Origin: Podarcis erhardii | Lineage: Eukaryota | Reading direction: 5' to 3' (one strand) | Assembly: GCA_964252035.1 (NCBI GenBank) | Contig: OZ176204.1 | DNA length: 64,000 bases | Shown: piece after piece, positions 1 through 64,000 of the stretch | Layout of the letters: each line of letters opens with the position of its first letter | Position numbering within the stretch: the first letter of the stretch is position 1 | Position numbers and translations under genes: made by a program | The notes under the pieces: generated by a model | Seen by the model: only the letters and a program-made list of their open reading frames with translations | Databases searched by the model: none | What the model was told of the DNA's origin: nothing

Positions 1-224
1 TGTAAAGGATGGACAATAATGAGGTGATTAGTCTAGCCGAATAAATGGAGACATATTATCTGAAATGTCGTTTTCCTTAATCTGTATTATTATCTTGGAA
101 TGGAGTTCTTCTTAATATTTGAATTCTGCCTGAATCGCAAAGAATCAAATTTGTTCTTGCCTTGCTTGCCTCTATAACGTCAAAGCCAATAGCTTTCTGA
201 ATCATCCAGAACAGAGCACTTATT

Positions 225-720
225 GTTTGGGTGTGCTCCTGGATTCAGCCCTGAATCTGTGATGCCCTAGAGCTCTTTTGCATAACTAAGGCTACTGCAC
301 CAACTGCAACCAGTCCAGAAGACATTAGATCTGGCCATGGTGGTGTGCTCTGGCCGTACTCATTTGCACAGCTGTAACACTTTGTACACGAGTCTGTCTG
401 CATTTGAAGAGTGTTTGGAAACTTTAGCTGGTTCTGAACATTGGCTGGGATCAAGTATAGTTAGCTTGTGACTCCCATGCTACCACAGTGGCAGTGGCCA
501 CCAATCCATTACTAGGCACAATTCAAAATGCTGGTTATGACCTACAAAGCCCCCCATTACTTTAGACCAGAAAGACTGTGTTTTCCAACATGAACTTGTA
601 TGGGGTTTAAGAACGTCTGGAGAGGTCCTTCTTTCTGTCCCACCAAAACTTGAAGAATGTTTGGTGTGAAGTCAAGGGAGCCTTCTCAGTGGCTGTTCTT
701 GGGCTTTCAAACACATTGGT
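225..720 (+). mobile_element. Degenerate L2 LINE fragment (ORF2 C-terminal region)
   Basis: Manual translation through stops and frameshifts gives LGVLLDSAL, LRLLHQLQP, DLAMVV, CNTLY, LKSVWKL*LVLN, VTPML..WPPIHY*AQFKMLVMTYKA. This matches the L2 pattern LGV.LD / DLATVVHALVTSRLDYCN / KLQLVQN / LHWLPI..RAQFKVL..TYKA. Confidence 0.8.
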
Positions 721-2242
721 TGTGTTAACTGCTAAGCACCTTTATACTGATAGGGAGGGTATAAATATGATTGATACCTAGTCAGACAGACATCCTTGAT
801 TGAAAAGTACACACCTGCTTTGTGTGGGTTCTCTTCTTGATGTCACCAGTTTTTCTCCAAAAGGCAAGTGGCATCTTTATAACTCCTTGCTCATACTTTC
901 AGCATTTGGATCTATTATTGCAAAGAAACCAGGTATGTTCACCTCACCTCATTTGTGTCTCCTAATAACATCCACTCTAGCCATCTTGAGATAACATGAG
1001 ACAACTCTTCAGATGTCTAATTATTTTTCTACACCTGGGATCATATGGAACTGCTAAGTAATGTGTGGGTGGGAGGGAAGCAAGCACATAGCATCCAGAA
1101 GGAGGAACGCTATAGGTTGTTCTGTCTGTTTGGTAGGCTGTTCCTCGCCCACTGCAGGTTCCTCATCTCTGGGAGAAACAAGGGGGAATGGCAAATCTAG
1201 TTTCCTTCTGGAAGGAAAATAACAGCTGCTAAATGATAATTGCCAAGCAGCTGTGAGGATAAACAAACCCACAAGCATGCGCTGCTGTTGACCCCCTAGA
1301 AGGAAACATAATTTCCTACTGCTCCACACAGCAGCTATTTGCTAAAGAAAAACAAAGGAAGAAACATTTCTAATTATTGAAAGGATTTCTTGTGGCTTTC
1401 CTTTTAATGAAGAATTCTGATGGTTTGCACTGGTTTTTAAGCAAGAGCCAGAGATGTAAAGCAAGGAATCATCTCCAAGTGCTTGCAGCTTGCAGAATGC
1501 AACAGCTTTTGCAGAGTTGACTGGTGAGGAAATAGACACAGCCTTGATATCACCCCCCACCCCCACCCCAAGGAATCCAGGACCGTAATGGAATTGTAAA
1601 ACGAGATCTTTTGATATTTTTCTTTTCTTTTTGCTTCTGTCTATTCTGTGGGTCCCTGAAGGAAACATTATGTCTTGTACACACACCAAGAGCTGTAGTG
1701 ACTTGTTTTCTGGATCAAAATAGGGGACTTCAGGGGACATTAATTGGATCCACATCCAGTTTTTCAAAGGTTCACATTCATTTTGTTCCCTCCTGTATTT
1801 ACTACAAAAAATTTCCTAGTTTCACCCTGCCCTGTTTTTAGATCTGGCTTCCACCCCAGTCTTTTCTCATACAGGAATGCCTCTCAGTGCCCTCAGGCTG
1901 TGTTATTGATTATGTCCCTCTTTCTGCTTGGTTTCACCTGTTTCTTGGCCTCGTTTGTCAGATGCAATATGCCAGTCAATTCCATTAAGCATATGTGATG
2001 ATTAATTGCAGAATAGCAGTGCATACTTTGCAGGACCTCCTGCAAAAACCTATACAAGAACAAAACCAAAAAAGTTTTAGTTTATGGCAACAGCATATTG
2101 TTTTCTTGATAGGGTAAATGTTAATTGTCTGTTTCTTTCTATTATTTTAATTTTGTTTTGTTAATGTTACAAATCTTCTTATGGAACATATATTCCATAA
2201 GTTGAGAAGTTTTTAATATTTAATACACAGTTGTGTTTTCAT

Positions 2243-2300
2243 ACTATGTTGGAAGCTGCCCAGAGTGGCTAGGGAAACCCAGTCAGATGGGTGTGGTGAG
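2243..2300 (+). mobile_element. L2-type LINE extreme 3' end stub
   Basis: ggaagctgcccagagtggctagggaaacccagtcagatgggtgtggt is the same terminal motif seen at 20690-20745, 47590-47640 and 50070-50115. Confidence 0.65.
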
Positions 2301-2700
2301 GTATCTTTTTTGGCCAATAGTCTGATCAAACAGGGCTCCTATTTGTGATCCTTCCATCAGTAAACTGATGAGAGTCATTTATTTATTTTGCTAGTTCTTG
2401 ACCTTTATTCTTTTTCTTACGTTGTTTCTGTCTGTCTGTCCTCTTCCATCAGGAACTTGGCTGTCTCTCTGTGCCCCATCCGTTTCCTGTGCTCGGGGTC
2501 ATACAATGGGGCTGTCTCATTTTATCACTATGAAGAAGATTAAATGCAGAGATGATGAACTGTCCCTGCCTCCTTCTTCCACAAATGTTCCCCACCACAA
2601 TGTTTACTGTCATTATGGTGGCTAATTGTGGCTGAGCAATCCTTGCACTGCAGAGATCATGCCTTCCCAGTATAACTGTTTCTCCCAAGCAAATATAATG

Positions 2701-3067
2701 GTTGTTGTTTAGTCGTTTAGCCGTGTCTGACTCTTCGTGACCCCATGGACCAGAGCCCGCCAGGCACTCCTGTCTTCCACTGCCTCCCGCAGTTTGGTCA
2801 GACTCATGTTTGTACCTTCGAGAACACTGTCCAACCAACGCATCCTCTGTCGTCCCCTTCTCCTTGTGCCCTCAATTTTTCCCAACATCAGGGTCTTTTT
2901 CAGGGAGTCTTCTCTTCTCATGAAGTGGCCAAAGTATTGGAGTTTCAGCTTCACGATCTGTCCTTCCAGTGAGCACTCAGGGCTGATTTCCTTCAGAATG
3001 AATAGGTTTGATCTTCTTGCAGTCCATGGGACTCTCAAGAGTCTCCTCTAGCACCATAATTCAGAAG
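2701..3067 (-). mobile_element. RTE-BovB LINE, 5'-truncated 3' fragment
   Basis: Minus-strand ORF 2709-3038 RVPWTARRSN..LKEISPECSLEGQIVKLKLQYFGHFMRREDSLKKTLMLGKIEGTRRRGRQRMRWLD..WRALVHGVTKSQTRLND is the BovB ORF C-terminus. Short (AAC)n tail at 2701-2710. Confidence 0.95.
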
Positions 3068-6000
3068 TAAGGTACATTCACAATTTGGGACAGATCATGC
3101 AATATGCTATGTAATATTTTTAGCACTATCTGTAATATAATGCTCACTGCAGCATATCATGACCAGTGCTACAAAAATTGACAAGGCACAAATAAATAGC
3201 AAATAGCAAAAATAAAAAGAAATATTGCTGACGCTACTAAAGTTGGTGAGGTTTGCATTTTGTCACAACTATGGAATCAAAAGCTGCTGAAACAATGTAG
3301 GGATGTGCAGGTAATGGAAGAATGCTCCAGTTCTGGGAGAATTCCTTCATCCCATCTTCAATCATTCTCCACACAAGCACTAGCTTTGATTACAGGGAAT
3401 GGGGTGAGGCCCCTTCAATCTTCATTAGGCTCAGCTTAATGTTCAAAAACTAACCCAGTGGGCATAAAGGAAGTCTGAGTATGCAAAACTTTCATATCTG
3501 TCCTACCGCCACTTGCTTGTTAGCCCCTTCTTCCCTACCTGTTCATGGTTACCATAGCAATGGCAATTGCTAATCCTAATGCTGCTTGATGCATTCCCCA
3601 TGCCCCTTCAGCTGTGCCAGGATGAAGGAAAGAAGAATTTCCCCCACTCCAATGTGGCATTATCTTAAATGCCAAATCTGACTAAAGGAAATGCTTCTTA
3701 CCTTCATTTTCACATAGTGTCACATAGCCAAGCCTGGCTACATGGTGCAATCGTAAAGCCAAATCAGAGGAAGAGTTTGAAGCATTACCTTCACTCTGAT
3801 ATGGCTTTTTGTCATCACATAGCTAGTCTGTTTTTGCAGTGTATGATGGCACGGCACCAAACTGAGTAGCTAAAGTGTGGGGATGGGGAAAATGGCACAG
3901 GGTAGCTGCAGGGAGCATGGTCACCACCCAAGGAAAAGTGTTTTGCAGTACACCTCTGAATAATTTGCCCCATTTGAGTTTTCCTTGCCCAAAGAATCTC
4001 TAATGGTGTTTTATAACCTGTGAACAACACAAGGAAACTGAGGTTTGATTCAGTTCCACCCCAGTTGTCATTCATGCATTATTTTCTTATACCACCTAGA
4101 GGAAAAACAGAGGTGGGCAGCTGATTTCAGACTGACATTCATCTCCTCCTACTCTTGATCATGGTTGTTTTATTTGTACCAGTTGCAGAAGACAAGAGAA
4201 TTTTGTCGTGTCTCAGCATTTTCTAAGGAGAGTTTCAGTTTCTGTAAAATCGTGCCAACTATAGCAGCTGCTTGAACTTGGAGTTCTCAACAGATTTTAA
4301 CAGTACACAGAAAATGGATCTATGCAACTTTTTTTTTTTTTGCACTGATAAGAAGCCTCATTGCTTGTTTCCCATTGCCTTGAATACTTTATTTTTAAAA
4401 AGAGACATACTAAAATAGTCAGCACAATCCATTCCCCCTTTTGCTCAGTACATTTTGGATTCTAAATGGGTATGACAGGGGAAAAAATCTTACTCCAAAA
4501 GGAAGTACACAGAGAGCAACTGAATGTTCAGTTATTTGTCTCTCTGCCCATGTATCAATTTAGCCTGTCAATTAATATTGTTTCTCTTGAAACTTTATAT
4601 ATAAACAAAACCCTGGACAGCCATGGGAAGTATAACATGTATTGCAGATGCATTAGTAACAACATTCCTATGACAAATACAAGCTTCCTTGTCTCAAAAA
4701 CAGGCCAGAAGGCCTAGAACGACTTATCTGCCTTCACTTACCATCACTGATCTTTCTTTCTTTGCAAACTCCCATTTGATATTGTTGGTAGGGCTTAGCA
4801 TCAACTTAAGGCGGAACAGTTACTAGTGAGAGGAAGGCTTACAGAACACATAAAGGGTCTAAGTTTTAGTTCAGTGTTGTCAGGACCTTATCCAGGCAAG
4901 TGCAGCACAATAAATCTTTGCTCCCAAGGGTTAGGAATTTCCTGAGCAGTGCTAAGGATGGCCTAGTTCCCAAAAGCCTTAAAACACCCTTTACACCCTT
5001 CTTTCTAGCATCCAGGTCTTGGACAAGAACAACATGCTTAGTGCTGAGCACCATTCGCATTTTTGCCAATTTCTCAGGGTGTGTGTGCCATCCTGTCCCA
5101 GAATTCCCTGTAAGAGTGGCGTCCATCATTATGCAACTTTGTTCCTGGGGACCTTTTGGGAAAGGGAAATGGTGGGAAATGGTTTTGAGGAGCAGCTGTG
5201 AGTTTCTTCCCCACCTTGTCTTTCTGCTTCTTCCCATGAAATCTCCTGGCTAGGTTCACCACTCTGTCTAACTCTCACAACCCTCCCCCTTCAAATTAGA
5301 GCCAAAATATCTTGTCTAAGAGCTTTAAGCTCAGAACTAAAATAATCAAGTGCAGTAACAGAAACAGACAAACCAGAATTACACAAGTGCAATTATAAAA
5401 TAATTTGTAGCTTGGGGGGGGGGAATCTAAATGCAAAATAGACATTGGTACATCTGCAAATGTAATGGTTACAAGGTCATTCTCAACATTATAGAAAATA
5501 GAGAAGCAAAATGATTCTTAGTGGTACTAGAGACAAATCAACAAGGAAAAAAGACAGTTGCTTCCACGTCAGTCTTTAAACTATAGTCTGAAGCCCTTTC
5601 TATCAACAAGTGGTACTGCATGCATGTTGAACACTGAACACATACCTCTAGTCAATTTGCAAGCCAACAGAAACATTTTTAGTGATGAGTAGTATGTAGC
5701 ACATCAAAGGCACAATTGCTAAAAAACTGAAATAATGTATTAAAAGGACATGGATATTATGCAGGCTCCAAAGCAGATGGGACAATCAAATGGAGAGAAA
5801 GAGGGAAAATATGAAATGGGAAATGATATCATTGCCAGGTTGGCAGATCTTACAGAATAAAAATCCTAGGAAAAAATATATAGTTCTAGCAATTTAAACA
5901 AGGTATTATTATCAAATGCTTGCCACATAAGAAATCTTACCTGATCTTGCAATGCCTGTGCGGGATGAAAAATATGGATACTGGCAAGACTCGTTAGATG

Positions 6001-7299
6001 AATAATGCCACTATCTTGCTACAATTGAGACTTCAAAAGGCCATTACTGATAGCAACGGATCCTATCGAAATAAAACCAGCGGCAGACAGAGAAATATCA
6101 GCACCACCAATGGAATGTGTCTTTTAAAGCAAATCAGTGTCAAAAGAGCTGAAATTGTAATGTATGGCTATAGAGACATGATAGAGAAAAGAGTAGCCTG
6201 CTAATACTGCAATCTCATTTGTCTCCTACAAAGGGCCAGAAAAATAAACCTAAAATCCAGCAAAAATAAAGTGAGGCTCTGTCTTACAACAGTACTTTGC
6301 ATGGCACATCCTGGATCCTCACAATTTGCAACTGGGCTTTGAAAGGGCAATTCAACAAATTGCAGAGCACCCAACCTTGTCATCTTACATCATTTACTAA
6401 GAGATAATTACACTGCACACTTTCACAGGTTAATTCTTTAACAGCTCTTAGATCCATCTGGACCCAGTGGCTGCTTAAATTGTATTCATTGGTAAAACCA
6501 AGAAGTTAATCTTCCAAGTGCCCTCCCTTGACTGAGACACAAGAATCTGGTGGTCTGTCTCTTTCTTGGTGAAGCAAAGAATTTGCTCATCTCCTCTAGA
6601 AAATCCTTACATTCCTTTAACAATCTTTTGATATGCTCATCCAGGTTTTACAGAGGTCAGAATTCTGATCAGTGGTGCAGCAAATGTTGTGTGATATACT
6701 AAGTAACAAGACCTCTGTATCTGGGACAGTATTAAATGATCAGGGCACATGCTTTCTTAACCAACCAGCCTCAACATCTTGAAAGTATAGCACAGAACTG
6801 TATGTGTTTCCTTAAAGATCAATAATATAGATTTTGCTCCCTTTCCCATGCAAACATTGCTGGAGTCAGTTAGTGTCTGTAGCGCATAAGTAACTTTATT
6901 AACAGTTTGATGCATGGCTTCCTTTGCAAATATAAAATCATTTAATCAGTTTAGTTTACCAGGGCACAAGAGTAATGGATTATTGCTACAAGCACATGTT
7001 CAATTGTGGCGAGCCTTTTCCTTCAGTACTGGACTAGGCTCTCTGCCCCAGAACTCTCCCTCATTGTTTCTGGTTTTTCAGGAGCAAGTTTTAATGGTAT
7101 AACTATTTGGTAAAAGCAACAACAACCCACACAAAGAATTGTGCCTAATCAAACATAATTTTGTGATCTATTTCCCATGTTGGTCTTCAGAGCTTCACTC
7201 AAATTACTAATGGTCTACATTAAGATTTTGCTGCAGTCATTTGTGCTTTTGTTTTATAAAGTAGGCTCATAACATTTCTTGAGATATGTCCAGCACAGC

Positions 7300-7365
7300 C
7301 ATATACATCTCTTGAGTTTAACGGACCATACTCCCAAGTAAGTGTGTATAGCACTGTAGCCTAAC
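7300..7365. repeat. Fragment of an old ~90-bp palindromic squamate interspersed repeat
   Basis: ttgagtt..ctcccaagtaagtgtgtatagcactgtagccta is the reverse complement of the family seen at 12985-13067, 35540-35630 and 54254-54312. Confidence 0.45.
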
Positions 7366-7373
7366 ACAATATA

Positions 7374-8153
7374 CCGTATTTTTTGCCCTATAGGACGCAC
7401 TTTTTCCCCTCCAAAAATGAAGGGGAAATCTGGGTGCGTCCTATGGGGCGAATGCAGGCTTTCGCTGAAGCTTGGAGAGCGAGAGGGGTTGGTGCACACC
7501 GACCCCTCTCGCTCTCCAGGCTTCAGGAAGACATCCGCAGCCTATGCAGCCCTGCGGGAGTTCCCACAGGGCTGTCTAGGCTGCGGATAGTAGCCTGCTT
7601 CCCGGAATGCCGGGCGTGCTGAAAGCAGAGCGCTCGGTGCTTTGGGAACACATCCGCAGCCTAGGCAGCCCTGTGGGAGTTCTCTGCAGGGCTCCCCACG
7701 CTGCGGATAGCAGCCTGCCGCCCGGCAGGCGGGGTGCCCTGAAGCAGAGCGCCCCGTGTGCCGGGCAGACATCCGCAGCGTGGGGAGCCCTGCAGGAGTT
7801 CCCCGCAGGGTTCCCCACACTGCGGATAGCAGCCTGCCGCCCGGCGGGCGGGGCACCCTGAAGCAGAGCGCCCCGTGTGCCGGACAGACATCCGCAGCGT
7901 GGGGAGCCCTGCAGGAGTTCCCCGCAGGGCTCCCCACGCTGCGGATAGCAGCCTGCCGCCTGAGGCAGACATCGGCCAGCCCCACAAGCTCGGGGGACAG
8001 CAGGGAGGCGTAGCGCCGTTCCTCGACCTGGTTCGGTTTCCCCGACCTGCTTTTGGGGGGGAAAATAAAGGAAATTTTTTTTCCCTTTATTTCCCCCCAA
8101 AAAAACTAGGTGCATCCTATGGGACGGAGCGTCCTACGGGACGAAAAATACGG
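7374..8153. mobile_element. Non-autonomous Tc1/mariner-pogo (Tc2-type) DNA transposon (MITE), 780 bp
   Basis: TIRs CCGTATTTTTTGCCCTATAGGACGC versus reverse complement of the end CCGTATTTTTCGTCCCGTAGGACGC. TA duplication at 7372-7373 and 8154-8155. No transposase ORF. Confidence 0.9.
7532..7961. repeat. GC-rich tandem array, 119-bp unit x ~3.6, each full unit with two inverted repeats
   Basis: catccgcagc starts at 7532, 7651, 7770 and 7889 (spacing 119). The last unit has a perfect 23-bp inverted repeat atccgcagcgtggggagccctgc / gcagggctccccacgctgcggat. Confidence 0.95.
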
Positions 8154-10939
8154 TAAATATATTTTAATATTTATTTAGTCACCTCACAAAATAATTTCTC
8201 TAGGCAATGCAAACGGGCATCAAACAGAAAAAAGATCTGCTGGAGATCACTTCAGGAACAATAGCTTTTGCTGTGACTGTCCCTTTAAGATGGCCCCAAT
8301 CTGCCTCACCAAGAGACAAGACTGCTGCTACTCAGCCTGTGCAGGGGGAAGCAGGGCAGGATAGGAGCACCTGCTACTGGAAGGGCTGTTGAGGCTCAGG
8401 AGCTTAAATAGCCCAGAAGAAGCAATTGCCAGAGAGGCAGAAAATAGTTTCCTGGAAAAGGAGCCAAGCTGAGCTGAGGGTCTCTTGGCTCCACTACAGG
8501 TCCTTCTTCCACCTGCAGTGGAACACAGAAGGTCCCAAGCCCATATGACAAGGATTTGGGAGGACCAGGCCATATCTTAAGGAGGGGCCAGCAGCAGAGC
8601 CCCTGGACCTTTCAGTCTCCCAACACCCAAACCTTGGATAAGGAGGTCTTGGGATGTACCAGCTGAGAAGTTGTGTTTGTACTGCCTGAGACGGGCCTAT
8701 GGAGTTGGGAGCTTGATCCTGTACCTAACGCTAAACCTCAGCAAACCCCGTGTAGCTACGTTTGGCATGTCAGATCCTGATCTGGGGCTCAACACACTAG
8801 GGAATCTACGGACATTGAAGCTTTGAAGGTGCCCCTTCTGCAGGTTGACATCACAGTTAAACAGTAAAATTACAGTAAATTCAGATTTACTGAATCTAAA
8901 CAAAGCATAAGGGAATAACACAAATGCAACCAAACATTTAATGCTTAAGAATAATCCCAAACCAAATTATTAGCAGTTCTAATTTGGATCTTGTCAGGGC
9001 ATGAATAAATGACAGTTTAAGGAGCTGGGTGCATATTCCATGATGGAAGAAATGTGGGATATATTAATCAGATCTATTGATTTATGATCCATTTCTTCTA
9101 TTGATGTGATTTTATTGTTGATTTTATGTTGCTTACCAGCGTTATAGTTTTAAGGTTGGAGGTGGAGAAAATCTTCAAAATACATACATACATACATAAA
9201 AAGTAAGAAAACAAACAAGAATAGCAGAGGAAGATAAAATGGGATTTAAAGCTGTGCATTTTGAGCTTCCAATCCTCTGAAACAAGGGGTGGATGGTCTA
9301 TAATTCCTCAGGTATTTCCTTCTGTTCATCTGGTTAGCGATATGTAAGAATCCTATGGATCTTTTGCAACTTTTTTAAAAAATAATAATAATAATACACA
9401 TATAGTTTATCAGTGTTGTTGAATGAACAGTATCAAGGCTGCAATAATAGCCAATATCAGTCAGACTAAATAATAAGGAAACTGCTTCTAGGCTCTTGAG
9501 CCTGATACTTTTTCAATAGAATTGTCAGCCTCTTTTTAAATGCAAATTATGACTCATCATCTGGGGATCATCACAAGCTCCAGAGAAGCACTAGAGGCAA
9601 GTGAATCCATCCAGTTCATTAAACTGCATCCCCTTGTAATGAAAAGTATCATTCTCTCAAGAGCGTTGACTAGCGAAGTTCGCTCTTGGCAGAGTCTGCT
9701 TTGCTAGGAGCATGTGATATTTTAGCTACAGAAGAGAATGCAAGTTTCATTACTCAAATGCAAATTTAGCCTGTGGGGAGGAAAAAACTTTGATCCTGAA
9801 AATGTGCTACTAGCAGGGTTCTGAAGATTCAAAACTTAAACAAGATGGCGGACATCTGGGTATCCCTACAGACTGAAGGACATCATGGACATCTGGTAAA
9901 ACCAAGTGGGATTCTAGGAAAGCCTTCTTAATTTTGGTTGGATTTACATCAAAGTAAAATATAATTAGAGCTGCAGTCTTAGTTAAAATTTAAAAGAGCA
10001 ATTTAGGAAGCTGTTTGCTTATTGATGTTTTTATTCATTTGGATTATAATAGCTAGGTACTGCTAAAATGTATTTTTTTCTGATTAGTAGTCTGGTAGAG
10101 AGAAGTTTTTCAGATAAGCTCTTTAAAATGCATTATCCATGGTGTATACTGGCATCATAATACAACACTGAAGTATTTAAGAGCCACTCAGGAAGTAGCA
10201 GAATTGTCACAAAAGAGATAGGCAGGCTCGGTCCTGGATATTAATCCAGTCATTTCACCCTAGCACAAGCACTCTATTGGGTACTCAAGCAAAAGCAGAG
10301 GTTTATTCTTTTCCAGTAGATTACTGCATTCTTCACAAATCCATGCTGCAAAACACTACAACATTGGGTTTTCTACCTATCATAAAATACTAAAGAGCAT
10401 TTTAAACCTGCCAAAAATAAAGTTGAGATCCTGGATCCCAGTGTGGAATGTTCCACAGATTCCACAATAATTAAAGAAACAGTTTAACAGATGGCTCATA
10501 TGTATGAACCAAACCCTTTCCTGAGAGCATTGGGTGAAAGGGGGATTTCTGGCAACACTGGACCGAAGAAATCCAATACAGAAGACCTAAAGGACAGTAC
10601 GTACACATGCATTGAAATACACACACAATTAAATAAGTTACCTTCTAACTGGGATTGGATGCCATAAATATGCATGAAACCCATTTATTATCTCCTGTAT
10701 ACAAATGAATGCAGTTCCTAAGGAGGGAAAGTAAAGCACTGCTCTTGGGCAGGGCGTAGCCACGAAGACACTAAGAAGGTCCCCAACCTGTCCTCCATCC
10801 CTGACACCAGGAACTATGGCTTTCACTGGCAGTGATCCCATAGGCCCCTGGGTGCAGTGTGAACTAATGGGACAAGGAGGGAAGGGGGAAAAGGAAATCA
10901 AACCGAGGCACCTGTTCTTAAAGAACTGTTCTTATAATG

Positions 10940-11005
10940 CAGGGGTCAGCAAAATATTTTAGCCGTGGGCCGGTCCACTGTCCCTCAGACCTTGTGACGG
11001 GCCAC
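10940..11005 (+). mobile_element. Left end of a hAT-type non-autonomous element; right end not found
   Basis: caggggtcagcaaaatatttt..gggccggtccactgtccctcagaccttgtg is a typical squamate hAT MITE terminus. No matching TIR or TSD located downstream. Confidence 0.5.
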
Positions 11006-11330
11006 AGAAGTGGCACGGCGGGGGGGGGCTGGAAGAAGAGGCAAAGGGGGCAAGTAGTCCTGCTCCTTACCCCCCAGCCCCAGCCGCTGTGCTTACCTTC
11101 CCTGGGGCTGCTGCCACCAACACCGCCACCGCCGCTGCCGCTGCTTCTCATGGGTAAGCAGAGCGAGCTCGTCTGCTCGGCTGTCTGGCCCACAGAGTAC
11201 CAAGGCGGCAGCAGCAGTGGAGGAAAGATGAGCAGCATGAAAGGGCTGGCTGCAGAGAGGGGCTGCTTAAAATGGCACTCAGCTCTCCCCACCTGCAATT
11301 CCCAGCAAGGTTTTGTAAGCATCACTGAGC

Positions 11331-11398
11331 TAATGTACTGATGTACTGTAATGATGTACTGTACTGATGTACTGATGTACTGTAATGTACTGTAATGA
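11331..11398. repeat. Compound simple repeat of TGTACTGA / TGTACTGTAA units
   Basis: taatgtactgatgtactgtaatgatgtactgtactgatgtactgatgtactgtaatgtactgtaatgatc. Confidence 0.9.
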
Positions 11399-11426
11399 TC
11401 TGAGCACTTGAAAAGCATGTAGGTAC

Positions 11427-11680
11427 CAGGGGCATCTTACCCATAGAGGCTAGTAGCATGGGGTGGCAGGGTGCCAAGTTCTGGAGGGCATCAGGGAAGA
11501 GGTGGAGGCTGGATGTGGCGCCTCCCAGCACCAGCTCACCGCCCTCGCCTGCCTCTGCCATGCCATGCCGAAGCAGCGCCATCCTCCCTAAAAAAGGTCG
11601 ACAACTCTAGGAAATGGGGGGGGGGGGTGTGCTGGAGGGAGCTTTGCACCATGGTGCTGGATATGCTTAAGATGGCCCTG
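11427..11680. mobile_element. hAT-superfamily MITE, 254 bp
   Basis: TIR CAGGGGCATCTTA versus reverse complement of the end CAGGGCCATCTTA. Perfect 8-bp TSD GTAGGTAC at 11419-11426 and 11681-11688. Confidence 0.9.
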
Positions 11681-12984
11681 GTAGGTACATAAATAGATAT
11701 GAATGATTATTATAGTTGGTTGTGTGTCTCTTGGCACCTTTCAAAATGCAGCCATCTTTCTCCCCAGCATAGTCGAGTTGGAGCTCAAGGGGTGGGGGTC
11801 CTTGCCCACTTTTGCCCCCAACAACACACTAGATCCAGATTGTAATAACATACTGGTGCTTTTTAGATGTTCATTCTTTGGAGATGTTCAGTCTACTGAC
11901 TTCATGTGTACAAACATTACATGTGACCAAGAACTTGCCTGGGGGAGGCACATTTGTTCCATCTCCAATTATGGTACAATAAAAAACCAACACCACCCCT
12001 CATATGATATTATGCCTGCGGATGAATGGATTATGTAGAATTTTTTCCAGCTATTTAGTTACAGAAAATGGATGCAGCTAAAAGGGTATAAAGGGCGCAA
12101 TGAGAACACTGAAGCGCCATGGTCCCTTTGATGCATCAATTCTACATCCAATCACTGCATGTAAATTACCTGTCTGAAGTTATACAAGCTCTTCAGTTAG
12201 GCTAGCAGTGCCTATTGGTAATTTATTTAGAAGCAAAAAAAGGGGGGAGGGAGAAGAAGGAGAAGGAAAAGTTTTGAAATTATTATTCTCCCCACCCCCA
12301 CCCATCAACATTCCCATGGTCATGAATAAGTATGTCTCATTTGCTGCAATTTCAATCTGAAAGAGTTCTTCCATTGGGGATGTGTTTACCTCTCGTGGCC
12401 TGCTACTGTGAAAATTGGTTTTCTAGCCATATTGGAGGAACAAGCAATTTATAGTGCTATATTAAATTGTTCAATTTCCCCACACATTCTATGGTTTATG
12501 GCATTACTACATATGCCACAATGCTATCGCTTAGGAAGGTGGGTAGGGTAATGTTTTAATGTGTTTTTTGATCCCATAAACTCACCCCCCCCCAATTTGT
12601 ACTGTAGTACAGGATACACTGAAGATTGAAGTGTAAATAAAGGAAAGCATTTCAGAAAAACAAAAATGGTGTTGGTAGCTACTGCAAAGGTTTAGCGTAA
12701 GAGAACAGTGCCACAAATGCAAAGGATAAATTAATTCCTGATTAAGTGAAAAAGTGCTTTCCATATAAGTAACTTGAAGTGGGCAACATCTAAGGATTTG
12801 ACTGTATTCTGTTCTTCAGGTTGGTTAGTTAAGCTTTCATCTCCTGGCAAACAATGACGGGTGCAACTACTCAGCGACAAAGTATTCCTTGAAGGTACTT
12901 CCCAGTGTTCAAGTTAAGATATTTCAGCTCATCTCCTTCTCCTGCTTTCCTTAAAGGATAAAATTACTACTGGTCTTTTGTCTG

Positions 12985-13067
12985 AGGCTGCAGTTCTAAC
13001 CCCACTTATCTTGGAGTAAGCCCCTTTGAGTTCAGAGGGACTTGCTTCTAAGTAGACATGGTTAAGA
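12985..13067. repeat. Old short palindromic interspersed repeat (MITE-like)
   Basis: aggctgcagttct..cccacttatcttggagtaagcccc..gggacttgcttctaagtagacatggttaagattacagctt has self-complementary ends. Related copies occur elsewhere in the window. Confidence 0.55.
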
Positions 13068-14309
13068 TTACAGCTTCACTTTTGTGCTCTGTCCCCATCA
13101 TATCCCCAGATATAGACCCCAGACATATATCGTGGCTCCAGTGGCTTTCCACTGTGGGAAGTCATCCTGATATGCTGTAAAAGAAGCACTTGTTTGGGCA
13201 AGACATTGGCAATGTTTACATGCTGCCAATCAGCCCAGCCAGTGAAGCAGCACCTCTGGGGGGAAGGAGATCTCCATTTTACTATCAGGATGGGCATCTT
13301 AGCCTAGGTAAAGCTGAGGTGATGTCAGCCTCAGTGCTGCTATCTTGTGATGAACTGTAAAGAAGCCTTATGTAGGATGAATTAGGACTACGTCAAAGGG
13401 CTATATGGAGGCCTCCACCCCAAGAAAACAGTGCTGGTTCAACAACTGTCAGGGTGTATCATGTTTGCAAAGTGGATTTGCAGTTCCATATAGCAAAAGT
13501 AACTTTTTTAAAGCTCCTGCGCATGTTTAAATTTACTCAAATGCCCTTGAGATAAGATTATAAGAATCACAAATGCCACTGTTGCGGATGATTTTTAATG
13601 CCCCTCCACTTTAAAGAGCAATCTTTTGAGGTTTCCATCCCTTCACTTCATTAAGAAGCTTTCATCCTTGCTTTCCCCTCCCCATTAAGAAATGTAACAA
13701 AATAAAATGGAAATTTTGTTTCCAAATGTGCTTTGGAATCAAGGCTACAATTTATGCCTTCTTATTAAAACTTAAGTGATTAATATTAAAGTTTGTAGTT
13801 CTTAAAAGATTAAGTATTCCAAGTGCTTCTCAGCAGTCTATGCTAATTGAGCCCCCCTCAGTGGCACTAAGAGATTCATAATGTATCGAGAGAGAATTTA
13901 TACTGAATTACAAACAATTGGCCTGGGCTTTCAAAGTTCCAGTCTGGAAAAGAACAATTATTAGCAGATGCTAATGACTTAAAAAGAGAAGTCATAATGA
14001 TGTCCAATGTTTTAGGGGTGTAAACAGAAAGAATGGCAGCATAATGTAGCTAATTATGTAGTGGAGCAGCACCACTCACATGACCTCCCTCTCACTGAGT
14101 CGCTGCTGCATTCTGGGATGAAGAGGGGAAGGGGCATGGTGGTGGCAAGGTTGACATGGTGCAAATATGTCAGTAGGAATGCCAGATTACCTCTGCCAGC
14201 ATGTTTGCACCACACCCACCTCACTGCTCTGTTGCCCTTTAACCTGGTTTGCAGAAGCAACTCAGCCAGAGGGAAGTCAGGTGAGTAGTGCATTCCCAGT
14301 GCATTTCTT

Positions 14310-15405
14310 GACTTCCGGCGCAGCTGCCATGGCGAACTGCCGATCCCATGGTAGTGGATGCCAGCCGTGCAGTTAATTAAGGATAATTTGGGAGTATTAT
14401 CCCCAGGGTCGTGGGGGGGAGGCAGAGCTTTCTCTTGTGGATCGTCCGATAACTGCTTCTGGTTCCAGTGGAATGCGGAGTCCGGGACGCAGAGGGCATA
14501 GCACTGCCCGTATTGGAAACTCCCCAATGCAGTTGCCATGAGCGGAGGTATCTCTGTTTCTTTTAAGATGTATCTGAATTTGGACTAAAGAAACAGACGT
14601 GTTTTGGAAGAAGGAGAAAGATAACCTGCGAAATGAATCAGCCACTGAGTGCCAAGGTTTTGATCTGGAGAGGACTCTCGTAATTGGAATGCTACGTAAG
14701 TGAAGGGAGCCTTTATACATTATTTTTGCTGTGCTATGAATTGGAAAGCCTTCACTGAAAAAGAATCAAATATTAATGGAAGGAAATTACTAATGGATTA
14801 CAACTACATATGGAATGCAAGAGGGATTCAACAAGAACTTATAATTTTCTTTACGGGGTGCTTGAAAGGATAGACTGCATGAAATACTGTGATGACTTGT
14901 AACATTGCCAACTAAAGAGAGCTCTAGTTCTGATTTATAATGGTTTTGGTGTGACGCAGACGGACTTGTTTCTGCTTTCGGTTTCAGAGAGGCAAAATTG
15001 AGCTGTGACGCACCTAGAAATGAGCTTTTGAAGGAGGGGCAATGTTGAAGAAAATTGACTGATTATAATGTCAAGGAAATGAAGAAGGTAAACAAATATT
15101 TCACATAGCTACAGGATATAATTTCCCTCTGCAAGTTAATGAATTTGGATTTATTAAACACAATCAAAAGTCATCACACCAGTGGCTGCTAGAACAAAGG
15201 ATTAAGATAGGAATTGTGGAACTTGGACTAATTAAGAGAATTGGCACAGGATCAAGGAATATCAACTCCTGATAGCCAGAACACGGAAAGTCACCCAAAA
15301 ATGTTTCATTCAGAACTGTTTAATTGGCTTTTTTGATTTTATTGTGATTTGGCATGATTTGGCATTTTATTAATGTGGCCTCCATTGGATTGTTATTAAT
15401 TAAAA

Positions 15406-15452
<47 letters not shown>
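14310..15452 (+). mobile_element. Short non-autonomous element with an L1-type 5' end and (TTA)n tail, ~1.14 kb
   Basis: Starts GACTTCCGG..CCATGGCG, like the 5' end of the element at 60331. Shares gtgcttgaaaggat (14858-14871) with the start of that element's ORF1 (59548-59561, minus). Ends in (TTA)n at ~15405-15452. Only a partial flank match, gcatttctt at 14301-14309 and 15465-15473. Confidence 0.6.
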
Positions 15453-15453
<1 letters not shown>

Positions 15454-17479
15454 TAAAAAGAGTAGCATTTCTTCAGGTGTGATCCATTTTAAAGTTTATC
15501 CAAAAACAGAGCAGCCTATTCAGAACTGGGGCAGAAATTAAATTTCACAAAATGTAAAAGTCAGTGAATGCTTAAATTTCAGCTTGTAATTTGGTGGAGA
15601 AATTCAGCCTTGGGGAATCCCAATTTGACAACAAAGTTAAAAAAAAATCACCTGCTTTGACTTCTTTGAATGGCTAGTACAAAATTCCTTAATTATATTG
15701 CAACTCATTTATCAGATGGTGTCAAATGTTGGCTGCTATTTGTCATCCACTTACTATTAGATATTACTGGTTTCTCGTCAAAACTGTCAAATTCTGTCAT
15801 ACACAAATTATGGGAACTGTTGAGATAAGCAGAATACACCTGAATGATATTCATTGTGAAAATTCTCAGAGGAAAATTTTAAGGAAATTCTGGGCAGATT
15901 TGTTTTAGTTCTCATCATAATTACTGGAAACATTGGAAACATCACAAGTGCAAAGCATGACTAATGAATATTTTTGGGATCTCCCCCAATTAATTATACG
16001 ACGGTTTTATAGTAGCACATAAGAAGCTTGCAGCTGAGAGCCTTTCAGGTCTGTGAAAGTAAAATTTTCATGAAGATTTCATGTTGGTGAAAGTTAATTT
16101 CATTTGGTATGTTTTTATACATTAAAAAACTAATACACTGAGAATCAGTGGAAATTCCCAGCAATATGTTAATTATTTTGCTCCCTAATCCAAAATGTTG
16201 CCCTTTAAATGTGAACAATTGGACCATAACATAATGACATCTTTATCCAAAACCATGATAACACACAGTTCTAAATGTGATTGGCTGATATAGCCCCACT
16301 GAGTGGAAGAAGTGATTGTGGAGAATGTGTCACCAATCAAGCCAGTAGTTGCTTGTTAACAGTCAATGGGAATGCTAGCAATAGTAGGAGCAGTGCGAGA
16401 ACATGGAGAATGATGTCAAACTATTTGAAGTCAAAACTAAGGCTTTTCAGAAAGTTTACAAAGTATTATTTGCTTTCGAAAGAAATTTGTATGAGTAGCT
16501 CATTATACACACTTGGCTATTGTACTGCTTTTCAAACCATTTTTATGGAAATAATTTTTTTCTAAAAGATTCAGATGCCAAGCTTAATCAGTCAACTGTA
16601 AACTGAGCTGCCTTGAGATTAGCAATTGCAGTTTGAAATTGCAGTTTCAAAACTGCAACAATGATTGAAACCAGGTTGCACGGGAATCGTTTAAGTCACA
16701 ATTATTAAAAGGGGGATGAAGTCATGAGTGATTTGCTCTGGAATTGCTATGGTTTTACTAGGGTTTGTTGCAGACAATCCTGGACTGTTTTCTCCACATT
16801 TTAAGGAAGGCTTTAAATGAAAGACATTGCTCCAGTCTCAGGTTCCTAGGCAAAAAGTTGTTGCATAATGTAACTTTTGCATTTCACAATAGATTCTATT
16901 TAGTCACTAACAAAAATCAAATATAGATAGGAAAAGAGGGTAAGCTACAAGATGTTCAAAAGATCATTTGTGTCGGTTGAAAGGTGACATAAACTTGTGC
17001 TTTTACTCAAAATCATTCTTATTGTTTCTATTTAGACCTCTCTGACAGAATAGCTCTCAATATATCTCTGAATAACTATCACTTTGCTCTTCTGGAACAT
17101 TTCATTGTTAACTTCCTGTTGTTGTTGTTTTAATTATTTTTCAGTTGTAAAGTGCCTAACATTTTCACACATTGCACAGGGTTTAAAAGACACAACATCT
17201 CCCTTTTGCAGACTCATGATCTGAAATGTTTGATAATAAAAGGAAACAGAATGGGGAGGGAAGCAAGCAAATTCAGGTACCAAGTCATACTCCAGCATTA
17301 TCATCTCATCTGGAGTGGTAGGTCTCCTTGCCTTCAAGTACATTACCTCTAGGTAATGCTATTCCCTTGGTTCTGCAGTGCCAGGGCAACTCAAAGATGG
17401 AGCAGAGTGTTCTTTCTGGGAGTAAGGAGACGCAAGTTCTCAGCCGCTGTTTTCTGTACACCGCTTACAGATATTTTTA

Positions 17480-17752
17480 TAGGGCTGCCATATGTCTGGG
17501 TTTCCCCGGACACGTCCAGGAATTGTTCAGAAAATGGTGTCCGGGTGGGATTTTGCTGAATCAGCAAAATGTCTTGGAAAAACCCTGACATATGGCAGGT
17601 TGGTCTATTTTTATTTTTAAAAATCTTTAAAAATCTAAGAAAAGCCCCAAAATGAATGCTGACCCATCTTTGACAACCCCACCCCCCCCCAAAAAAAACA
17701 ACAACACCTCAACGATGTCTGGATTTTCACTTTTGGGAATATGGCAACCCCA
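17480..17752. mobile_element. hAT-like MITE
   Basis: Termini tagggctgccatat / atatggcaacccca, with subterminal tgtc(c/t)gg motifs. The TSD is imperfect and lies in a T-rich context. Confidence 0.7.
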
Positions 17753-18583
17753 TTTTTTATATATTAAGTGGTATAGAAATGGTGGAAATAATAAATGACA
17801 AATGGATACCTTTTCTAAGATTGGTAAAGGAGTCAAAATCCCTTTTGTTCTGGGCTTGGAGGAATTTGGACCCACCAGAAGTGTCCCTCTACCAGTTTTT
17901 GTTAGCTTCCCATTGGAATGACACCATTGTCACTCTGCTGGCACAGCAGCCTCCCTTTCAGCTGACAAATATGGATGGATGGATGGATGTGCAGCTGATG
18001 GGATCCCTGCTGGTGGAAACTGGCAGAACCTGTGAATCAGGGCTCTCTGGGTCAGGGAGGGGGTGAGGCTGAGCTGGCCTGGCTACAATAGTGTGATAGC
18101 ACCTGGTCTCATTAGGACCCAATTGCTGCGCCAGCTAGAAACTTCAGCAAGAAGTTTGCGTTGTTCTTTAATATATATTTTTTTAAAAAATCTTTTAGAC
18201 TGTGCAGATGATGAACAAGTTATCTGTTGCATATTCAACATGAATTTTTAAATGTCCCTCAGTTGTTAGGAAGCCAGCAAGAAAAACAATAATAAGTGAA
18301 CATGTTATATATATTCTAAGCAGCTCTGGTTTATCAAGCTATAGAAGCTTTTCCTTCAAATTCCATTCTGGGAGAAAATCTCCCCCCACTACCATCAGCA
18401 AAAAATTACCATATGAACACTGAACATAACGAATCAACTACTTTTACTGAGGTCGTAGAGTCAATTCCCTTTGTAGCATAGGTCAGCTGTGTTAGGTCAC
18501 CACAGAATAATGGATAAAATCATGAATGGAATATTTCCAAATTCCACTCTGGTGCTCCGCAGAAACTGTTAGTCTTTAATATA

Positions 18584-19023
18584 TGTCAGGGGTGAGAGGG
18601 GAAAAGGCGGATGGATTACAGAGAGCCCCCAAAGATCGTGGGAAGCAGCACTTCCTCAGCGGAGGAAGGCAGCCACGCCTCTAGTGGGGAGGAGATGCAG
18701 GGCTCGGAGGATGCAAGGCAGTGCCAGGACACCTTGCCTGAGCAAAGTGGGGAGGAGGAGGGAGGTCCCCCGTTACCCAAGCCTTCCTTGCGCAGTAGGC
18801 TTTTGCGCAGAGAGGGGAGGCGCAGATTGGGGGTCAAGAAACTACTCTGCTGGGGAAGATTTAAGGACCGCCCACTCTCAGATTCTGCCAGTGAATGAGC
18901 AAGACATGGAATTGAGGCGCTCTGCATTCTAAAGGGTTTTTAGCACCAATAAGAAAGCTTTAGAACAGACTAGTGAGGCATATTGCCTGATTGCTCTCAA
19001 GCAACCACCCGATACCCTTAACA
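18584..19023 (+). mobile_element. Solo LTR (probably Gypsy- or ERV-type), 440 bp
   Basis: Begins TGTCAGG and ends ..TTAACA. 5-bp TSD ATATA at 18579-18583 and 19024-19028. GC-rich U3-like part, AATAAG polyA-like signal near 18948, no internal region. Confidence 0.7.
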
Positions 19024-19660
19024 ATATAGAATATGAATTATAGGATTATATGAAACGGTCTTAGAGAGAAATAATTGTTTTCCATATATTTATACAGAGA
19101 GATTATATAATGTATGTATATTAAATTTAATACCACTATGGTCAGTGCTCCCAAACTGGCTTGACTACACTTACATCTTGCACCAGATCCTTGGCACCAC
19201 TCAGAAATATGTCCAGCGTTACCTCCCCTCTGGTTCTTCTGCTTGGGCGCAGTCATTTAAGATATCAAAAAAAAAATTACCTCTTTGTTGTGAATGGAAT
19301 ACATATGTAGTCTGCCTGTGTCATGATTGTGGAAGTCATCCAATACTACAACATTTCCTCTTTTGTCTGAGAGTGATAGCTCACCTCCAGTTCAAAATGA
19401 CTCTTAGGGCCCAATATTACAACCTACAGCAATTCTGCCCCTTTGGGGGTTTCTAGATTGTTGGACTCAGAGCTTTCTTTGATATACCTAGCAACACCAC
19501 CTCCGTTACATCCTTCCCTGTCTTTCCTATGTATTTTATATCTTGAGAACACCAAGTCCCATTGATTCTCTCTGTTTTACCAGGTTTCTGTTATGCCCAC
19601 TCTATCACTGCTTTCTTCTAAGAGCAAGCACTCCAATTTACCTAATCTAGTGTTAGTGTA

Positions 19661-20022
19661 GGGACACGGGTGGCGCTGTGGGTAAAAGCCTCAGTGCCTA
19701 GGACTTGCTGATCGAAAGGTCGGCGGTTCGAATCCCTGCGGCGGGGTGCGCTCCCGTTGCTCAGTCCCAGCGCCTGCCAACCTAGCAGTTCAAAAGCACC
19801 CCCAGGTGCAAGTAGATAAATAGGGACCGCTTACTGGCGGGAAGGTAAACGGTGTTTCCGTGTGCTGCGCTGGCTCGCCAGATGCAGCTTTGTCACGCTG
19901 GCCACGTGACCCGGAAGTGTCTCCGGACAGCGCTGGTCCCCGGCCTCTTAAGTGAGATGGGCGCACAACCCTAGAGTCGGACACGACTGGCCCCTACGGG
20001 CAGGGGTACCTTTACCCTTTTT
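19661..20022 (+). mobile_element. Sauria SINE (tRNA-related head), full length
   Basis: Pol III A box GGTGGCGCTGTGG and B box GGTTCGAATCC. BovB-like 3' end gagtcggacacgactg..gggtacctttacc. 13-bp TSD TAGTGTTAGTGTA at 19648-19660 and 20023-20035. Confidence 0.93.
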
Positions 20023-20609
20023 TAGTGTTAGTGTATAAGCACTTGCATACAGTCTCTCTCTCTTCAAGGGACTTCGGCATGTATTTTCACCTGTGGTGCT
20101 TTAGCCTCTCTTCATTGCTATTCCTTTGCAGATGTCAATGCTGAATGCGTGGATGTTTCATGGATGGAGATGGAATGGCATGAAATGTCAGGGATGGGGT
20201 TAGAAGGCATAGGGAAGACTCATTGGAAGACAGCTCATTGGCTTTATGAAGAAGGCCGGTGGAGAGAAGAAGGAGACTTTGTGGGGGATTTGTTCAATGT
20301 GGTAACATCCAAGGGGCAAATCTTTTTTTAAAAAAAATAGTAAAGAGAACTTTAGACAGTAAGTCTATACATGAAAATACAGTTTCTGTATTTTTTTATA
20401 GAATTTTTATAGAATTCTGGATTTTTTTATAGAAACTAAGTTACTTCAAGCATAAGGACAGTCAGCTGGTCTCCAAGACCAGGAGCAAATGGCTAGTAGT
20501 ACTGTTTCTCAAACATGTTGTGGGATAATTTGAGCAAGAGTTCACATAGCTACTGGTACCCAAACCTGCTGGATAGGCTTTGTAGCAGTCCTCATGCAAA
20601 TTGAAGAAT

Positions 20610-20783
20610 ATCTAACTTTTAGAAGACACCTGAAGGCAGCCCTGTTTAGGGAAGTTTTTAATGTCTGATGTTTTATTGTGCTTTTAATTCTGTTGGGAAC
20701 CCCTCAGAGTGGTTGGGGAAACCCAGCCAGATTGGGGGGGGGTATAAATTATTGTTGTTGTTGTTGTTGTTGTTGTTATTACT
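20610..20783 (+). mobile_element. L2-type LINE 3' end with (TTG)n/(TTA)n tail
   Basis: agaagacacctgaaggcagccctgtttagggaag..cagagtggttggggaaacccagccagat..ggggtataaattattgttgttg. Confidence 0.75.
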
Positions 20784-21462
20784 ACTGTGGACTTAAGTCT
20801 TACTTTTCTCCTGCATTGAGAACTTTTGTGAGTGGATGACATCTCCTGAATGAAAATAGGATTCTTTTGGATACATTCCAATGAAAACAGTGATCTGTTT
20901 GTGGCTTTATAAGTATGGTAAAACTGAAAGTCAAACTTACTGCTAGGTGTGTCCTTTAAGTCTGCAGTTCTTTAAATAATTGCTATGCGTTTAAAATGAG
21001 TGGATTCTCTGCTATCTCTATATTTTTCTGGAGAGACAGCCACTATCTCTTGGCCCATACGCTCATTACTATTCACAGCGAAGCGTCAGCATAATAAGGG
21101 CATCTGTAATTACCTTCAGATCCCGTGTTGTACATTTCCTTGCCAACAGAACATTCTCTAGGGAAGCTTCCACCTTCACTCATACATTGCTTGGAGGTTG
21201 TTGGGGTGGTTTGTTGTTGTTTTTTTGTTACATACAGAGATGCAGCAGTGACAGCATCCAATTGTTTTTTCTAGGCAACTCAGAAGAATAATTCTGCTGA
21301 AGTTTATTACATCTTCTTGGTTTGGATCTTACCAGAGCAACCTTGGAAGGGTTGAGGAAGAAGTTGTGCCATTAGGATGCATCCACGGCACAGGTCCACC
21401 CCAAGTGTTATTAATACCCTCTCCCCAATATTTTTCCATCTTACCCACTCATGCTCCTACAG

Positions 21463-21598
21463 CAGTGATAGCCAAACTTGGCCCTCCAGCTGTTTTGAGA
21501 CTACAATTCCCATCATCCCTGACCATTGGTCCTGTTAGCTAGGGATAATAAGAGTTGTAGTCCCAAAACAGCTGGAGGGCCAAGTTTGGCCATCATTG
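21463..21598. mobile_element. hAT (Charlie-like) palindromic MITE, 136 bp
   Basis: Near-complete palindrome, arms CAGTGATAGCCAAACTTGGCCCTCCAGCTG. Perfect 8-bp TSD TCCTACAG at 21455-21462 and 21599-21606. Confidence 0.93.
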
Positions 21599-21893
21599 TC
21601 CTACAGCATCAACTTAATCAACAATAAAACAAATTCCTTCCAGTAGCACCTTAAAGACCAACTAAGTCAGTTCTTGGTATGAGCTTTCGTGTGCATGCAC
21701 ACTTCTTCAGATACACACAATGTATCTGAATCAACAATGAATTAATCAACAATGTATCACTTCCTCTGTATCTCTCAAATATTTGCTGCTCTCCACTTCT
21801 TGAAGCTGGTGGATTCTACCTCCATGCCATAGTCACATTCTTTCTCTTTTATACAGCTACATCTTACACATCTCAGATTGCATGGGTTGTGCG

Positions 21894-22082
21894 TAGGGTG
21901 GCCATGTATCCTACTTTACAAAAGGCAAGCATTTTTCTGAAGGGCTGTCAGAGGATAGTCCTGTGTTCGAAGGTGTCCTCTATTTGAAGGCCTGCCCTTC
22001 CTAAGCTCATAATAAAGAACTAAAGCCAAAAGAAGGGAGAAGAGCAGGGCCTTCAAAGTTTCCCATGAAGAGTTAGCACCTA
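21894..22082. mobile_element. Degenerate hAT-like MITE
   Basis: Termini tagggtggccat / gttagcaccta. Internal tgtcctcta..gaggata motifs. No clean TSD. Confidence 0.4.
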
Positions 22083-22114
22083 GACAACAGACTGACACAG
22101 GTGATCAGCTACAA

Positions 22115-22250
22115 CAGGCTTCCTCAACCTCGGCCCTCCAGATGTTTTGAGACTACAATTCCCGGTATCCTTGACCACTGGACCTGCTAACTAGGGATCA
22201 TGGGAGTTGTAGGCCAAAAACATCTGGAGGGCTGAGGCTAAGGAAGCCTG
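22115..22250. mobile_element. hAT (Charlie-like) palindromic MITE, 136 bp
   Basis: Arms CAGGCTTCCTCAACCTCGGCCCTCCAGATG. TSD AGCTACAA / AGCTACAG (7 of 8 match). Confidence 0.92.
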
Positions 22251-25200
22251 AGCTACAGTCTTCCTCACCATGGTGAGACAAATTGTATTTCTATTTAAAT
22301 TATACAGTAGTAATAATTTCTGAATTTGCATCTCTACTTATAAATAAACATGTGCATTTTCCCCCTTCTGGGGGTGATGCATAAATGACCATCCTTCTTG
22401 CTCATCATTATATTCTCATCATAGCAACAGCTCTTGGGAATTGCTTGGGGTTGTGTCAAAGGTACTGCTAAATAAACATTCTTTCAGTGCAAGCATTGCT
22501 GCATGTGGAACGGTCTGCACTCTCCCTGCATGCTCCCTAAATTTTTTCTAGGGGTTCCCCAAAGCCTCCGTAGAAGATTTGGGAAGGGTGCAGGGTGCAT
22601 GCAGGTGAAGGAAAAGGGGTAAAGTTTTGTTGCACAATCAGAAATGGAATGAGTTGATAGCTGTGTAGCTATCAGGTTGTCTCAAGGCCTGCTGGGGACA
22701 AGAAACATAAAAATGACTTGTAACCCTCTGTGAAAACACAAGACCTGGCTTTTAATCAGGTCTGTCTCCATCCTCGGGTGAAACACACAGGCTCCTTTGT
22801 AGGTAGAAAACAGCAATCAAGAGAAACTAGTCAGTCGTTATATAAGCAAAGTTGGAAATCAGTTGAAAGTTGTGTGCTGGGCAAAAAGTCAATAGAAACC
22901 AAACTGGATAGCTTTAACTAGCTGCTCAGCAGGATGTTCCCTCAGATAATAAAGCCTCATCTTCAGGTGGCATGAAAACCTTTTCCTTCAGTTTAGGTTC
23001 CACTGCAGAATTACAGGATCCAGTATTTTCTATGCCACTCAAAAAAGTAAATGCAGCTATTTTGGCTCATAAGAAAACTTCAAAATCCATATTAGGGAAA
23101 TACCTTTATTAGGAAATACTTTATTAGGATCAACTTATCCCAAAATAGTATTAATGTTTGTCAGCATTTGAGGAGGTACTTAGGGATGCTTGAGTAATTT
23201 CATGCATATGGATTCCATGCCCAAAATACCCAATCTCCATCCTTGTCTTTACTGAGCCTTGCACCAATATTTTATTGTCTACTGGCTTCCATAGCTATTT
23301 GAATATAGTAACACAGCTCCTTAATTTTGTCTCCTTAAAACACATAAAAATGTGGTTTTGGTCAACATGAACATTAAAAAGATAATGTTTCTGTTTATGT
23401 GTAAAAGTCGATAGAAAGGCATTCAAGACAAACCATTACATCTCATCATAGCTAGTCAAACCACATCTGTAAACAAGACAATAAACTTAAAGTGCCGGAT
23501 TTAAGCAAGGTAGGCTTTCAAATGCAAAATCATGTTTCTTTGAGGAGTCAAAATGAAGGAAAAGGTAGCATGATGATGGGTACTACAGGATACATACTAG
23601 TTCAGGAAGGGGAAGAAACAAAGGACTGAAAATTTGAGAATGCAAAGAAAAGCATGAAAAAGGAAAAATATGATAATATATGCAAATCATCAGGGAAACA
23701 GAATATGGAAGGAAAAGCTATAAAGAGAAGGTCAAACACAATCTTTTTTGCTCACATGTCAAGTGAAACTTAAAATGCCACAATATATACTTAACAATTC
23801 TTGTAGAAAAAATACATATTTGGGTGTTGGTTTTTTTTAAATTCCCTGGATGCCTCTTCACTTCATCCCACATCTCAAGATCATATTGAGCAAATTCCTC
23901 TTTCATCTTTCCAGGCTGTTCAGTGCCCACTTTTGGTGCTATTTGAAAACAAACAAAGCCCTGGAGCAGGGTGGCTCCACTTTTCATACCAAGTGGGCCA
24001 CAAGTGTACTTTGACATGGAACCTGTGGGAACACTGTCTTGGGCTTCCAAAAAGGCCTTAAGGGTTGCATGTGGCCTTTGGGCCACACTTTGGACTATTC
24101 TGCCCTGGAGTTCACTCTTTCTGGAAAGTGATTCCAGCCAGGTAATGACAAATTAGGGCTAGTATGGTGATGCCACCACACTACATAGATGAATGAAGCA
24201 AATTTAGAGTGATGGTAAAGCTTCCTGCCTTCAGTCTGAATGGCTAATCACTTCTCCTCCCCTCAAAAAAAATAATACTTTTTGTTGAACAATAGATTTT
24301 ATTTTATTAAAACTGTCTTGCTTGCCTCTCTGCAGTTCCTTGATTCTCTGTAATATCTCATCACACACACAATTACTTCATGGGTTAAAAAAAAGAACCC
24401 TTCTTGAAAATATCCTGTTGCTTCTGTAGCGAAGTCATATTGTTTTAAAGAATGTTTATGGGGAGAATATGTCAAGAGAGAATAAGAAATGCAGATGTGA
24501 GATATCTGATCACATGGGGCTAAAAGTCTGGTCGCATCTGATGAAGAAGGTACTTTCAAGTTTGGGCTTGTAATTCAGTTAGGTCTGTGGATGGGTGATT
24601 TCAGTGTTTATGCACTTTGTATAATTTCCCAATTCACTCAAGCAAGGGTGATGTGATCATTTCACTCCAGGAGCGAGCTAGCCAGGGCTTGTCCGCTCAG
24701 TACCACATACCAAGTTATTAACATTTTTCTCTTTACATGATCACTGAAGGTGCATTTATAATGGAGGTAGGTAGGGGGTCAATACAAATTTTCCAAGGGG
24801 AGGGAAACATCCTATAAACATAGTTGGTACATAAGAAAAGTGAGATGCATGAAGGATCAAAGATGTGGCACAAATGACCAGAGAATGTAACATTTCAGGC
24901 TTTTTGCTCCATATAGTATTGGTGACTATAAAGTTCTGTGAATCTGCAATGAGCTATCTTGTTACTACCAATTTACAAGTGAAGATGAAATGCAGAAGAA
25001 AATCTGCACGAGTTCTTTCCAGAAGACAGAGATTTAACCTGTTTGAGCCCTGATCTACAAGACAATCTTTCTCATTAAAACAGTGCTCATAAATCACAAG
25101 GTCAGGAATGGAATTAGTTTTTTAATATCTGAAGTTGGCATGCAGAGCTCTTATAGAGTTCTGATGCCGAGAGGAGCTGAACAGGTGTTCAGGTGAGCCA

Positions 25201-26366
25201 GAGCTAGAAATGTTTTTGATTCCTCTGCATAGTTCATAATAACATCCACCACACTCATTTATTGCTGTCAGCTACTGTGTGCATTTATGCAATTATCTCA
25301 GAGCTGCCAATAATGATGTACTGGCCCAAATGTTTCCATCCTGTTGTAGAACTAATCTATACCAGGTAAGCTGATAGAGCTGTGGAAAGTGAAAAGGGGC
25401 TTGCTCCTTTGTTCACATCTATCAATTCAGAAAGGAAAGATGGAGGGGAGAAAGAAAGACAGTTGGCTATATTTTTCTTCTTTCTATCTCCAACTTTCTG
25501 GCCCTATTTTTCACAGAAGATAAGTGATAATGCTGAAATGTTCCAAGGACACTTGTCCATGGCTTTATAGTTCAAGGCCTTAGATGACTTCTTTTTTTCA
25601 ATTTTTTGAACCAAACAAGACACAGTTAAGGTGAATTCTGCAAGATTGTCTCCTCTGCTCAACAGCTATTGGCTACTTTCTGGAAATAGCCGTTAGGTAA
25701 GAGCAAAACCAAGGGGCAAACCCCACTCTCTGCAGCCATTTGAGGACGATACCATAGTCAACAGTATCAAAAGCCAAAAAGAGATCGGGGGGGGGGGTCA
25801 CTCTTACCCAACCTCTCCTGACAAATGTCATCAACCAGAGTGACCAAGGCAGTTTCAGTGCTATGACTGGGCCCGAAACTGGAATGAAATGAGTCCAAAT
25901 AATCAGTTTCCTCCAATTATGCCTGGGCTGCTAACATCCTCTTGAGCCCCTTGCTCCCAAAGGGGATACTCACTGCTGGGCAATAGCTGTTGTACTTACT
26001 CTTTTGTGTGCAAGGAGGCCCCCTTAAAGAGAAGTTACTCCCTGTGTTAAGCTACATAGCACCCACCTCCCAAATGACGCTTTATTCAATAAGCCAAGAT
26101 AGGCAAGGGTTAAGAGGGTTGGTGACCCACATCCTGAATCTGCAATAGTTGAAACCTGATCCAGAACAGATGAAACAGTCAGTGCTCTGGATCCCTCCAT
26201 AGTCTACCTGTGTCATCCAATTAAAAATCTAGTGTGATTTTGGATTTACAGCAGTGACACTATTTTACTTTCTCTTTCCTTTCCTCCTATATGACTGTTT
26301 GCTCTTGGGCTGCGGCATTCTCATGGGAACAACTTAGCTTGACCTTGACTCTTAGATAAAATTGGA

Positions 26367-27420
26367 ATGAGCGGCACAAGAAAAAGGGGAGCAAGAACCA
26401 GACAAACAACTCTAACCTCAGCTTTACAGACACGTAGATCATCTGTACTTACTCTGCCGTTAGCAGGGGAAGAAGAAATTGTGTCTACTCTGCCGTTGGC
26501 AGGGGAAGAAGAAACTGAGCAGTTACAGTTGGAAGATATGGCCTCAGGAGCAACTGCTTCAATTTTAGAGAAAATTTATGAAAAATTGGAGTCTTTGGAT
26601 AAAAGAGTAGAATCTTTGGACAAGAAAGCAGATGAACAAACAGCCAAAATTGACCAAAATACAGCTTGTCTAAACAAAATAACTGGACAGGTGGCACAGA
26701 ACGTACAAGCAATTGGGCACTGAGGCCACTGCAGAGAATCGTAAACTGGCTGAGGCTACTAGCCAAAAAGTTGAAAATTTAGAACAAGAGGTAAAACCAC
26801 TCTGCAAACAAGTTGGAGAACAACAGATGTATTTGTCTATGATAGAATTGCGGAACCGGGAAAACAATTTAAGGTTAAGGTCAATACCAGAAGCTGAAGA
26901 AGGAAACTTAGTTGAGTTCCTGACTAAAGAATTTTCCAAGTTCTGGCTTATACAGGAAGAAAGGGATTTTAAAATTGTATCGGCTTTCAGACTTGGAAGA
27001 TTTGCAAAGAAAGATAAGCCCAGAGACTGTTTGATAACTTTGAGATCGAAGGAGGAAAGGGACAAGATCTTGGGTTTACACTACGAAAAGTCACTGGACA
27101 TTTTGGACAGAAGAGCTGAAATTTACAAAGACATCCCGAAACAACTGCTGGACCTTAGATCCGCCTATCTTGAATTGGTCAGATTGTTAAGGAGCAACTC
27201 AATTATTTTTAGGTGGGAATTTCCTCAGGGATTATCTTTCACCTTCAGAGGGAAGAAAGTCAAGATTAAAACACTTGAAGACAGAGATAAATTTCTGATT
27301 GCCTACGGAGAGGACCTTCAGAAAGGAATTGAAACACCTTTGGGGCCTGGAGCATCTGCTGTACCCCTTTCCTTGGAACCTGAAGATCCAGAGAAAAAGA
27401 TACCACCCTTAGAGAAATAA
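26367..27420 (+). CDS. L1 ORF1p (coiled coil + RRM + CTD; ~350 aa), split by a +1 frameshift at ~26715
   Basis: ORFs 26367-26723 and 26713-27420 join if one G is removed from attgggcact. Heptad-rich N-half. ELRNRENNLRLRSIPE, PRDCLITL, IYKDIP and FRWEFP motifs are typical of L1 ORF1p. Confidence 0.9.
26451..26512 (+). repeat. In-frame 36-nt tandem duplication in ORF1 (TLPLAGEEEIVS-TLPLAGEEE)
   Basis: tactctgccgtt(a/g)gcaggggaagaagaaa occurs twice, 36 nt apart. Confidence 0.9.
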
Positions 27421-27434
27421 CAGATTTGTTCAGG

Positions 27435-30400
27435 ATGTCTCTGCAACTGTTGAGCTGGAATATTAATGGGTGCCACTCCCCGGAAAAAAGGAGGAAGTTA
27501 TTTTATATATTGAAAAAAGAACAATTGGACATTATTTGTTTGCAAGAAACACACGTGACCAGGCTCCATAAAAAAGTGCTAATAAACAAAAGATTAGGCC
27601 AAGAATTTATTTCTTCGGACCGGGTGAAGAAAAGAGGAGTGGTGATTTATGCAAAGGAGAGCCTGTCACCTAAACTTTTATTCAAAGATAAGCAAGGAAG
27701 AATTTTGGCAATTGAGATACAATATCAAGGAGAGAAGTTTTTGATATTAGGAATTTACGCACCAAATGAAGGGAAATCGGAATTTTATAAGAAGTTGCAT
27801 GAGAGTGTCCTGGACTATCTGGACTATGACAACATTATTATGATGGGAGATATGAATGGCGTGGTATCAACTAACATGGATAAGTCACAAAATCAAAATT
27901 TTACAAAAGATGGCAGACTACCCAAGACTTTTTTTGAAATGACTGACAATATGGACTTGATTGACATTTGGAGGACAAAGAACCCCTTGGGAAGAGAAGG
28001 AACATTCTTTTCTGAAGCCCAACTGACATGGACGAGAATCGACCAAATATGGATATCTAGAGGTCTGGCACCTAAGACCAGAAAAGTGGAAATCTGCCCA
28101 AAGACCTGCTCCGACCATAATGCTGTAAAGATGGATATGACACTACTACCAACCGGCTCCTTTAGATGGAAGATGAATGACAATTTGTTTAGAGATCAGG
28201 AGATTACCAAGAAGGCCCAAAAAGTTTTGAAGGATTATTTCGAGATAAACTTGAACACCATAGTGGAAAAAAGAACCATCTGGGATGCAAGTAAGGCTGT
28301 GATGAGGGGGTTCTTGATACAACAGAATGCTGTAAAGAAAAGGACACAAAATGAGAAAAAAGATAAGATTTTGGAGAAAATTAAAGAATCTGAGAAGAAG
28401 TTAAGATCTAATCCGAAGTCACAGCCGATTCTGAGAGAAATTAAACTCTATCAAGCACAATATTCTAAATTGATAAACCAGGAAATAGAGTGGAAAGTTA
28501 AACTAATGAAACAAAGAACATTTGAATCGGCGAATAAATGTGGGAAACTGCTAGCATGGCAGTTGAAGAAGAGACAAAAACTAAATACAGTTACAAATTT
28601 AGAGATTGAAGGAAGAAACATTCAGAACCCTGTGGATATTAGAAAGTGCTTCCAGAGATACTTCAAAAAACTATACACTCAAGGGCCGCAAGATGAGGCT
28701 GAGATAAAACAATTTCTGAAAAGGAACGGACTACCAAAACTGTCACAAGAAAATAGAGTAATCCTGAACTCTAAAATAACACGACAAGAGATTGAACAAG
28801 CCATTCAGAACATGCAATTGGGCAAATCTCCAGGGCCAGATGGGCTCACCTCCAAGTACTATAAGACATTGAAAGACTATTTGATACAACCACTCTTGGA
28901 GGTTAGCAACGAAATTTTGGAGGGGAAGAAGGCGCCGGAATCGTGGAAAGAAGCGTTTATCACATTGATACCAAAATCGGAAACTGAAAAGACTCAACTT
29001 AAGAACTACCGCCCCATCTCCCTTCTAAATGTGGATTACAAAATATTTGCAGACATTTTAGCAAGTAGATTTAAAAAAGTTTTGAATCAGGTAATTCATA
29101 AGGATCAGGCAGGCTTTCTCCCAGGCAGACATTTGTTTGCTAATACAAGGAACATAATTGATATTTTGGAATTTTTGCAAACAAATATCAATACAAAAGC
29201 AGTGTTAATTTTTATAGATGCGGAGAAGGCCTTTGATAATATTTCTTGGAAATTTATGAAGGGAAATCTGGAAGGGATGGGAGTGGGATGGGGTTTTGGA
29301 AATGGGATTGACGCAATTTATTCAGAACAAAAGGCTAAACTGATAGTCAACAATGTGATTACAGAAGAGTTCAAAATTGAAAAAGGAACACGACAAGGCT
29401 GTCCTATTTCCCCATTGTTATTTATTTCTGTCCTGGAGGTGCTCCTGAACATGATTAGAGGGGACCGGCTGGTGGAAGGTATTCAGGTCGGAGTGAAGCA
29501 ATATAAACTTAAAGCGTTTGCAGATGACCTAGTTTTGACTTTACAGGAGCCAGAATCTAGTACGAAAAAAGCATTACAATTGATTCAAGAGTTTGGTCGG
29601 GTAGCGGGATTTAAGTTAAACAAGCAGAAAACTAAGGTACTGGGGGAAAACTTGACAGTTACAGAGTCAGAACGGTTTCAGAAAGAGACAGAGTTGAATG
29701 TGGTTAAAAAAGTAAAATACCTAGGGGTAAATATAACAGCAAAAAATCTGAGTCTATTTAAAGATAATTATGAGAAATGCTGGGCAGAAATTAAGAGAGA
29801 CTTAGAAAGTTGGACAAGATTGAAACTTTCCTTGTTAGGCCGAATCGCTGCTGTAAAGATGAATGTATTGCCTAAAATGCTTTTTTTATTTCAAACATTA
29901 CAGATTGTGGACAAAACAGAGTGTTTCCGGAAGTGGCAGAGAGATATTTCCAAATTTGTCTGGCAGGGCAAAAAGCCCAGAATTAAGTTTAAGATATTAA
30001 CTGATGCGAAAGAAAGAGGGGGCTTTGCCCTGCCAGACTTAAGGCTGTATTATGAATCAGCAGCTTTCTGCTGGTTGAAAGATTGGCTGCTTCTCGAGGA
30101 CACTGATGTATTAGATTTGGAAGGTTTTGACAATGCGTTTGGCTGGCATGCATATTTATGGTATGACAAGGTTAAGATTAATAAGAATTTCAAGAACCAT
30201 ATTGTCAGAAAAGCAGTGTTTAATGTCTGGACAAAATACAAAGACTTATTGGAAAATAAAACTCCAAGGTGGCTTTCACCATTGGAAGCTAAGGCCAGGA
30301 AAAGACTCAATATGGAGGCCAAATGGCCGAAGTATTGGGAAATATTAGAAAAAGATGGAGATAACTGGAAATTGCAGAGTCAGGAGAAAATGAAAGACAA

Positions 30401-31173
30401 AGTGCGAGATTGGTTACATTATGCTCAGATTAAAGAAGTTTTTAAACTTGATAAAAAGTTAGGATTCCAGGTGGAAAAATCGAAGTTAGAAACGGAACTG
30501 CTAGAGCCTAAGACTAAGGTACTCTCAAGAATGTATAACTTGCTGCTAAAATGGAACACAAGATGAAATGGTTAAATCGGCTATGATAAAGTGGGCACAG
30601 GACATTGGGTATAATATTATGTTTGAGGACTGGGAAAAGTTATGGACTACTGGGCTGAATTTCACTGCATGTAATGCTTTGAAAGAAAATGTAATGAAAA
30701 TGATATATAGATGGTACATGACCCCAGTCAAACTTGCAAAAATATACCACTTGTCTGATAATAAGTGTTGGAAATGTAAGGAAAATGAAGGAACGTTCTT
30801 TCACCTTTGGTGGACTTGCCCCAAAGTGAAGGCTTTCTGGGAAATGATATATAATGAGCTGAAAAAGGTATTTAAGTATACCTTCCTTAAGAAACCAGAG
30901 GCCTTCCTTTTGGGTATTGTTGGCCAAGGGGTGTTAAAGAAGGATCGAACATTTTTTATGTATGCAACAACAGCAGCAAGGATACTCGTTGCCAAGCATT
31001 GGAAAACCCAAGATATACCCACACTGGAAGAATGGCAGATGCAACTGATAGACTATATGGAATTGGCCGAGATGACGGGCAGAATCCGAGACCTGGGAGA
31101 GGAGACGGTGGAAGAAGACTGGAAAAAAATTAAGATTTATTTGCAAAAATATTGTAAATTGTATGAATGTTAA
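27435..31173 (+). CDS. L1 ORF2p (APE endonuclease, reverse transcriptase, C-terminal CCHC; ~1245 aa), one frameshift at ~30558
   Basis: Endonuclease motifs SWNING, LQETH, GDMNG, RIDQIW, SDHNAV. RT motifs GKSPGPDG, YRPISLLNVDYK, QAGFLPGR, DAEKAFD, GTRQGCPISPLLF, AFADD, KYLG. The downstream frame 30568-31173 carries CWKC..HLWWTC. Confidence 0.97.
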
Positions 31174-31584
31174 GCAGGATGCTTGATCATAAACAATTTG
31201 GCACCATTGGAACAGATGAAGTGAATTATGAAGATAAGTTAAATTTACGAAAAAATCAACTTTTTTTAGATAACTATTAGGCTAAGCTTATTGTTTTAAT
31301 AGAGTGAAATGAATATATCTAAAATTTAAGATATAACATTGGAAAACTAGATTGTAAGGTGGGGACAAGGTGATAAATTTGCTGGATTAATTTTTATAAA
31401 TTTGGAACGCAGGAGCGGGAGATGTGAGGAAGTCCAAAGAGGATAAGAAAATATGTTATAAAATGTGATATTTTTGTGTGTTTTGTTTTGTGTGTTGTAA
31501 CAAAAAAACCCTTAATAAATATTATATATATAAAAAAAATCTAGTGTGACTTCACGGCAGGATGTTGCTGTTTTCAACAGGATA

Positions 31585-31828
31585 CAGTGGTACCTTGGGT
31601 TAAGTACTTAATTCATTTCGGAGGTCCGTTCTTAACCTGAAACTGTTCTTAACCTGAAGCACCACTTTTTAGCTAATGGGGCCTCCTGCTACTGCTGCGC
31701 TGCCGGAGCACGATTTCTGTTCTCATCCTGAAGCAAAGTTCTTTACCCGAGGTACTATTTCTGGGTTAGTGGAGTCTGTAACCTGAAGCGTATGTAACCT
31801 TAAGCGCATGTAACCCGAGGTACCACTG
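31585..31828. mobile_element. Tigger-like (Tc1/mariner-pogo) MITE, 244 bp
   Basis: TIR CAGTGGTACCT(T/C)GGGTTA with TA duplications on both sides. Same family as 54028-54253, in the opposite orientation. Confidence 0.93.
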
Positions 31829-32637
31829 TATAGTAAAAGCTCCTTATAACATAATAACAAATTCTGAGTCCCTCTGGGCTTTTCTTTACAATTAAATGGT
31901 ATATTAATTTTGTTACATGAAATGAATTCTAAATTTTCTGTGGCTACCATTTTAAATGCCATAGAACAGCAAGCTTAAAAAACAACAACATTTTCCCCCC
32001 ACTCTGCTCATGTACTGAGACTTGGGACTGCTCTTCTTGTGCCAGTTGAGTTATGCCCACATGCAGTCTCTCCAGTACAAATTTTACACTCCCATACAGA
32101 AGTAATACACAGCCATCACATGCCCCCTTCATTTCAGTGAAGAGAATCTGTTCTAATTGGTCCTTCCAAATTGCTGCTTCCTAATTGTAACAGGTCTTCT
32201 CATTAAAATGTTGGACTAAATCCTAATTTTCTGCGAAGTGTTACGTGCAGGGAGAGATTTATATTCATCATTAGCTTCTTATCTAAGTAAACATGAGTTG
32301 GTTGAGAGACGGGAAAAACCCATTGCATCTTATGTCAGGAGCTAAGCAGATCAGGTGAGCAACTGAGCCCAACTTGCTTCATGGTTAAAGCCGTTCTGGA
32401 GATGAATATTATTGCTTTGGGGTTCTCTGTTTCATTAAGATGCCAGTCAAAATTTGGCAGTTTCAGCTGCATGTTTGTTTGCTATCAGAAGTGTTAAGCA
32501 CATCTTATTAGTTAGACAATGTATTTCTGGGACCAATATGAAGAGAGTCAAGCACTATGTGCTCAAGAGAAACAGAGCATTCTCTTTGGGTAGGGCCTTA
32601 GAAAACACAGGATTTCCAGTTTGAATATATATCTCAG

Positions 32638-32773
32638 CAGGGCTTTTTTTCAGCCAGAAACTTACTGGAACTTAGTTCCAGCACCTTTCAGGTGAGCACC
32701 ATTGCCATTAAAAGAGAACAAGGGAGGTGTTTCATGGTGAATTCTGGCACCTCTTTCTAGAAAAATAGCACTG
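32638..32773. mobile_element. hAT-like MITE, 136 bp
   Basis: TIR CAGGGCTTTTTT versus CAGTGCTATTTTT. TSD TATCTCAG / TGTCTCAG (7 of 8 match). Confidence 0.85.
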
Positions 32774-32925
32774 TGTCTCAGATTATTGAACTTTAGTTTG
32801 ACTTGCTCTGAGAAGGCTGTTCAAAATAGTAAGTACAGTAGATTGGTGGTTAAAGTAATTTTTTTGTCTGGAATTGGTTTAATATTTTCATTGGAATTGT
32901 TGGTTTGACTTTATATTTGGTGTCT

Positions 32926-32992
32926 TAGAATCATAGAATCATAGAATCATAGAGTTGGAAGAGACCACAAGGGCCATCGAATCCAACCCCCT
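32926..32992 (-). mobile_element. CR1 LINE extreme 3' end
   Basis: Reverse complement is agggggttggattcgatggcccttgtggtctcttccaactctatgattctatgattctatgattcta: CR1 terminal hairpin plus ATTCTATG octamer repeats. Confidence 0.9.
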
Positions 32993-32995
32993 ATT

Positions 32996-33260
32996 GTTGT
33001 TGTTCTTCTCCTTCTCCTTCTCCTTCTTCTTCTTCTTTTGCTTAGAGCCGAGTAAGATTGTCTTCCATAAACACAATTTTAAAAGTGAGTCTGTAAGTGA
33101 CTGTGGAGGCCAATTCTGGATCAACACGTCCTTCCACATAGGTTTCCAGGTGGGAGTTGATCATGGTGAGGGTTTGCCAAGTGTGCCTTCCTCTTACTAT
33201 GTCTCTACCTTTCATCCTGAGTTTGAGCGTCTTCAAAGTCCATGACACCTTTGAAAAAGG
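32996..33260 (-). mobile_element. RTE-clade LINE 3' fragment with (AAG/GAG)n tail
   Basis: Minus strand encodes CGRTC*SRIGLHSHLQTH, the C-terminal Cys/His motif of RTE-1-like ORFs. It is followed by gaagacaatcttactcggctc and a simple-repeat tail. Confidence 0.75.
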
Positions 33261-33517
33261 CTGTTCTCCAATATAATTTCATATTTGGTGTACCATGCTC
33301 TGGGATGACTTATTTGATGAGGGTGGCATGTTGAAAATGAAATGAAATTAATCTTTGTATCAGTGACCATAATGAACACTTCTGGCCAGTAAGCAACCAC
33401 ATGCCTGCATAGTGCTGACCCAGTCAGCTCCTATTTCCAGAGCCTTGCAATGTCCACAGGAAAGATTATGCCCCCTGCATCCTTTAGAATGCTGACCAGC
33501 TGATCTGACCTCTTCTA

Positions 33518-33768
33518 ACACTGTGGTGTAGTGGTTAAGAGCGGTAGACTCATAATCTTGTGAACCGGGTTCGCATCCCCGCTCCTCCACATGCAGCTGC
33601 TGGGTGACCTTGGGCTAGTCACACTTCTCTGAAGTCTCTCAGCCTCACAGAGTGTTTGTTGTGGGGGAGGAAGGGAAAGGAGATAGTTAGCCGCTTTGAG
33701 ACTCCTTAGGGTAGTGATAAAGTGGGATATCAAATCCAAACTCCTCCTCCTCTTCTTCTTCTTCTTCT
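33518..33768 (+). mobile_element. tRNA-head SINE of Squam3/Ther1(MIR)-like type, (CTT)n tail
   Basis: A box TGGTGTAGTGG, B box GGTTCGCATCC, core tgggtgaccttgggctagtcac, tail caaatccaaactc(ctt)n. Related copies at 61117 and 62085. Confidence 0.9.
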
Positions 33769-35404
33769 GAGACACCACTGGACATGGGTGAGACACTGAA
33801 GCAACAAAATCCTATGCCTCACAACTTATCATTTTCACATCTCATGTAGGATCCTGAAGGAAATGAATTGATGAATAGTCACCCAATGCACTTAAATCTC
33901 AACACCACCATTCTATGCTCTTTTGTGCTGTTTGTGGTACTGGTGACTGGTTACCAGAGTCAGTAGTTAATGCAATTAATTAACTGAATTAAACTGATTT
34001 AAGGGAACCCAAAATTGGGGGGGGGGGGAGCTCAAATACTGAGTCTCTTCTTCATTTCTTATATTTCAGCAAAGTTCCTTAGGAGTCAAAAGTTCACTGC
34101 TGCTTTTCCAGCAAAACATAACTTTTCTCCCACATTTGAATCAAGGTTAGTTGGGTTGAGAGTGTTTCTGTGATCCACAGCTGAAGATACACTGTGGGTG
34201 CAGGTTAGCCAATGCAGTTTTGTGGAGCTAGTTGTATTATTGCATGATCATTAATTTCAATGCAGTGGAGGTGGTCAAAAGTGCTAGAGAGATTGCATAA
34301 GAGCAAAGTAGATGTGCTATTAAAACTGATGCTCTGAAAAACACTGCTCATTAGATTTAGCCTATTAAATTTGCTCTGGAATCAATGATACAACATGTTT
34401 TGTGCTAGTGCAGAATCTAACATGATTTTCACATATACGTAAATACCCTTTATTATCAATTAAACATTCTACGAACTTGAACTCCTGCTTTCTTAATGGA
34501 AACTATTTGCATTCATTGAGAGAAATACATGCCTGTGCCCTCTGACCGATGCTGTCAAATAGAGAATTGACTTTGGATTCTCGGACAAGTGGGCTAAGGC
34601 TGCCGTATTTAATGGATAACCTCATGCCACTTGCTAGTCCTTAACTATTCTGCAAGGTTGCTCTTCTTAAAATACTTCCATCTCATTCCTGAAAATCTGA
34701 TGGCTATGTAAAAAGAAAGAAAGAACAAAATTAGTCAAAGGTCATCTAGGTCTCCTGCTAGATTTGATTTGTAAGCAATTGCAGTGCCACATGTGGACAT
34801 GATCAAGCTGCAAATAAATGTTCTCATTTAATATCAGACCTCGTGAATGCTTTTTATATAACAAAAAGTAGCAGTAAAATGAATACGAAGTATTAGAGCG
34901 GTGGGGGTGGGGAATAGCAGCGCCTGGAGTCAGCTTCCACCAAAAAAGGAGGAAGACCATTTCTTTCCAGACAATCATTCCAGATGAGCACATGTTCATA
35001 TTTGGAAGAGAAGGAACAGGAATCATGGCGTGTCCCCAAACCATATACGTACAGTAGATTCATTTGAAGGTCAGAACAGATTTTACACTGAATCACAAAG
35101 GAGGACAATGATTTAGAGGATAATCAACAAGAGTCAAAGTACTGATTAAGACCCACAGATAGAAAGCATTTGTACCCATCATCCTTGTTACCTGATTGTT
35201 CAGCTGTAACAAAGAGTCAAGTAACATCCTAAAATGAAAGGGATGAGTAATATGGGAAATTGGATGTTGATAAAGTTTTCCAATTCTTTACACATCAAAG
35301 TATTTAGAATGCTGCCCAAGTGTTGAATTCTATATTTTCAAAACAATGTAACACATTTCTTTTTTCCACGAGCCATTGGAGCAACCTGAAATCTGTTTTG
35401 CACC

Positions 35405-35525
35405 CAGCACAGTCTAATCCAGCCACACTCCCACCCCCAGTGTTTGGGACTGCAGGCCCCACTACCCATGGCTGATGTTAGTTACAATCCCAAACATCTT
35501 TAGGGCACCAGATTGGGGAAGGCTG
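35405..35525. mobile_element. Degenerate hAT MITE fragment
   Basis: tgtttgggactgca..ttacaatcccaaacatct..gggcaccagattggggaaggctg resembles the 136-bp palindromic family. Confidence 0.45.
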
Positions 35526-35539
35526 ATCTAAGCCAATTA

Positions 35540-35630
35540 AAGTTGCAATCCTATGCACACATTTTGCAGGGAATTAGCCCATGTACCCATTGGGACTTGC
35601 TGCTGAGTAAACGTGTGTAGGGTTGAGCTG
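35540..35630. repeat. Old short palindromic interspersed repeat
   Basis: gttgcaatcctatgcacac..tgggacttgctgctgagtaaacgtgtgtagggttgagc is the same family as 12985-13067. Confidence 0.5.
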
Positions 35631-38600
35631 TCAACTGCATGAAACCTCCTGTGCTTCATCTTAAGGCTGTTGCCAACAGTTGGCTTTGAACCTTTCCGTC
35701 ATGTCCAGCTTCCTCTCTCCTCTCTAAGTATAATTGCTTAGCACCTAGCATGAAGAAAAGTCCAGCAGAAGTCATGAGAAACTCACTCATTACTTTGTGA
35801 CATTTCAGTTGCTCCTAGTAAAGACTTTACCCTGCCAGGGTAATTACCAGATTTATGTGTAGTTAATACTTTCATGAAGTATCATTATTGGAGTGCACCA
35901 TTCTCCCATCGTTACTGCTTTTTACAGCTGGTCTTCAATGCTAATTCTCAAGGTAAATGTGTGGATATGGGTGATTAGCTTGATCTTGGCTAGAAAACGG
36001 AGCAATTTCAAGTCTGAATAAAGTTGTATGAGTTGGTGTGATTGATAGAGCCGCTTTGCTGATCTGACAATCCTGGTAAGAAGTCCCTGAAAATGTGGAG
36101 TACCTGTGGCTCTGCAGTTGTGTGAGTCCAACTCTAGCTGGGAAGCTACATGCTCAAGGATGAAAATTGTAATCCATTGACATCTGGGAAGCCATAGGTT
36201 CCCTATCCCTGGTTTAGACAGAAAATCAATTTAATTTCCCTTGCCCCCACCTGCAGTTGGCAGCTTTTATAAACATTTATGAGGCATATGGAACACAGCG
36301 ATCACATAAGTTTGGCACATATCTATGTGTAATAAACAATATTTGTATCCCAGCAACAAGAACACACAGGTATTAAACAAGAGTGGAGTTTACTACCCAT
36401 CTATTCAATCTCATTAATGCGAATGTTATAAAGAGAGAAAGAAAGGAATAGGAAATATTTGCTTTATGTTTTAGTTCTTATTCTATTGCTCCTGCTGAGC
36501 CTGTATGGTGGGTGTGCTAGCAGGCAGACTTAAGGCATGTGTACTGTTGCACTGCCAAATGCCACAACAACACAGGGAGCCGTGTTTCTTTAGTTTCCCA
36601 TTTTATCCCACTTGCGTTCTGTGCAGAGTTTTAAAAACTCAAGTCAATATAGTTTGGTGTCAACAGTTTTTAACAGTCTTTTTTTAAAAAAAACGAAGGA
36701 GATATATATGGGTTCATGGATAATGCCCAAATAATGCAATCATTCCAGTTCTCCAAAGAACACTGTGTACTCCTGAGACCCCAGTGAGGGTCACCGAAAT
36801 TAAATGGAAGACTTAATAAGAAATTAGGGGCAACCAAGGCCTGGGAGCACAGCTGTGTCTCGCCAATAGCTCTTGGGAAGCTGCCACACTTATATAACTA
36901 CCAGGGCAAGCCAAATTTATGGCTTTAATACTTCTAAGCATCTTTGTGTAAGTGGGCACAAATGCTGCTATCAACTCATTACTAGGAGAGCCAGTTGTCC
37001 ATAGGGTTGCAGGTTTTATACAAAGTTGTGTGCACAGCCCTAAATATCCTTAAGCTTAACTTACATTTTACTTATAAAATATTATACTACAATAATGACA
37101 TTTTAAGAAAGCTATTATTCTCTCGCCAGGGTTATTAAGCATCTATTACTTTACTAGTTTAATCATTATAACTGTATTCTGAAGCTGGTAAACTTTAGGG
37201 AAGGAAGTTTTATTGAATGTGAGCTGTTGTGTTTTATTCTGCCTATATTTGCTCCCCTCCCCACCATCTTTTTAATTGTTTTCATTTGTTTGGTTTATAT
37301 TTTCAGTTATTTTGTTAAATTGTTGTGTTTACTGTTATTCTTACCAATGTTGGGTTTTTTGTTAAACTGTAAGTGTCCACATCCTTAAATAAATAATAAA
37401 GTTACAAAGTGTATCCTTGGTTAATGCCAGGGCTACAGAACAGGAGCAGGCGATATAGGATATATGCAGTCTAGAATGTGGGTTGAATATTGTGGTGCTG
37501 GAAATTCTGTGTATGTTTTGGGAAGAGAGGGGAGTAAAGAGGCAAGAAGAAAGAACATGAAATGAGAGAAGCAGGAGGTGGCAGCAAGTATTAGGACTTG
37601 TCTAGTGCTAGGGTAACAGCAAGACAGATGGCCAGAAACTGGCATCATCAGGGAAATTGCATTTCCAATGTGTCATTTGGGTCTAATGGTAAAAATCAAG
37701 CAACAGGTTATCTGTGTGCAACCCATGATGCACCGTGATGAGGGCACTGTGATAATGACGCTGATGAGAAAAAGAAAAGCAAGGGAGTGGGGAGAGAAAA
37801 CATTTTAATGGCAATGCTGGTTTTTTAAAAAACCAATACAAAACTGGCCTAAAATTCCCTGTGTACCGTGATTAGTATTACCTACCGGTGATTTGAACAG
37901 AAAACAAGGAAATTGTTTGAGAAGTGTCTCCTGCTTTTATCTGAACCAGTTTAGAAATTGTCAGAAGAAAGTAAACTGTGGAAGAAGTTGTCAAGAACGA
38001 CTAAAGGGGGTACATGACAGAAATCCATCGATGTGCAGAAAGGGAATAATTCAATGCTAACTTTGGAGCGGCAAATGCAGCTATAATGAAATGGCTTTTT
38101 TATGCTCCAAATGACCATCTCCAATGCATTCCTAGGTGGAAGCTTTAATAATATTCCAGTTCACCAAAGACTGTGGACTGATCCACACTGTACCTAAAAA
38201 CACATGCACACTTTACTCAATAAACCTGGTAACTCTAATTTGTTAACAGTGTTGATATTTGTAGCTCTGGGAGTGGGAAACTATAGGTCCCCAGATTCTT
38301 TCGAGGAAGTCATGTGCTTTAAATCTATGGTGGGTGTGCTTGGTGTGGATCTGCCCTCTGTGTTTGTGAGTCCAGCAAAATGAAGGATGTCTCCCTTTAA
38401 CTGTTGAGCACCACACAAATGACCTACTTGTATCCTTCAGTCTCCAGATCCATCCTGGACCAGATATGTACCTTGCTTGTAGGCAAAGATGGATTTGTTA
38501 CTATCCAAGTAGCAAAATTTTCTCTAGAAGCCAAGCAGCTATGAGTCAGGTTTTTAAAAAACTTAAGGGAGTGGGAGATGCTTCTGGATTAGTGTATTTT

Positions 38601-38774
38601 TAACCTCTTTATAGCTTATTGGAGAGGCTTGTGCGAATTATGCTGTATTTCTGTATTATATTTCAGTTTTCTGTTGTGTATATATATTTGTAAGTTGAAT
38701 ATGTCAAAATGACTTTTGCTTGTAGTATTTGTACTGTGGTGGCCTATGGATATAAACAATAATGTTTCATTGTC

Positions 38775-39275
38775 ATTGTTATTATTTATTAGATTTTTTA
38801 CCCACCCTTCATCATGAGGTGTCAGGGTGGGTTACAACAATTCAATATATAACAGATTACATAAAAAAAATGGCTAATAAAAACAAGATCAAATAAAATA
38901 TAGGGACCAGAAATAAGATAAATTGAAAGCTTGGCAGAATAAAATAAGTAAAGACCATAAGAGAAGGTGAAGGAATTCCCAGGAGAGGGAATTCCAGAAG
39001 TGAAGGGCTGCCACAGAAAAGGCCCTGTCCTTGGTACCTGCTAACCTAATTGACCTTACTGGCAGGCCAGACAGCAAGTCCTTTGGTGCTGATCTTATGG
39101 CCCAGACATGTGCATATAGGCACTCCTCCAACCTGGTTGCAAACCATTCACTAGCACTTTAAATTGAGCCCAGAAATGAATGCGTAACAAATGCATCTGC
39201 AGCAAAATTGACTTGATGTAATCTAACCACTTAACTACTACAAGAATTCTGTCGGTTGAATTTCCTGCACCAGCC
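38775..39275 (-). mobile_element. Degenerate L2 LINE 3' fragment
   Basis: Minus strand encodes LVQ..DYIKSILLQMHLLRIHFWAQFKVLV and RLAGTKDRAFSVAALHFWNSL. The 3' terminal motif and AT-rich tail lie at 38775-38840. Confidence 0.85.
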
Positions 39276-42200
39276 CTGAGAAATTTTGATCCCATAGCTA
39301 GGGCTTAACCACTGCTTCCTTTAGGGTGACAGGAACCAACTTTCCTCTGGAGAAGGACTAATAACCACAGAATGATAACAAGGATATTTTTAGAGGTCAG
39401 TCTTCCCTGGGCAACATGGCAGCATGTGTGCATGTGAAATGTTGTGATGACATTGGGGGTAGGGCCTGCATGCACACCTCTCTCTGCCATCCAGACTTCC
39501 AGCATTCATGAATTTAAGCAAACTCCTGAACATGCCTTATGTCTCAATGGAAGATGACCAACAATCTGCCGACTAGATGCTATTTGCACTGAATTACATA
39601 GGTTAATTCCCCCTGCCCATCTTGCAGAGATGTGCTTCCTTTTACATTGCTCCTTCAGCACTTTAGTTATTGTAGCTGAGCTTTCTTTCAGAAAGGTCAG
39701 TCAACTTGGTGTAGGAACTGCATATGAGAAGCTACTTCTGTGCTGCCTTGGGCCAGGTTGACCCCTAAAAGGACCTTTTTAGCCATATAGCATAAATTAG
39801 ACAAGGTGAAGAGTTTTGATTTCTTCTACAGTCAGCTTCAAGTGTTTAGGTCCAAACTAGTGCCATGAATTTTAAACAAACCTCCCCCCCATTCCAACTT
39901 GGCACTGTTCTAAGCTGTTACACAGCCTTGGGAGGATACACAGCTTAACATTTAATTTCCAATATCTAACCCACATGTTTTATCATCGCATTGTCAACAA
40001 AAAATCCAGGGTAAGGGAATTATGGAGCCCTTAATCTCCAAAATTCATGCATCTACCCTTATGCAATTCAAGTTTCATCAGGTGGGAGAACAAGACTGTG
40101 CTCGCCAACCCCAACCAGTGTGATTTAAGAATCCTGAGCAATTGGGGTTATAAATCATAGGGGAAACTGAGTGGGCCTGATTCCATGCTTCAGACATTCA
40201 GCCCTCTAATATATGAAAGGTAATGCAGCTGGTGACAGGGGACACAATAGAAGGTGAGGAGCAAGCAAGAACAATTACGTGTGCCCCCCCCCAACCTATG
40301 CATGAATAGGGCTTGTACACTGTGCCACTCAATTCCAATTAGATCAACTCTCAAATGAATAAACCTAAAAGCTATCACTTATTCATTCTTTCTTTCCTGT
40401 TTGACATCAGTAAGGATCAGTGCTGCATACAGAACAAATCTATTTCTCTGAAACATCTTTTCTCTGAAGGCCTATTGATTTTGATGAAGGAAGATTTCAC
40501 CTCAACATGTTTAAAACTGCAGCCTTTTTTTAATTTCCATTTTGTAATTCAGTTATATTATCCTTTGCATATGAAAAGTGCCTTTTGGTAGAGTAGCCAC
40601 AGGGGTCCAGGAATGGGAGAAAGAGTTAGGGAGTGAATTAACTTGCTCATTATCTGGTGATGCATAGATATTAGCATTGCAGCCAGAACTGATAAGAGAG
40701 GCCACACGAACCCTACCGATCTTATGGACTACAGATACCATACTTGCCACAGCCCTGGAAAAACCTGGGCATCCTGCTTTTTTCCGCATGGGCACAGTGG
40801 CCATTTTGGGTGTCTTGCTCTCGCGCAATTCCGAGTCTGCAATCTCACCCCGAAAACAGCACTTTTTCGGGTCCGAAATCTCACACAGTGCCCCAGAATG
40901 TGTGGTTTTGGGTGCTGTGTCCGAACAAGTTCATTTTCCAGGTCCACAATCTCATGACTCATGCAGAAGTGTGGAACCAGAACATGGTACCCCAAATTTG
41001 GGCCATGCTGAGTTGAAGGATATGGAATCTTATCACCACCTGGAAGTGATGGGAATTGTAGTCTATGGCATTTAGTTACCACCCTGAAGTAGGCAATTCT
41101 AGTAATTCTCCCAGATTTGTGTGCCTGTACCTAAGCTTCAGCTTCCTCAAATCTGTTTTACAATCCAAAGGAAATGCTTTTGCAACAGCAGCAGAAGAAG
41201 TTGAAGGTGGGGTGTAAAAGTTTAATTAACAGGTCTCCAGATTTCTCAGTACAACTGGTATCAACAGGCATGGTAAAGCACATGAAAAGCAGCAGAAGAG
41301 AAAGATAATGAAGGTAGAAATGTGATATGCATGTGGAAAGCATAATTTATAACGAGTGAAGAAAAATATCAGTAAGGTTGCTTGGATATGTGTAAAGAAT
41401 ACAAGAATGAATACCTTAGTACTATAGCAGACTTTGTAAGATTACCTGTGTGCCTGAATCTCACAATGAGCTTTAATTAGACAGTATTTAATTGCTTGGG
41501 GAGAGGGGGAAAAAGAACGAAGACTCCGGGGGAGGGTGGAAGGGAGTTCCCCTAGCTGTAAAACTACCTCACTGCTCGCTGTAATGGGTTGGGGTTTTTT
41601 TTTTAAAAAAAAAGATCACAAGAAAGTCAAACAAGAGTCATGTTCTGTGGATTTCATCCACAAGAAAATAGGGATTTTGATTTTATCTCACTTAGAATTC
41701 TCAGTTCATCTGCAAGCTGATAATATGAAATAGCTCTTTGGCTAGCCTTTCATGCAGAATGAAAGGAACTGAATTAAAAAGAAACAAAAAAGAGAACAAT
41801 GAAAGAGAGAAAACTGAAAACTGGAGTTCTAGTTCTCACCTCATGCCTATCAGACACTAATGACACATACTTACCAAGCACCAATCATCCTGAAAAATTG
41901 CATAAATGATGTACAAAAGTGAAAAGCATTTCAACCAAATTGCAGCTTCTGCAGTGGGTGTGGGGCTGGTATTCTCTGGGGAAAAAAGAATATGATATAA
42001 CATCCTATATGTCAGAAAATAACGTTTTAGCTATAGCGCGCCAAGTCTTGAATTTATACAAGTTTCCCTGAAACCAAGACTCTTGTATCTGTACCTGCAG
42101 GAGGAGCCACTGCTCCCATCCCCTGCGGAAAAAAGAAAATAACCCTCCCCAGCCCACCAACTTCCCACTCCTATATGCCCCACTGTCTTTCTCACCCTGC

Positions 42201-43276
42201 TAAATGAGTCAAACCACTGGACAGCCTCATACGTATGGGAGACCTTCACAAAAGCTTTCCACATTCCCGCTACGGATGGATTTCAGAAGACCATTTATTA
42301 CAGCCAAACTGTTTTCTTCCTCTTCCTCAGAATGTTGGATCAGATGCACAGCAAGCACCAATGTCCCAGCATGAAAAACAGAGATAACGTTTATCTTTAG
42401 GACCTAAATATTTATTGACATATAGGGAGCATGGGTGTCTAGGCAATGGAATAAGAAGCTATGCAAAGGATCAAGGAGCAGGCCGGATGGAATAAGTGCA
42501 AATCCACCTTCAATGTTTCTGAGGGCTCAAAAGATTACCAAAATGTTTTGTTTATCATAATATCTTAATCCTACAAAAAGACACTGCTGCCTATTTACCG
42601 GATTAAGGTCCAATGTGTTGTTAACTCCATTAAGCTGTGTCCTCTAGCAGTATTTTCTTGCCTCAAACTTTTTTGCCTGGCTTTAGATTGATCCTTCACA
42701 AACAACGGGCCTGCTAATGTAGTGGTGCTAGGTCTAGTCACCGGAAATGGATCATGGAAACCTGTAAATAATGAATTAACATGACTCATTCAGAATAATA
42801 ATAAAAATATACCAGATTGTTTTTCCTCTGGTTTAAAGTTCTCTGGATGGCCTTTTTATTTTAAAGTGAACAAATATCACTGGAGGCTGTGTGAAAGTCA
42901 CAGGATAATAGGAATCTGACCTTCATTGCTTGGAATCCTGTCATCCTATGGGGTAAGCATTTTCTTCCCATCACATATATTGCGTTCCAATCTCATTCTC
43001 GGAAGTGTTTGCTGAAAATTAGTGATGAATGCAATATGTTGTTGGATTTTGATTTCATTGTTTACTGGCAGCTTCATGCCCAGAATAACTTGAGACTTCT
43101 AAGGAACCAAAACAAATTGGGCAATTTTGATAGGTTCAGTCCACCATCTTGATGCAAAATTGTATCCAACTATAGATTAAAACTTGTTCCTTCATCTCAG
43201 GAGCCACCATGCAAAATTTGGTTACAACATCTGAAGAGGAGTCCAAATGTGAGCAAACAACTTTCCAAATTATATA

Positions 43277-43499
43277 CAGTGGACGCTCGGGTTGTGAACG
43301 TGATCTGTGAGGGATGCATGTTCGCAACCCGCAGTGTTCGCAACCTGCAGTGGTGCATCTGCGCACGTGCGGGTTGTGATTCGGTGCTTCTGCGCATGCG
43401 CAAATCCCGGAAGTAACCCGTTCCAGTACTTCTGGGTTTTGGCGGGTCCATAACCTGAAAAAATGCAACCTGAAGTGTCTGGAACCCGAGGTATGACTG
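43277..43499. mobile_element. Tigger-like MITE, 223 bp
   Basis: TIR CAGTGGACGCTCGGGTT versus CAGTCATACCTCGGGTT. TA flanks on both sides. Repeated (g/t)aacc(c/t)g motifs. Confidence 0.85.
43391..43414. promoter_or_regulatory. Adjacent NRF1-type palindrome and ETS/GABPA-type motif inside the MITE
   Basis: TGCGCATGCGCA at 43391-43402 and CCGGAAGT at 43407-43414 are exact consensus matches. Function untested. Confidence 0.35.
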
Positions 43500-45756
43500 T
43501 AGTAGATTTTCCAGGCTTCAAGAACTGGATTTTGACATGAATACCAACTATATTTTCAAAGTTTTACCCAATTTTAAAGTTTTGTCCATCAATGCAATCA
43601 TTACTCAGTTTTTCACATGACTGAAACAGGCTTTATGTTTTCAAAATATCTGCTCACAGGTCCCAAACAGGCTTGCCTGATGTGGTGGAGCTGCAGCAAT
43701 AGCCTACTGGGGGGAGGGAGGTGGAGGTTGTGGCAAGGTTGGCACAGCATGGGGGGGTCACTGGATGGGGGACGCGGAATTGGCTCTGGCTCCCACTGGG
43801 AAAGCCACTCCTGGTGCCATGTATCCTAGATTGTGTAGCCTGTTACATAAGAGAATGGCATGTACTTTGCTATAGGCCACAGTGCATCACTGTCTTCCTT
43901 AATGCTTTGTCAGGAGTTGAGTGTCCTTGTCCACTTCTAGCTTGTACCTGGCATCGCTGGATGGTTTTGACAATGCATGGGGTGGTATGGCAAAGGGTCA
44001 AAATATTGCAAGGAATGAATGAGCGAGACAATGTAAAATGTGGTTGATGTAAGTATGACAATAGTGGATATTTGCTTAAAGGTTAAGTTGTGGAAGCTTT
44101 GTTGAAAGTATTGCAGATTTCTGCATGAATGACAGAGTTTTGGGGTAATATTGATCACTACCAAATTATGCTGTTCATTCTGCATGATGGGCTTTGCTCA
44201 TCCTGATGGAGTCTAGCTAAAATCCACCCCCTTCTAATTTGCTCATCTCTTGTGGCTATTTCACGCATGTTCTTCTCAGCACCTATGGTTCTAACACAAA
44301 AAAGACAGCCCTCTTGCTATAATCTGGATTGTTAGTCACCATTATTTCCACAGTCTGCCCATTGTCCATTTGACACAGAGCCCCAAGCTTCATTAAAGGG
44401 TCAATCAATGCTGCAAAAACAGCTTATCCCAACTCAGTTATCTTCAGTATCTCCCAGCCATTTGTCTAAATGTCATTTGACTCCACCATGGGTCAAAATA
44501 TCCATATTCCAGAAAAGTATATTCACATGGAACAGTAAAAACTTCTTGTCTAGCATTTTCAAATGCTTTCGTATGGTTCGAAAAACCAAATTATTTGCTG
44601 TCAGCATTGTGAAGGCTCCCCATCTACCTTAGACCAAGCAAGGTGAATTAGCTGTTCTTCACTTCCACCAATAGGTGGAGCTGTAAATTTTATCAATGAG
44701 CAGTAGTAATAAAGAAAAAGTGCCTGCCCTTTTCTTATTCTATATTTCAGGCTGCACCCATCTAACAAAAACAGATAATGCATTAACAATATTCTTGCCC
44801 ATTTTCCCAATCTTTGTGAAAATATATTTCTTGAACTGTCGTCTCCTGTTGGCTTGCAGAAATATAGGAGGCTGTTTCTATGTTAATGCCCCTTTTATGA
44901 CCCAAAATATCATTTAATAAATGCCTTTTACAGAACCTGCAGGAACTGGTCTGCATTTCATTTTTGACAGGGTAGATGGTAAAAGTGAGGGAATTTATGT
45001 CCTGCTGTGTAAAGCATCTCTTCTGAACCTTTCAAAAAATGAAACATTTCATTGCAAGAGTGTTTGAGCCAGGAAGTCTCTTTTTTCTTTTTTAAGGTGA
45101 ATCGACCCATATTGGACATAGAATGGTGACATAGATTGATTTCCTGCTTTCCATTTTCAAACCTCATTTTGGACTCAACAAAGGTTTATGAATAATTTCT
45201 TGTATTTCTAGCTCTCTCATTCTACCTCCCTCTTTAGTTGTTGTGCATCAGTGTTTCTTCCTAATTCCTGACAGACTAGCGTTGGGTGTAAATTTGCTAC
45301 TATATCCAGTCATCCAACACTTAACACGTATTTAATTCAAATCACCTTTCCTTAATATACATAATGGCAACCTTATTTACTTTTCTGATTGCTCTTTCAG
45401 AGACGTGCCCCATTTCCAAGGTGGAATCTAGACATATACATATAAAAAAAACACTGTGAAAATGCTTTTTAAAAAAAACATTTTAAAAATATATTGAATT
45501 TGCCATAAGCTCACCATTCCCATCTAGTGTCATATCTTTAGAATGCACTTAAAATGCACTTAACATTATATTTGCAGCTGTGCAGCTGAGTCCCAAAATT
45601 TCTAAATGATAAGTTTAAATGTATTGATTTTTAAAAATAGGATTTGTGAAAGAGGGATTAGTTGTAAGACAAGGTGTCATTGAGCAGAGACTTTTGAGAG
45701 AAATGGGCACAAAATACACCCCCATAAAATAATATCCCTTTTAAATTTAGTTCCAT

Positions 45757-46836
45757 CATCATCATTTTATGAATCAGCTTTCACATAAGTCTCAGGTTGA
45801 TTTACATGCATGCAGAAAAATAGGCTAAAAAGCAGTGCTGTTGAATATGGGTTTTAAATCAATACAAATAAGCAGTGGCGTAGCGTGGGGGGTGCCAGGG
45901 GTGCCGGCCGCACCAGGCGCAACTTGGGCGGGGGGCGCACTCGCACTAGCAGCTTTCTGCCCCTACTAAAATCCACGGGTTAGAGAGCCCGCGCTCGCTC
46001 AGCTTGGCGAGGAGGTCGCAGAAGGGGGAGAGCAAAGCCGAGCGAGTGTGGGCAAAAAAAGGAGAGGAAGCCGGGCGGGCGGGTGGGCTGGCTGGCTGGC
46101 GGGGGTCTGGCTGCGCCTGCTGCTGCCGTTGCCGCTGCTGCCGGGCTTTGACAGCTTGGCGAAGCGGAGGGAGAGGAACGTTATGGTAATTGCGGCTCTC
46201 TCTCCACTGGCTGCCTGGGTAGTGAGCCGAGCCGAGCAGGGAGTCTGGCGAGGGGGCGGGAAGAGACTTTCCCCCCTTTTTTCCACCTCGCCTGGTCAAA
46301 AAGGAGAGCGGAGTCTCCTCAGGGCGCCCTCAGGCAGGGCAGGGCAAGGCAAGCAGAGCGAGGAGGAGAGAGAGGGGAGGGGGGGGAAGCAGCCAGGAAA
46401 CGCCACGGTGTGGAGGGGGAATCAATTAAGGAGAGAAAGCGAAAAGCCTTGGAGAAAGGGAAAAAAGGAAAGAAAAGAGGCAGCTCTGGGAGAGCGCGGC
46501 GGAAAGAGAAGCCTCGCTGCTGCTGCTTGGGAGAGTAAATTACTGTACTTGCCTTGCCCCGGGTTAGGGGGCGCAAATTACTTGCCTTGCCCCGGGTTAG
46601 GGGGCGCTGATAACCCACGCTACGCCGCTGCAAATAAGCACCTCAAAATTTGAAACAGTTGGAAAAGTTTGCTGGAAGAAAAATGTATTCAATTGCTTCT
46701 GGAAACTACCAATAGCTGGGGCCTGTTGTATCTTCTCAACAGGGATGCTATTCCACAGAACAGGGGCAGCCACTGAAAATTTTGCTCTGAGTTGTTGTGG
46801 AATGGGTCTGTGATATTTTAGGGGCTTACGGGCCAC
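45757..46836 (-). mobile_element. Degenerate L2 3' fragment interrupted by the hAT element
   Basis: 46631-46836 minus encodes RAKFSVAAPVLWNSIPVEKIQQAPAIGSFQKQLNTFFFQQTF. 45757-45812 reverse-complements to an L2-type end (tgtaaatcaacctgag..tgaaagctgattcataaaa(tga)n). Confidence 0.65.
45873..46630. mobile_element. Non-autonomous hAT element (Tip100-like termini), 758 bp, with GC/CpG-rich internal cargo
   Basis: TIR CAG(T/C)GGCGTAGCGTGGG at both ends. Perfect 8-bp TSD CAAATAAG at 45865-45872 and 46631-46638. A 33-bp subterminal tandem duplication starts at 46546 and 46579. Confidence 0.93.
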
Positions 46837-47530
46837 AACTCTCCCACATACCCCAGTGACCTACTGAGTATGGGAGTGGCAAGGCAGTCTTCAGTTTGCT
46901 ATTTGCAAAAGTCAGCGGAAGATGGAAGATGAGAAATTGTCTCTCGTTCTCCTCAGAAGACATTTCTCTATGCATTCAGTGAACACAAGGGGGTCAGGAG
47001 AGCAGGATGGTGACCAGTAGCCATGCTGCCTCCATGTCAATGTATTTTCCAGCCATGACTCAGGTAGGCTGTATCTGAAAAGAACCCTACATATGTACAG
47101 ATATATATGGTCATTACTCTGATCAAATGTATGTACAGATATGCAAGCCAAGCTACTTCTCATTGGTTGTAGGGAATTGCTGCTGGCAGGACAATTCTTA
47201 GCTAGAGTATGAAGGAGACAACTTAGATTTCCAAAATAAGCACTGTAGAAGCTTGCAGATGGCAAAGGCAGAAAGTCCTCTGCAGAGATAATGACTACAG
47301 TTCAGACTGGAAACACTTTTCTTTTTCTCATAATGGTGTTCTTCAGAAAGTCAGCATCAATCTTTGGTGTATTCTGTGAAGAAGTCTGACAAAATACTTG
47401 GTTTGAATTCATATATTGTCCAATCCCCATTGAGGGCCATGAAATAAAACTTACAGCTGGTTTACATCTGCATATTCAGGTAGCTGCAAGTTCTTTAAAA
47501 TGTTGACTACAGCATGAGTTCATGACTTTC

Positions 47531-47536
<6 letters not shown>

Positions 47537-47582
<46 letters not shown>

Positions 47583-47710
47583 TATTTATACCCCACTTAT
47601 CTGGCTGAGTTTCCCCAGCCACTCTGGGTGGCTTCCAACTGAATATTAAAAACACAATACAGCATTAAACACATCCCTAAACAGGGCTGCATTCAGATGT
47701 CATTTAAAAG
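47537..47710 (-). mobile_element. L2-type LINE 3' end with (TTA)n tail
   Basis: (AAT)n followed by tttataccccacttatctggctgagtttccccagccactctgggtggcttcc..cagggctgcattcagatgtc, which is the reverse complement of the 20610-20783 family. Confidence 0.8.
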
Positions 47711-47759
47711 TAAGAACCATCACAATTCAGGCACCACTGGCAAAACTATTGATTGTATT

Positions 47760-47796
47760 TTATTTAGTTTGCTTGTTTTAAACACTTTATTGAAAT

Positions 47797-47827
<31 letters not shown>

Positions 47828-48340
47828 ATGTCACTATCAGTATCTCTAACTTAGTTAATTTATACATCATTAACTAATACCATATACAGGGTGCATGCTT
47901 TCAGATTGTTTTGTTTTATATTTATATACATTGTCAAGCTCTCCATTTTGGCTGTGCTCCATCTTTTATTATGTCTTTCTACTTTAGAAGGTTTATCATT
48001 CTTCCATTCGTTCAACTTCACAGCAGCTAATTTTCTTGCTGTTAATGATAACTTATTAATAAACATTTGATTCAGCATATGCAAGTGATCACAAGGAGTG
48101 GCATACATGTCAGGGTGAAATGCCCTTTTCACATGCCTTATTTATTCTCCCTGATTTCAACAGGCCTTACAGCTAATCTCTTGTTGCTGTAATGCTCCAC
48201 AAACGTACAAGAAGTGGCAGTGCCAAATGCCCTTTTCCATATCTTGTTTCTTTGTACCTCTGTTGTTCCTGCCTCCATTTTAGGACTTTCAATTCCTGCC
48301 AAGGTCAACATACTGAGCTGCATTCTGCATTTCAAATACT
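47760..48340 (-). mobile_element. Old degenerate L1 3' fragment
   Basis: Minus ORFs 47860-48132 and 48138-48335 give IWKRAFGTATSCTFVEHYSNK, CDHLHM and TARKLAAVKLNEWKNDKP, loosely parallel to the ORF2 C-terminus at 30568-31173. (TG)n in the tail at 47797-47823. Confidence 0.5.
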
Positions 48341-49494
48341 TTTTATTTCTTTTATTCCATGAGCTATCTTGGCAGATCTGTGCCTCTGCTCATGCCGATG
48401 CCAGCAGAGACAACTCTTCCCTTGCCATTTAGAGATCCTACGATAAATTAGCAATTTAGCATGCTTAGCAAACCTCTTTCACTTTTCTGGGCACCTCAAA
48501 CCAATGTAACTTTTTGATCTTCTCTTTGGGAATAGGCTAGAATCTAAACTCATGCTTTCTGGTGCAACAGAAAAGTGGATATCTCATAACTATCATTGTC
48601 TGCCATGGTGTTCCTCTGTTATGTTCTTGTATTGAGACCACCAGGGGGGGCTGCTTCCTCAGCACATATTCCAGGACCCGTCCTCTTACCTATTCCAAAC
48701 TTACTCATTCAAGTAGCCTGATCACTTTAGCTCATTCAAAACACTGGACCCAAGCGGGAATGAACAGCAGCCACTCAAATCCTTTGCTTACACGAATCCT
48801 TAAAATATACACAAATATGGAAGTTCACTCCTTGGAGCTTAATTGTACTTTCACATACCACAAGGTTAAAAACTGGCCCAGTCGTGACATCTCTTTGTAA
48901 AAGTGGTACAGATTTAAACACTCATGTTCCTGAAGTGTATAGAGATAGTGAGTGTCTTGTTGTGTTAAAGTTTTCCTTATGTGTCCTAAACTGCTTGTTG
49001 CATAATTCTATGCTCCTTTAAAAAAATTTTTAAAAAATAAAGGAGTGTTATCTAGGGATTGGGGGGGGGAAATAAATTTGGTGTACATTCTAAGGCAAGC
49101 CCACCTAATTCACACTTTCTGAAACAATACAAGCACTGAAACACAGTCATCCTTTATTTTTGAATTTTGTAATGCGGTGCTCGAACCATGTAATGTGAGC
49201 AAAAATTCATAGTGTGCATAAAAATGCATGCGTTTGTAAAAATAGCACACAAAATTGCATTGTGTTAGGGGAGTTTGTTCTGCAATGGCGATGTTAGGTA
49301 GAATTCATGTGCATGTTAGGTAAAATTGCTTATAAGCATGCAGATTTTAGAGTTTCATGAGGATTAAGTAATTTTTTATTTTTAAGAGAAAGATTGGGGG
49401 AAGTGTGAAATGAAGAGAACCCATGTAGTCAAACTACAGAACTCACTCCCACAGCAAGCAGTGCAATTTGGATGGTTTTGAAAGAGGATTAGGC

Positions 49495-49601
49495 TAAAAA
49501 GTCCATCAACAGCCGCTAGCCATGGTAGCTGTGTTTGACCTCTGCTGTATGCTTCTGAATACCAGTTGTTGGAAATCGCAGGCAGGGATTGTGCTGTTGT
49601 G
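49495..49601 (+). mobile_element. Probable CR1-related fragment
   Basis: gctagccatggtagctgtgtt..tgcttctgaataccagttgttggaaatcgcagg resembles a common squamate repeat as I recall it. Not verified. Confidence 0.4.
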
Positions 49602-49735
49602 CTCACAACAGTCCTGTGAGATAGGTTAGTCTGAGAGATCATGACTGGCCCAAAGTCACCCTGTAGGTTTCATTCCTGAGTGAGGATTTGAACTCTGATC
49701 TCCCAGTCCAGTGCACTAACCACAACACCACACTG
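49602..49735 (-). mobile_element. Older MIR/Ther1-like (Squam3A-like) SINE
   Basis: ctcacaaca..ctgtgagataggttagtctgagag..tgactggcccaaagtcacc..ggatttgaactc..ctaaccacaacaccacactg is the reverse complement of a tRNA head plus core. Confidence 0.75.
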
Positions 49736-49999
49736 CACCAACAACACCTGGAGTGAACCACATTGTACACCTGAGACAGGAGATCTGTAAACAGACATAG
49801 GTAATGTCATTATTCATCCACCAGCTGGTTGCCATTTTAATGAACAGCCCAACACACAAGGACCATCCAGCACTTGTTACTCAATGATCTTCAGTGGCAG
49901 GGTTGAGCCTTTCAGATTAAGGTGTGCAACAAGCTCTTTCAGAGTGATCACAATCCTGCAAGAACTGTGATAAATTGTACACAACATGCAACTGTGCTA

Positions 50000-50040
<41 letters not shown>

Positions 50041-50165
50041 CCACCATCATCTTCATCATCATTATCATACCGCCCATCTGACTGGGTTGCCCCAGCCACT
50101 CTGGACGGCTCCCAAAATATTAAAAACACAATTAAGCATCAACCATTAAATTTTTCCCTGGATGT
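50000..50165 (-). mobile_element. L2-type LINE 3' end with compound (TTA/CCA/TCA) tail
   Basis: cgcccatctgactgggttgccccagccactctggacggctccc is the reverse complement of the L2 terminal motif. Confidence 0.8.
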
Positions 50166-53100
50166 CCCATGAAAGAACTATCTATTGATCAACGGATATG
50201 GGAAAACAAGAAAGTGAACTGGTGAACCAAGAAAGGGGGGGGGGTAGCCCTGAAATGGGAAGAAAGGACAATTCAGCAGAGCAGGCATTCTCCAAGCCTT
50301 GCTTCCTCCAGAAGGAACGTACAAATTAATTTGAGTAAAAGATGGCATTGCAGATGCTATGTAGGTGGATGCTAGCCAGAGGATTCACTTCCCAAACAAC
50401 TCAGCTGCACAGACAAACGGGCTTGTCAAATGCTGGCATCCGAGATCAGGAGTAGAAACAACAAGGAGGCAGGTGGGGATGTTAGCGCTAAGAATTATTA
50501 ATATAATAATATCAAAGTGTGGTGTGTGGTGTGTGTTTTTTTAAATAGCACTATCTATTTATGCAAGGCAAATTGCACGTAGCTAAAAGGGAGGTGGGGA
50601 GAGAAGCCAACAGTCATTTTCTCCAAATGTTCAGTGCCAATGTATAAAATATAAGAAAAGTTCATAAATAGAAAGTCTCAGTTCATAAATAGAACGTTTC
50701 AGTGCAACCCTACACCTCCTTAAAATCAGTAGTGCAATGAGACTAATTTGAGGTAAGGATATAGAACTGCAGCCTTAAGGAACTACCTAGCAGGGCAATT
50801 TTGTACTATCTGATGCTGCAAAATAAACAGTGGGGTGTCGTGCTTGGATAAAACTTCTTGCACTGCATTTCGGGGGAAGTTAATATTAGAAATATGAGAA
50901 ATCTGGAATCAGATTCTAATGTAGGAAGCTTGCATTACAAAGGGGAACTTTCACACCTAGTTATTAAATCAGTATTTCAGTTATAACCCTAACATGGCCG
51001 TGACATTAATTTAAGAGAAAAACATACCTCATTTTTTAAAAAAAACGTTTAGCACCTGTGTTTGTCTTAAGATAACAACTCATGGATTGTCCAGATTTCT
51101 TCTCTCTGAAGCTTGGCACACAGCTCTAATGTAAATGAAATTCCTGCATTTTTATAAGCGTACACTGAAGCTCCTTTTATCTAGCTGTGATTCACTAACA
51201 TTGGCCCAAAAGGGCACTGAATCATCCATCTCCTTGATTTGTATTGTGATGTAGTTTTATATTCTCTTCATATGATTGCTCACATTTGCCTTTGTAATTA
51301 ATTGATGTCTCCACTTCCTGACTAGGTTTGATCAGCCCATAAAACATGAAGCATATATTTTTAAGAGAATGGAAATTGGCTCTGAAATTCATATTACCTG
51401 AAAATACCAATCATTTTTCCTTCTGATGGTCTACTTCATATTTGTGAGAAGCATTTTGTTTCAAATATATATTGATATAGGTGTAGATACAATATTCTGC
51501 CAGTTCATAATAAAGCCAATCTAACATTTATTGGCAAGCATTGCACTGGAGATATCTGGCAGTGCTAATACTGGCATTATTGCCTGATAAGGAATGGATT
51601 GTGCATTTGAATTGTGCATCTGAAACACAGTTCAGCAGCCATTGACTGAAATCACTATAGGTTATTGTACATTTGATTGTGTTAATCAACAAAATGATTT
51701 TGTCGAAAATGTAATGCAAGAGAGATTCAATCTGCTTTCAATCAACTCTGAAATAGTTTTAGTAGACAACCTGAAAGAATGTTTTTTCATGTTGTCTGAG
51801 CTGATTTTTAATACTTTCTTTTCCTTTGGCTTTATTTCAATAGCCACAAAAATATGGTTTGGTCATTGCCTTTCAAGGAAACACGCTATTGTTTTGCTCT
51901 TATAAAACCATCTCTTATGATAAACTGCTGTTGCAGATAAAATCCTAGATAAATTAGAATCCCTTTCTAAGCCATCTATTTGGGCTTCCCATTAGTCAGT
52001 CAGATTTTCAATTAAAAAGACCTCTGTTAAGAGACAGAAAAACCTAAAACCCTCACTGGAGTTCCATATCTGGATTCTAGAAATTAAACGTATTTGAGCT
52101 GTTAAAGTCAGGGATACCTGAATATCTATCTATATTAATCTTCCCTCAGAAGAACTTTTAGCAACGTTTTTGAGTCACCCCTATGAAAATTAAGTTGAGA
52201 TATGAGCTCTTTTCAGGTACTCAGTTCAACGCAACAAGATGGCTTCCTGGTGTCTACATTTCCCATCAGCCCCAAGCGGCATGCCTATTCCGACTGGGAG
52301 CTGTAGTCCAAAACTCCTGGCCATCACCAGATTGTCGAAGATTGAGTTAGAATGTCTGTAGGGACCACGTGGTCAAATTCCTATAGACATTTTATAGGAA
52401 GATCCATAGGTTGGGGTGATCTGTGCCGGTCTAAACAAGGAGTCTGCAACGTGTGATGCAGGCAAGGTGGGCCAGCACTTATTTGCTCCAACAAATTATT
52501 AGAGAGGGCTTTTATGCTCTCAGGGCCAGATAATCTCTATTAGACTCTGTCCCGTCCTTGAGGGATGGAAGCCCTTAAAGGGGCAGGCCTCTGACTTATT
52601 CTTTCAAATAAGTCCTTCTAGGTGCATTGCTGGGGATGGAGGGGGTTCAATTATTTTGTATTATATTTATTTGTTTCTTATTGACACTGCAGTAAAAGGG
52701 TAGTTTGCAATCCCATTAACCCAGAAAATTGCAACAGGAAAGTGGCAGAATTTGGGGCAGTATATTGGCATACTGTTCTTTCCTGCCATTTTCATGGGTG
52801 AATCATGGTAGAACAGAAGCATGCATGGGCAGCAAGGGAGGGGAAATGGTGTTGTTATCCGATGATATTCATTGTTTGGTGACACTGCATCCACTGATGT
52901 GAATAAAATTTAGTTCAACATGCCAGTGTATCAAGTCAAAAAGCTACAGTTTGATAATGCGATTGGTACTGCATTGTGAATAAACATTATTATTGTTATT
53001 ATTTAAATTTCCCCATATCCGAATGCAACCCAATATCTAGTCTTCAAGATTCATAAGTTGCCCTTTGGGTGATAATGCATATGGTTTTCTAGTTGTAAAC

Positions 53101-54027
53101 TTGAAGAATAAGAGATACAGTTAGATGGGAACTTGTCTGGAGCTCTTAGAACACAGCAGGAATAGAAAATATTTGGATAAAACATATAGAAGACAGAAAA
53201 GGCTTTGTTTGGGTTTAGCTCTCCCCAGTGAGGGCATCTAATAGCTTGCAGCATGGGTGAATATTGTATAATCACCTGAAATCCTACTCATCATTGCTTC
53301 AGAGATGTGCTGCCTTCACTGGTTTGCCACCATGAATGCTGGCATCCTATCAAAATGTTTGGTTCCTTTAATCTTTCCACATCACTCAGTATTTCCAGCA
53401 CCACCGCCAAAGGCAACTATGGCAACACTGTTAATTCTTATACAGTAAACTGCTGCCCTACTAGAGAGAATTCCAGTTAAAAGCAAGAAATTGCCTTTGA
53501 GCCTTTTATGTTTCACGGGTGGTGGTGGTAAATTTTCCCTCTCTTGAAAACATGTGTAGCAGGCATTAACCATATTAGGACTTTGTTTTCTGAACATTAA
53601 ATCTGTCTTTCATTGGAATGGAATGTAGTTACCATAACTTTTCCCCATTTAGCACAGAATAATTGTGCACCAAGCATTTCCTGGTACATACAATTATGCT
53701 ATCCTTTCATCACCAAATTAAGTCAATAAGTTAGAAATATAGGCATCCATCGGATCACTGAATATATACCGGTATTTCTTGCATTGCTTCACTTAGAAGA
53801 CGTTTTGGGTTTTTTACATTATTTTGTCTGTGGCAGGCATGGCCTCTGGTCAGGGATTATGGGAGTTGTAGTTCAACAATATGTGGAAGGCCACAGGCTT
53901 CCCTGATCTATAGTAATGGGTGGGGGGCATCAGATCCAGGGCAAAGAGTTTGTTTCTTCACATGAGTTTGCAATTATCAGAAACTCATAATTCAGCAACT
54001 AAAATGGAATAAGATTGTAAACATATA

Positions 54028-54253
54028 CAGTGGTACCCTGGGTTACATACGCTTCAGGTAACAGACTCCGCTAACCCAGAAATAGTACCTCGGGTTAAGA
54101 ACTTTGCTTCAGGATGAGAACAGAAATCGTGCGGTGGTGGCGTGGCAGCAGTGGGAGGCCCCATTAGCTAAAGTGGTGCTTCAGGTTAAGAACAGTTTCA
54201 GGTTAAGAACGGACCTCCGGAACAAATTAAGTACGTAACCAGAGGTACCACTG
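54028..54253. mobile_element. Tigger-like MITE, 226 bp
   Basis: TIR CAGTGGTACC(C/T) with TA flanks. Internal sequence is the reverse complement of 31585-31828. Confidence 0.93.
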
Positions 54254-54314
54254 TACCCACTTATCACTTAAGTCAATGGACTTATTTCTGAGTCAATGTG
54301 CATAGGATTGCTCT

Positions 54315-54630
54315 CAGGGCCAGATTTAGGTTTGATGAGGCCCTAAGCTACTGAAGGTAATTAGGCCCTTTATATGTCCAGCTGTCCTTTGTCAACAACA
54401 AATTGCCACTTTTTTGTGTTGAATATATGCTATATGGTAATTTACGGACCTAATAAGTCCATACACAACACAAAACACTGTTGCTGTATGTAGGTGTTAT
54501 TTTATTTGTTGTTTACCTTATATTTTGAAAATGTACATCCAGGTTTTTTTCCTTTAATTTTTTGGGGGGGCCCCAAGAGAGTGGGGCCCTAAGCTATAGC
54601 TTGTTTTGCTTATACGTAAATCCGGCACTG
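54315..54630. mobile_element. hAT (Tip100-like) MITE, 316 bp
   Basis: TIR CAGGGCCAGATTTA versus CAGTGCCGGATTTA. Perfect 8-bp TSD ATTGCTCT at 54307-54314 and 54631-54638. Confidence 0.92.
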
Positions 54631-55545
54631 ATTGCTCTATAAAGTGCCTAAATATAGATACCCATGCTGCCGACCAAAAGCTGATATCTTTGTTTCATCT
54701 CTATTATATTCAAAACATACGTGGTAGTTAAAGTGTACTTGAAAAGTACATCTCCTCAACTGGAGTACCACTACCTTTATAAATAGCATCCTCCTTCTCT
54801 TCCGCAGACAATTCGTGCATGACGTAAACCAGATGAACATTCATTATTTCCTTTGTTGTAGTTCTAGCACTGACTGCATCATCTTAATATTTTTACTATT
54901 GGGCATAAGAAGGGTCTCTTTTATATTTACCCCTCTCTATTTATCTCCATGCAAAAGAGATTGGTGGACAGGAGCATTCCTAGAGCAGATTTCTTCTGAA
55001 GTGTACATGCAAATAGCCACATATTAGCCTATCAACAAGCCAACTGAAATATCCTTGTATAAATGATGGAACAGTGTCCTTTTTAAGTGCAATGACCCTT
55101 TCTGAATTGCACATTCTGTCCAAACAATTTACACCTTTTCTCTCCTATTTCATCTGTAGCTCTGGCAAAATGCATATCTGCGACAACGTCCCAACAGTTG
55201 TTTTTGCTTGATAACATTTTTTGAGAGCAACTCTACTTCTATCTGTGGCCGTGTATACACTATGCTTTAAATACATTTGAAGCACATTATTTCCCTCAAA
55301 AAATTCTGGGCATTGTAGTTTACCCTTCCCCCACAGAGTTAGAATCCCCAGCAAACCTTTACAAACTGAAATAGTCACTGCCAGGCTTGTTCTCTAGCAA
55401 AACAAAACAAAACAAAACAAAACAAAACCCAGCTCAATGTTGCTTGAAACCAAACCAGTGTCTCAGAGACAGACTTTCTTGTGTTAAGCCATAAGAAGGG
55501 AGGTTGTGGGTACTGTCCTTATTTAAATCTAAGTATATAAAGTAT

Positions 55546-55914
55546 TGTTGTTGTTGTTGTTGTTTAGTCGTCTCCGACTCTTTGTGACCCCATGGACCAG
55601 AGCATGTCAGGCACTCCTGTCTTCCACTGCCTCCCGCAGTTTGGTCAGACTCATGTTGGTAGCTTCGAGAACACTGTCCAACCATCTCGTCCTCTGTCGT
55701 CCCCTTCTCCTTGTGCCCTCCATCTTTCCCAACATCAGGGTCTTTTCCAGGGAGTCTTCCCTTCTCATGAGGTGGCCAAAGTATTGGAGCCTCAGCTTCA
55801 GGATCTGTCCTTCCAGTGAGCACTCGGGGCTGATTTCCTTCAGAATGGATAGGTTTGATCTTCTTGCAGTCCATGGGACTCTCAAGAGTCTCCTCCAGCA
55901 CCATAATTCAAAAG
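55546..55914 (-). mobile_element. RTE-BovB 3' fragment
   Basis: Minus ORF FELWCWRRLLRVPWTARRSN..GTRRRGRQRTRWLD. (AAC)n tail. 15-bp direct repeat AAGTATATAAAGTAT at 55531-55545 and 55912-55926. Confidence 0.95.
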
Positions 55915-55929
55915 TATATAAAGTATATA

Positions 55930-56211
55930 AACAAATGGAGGCAGTGAGAGATTTTACTTTCTTGGGCTTCATGATCACTGCAGTTGGTGACAGCAGCCAC
56001 TAAATTGAAAGACTCCTGCTTCTTGGGAGAAAAGCGATGACAACCCTAGACAGCATCTTAAAAAGCAGAGACATCACCTTGCCAACAAAGGTCCGTATAG
56101 TTAAAGCTATGGTTTTCCCAGTAGTGATATATGGAAGTGAGAGCTGGACCATAAAGAAGGCTGATCGCCGAAGAATTGATGCTTTTGAATTAGGGTGCTG
56201 GAAGAGACTTT
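55930..56211 (+). mobile_element. RTE-BovB internal fragment in opposite orientation
   Basis: Encodes MEAVRDFTFLG..AMTTLDSILKSRDITLPTKVRIVKAMVFPVVIYGSESWTIKKADRRRIDAFELGCWKRLL, the BovB segment immediately upstream of the minus fragment. Confidence 0.93.
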
Positions 56212-58493
56212 TGCAATAAAATACTTTCAGAACCCTGGAATCATTTCATGGGTCCTACTACTATGCCCCACAATTATTTCTGAATCTCATTTAGGGTGAA
56301 ATTCCTTGCTATGAGCCTGCCTTTCCCCTTAGAATTGTCATGCAAGCCCCTTGCATGAATATGAAATCAAGGGTTTAATTCATCAGCTGGAGCAAACAGC
56401 AACCTTATGGCAAGTGATTTCCCATAACCTGTGACAAGTACAATATGTCACGCTTCTGAATCCTTCTGGTTGAAGTGTTCTGCTTGACTCTTCCTTTCCT
56501 CATTCTGCAAGTTTGAAACTAACTGGCAGATGGCGACTTCTTGCTTCAGAGACATCGCGCCAGCAAACTGAAATAAGCCTCAAGTTACCTTGAGGCTTTT
56601 ATGTGACAAAAGTTTGCTCCAGAGCTTACTGTATCAGACTTAGGCCTTTGCAGAAAACACCAGGTGCTCTTCTGTAAATTGAATTCAGTGTTTCTGAGGG
56701 GTAGGAGGTATTATTGATCAAGCATTAATATGCAGGAAGATAGATATCAGATTTGTTGAAATTTAAGCATATGACCCACATTTCTGGAATGTATCCTCTA
56801 GCAGATTAAAAAGCTTCTTTTCTTTTCCTTGTTCCCTATGCCCTATAACTCTTTTTAAATACATGTATACTTTTTGGCTGTAGGAGTTTCCCAGCAATAG
56901 CTTAAATGAGTCAATGAGACAAATACAACTTATATTCTTCCATAATCAGGACTGGTAAGAAATTTAAATGTAAGGTTTTTGAACACACAATTAAAAAAAG
57001 TTACATTACTTCATCGATATCCCTATGTGATATTCAAAAATAGTGAAATTTCACCTTGTAAAGATTTACATTAAACAGAATAATAGTAAGCTGCTTTTTG
57101 ACAAATACTCTTTTTTAATAGAAATAAATAGGCTGTTTGATGTTCTTCATTTAGATGAGCATTCATGTATTATGTCCTTTTTGTCCATTGCACCAAAATC
57201 ATGCAAATCCAGTTCTGGCTCCCCCTCCCCTCATTTTCCAGGTTAAAAAAATAAAACAAAACCCTGTTGCTTATTCAAATTTATTTTCTTCAAATGTGTG
57301 ATTGTTACTTGGGGAACAAAATAACAAACACACAAACAAACAAACAAACAAACGTGGATATTTGTGGTATCTCCATCTCTCTCTCTCTCTTTTCCATCTT
57401 AGCACAGCTTGCCAAGAGACTGTGCTATATTTCAACCTTTACTGTACCCTTTAATTTTACTGCCTGTCTGTTCCACCTCTTCCTCATAAGCAAATGGAAG
57501 AGAACGGAATAACCTTGACTCTTCAGGAAAGCAAATCAGATAACACTGTAAAGGTCAGCACAATATAGTTTTCTATTAAAGAGGGGAGCATTAGCCACAT
57601 CTAATCCTCATTCTTTTGACAAAGATTCTAACAAGATGAGAAAATGGCAGAGTCTTAATCCATTTGGGTACCAGGAATAAATACTGAATCCAGTTTAACC
57701 CCTTCTTGTGGCAGCTTTATTGTTGAATTCCAAGTGTACATACTATAGATCCTGCGGTATTAAAAGGAGCTGCAATGCAGGCAGAAAGCAAAAGAGCCCT
57801 ATCAGTGCAATTGAAGCAGAGCGAAAACTTTGAAAATATTCAATATACTAGTGCTTTTCTTGCCGACTTTCTATCTCTTTGTTAAATGGAGGGGTGCAGA
57901 GCAACTCGAGTTTGGTTTCATGTTATACAGCCAAGAGAGAACACAATGGTAGGTTGTTTTGCTTGGATCATATTTCTGAGCAATCGTAAGTCCCATTTAA
58001 TATACCGTACATTTCTCCTTATATGCCCCAAAAGAACAGGATTTAAAGAACAATATTCTTGTATTTATCTCCAACTGTTTTTTTAAAATAATATTTATTA
58101 CTTTTAAAACTTACAAAAAAGAAAAAGAAGAAAAAAGACAAAAGAGAAAAAAAGAACAAAAAAGAGAAAAAAATACAATACAATACAATATATAGACTAT
58201 ACAAAACACAACCTTAACACATTAAACTAAACACAATAAACTAATCAAAACAATACAAAAACAATTTAAAAGCATACATCATACCTTTTCCATATTCTAT
58301 CTTTCATTCCCTTGTTTCATCGACCTCCTCTCACCTCCCTTTTTGTATTCCATTTCTATTAGCTGTCTCAGCAATTCCTTTCCCTCTTTCTCTATTTTCT
58401 GTCATATAAATGTCTTAACATATTTTTAATCTTATTTTCCATTAAAACTAGTATACTTATTTAAGCTTAACTCCTTAAAACATTTCCACTAAG

Positions 58494-58589
58494 ATGAAAA
58501 GATGTTATGATATATGTTATACTGTTTTTTATTTTTGCATTTAAGTTTGAAAAATCCAAATAAAATATTTTATATATATATATATATAT
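58494..58589 (+). mobile_element. 96-bp L1-type 3' tip nested in the HAL1-like 3' UTR
   Basis: 16-bp TSD AAACATTTCCACTAAG at 58478-58493 and 58590-58605 at a TT/AAAA site. AATAAA and (TA)n tail resemble 31445-31534. Confidence 0.8.
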
Positions 58590-58755
58590 AAACATTTCCA
58601 CTAAGGCCATAAAATTTCATTCCAACATTTTTCTATCACTCATTAATTTTACAATATTTCTATATATAAACTTTAAATTTTCCAATCTTCTTCCACCATC
58701 TCCTCTCCCCGGTCTCAGACTCTGCCAGTCACTTCTGTCAACTCCATTCAGTCCA

Positions 58756-59561
58756 TCAACCTGGAGATCTTATGTCCGAGGCTCTTAACTCTTTTCCACG
58801 TCCCTTCTGCAGGTCTTCTTCATATTCTTTGATGCTAAAGAACAGATCTCGGGCAAACTCCGACCTAACGATACTTTTATTCCTTCTCGACAGGTCAGCC
58901 AAGTTTCCATAGTAAAAGCTAAGATCCATAAAGTATTCCAGGGCATGTTTCAAGATTCCTCCAAATCCAAAGGCCCCTAGAACTCCAATCTCCTCCTGAC
59001 CCAAGTCCATGTCCCAAAAGTCAGTTAATCCCTGCATGGAGGGATCTTTCCAACTTTCCTTTTCCAGTCCAGGTCGGGCTCCGATCCTCAAAATCTGACT
59101 TTTTCTAGTTTCAATCATAAAAGGCCTCAACTTATAGTCCTCAATTTGCCTCTGTAAGACTGAGGCTCCCACTTGTATTACTTTAGGTTCGACAACAACA
59201 ACTTTCTCCTTCTCCTTTTCCACAATTTGTCCTGCTAAAGTAAATTCCTGTACCAAATCCTGAATAATTTCTGTTTTGGTCTCACTTTTTGTCCCAAATT
59301 AATCACTTTTTGTCCCAAGTTATCAATTTTAGTAGTCAAAACATCCGTCTTCTTGTGAAGTTGTTCCAACGAGTAGCTTATCTTACATAATGCAGTCACT
59401 AAAGCTTCTCCTGTCGATATTCTTAAATAGTCCAAGGTCAATCCCTGATTCTCACAGTTCTTATCATGCAGCTGGAGATTTCCCAGCTCCACTCTTGTAA
59501 CAGTTTCAAAAGCTCCCTCTAGAGGGAAACAGTCTCCACTTGTATCAATCCTTTCAAGCAC
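58756..59561 (-). pseudogene. Diverged L1 ORF1p homolog (~270 aa), 1-nt frameshift at ~59283
   Basis: Colinear blocks versus ORF1 of the L1: LHKKTDVLTTKIDN ~ LDKKADEQTAKIDQ; GAFGFG ~ SAFRLG; SIVRSEFARDLFF ~ IIFRWEFPQGLSF; YEEDLQKG ~ YGEDLQKG. Confidence 0.85.
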
Positions 59562-60149
59562 AGTTCAAAAAGTAAAGTTAGTTTCAATTTTCATTTACTT
59601 TTCCTCCTTTTTAAACTCAAAAGAGGACAATGGAAACAATATATTTCTCTTATTTAACTAACTGTCAACATACGTTCTCTTCACTGTCAATGAACTCTCC
59701 CAAAAATGTCAATCTACTGGCAGCCCATTTCCAGGTTCAGAGCAGTGGTAATTTAATTTTTATCACTCTCTCCTGCAGGCTACACAATCCAAAATTTCCC
59801 CCCTCTTCTCCTGCTTCCAAGGGGGGTTTAATGATTTCAATCGATGGAAGTTTAATCCTTTACATAAGGCTTTCCAAGACCTTAGCCTGCAGCTTCTTTG
59901 CTTCAATCTATTTATAAAAGGGGAAGGCGGACTTCCTGTTTGAAACCTTCCCGTTTTGGTACCAAATTAAGACGTTTGTAAATCCAATTTTCCGTTCTAC
60001 TCACGGGTAGTTGTTTGAAGTCAAATTGTCCACAGGAAAAAGTCAGCACTCTCTGGCAACAGCAATGCAGCTTCACTCAGTGAAAAAAGCAATCAATTCG
60101 AAGCACCGCGCCATTCACCCCACGTCACTCCGGATCCCCAAGACTGGGT

Positions 60150-60331
60150 TTCCCCGCAAGCAGGGGAGGCGCAAAGGGTGCCAGCCGAATCCCACATTCA
60201 CAAGCTTCTCCCGCCTGTGATTTTAGTGGGTCTCCGCCTTCGCCGTGGCAGTCAGACCCTGATTTCCACGGAGCAAATTCCTCCCGATCGGAGGAACTCC
60301 GCCATTGCCGGAGGCGCCAACCCGGAAGTCC
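60150..60331 (-). promoter_or_regulatory. CpG-rich L1-type internal promoter region
   Basis: The 5' end contains an ETS-type CCGGAAGT motif (read ACTTCCGG) and a YY1-like AATGGCGG motif, with many retained CpGs. Confidence 0.5.
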
Positions 60332-60824
60332 TTTATCTCCAACTGTTGACTTGTGTTGAGTAGTGAATATTCAGCTGATTAGAAAAGCAACATAGCCGAA
60401 TCTGATATTTCCTTTTGTCCTTCTGCTTCCAATATCAAGAAGAAGGAGAAGAATGTATGGGTTTTATATCAGAACACCTGGATCAATATTGAGTAATAAA
60501 ACAAATCACAATATATTCTGACAGCATACTCTAACAGAACATCATGCCCTCTTAGCCTGCACACTTAGATGCATCGTAGGGAGAAGGAGTAAAGCAAAGA
60601 AAGCATATTCTATTTTATTTTTTTGCAGATAAAATGTACTAATTGTCTTGATCCCAGTGTTAATCAAAGGAGGGGAACACTAATGTATGAATATGGATCT
60701 AAGGAATGGCATATCATTAAGCCAGGTTTGAGTGGTTTGCATGAATAATGGGCTGTAATTGCAAGCATATTTAATTTCTCTAATATTGAATCTAAAAGCT
60801 CTAAGGAGATACACCGCATGAAGA

Positions 60825-60870
60825 GTGTGTGTGTGAGAGAGAGAGAGAGAGAGATAGAGAGAGAGAGAGA
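60825..60870. repeat. (GT)n(GA)n microsatellite
   Basis: agtgtgtgtgtgagagagagagagagagatagagagagagagaga. Confidence 0.9.
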
Positions 60871-60974
60871 AGATTGCTCTTTGATCTAAAGAGAGACAAC
60901 AAGGAAGTTTAATGTTTAATCATTGCCTCCTATAGTAGGCAATAGTCTGGAAACCTGGATATTGATCTGTTCCC

Positions 60975-61095
60975 CAGGGATGGGGAACCTGTGATCCTGC
61001 AGATGTTGTTGTATTCCAGATCCCATCAACCTCAGCCAGCCTGGCCAAAGATGAGGGATGGGAGTCCAGCAACATATAGAGGGACCCTGGTTTAT
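60975..61095. mobile_element. Degenerate hAT palindromic MITE
   Basis: cagggatggggaacctgtgatcctgcagatgttg..cagcaacatatagagggaccctggtt has imperfect arms. Confidence 0.6.
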
Positions 61096-61116
61096 GCAAT
61101 AGTGATATATTCTACT

Positions 61117-61390
61117 GCCAGTGTGGTGTAGTAGTTAAGAGCGGTAGTCTTGCAATCTCGGGAACCGGGTTCACGTCCCCGCTCCTTCACATGCAGCTGC
61201 TGGGTGACCTTGGGCCAGTCACACTTCTTTGAAGTCTCTCAGCCCACTCACCTCACAGAGTGTTTGTTGTGGGGGAGGAAGGGAAAGGAGAATGTTAGCC
61301 GCTTTGAGACTCCGTCGGGTAGTGATAAAGCGGGCTATCAAATCCAAACTCCTCCTCCTCCTCTTCTTCTTCTTCTTCTTCTTCTTCTTC
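61117..61390 (+). mobile_element. Squam3/Ther1-like SINE, full length, (CTC)(CTT)n tail
   Basis: gccagtgtggtgtagtagttaagagcgg..gggttcacgtcccc..caaatccaaactc(ctt)n. Confidence 0.9.
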
Positions 61391-61920
61391 GAATTAGGTT
61401 ACTAGTTGTTTTTAGCATTATTATTATTGCTGCAGCTGCTTTTGCTACTATTACCATTGTGACTCAACCCCACACCCCCAATGTGTCGTATATAAATATT
61501 ATGGAAGGAATAAAGAAAGCAGCCACAATTCGAGATGATTCAAGTTTAGACCATAGTGCTGTAGGGTTTGTTTTAACCATTTCCTCCAGCACTGTTATTT
61601 AAATGAAAATTGCCCCCCTTTACGTGATGCTGAAGTACTGATCTAATTCTTATAATCTAACCCACTCTCACGATTGCTATTTGCTAAAATGTGAAGAGTC
61701 AGGAACTCTAATCATAAGGGTATAGCTGATATTGTGTAGAGTTCCACACAGAAGCAGGACTTCCACTTCTTCTCCTCTCCCATGTGCCGACAAAATTTTC
61801 ACTTAAGGGTCTCCCAACCCTTTGGAACAGATTTTGGGCATGCACTGGGAGTTGAAAAGGGATGTTCCATTGTGCAAGTGGAAGTCTCTTGCATGAGCAG
61901 AGATGTTGATTTGTCTTGTT

Positions 61921-62056
61921 CAGACACAGGCAAACTCGGCCCTCCAGATGTTTGGGGACTACAACTCCCATCATCCCTGACCACTGGTCCTGTTAGCTAG
62001 GGATGATAGGAGTTGTAGTCCCAAAACATCTGGAGGGCCGAGTTTGCCTATGCCTG
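61921..62056. mobile_element. hAT (Charlie-like) palindromic MITE, 136 bp
   Basis: Arms CAG(A/G)CA(C/T)AGGCAAACTCGGCCCTCCAGATG. Perfect 8-bp TSD GTCTTGTT at 61913-61920 and 62057-62064. Confidence 0.93.
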
Positions 62057-62084
62057 GTCTTGTTAAACAATCATCTCATGTAGG

Positions 62085-62313
62085 GAAGAAGAGAGTTTGG
62101 ATTTGATATCCCGCTTTATCACTACCCGAAGGAGTCTTAAAGCGGCTAACAATCTCCTTTCCCTTCCTCCCCCACAACAAACACTCTGCGAGGTGAGTGA
62201 GGCTGAGAGACTTCAAAGTAGTGTGACTAGCCCAAGGTAACCCAGCAGCTGCATGTGGAGGAGCGGGGACGCGAACCCGGTTCCTCAGATTACGAGTCTA
62301 ACCACTTCACCAT
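62085..62313 (-). mobile_element. Squam3/Ther1-like SINE
   Basis: Reverse complement of the 61117-61390 family, with a short deletion in the tRNA head. Confidence 0.9.
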
Positions 62314-62316
62314 ACA

Positions 62317-62793
62317 TAGGGTTGCTGTATTTTATGAAGTTAACATCTGGACGAATTTTGGGGGGGAGATCACCAGAGAAGTTCCTAACCTTTTTTGGGG
62401 AGATTGCCAGACAAGTTCTTGAGCTTTTTGAGGGCAGCTCCACCCCCTGCCATTCACAACCACCAATTGCCATTATCTACAAATCGCACGACAGGCAAGA
62501 GGTGGGCACTTGGTGGTTGCACCCAGGTCTCTTGTCAGGAGGACCTGCCACTGCTGCCTCTAGTGCTCCCAGCCCCTCCACTGCTCACAAACTTTGGACT
62601 CCATGCAGGAAAGAGAAGCAGTGATGGTGGCGGCTTCCTTAGCAGCCACTGCCACCCAGAGCTGGAAATAAATAAATACCCCCCAAAGTCGGATATTCCT
62701 ATAAAATGCAAAAAAATTAAATCCCCCCAGATGGGGGTGCAGGCCCCCCAAAATAGGACATGTCCAGGATTTTCTGGACGTATGGCAACCTTC
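62317..62793. mobile_element. hAT-like non-autonomous element
   Basis: Termini tagggttgctgta / tatggcaaccttc, with subterminal tgtccagga..tctggacg as in 17480-17752. No TSD recovered. Confidence 0.5.
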
Positions 62794-64000
62794 AGGGCTT
62801 CCTGCGCACCTCCCTGTGTCCATGCATCACACCAAACACAGTGAAACAGTTTCTTCACATTATGTGCTACATTCAACAACCACAGAAAATTCCACTGTTG
62901 AGAAAGGAATTTTCAACGTAAAAAATGAAAACAAATGGGTTGGACAAATGACATTTGTCTAACCCATTCACGAACGAGTGGATAATAGCGTTTCATATTA
63001 GATTATCCTGCATTATTCTCTCATTTTTTAAAAAAGAAAAAAACAACACTCAAATTTCTGGCATTTGGCAAATATAATCTATGATCTTGGAGAAATCTAA
63101 TTTTCTAGATTAGTGAATCACATCTCATATTGCAGATTGGAAAAGTGTTTATTATTTTAATACTGTAACATAAAAACAATATGACTAGCATTGATATTTC
63201 TGTCAGGTCAGCATTTAAGTAACATTAGCACTAATATGGGTAATTGTAATTTATATACAATTTCTGAACATAGTGTGCATATTTAATCAGTGCTTTGTGT
63301 CCTCTCCAGAAATGAAGGGGAATACTTATCAACAACTGATATTATCAGGCTTCAAATTATGGAAAGTAAACCTTTAGATCTTAAAAATGAATTTGGTTTT
63401 TGCTTGTCCCCTTATAAAGTGGCTTGCAGAGCAGTAGATGGATTATGTGCCTTTGAAAGAAACATTGATTTATTCATTTTTTAAAGCATGGATTATTAAG
63501 CAAATCTAAGCTTCCCCCACCCCCATTCTTAATATGTTTTCAAAGTTGACTAGCTGTTGGTTGCTGCTTTTCACAGCAGTTTGCAACAAAAACTGCTGAT
63601 TTGTGTTTGTGAATCTTTTTGTGCATGTAGAGGCAGAGCATACCCCTCCCCTGATGGCTTTCCCTTCTTCCCGAAACAGGACAGAGAACTGAAATAAAAT
63701 ATCCTGTAATAAAAAATACCTAAAGTCATTTGCAAACAGACCACTATCTTACCTAACCTGGTGATGGAGGGGGAGATGGAATGTTTGCATCAGTTTTGCT
63801 TAATGATAGTTCTGTGCATAGAAATGGGAATGGTAGCATGGCTAATTGGCGTGGGTATATTTTCTGCACCTGCACAAAATCGCAAGAACCCTAAGCAATT
63901 AATGAATCCAGGTGTGTAGCAGACATCCTGTGAGTGTCTGTGTGATATCGATTGAGAAGATACCTGCATCAGATGCACACCCACACTACAGTGTACATTT

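Follow-up and report, generated by a model that had tools for sequence, protein, structure and literature searches.

Evidence for a HAL1-like family of non-autonomous, L1-derived elements in Podarcis lizards

The retroposed unit described here lies in a 64-kb stretch of Podarcis erhardii DNA (the window) and is, with a probability that we put at roughly 85%, a member of a HAL1-like family of single origin that is non-autonomous and derived from L1. An earlier note on this DNA had proposed that it belonged to such a family and had moved in its present form, and we agree, since the junction between its shortened ORF1 (mini-ORF1) and the 3′ tip of ORF2 is shared with a Podarcis lilfordi copy that has a different target site duplication (TSD) and with divergent contigs. 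The family appears to be lacertid-associated, a label taken from matches in Podarcis only. The features are collected in Table 1.

Table 1. Features of the element and of the L1 copy used for comparison (positions in the window)
Feature	Position	Strand	Remarks
Whole HAL1-like mini-ORF1 unit, retroposed	58080..60331	-	2,252 bp; TSD-bounded; collinear with L005:5077-7172, L006 and L007
TSD copy at the 5′ end of the element	60332..60347		exact 16/16 match to 58064-58079
TSD copy at the 3′ end of the element	58064..58079		exact 16-nt direct repeat with 60332-60347
5′UTR, presumed internal promoter	59421..60331	-	first 335 nt (59997-60331) L1-homologous, CpG-rich
Mini-ORF1 remnant	58756..59420	-	221 codons; P0001 (open, 212 aa) is 51% identical
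Remnant of the last 42 ORF2 codons plus ~20 nt of L1 3′UTR	58613..58759	-	non-coding in the window copy
3′UTR	58087..58612	-	contains a copy-specific (TA)10 at 58571-58590
Purine-rich conserved 3′UTR block	58302..58389	-	common to L1s and the aligned family contigs L005, L006 and L007
3′ terminus	58080..58099	-	AATAAA at 58094-58099; short A run at 58080-58084
Neighbouring L1, comparison copy	26238..31534	+	5′-truncated, broken; 15-nt TSD at 26223-26237 / 31535-31549

Anatomy of the element and its L1 relatives

The 16-bp TSD that had been claimed around the whole unit is an exact repeat. In the orientation of the element it begins with AACAG and is directly preceded by TC, which together we take to be a degenerate L1-endonuclease-type site. 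The 5′ terminus (GGACTTCCGG...) is identical in the P. lilfordi copy L005 and in a P. lilfordi L1 (L014; CANTUW010000010.1, L1 at 8028-14275), and the 5′ end is therefore complete and, as had also been noted, rich in CpG, with an observed/expected ratio of 0.62-0.86 and a GC content of 0.45-0.61 over the first ~400 nt. With the 5′ end of the L014 L1 (8028-8362), the L1-homologous start of the 5′UTR shares 71% identity, and the corresponding value for L005 is 79%. At the other end, the terminus AATAAATAT[C/T]AT followed by an A run is also found in L005, L006, L014 and the L1 of the window. Between the TSDs, tblastn with the ORF2 of the neighbouring L1 as the query found no similarity to endonuclease or reverse transcriptase (RT), as the earlier note had it; only the terminal 35 residues were matched, in a frame that is not open.

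This L014 L1, which we regard as parental in type, resembles the element at 71% over the 5′ end, 80% over the coiled-coil segment of ORF1, 81% over the ORF2 tip and 80% over the 3′UTR block. Compared with autonomous lizard L1s (L014 and the L1 of the window), the element shares the 5′ terminus, the first ~335 nt, the coiled-coil segment, the 3′ end of ORF2, the 3′UTR block and the AATAAA terminus, but it lacks ~3.6 kb, comprising the end of ORF1, the endonuclease, the RT and the zinc knuckle, and in ORF1 the identity does not exceed 36%. A candidate autonomous partner had been seen in the neighbouring L1, whose ORF2 is 79% identical to that of L014, but this copy is 5′-truncated, retaining only 300 nt of 5′UTR, both of its ORFs are broken and its ORF1 is not of the closest lineage.

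The window contains no second copy of the element, Rfam gave only chance-level matches to it, and no counterpart of positions 58480-58610 or thereabouts was found in the relatives. All comparisons involve natural copies, with neither a consensus nor a repaired ORF, and those with the relatives used positions 58177-60331 of the window element.

One junction in several lineages

The stop codon of the mini-ORF1 (TGA, 58756-58758) lies inside the motif TTGATGG, where the stretch resembling the ORF2 tip begins, in line with the overlap (TGATG) with the last ~40 codons of ORF2 that had been described, here counted as 42 codons. Over 127 nt the tip matches the final 42 ORF2 codons of the neighbouring L1 (31046-31172) at 78% identity, and over 149 nt it matches L014:13721-13869 at 81% (81-83% to the P. 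lilfordi L1 overall), close to the ~80% of the earlier hand count; in the window copy, three stop codons interrupt the ORF2 frame, which is thus not open.

Such a structure could also have come about by accident, if an ordinary L1 copy had lost 3.6 kb from its interior in the course of a single insertion or afterwards; the junction would then be unique to this locus. The single copy in the window and its broken ORF fit such an accident, but the junction, the ORF1 deletions and the termini recur elsewhere. The alignment places the break between CCAGG and TTGATGG in the window copy, L006, L005 and L001, and the same ORF1-ORF2-tip junction is present in the P. lilfordi copy and in three lineages of Logan contigs; a tip-like stretch also follows the stop codons of the relatives with open ORFs. 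L005 (5077-7172) shares both its 5′ and 3′ termini with the window element, its ORF of 201 aa is open, and a 19-nt TSD of its own flanks it at a TT/AAAA site, so that the check that the earlier note had asked for, namely other copies with the same junction and distinct TSDs, has given such a copy, besides the junction in the Logan contigs, which come from other runs. An orthologous-site origin of these loci is excluded by their different flanks and by a divergence of 50-70%. We therefore consider a one-off deletion very improbable.

Protein searches gave a similar picture. A HMMER search over 1.84e9 representatives returned open relatives of 201-215 aa, all of which end like the ORF of the window copy, and all 12 matches were of lizard type, being either Podarcis proteins or contigs of the same architecture; no mammalian sequence was among them. 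A profile search with alignment A1 returned six proteins, and a word-index protein search with a 166-aa piece of the window ORF as the query gave no match. The contigs of the relatives span at least five sublineages. In the mini-ORF1 tree, the family occupies one side of a 100/100 branch, and the window copy, which sits on the shortest branch (0.18), belongs to the least-diverged lineage of the family. That no other lineage has changed so little from the origin of the family onwards would explain why its ORF1 and its ORF2 relic still look L1-like.

The retained tip had been proposed to be a cis signal. According to this explanation, lizard L1 ORF2p would require the tip through a stringent type of 3′ recognition, and selection would maintain it. 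The tip of the window copy and of L006 is indeed 76-83% identical to two L1s that are themselves 79% identical to each other, although it is non-coding in the window copy, and contigs L008-L010 break precisely where the tip begins. Nevertheless, the identity of the tip has dropped to 45-62% in four lineages that still have an open ORF (at most 62% in L005, 57% in L001, at most 51% in L002 and at most 49% in L003, with 8-39 gapped columns), and a large part of it can no longer be aligned in L013. Folding the tip, another of the checks suggested, gave an RNAalifold energy of -0.68 kcal/mol with zero compensatory pairs and a single-sequence z-score of -0.31. Moreover, the branch of the window lineage is also short in the ORF, and since it is short overall, the high identity of the tip in this lineage is best read as phylogenetic inertia. 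A cis-acting role of the tip is thus quite unlikely.

The 3′UTR block is 80% identical to L014:14017-14105, and its alignment (A5) contains the invariant motifs TTGCTG and GAGGA.GTC, which are also present in the L1 of the window at ~31376-31436. The consensus energy of the block is -1.62 kcal/mol, with neither compensatory pairs nor covariation, and a global alignment of the 3′UTR of the element with that of the window L1 gave z = 0 against shuffles, with only short blocks in common. Unlike a stringent-type LINE/SINE partnership, in which the RT binds a 3′ stem-loop, the window element shares blocks of sequence with L1 and not structure.

The mini-ORF1 and its selection

In the window copy, the mini-ORF1 runs from 59420 to 58756. 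A length of ~270 aa had been given for it, but the ORF has 221 codons and the open frame further upstream is 5′UTR. The single frameshift that had been reported is present, as a 1-nt gap relative to the relatives within ~59265-59285, but it is accompanied by a second lesion, as the position of the relatives' start codon (59418-59420) reads ATA; there are otherwise no in-frame stops. The window copy is dead and no longer encodes the protein: it is a fossil, given that its start codon is lost and its frame is shifted.

The 166-aa piece matches full-length lizard L1 ORF1p with HMMER E-values of 6e-10 to 4e-4, and when the window ORF is read through with an X at the frameshift, it is 36% identical over 163 aa to P0012 (E 3e-21), whereas the ORF1 of the neighbouring L1 is far more distant (E 1e-3). 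The two internal deletions of the earlier account were both recovered. Relative to full ORF1p, 40 aa are missing from the RRM, as placed by aligning lizard ORF1p to human ORF1p (2YKP), and 17 aa from the CTD, and the C-terminus is truncated by the loss of the last ~30 residues, so that, measured against a type II ORF1p (coiled coil, RRM and CTD), RRM, CTD and C-terminus are all incomplete. The same 40-aa and 17-aa deletions are found in every mini-ORF1 that we recovered. The AlphaFold model of P0001, built with alignment A1, shows no confident fold (mean pLDDT 37), and its one long helix (residues 2-45, pLDDT ~60) aligns to the coiled-coil region of ORF1p. The Pfam ORF1 models matched none of the mini-ORF1s, a result that is uninformative because full-length lizard ORF1p is not matched either.

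One question is whether a protein with such losses is still of use to the element. The family could be an essentially non-coding L1 parasite, with the ORF as a relic in decay and the open ORFs of the relatives as an effect of ascertainment. The window copy and copies L006-L010 are broken, half of the RRM is deleted with no confident fold in what remains, and the open relatives are an ascertained sample, as the protein library contains called ORFs only. Against this, eight ORFs of 196-215 codons have remained open, with the same terminal residue motif, in lineages that are mutually 30-50% identical, and conservation along the entire element is highest in the last 25 codons of the ORF. NG86 dN/dS values of 0.29-0.63 were obtained for the mini-ORF1, being significantly below 1 in six of seven pairs (Fisher's test); five pairs (0.29-0.55) have bootstrap upper limits below 1, and only the L003/L004 pair, with 0.81 (not significant), speaks for the relic. 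For the window ORF against the L014 ORF1, dS is 1.8, which is near saturation and of a size that misaligned codons alone give at 36% amino acid identity. The mini-ORF1 of the relatives is under moderate purifying selection. The second check of the earlier note, whether ORF1 is open and not neutral, thus has a positive answer in the relatives (dN/dS ~0.3-0.6), and we consider the non-coding explanation unlikely.

Origin, mobilisation and significance

We propose that the family goes back to one ancestral deletion, which ran from a point in ORF1 ~30 codons short of the stop to a point in ORF2 42 codons short of the stop, and that the stop codon of the mini-ORF1 would be a product of this new junction. 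What was left would be the internal promoter and 5′UTR of L1, a shrunken ORF1 of ~200-220 codons (the N-terminal coiled-coil part, half of the RRM and a shortened CTD), a non-coding relic of ORF2, and the L1 3′UTR with its polyadenylation signal. Transcription would start at the promoter of L1 type that the element itself carries, and insertion would proceed by target-primed reverse transcription with the ORF2p of autonomous L1s acting in trans; the TSDs, the TT/AAAA-type sites and the lack of an RT all point to such mobilisation by L1 ORF2p. Master copies may need the small ORF1-like protein, which would most likely assemble on the RNA of these copies or use the putative coiled coil that it has kept to enter L1 ribonucleoprotein particles.

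Similar strategies are known in other elements. For instance, HeT-A of Drosophila is a telomeric non-LTR element that encodes only a Gag/ORF1-type protein, which is under selection, and obtains its RT from elsewhere. The lizard element is alike in both respects, but HeT-A belongs to the Jockey clade, has a full-size Gag and a telomere-specific host role, and we see no sign of a host role in the lizard element. Mammals, in turn, have an ORF1-derived, single-copy host gene, L1TD1, whose product retains a coiled coil and is a possible interactor of L1 ORF1p (PMC4161310). The purifying selection on the mini-ORF1 would suit a host gene of this kind rather than a mobile element, but the lizard family is flanked by TSDs, mobile and multi-lineage, its copies carry an L1 promoter, an L1 3′UTR and AATAAA with an A run, and they occupy differing genomic sites between genomes in many divergent paralogous lineages, which leaves a host gene next to no probability.

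The closest parallel is HAL1 (half-L1) of mammals. According to PMC5753468, which cites Smit 1999 and Bao & Jurka 2010, HAL1 has arisen independently several times and is a non-autonomous element that retains the ends of L1, encodes the ORF1 protein alone and presumably relies on L1 ORF2p in trans. The lizard family likewise has L1-derived ends, ORF1 only, neither endonuclease nor RT, and amplified copies with different TSDs. It differs in its separate origin from a lizard L1 lineage, its nearest relatives being Podarcis L1 ORF1p, in its shrunken ORF1, which has lost half of the RRM, a portion of the CTD and the C-terminal end, and in a junction at which 42 codons of ORF2 persist as a non-coding stretch.

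An independently arisen family in squamates would mean that the parasitism of L1 by ORF1-only elements, known from mammals, has emerged again in other animals. In this family, a protein that has lost half of its RNA-binding domain has stayed open across strongly diverged lineages, which raises the question of what an ORF1 protein contributes to trans mobilisation when its RRM no longer binds RNA. Only tentatively, the mini-ORF1 might be a selected, RRM-less coiled-coil protein by which a 2-kb parasite enters or disturbs L1 ribonucleoprotein particles, a protein-level parasitism of L1 that would have arisen once and radiated in lacertid lizards, and in which the cis parts to be kept would be the L1-type promoter and the purine-rich 3′UTR block and not the ORF2 tip. 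In genome annotation, such 2-kb units should be kept apart from truncated L1s, and the window copy, even as a fossil, would record the founding deletion of the family nearly base for base.

The element and its reading frame

The element, a HAL1-like unit, lies between exact 16-nt direct repeats (58064-58079 and 60332-60347), as the earlier note had claimed, and no endonuclease or RT similarity was found between these TSDs, again in agreement with that note. Its 5' end, previously described as CpG-rich and complete, shows a CpG o/e of 0.62-0.86 and a GC content of up to 0.61 in the first ~400 nt, against an o/e of 0.0-0.5 in most of the remainder, and the same 5' terminus is found in two Podarcis lilfordi records, L005 (a relative) and L014 (a parental-type L1). 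When the element was compared with the window by blastn, only the element itself and 127 nt with 78% identity to 31046-31172 were recovered; the latter correspond to the final 42 ORF2 codons of the L1 at 26.2-31.5 kb. In the element, this "tip" carries three stops in the ORF2 frame. The 3'UTR stretch at 58480-58610 (minus strand), which includes (TA)10 and a 16-nt motif that recurs, is specific to this copy and has no counterpart in any relative.

Coordinates of the element, its parts and compared features (window positions unless a locus is named)
Feature	Position	Strand	Remarks
Element	60331 (5') to 58080 (3')	minus	TSD-bounded
ORF, 108 aa	59561-59235	minus	frame differs from 166-aa ORF
ORF, 166 aa	59256-58756	minus	frame differs from 108-aa ORF
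AATAAA	58094-58099	minus	element 3' end, with short A run
Purine- and G-run-rich 3'UTR block	58302-58389; ~31376-31436; L005:6862-6996; L014:14017-14105	minus; plus;; 	invariant TTGCTG and GAGGA.GTC
Conserved 5' terminus, family and L1	60297-60331; L005:5078-5115; L014:8028-8065	minus;; 	ACTTCCGG box and CAATGGCGG box
L005 unit, 2.1 kb	L005:5077-7172		P. lilfordi chromosome record OX395127.1; own TSD
Neighbouring L1 TSD, 15 nt	26223-26237; 31535-31549		own TSD

Pfam had no match for the element ORFs, full-length lizard ORF1p being likewise missed, and a word-index protein search with the 166-aa piece was blank. The position aligned to the start codon of the relatives and of L1 is ATA (59418-59420), and the open frame upstream is 5'UTR, because there are stops there in the relatives; therefore, the ORF has 221 codons rather than the ~270 aa first estimated. 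The single frameshift reported earlier is present as a 1-nt gap near 59265-59285, but the lost start codon is a second lesion. In the coiled-coil part (59282-59330, minus strand), a 21-nt (7-codon) tandem repeat encodes NLGQKV twice; it also occurs in a full-length ORF1p (P0009) and is therefore ancestral, not new, one unit having been lost in the other mini-ORF1 lineages.

With the 166-aa piece as query, HMMER was run exhaustively over 1.84 billion representatives and returned 12 matches. The open relative P0001 (51% identity, E 1e-37) and the other open proteins of 201-215 aa (P0003, P0005 and P0010) end in ...RASD.R.PG like the window ORF, while P0002 (174 aa) terminates sooner. Among the matches were also full-length lizard L1 ORF1p, namely P0009, which can be aligned to the human L1 ORF1p structure 2YKP, and P0012 (Podarcis lilfordi), whose gene is immediately followed by Exo_endo_phos and RVT_1 genes, which makes it a genuine L1 ORF1p. 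With the frameshift bridged by X, the window ORF matched P0012 with 36% identity over 163 aa (E 3e-21) and the ORF1 of the neighbouring L1 at E 1e-3 only. Relative to full ORF1p, all aligned mini-ORF1s lack 40 aa of the RRM and 17 aa of the CTD, which bears out the two internal deletions claimed earlier, as well as the last ~30 residues. A further match concerned the C-terminal half of P0004 (Podarcis muralis XP_028576234.1, a model named TRIM39-like), in which RING and B-box are followed by L1 ORF1p-like sequence in place of SPRY; this reflects either a true fusion of TRIM with ORF1 or a gene prediction extending into L1.

A family with one junction

The contigs encoding the relatives were fetched for DNA comparison, and in each of them the same ORF2-tip-like stretch follows the stop. 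The L005 unit has its own 19-nt TSD (one mismatch) at a TT/AAAA site, an open 201-aa ORF and the termini of the window element (the same 5' terminus, and AATAAATAT.AT with an A run at the 3' end), with which it is collinear (5'UTR ~70%, ORF and tip 66%, 3'UTR blocks 74-76%). The closest DNA relatives (75-85%) are L006-L010, from five runs, which are 99.4-99.8% alike and broken too. Three of these, the Logan contigs L008, L009 and L010 from different runs, have their 3' ends precisely where ORF1 meets the ORF2 tip; an assembly graph that branches at the onset of L1-like sequence would give this pattern.

The junction falls between ...CCAGG of ORF1 and TTGATGG of ORF2, so that ORF2-derived letters form the mini-ORF1 stop codon. 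It is the same in the window copy, L006, L005 and L001, which answers the concern that it might be unique to this locus. In a maximum-likelihood tree, nine mini-ORF1s are split from four full ORF1p by a 100/100 branch, and the window copy, placed beside the base, has the shortest of the branches (0.18). The simplest reading is one ancestral deletion followed by radiation.

The earlier note had also asked whether ORF1 is open and constrained. It is open in relatives, and Nei-Gojobori dN/dS between natural copies, from a library of called ORFs only (hence biased to open) and with omega inflated by terminal-branch decay, was 0.29-0.63 in six pairs: L005/L011 and L005/L013 (0.35 each), L001/L012 (0.29), L002/L001 (0.41) and L002/L003 (0.55), all with bootstrap upper limits <1, and window/L001 (0.63; Fisher test, p = 0.02); L003/L004, however, gave 0.81, which is not significant. 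Conservation along the element is highest over the final ~25 codons of the ORF. Single origin of the junction, independent insertions, anatomy, homology and ORF constraint are shown for the family.

The ORF2 tip and other sequence shared with L1

Tip identities over 129 columns
Tip	vs L014 L1	vs window L1	Gapped columns
Window copy	0.83	0.78	2
L006	0.81	0.76	4
L005	0.62	0.59	8
L001	0.57	0.57	20
L002	0.51	0.48	35
L003	0.45	0.49	39
The two L1s, one vs the other	0.79 (single value)		0

The retained tip had been proposed as a cis signal. This is argued against by its decay to 0.45-0.62 in four lineages (L005, L001, L002 and L003) whose ORFs are still open, and by the lack of RNA structure: RNAalifold found none (-0.68 kcal/mol, no compensatory pair), and a single tip is no more stable when folded than its shuffled versions (z -0.31). 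The tip therefore survives as a relic, marking where the founding deletion ended; it is well preserved in the window copy because that lineage changed little overall.

Shared with L1 more consistently than the tip are the first ~335 nt, the 58302-58389 block and the extreme 3' terminus, none of which shows covariation. Against the window element, the L014 L1 (8028-14275) has 71% identity at the 5' end (1-335), 80% in the coiled-coil segment, 81% in the tip (149 nt) and 80% in the 3'UTR block (88 nt), and the 5' and 3' termini are the same. The block, present in both L1 lineages and in those family contigs that were aligned over it (L005, L006 and L007), may be the counterpart of the purine-rich tract in mammalian L1 3'UTRs, and the two boxes of the 5' terminus resemble ETS and YY1 sites.

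Mobilisation and likeness to HAL1

The neighbouring L1, suggested earlier as an autonomous partner, is rejected as such: its ORF1 ATG (26538) is preceded by only 300 nt, ORF1 is frameshifted and ORF2 is interrupted near 30566. This copy is dead and truncated at the 5' end, and represents no more than one sample from an L1 lineage.

HAL1 elements are non-autonomous L1 derivatives with ORF1p as their sole product, and they have several origins in mammals (PMC5753468; PMC4161310). The common junction and termini, the distinct TSDs across copies and the lack of endonuclease and RT similarity between the element's TSDs uphold the earlier proposal of a HAL1-like non-autonomous family. Full-text searches outside Repbase and subscription journals found no paper describing lizard HAL1-type elements. 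The element is most likely of the HAL1 type, a kind already known from mammals, in a lizard form that is apparently undescribed in the literature searched. AlphaFold gave an N-terminal helix only and no confident fold for mini-ORF1. The element would be transcribed from the retained L1 promoter and inserted in trans by L1 ORF2p, and its small protein may act through the retained coiled coil.
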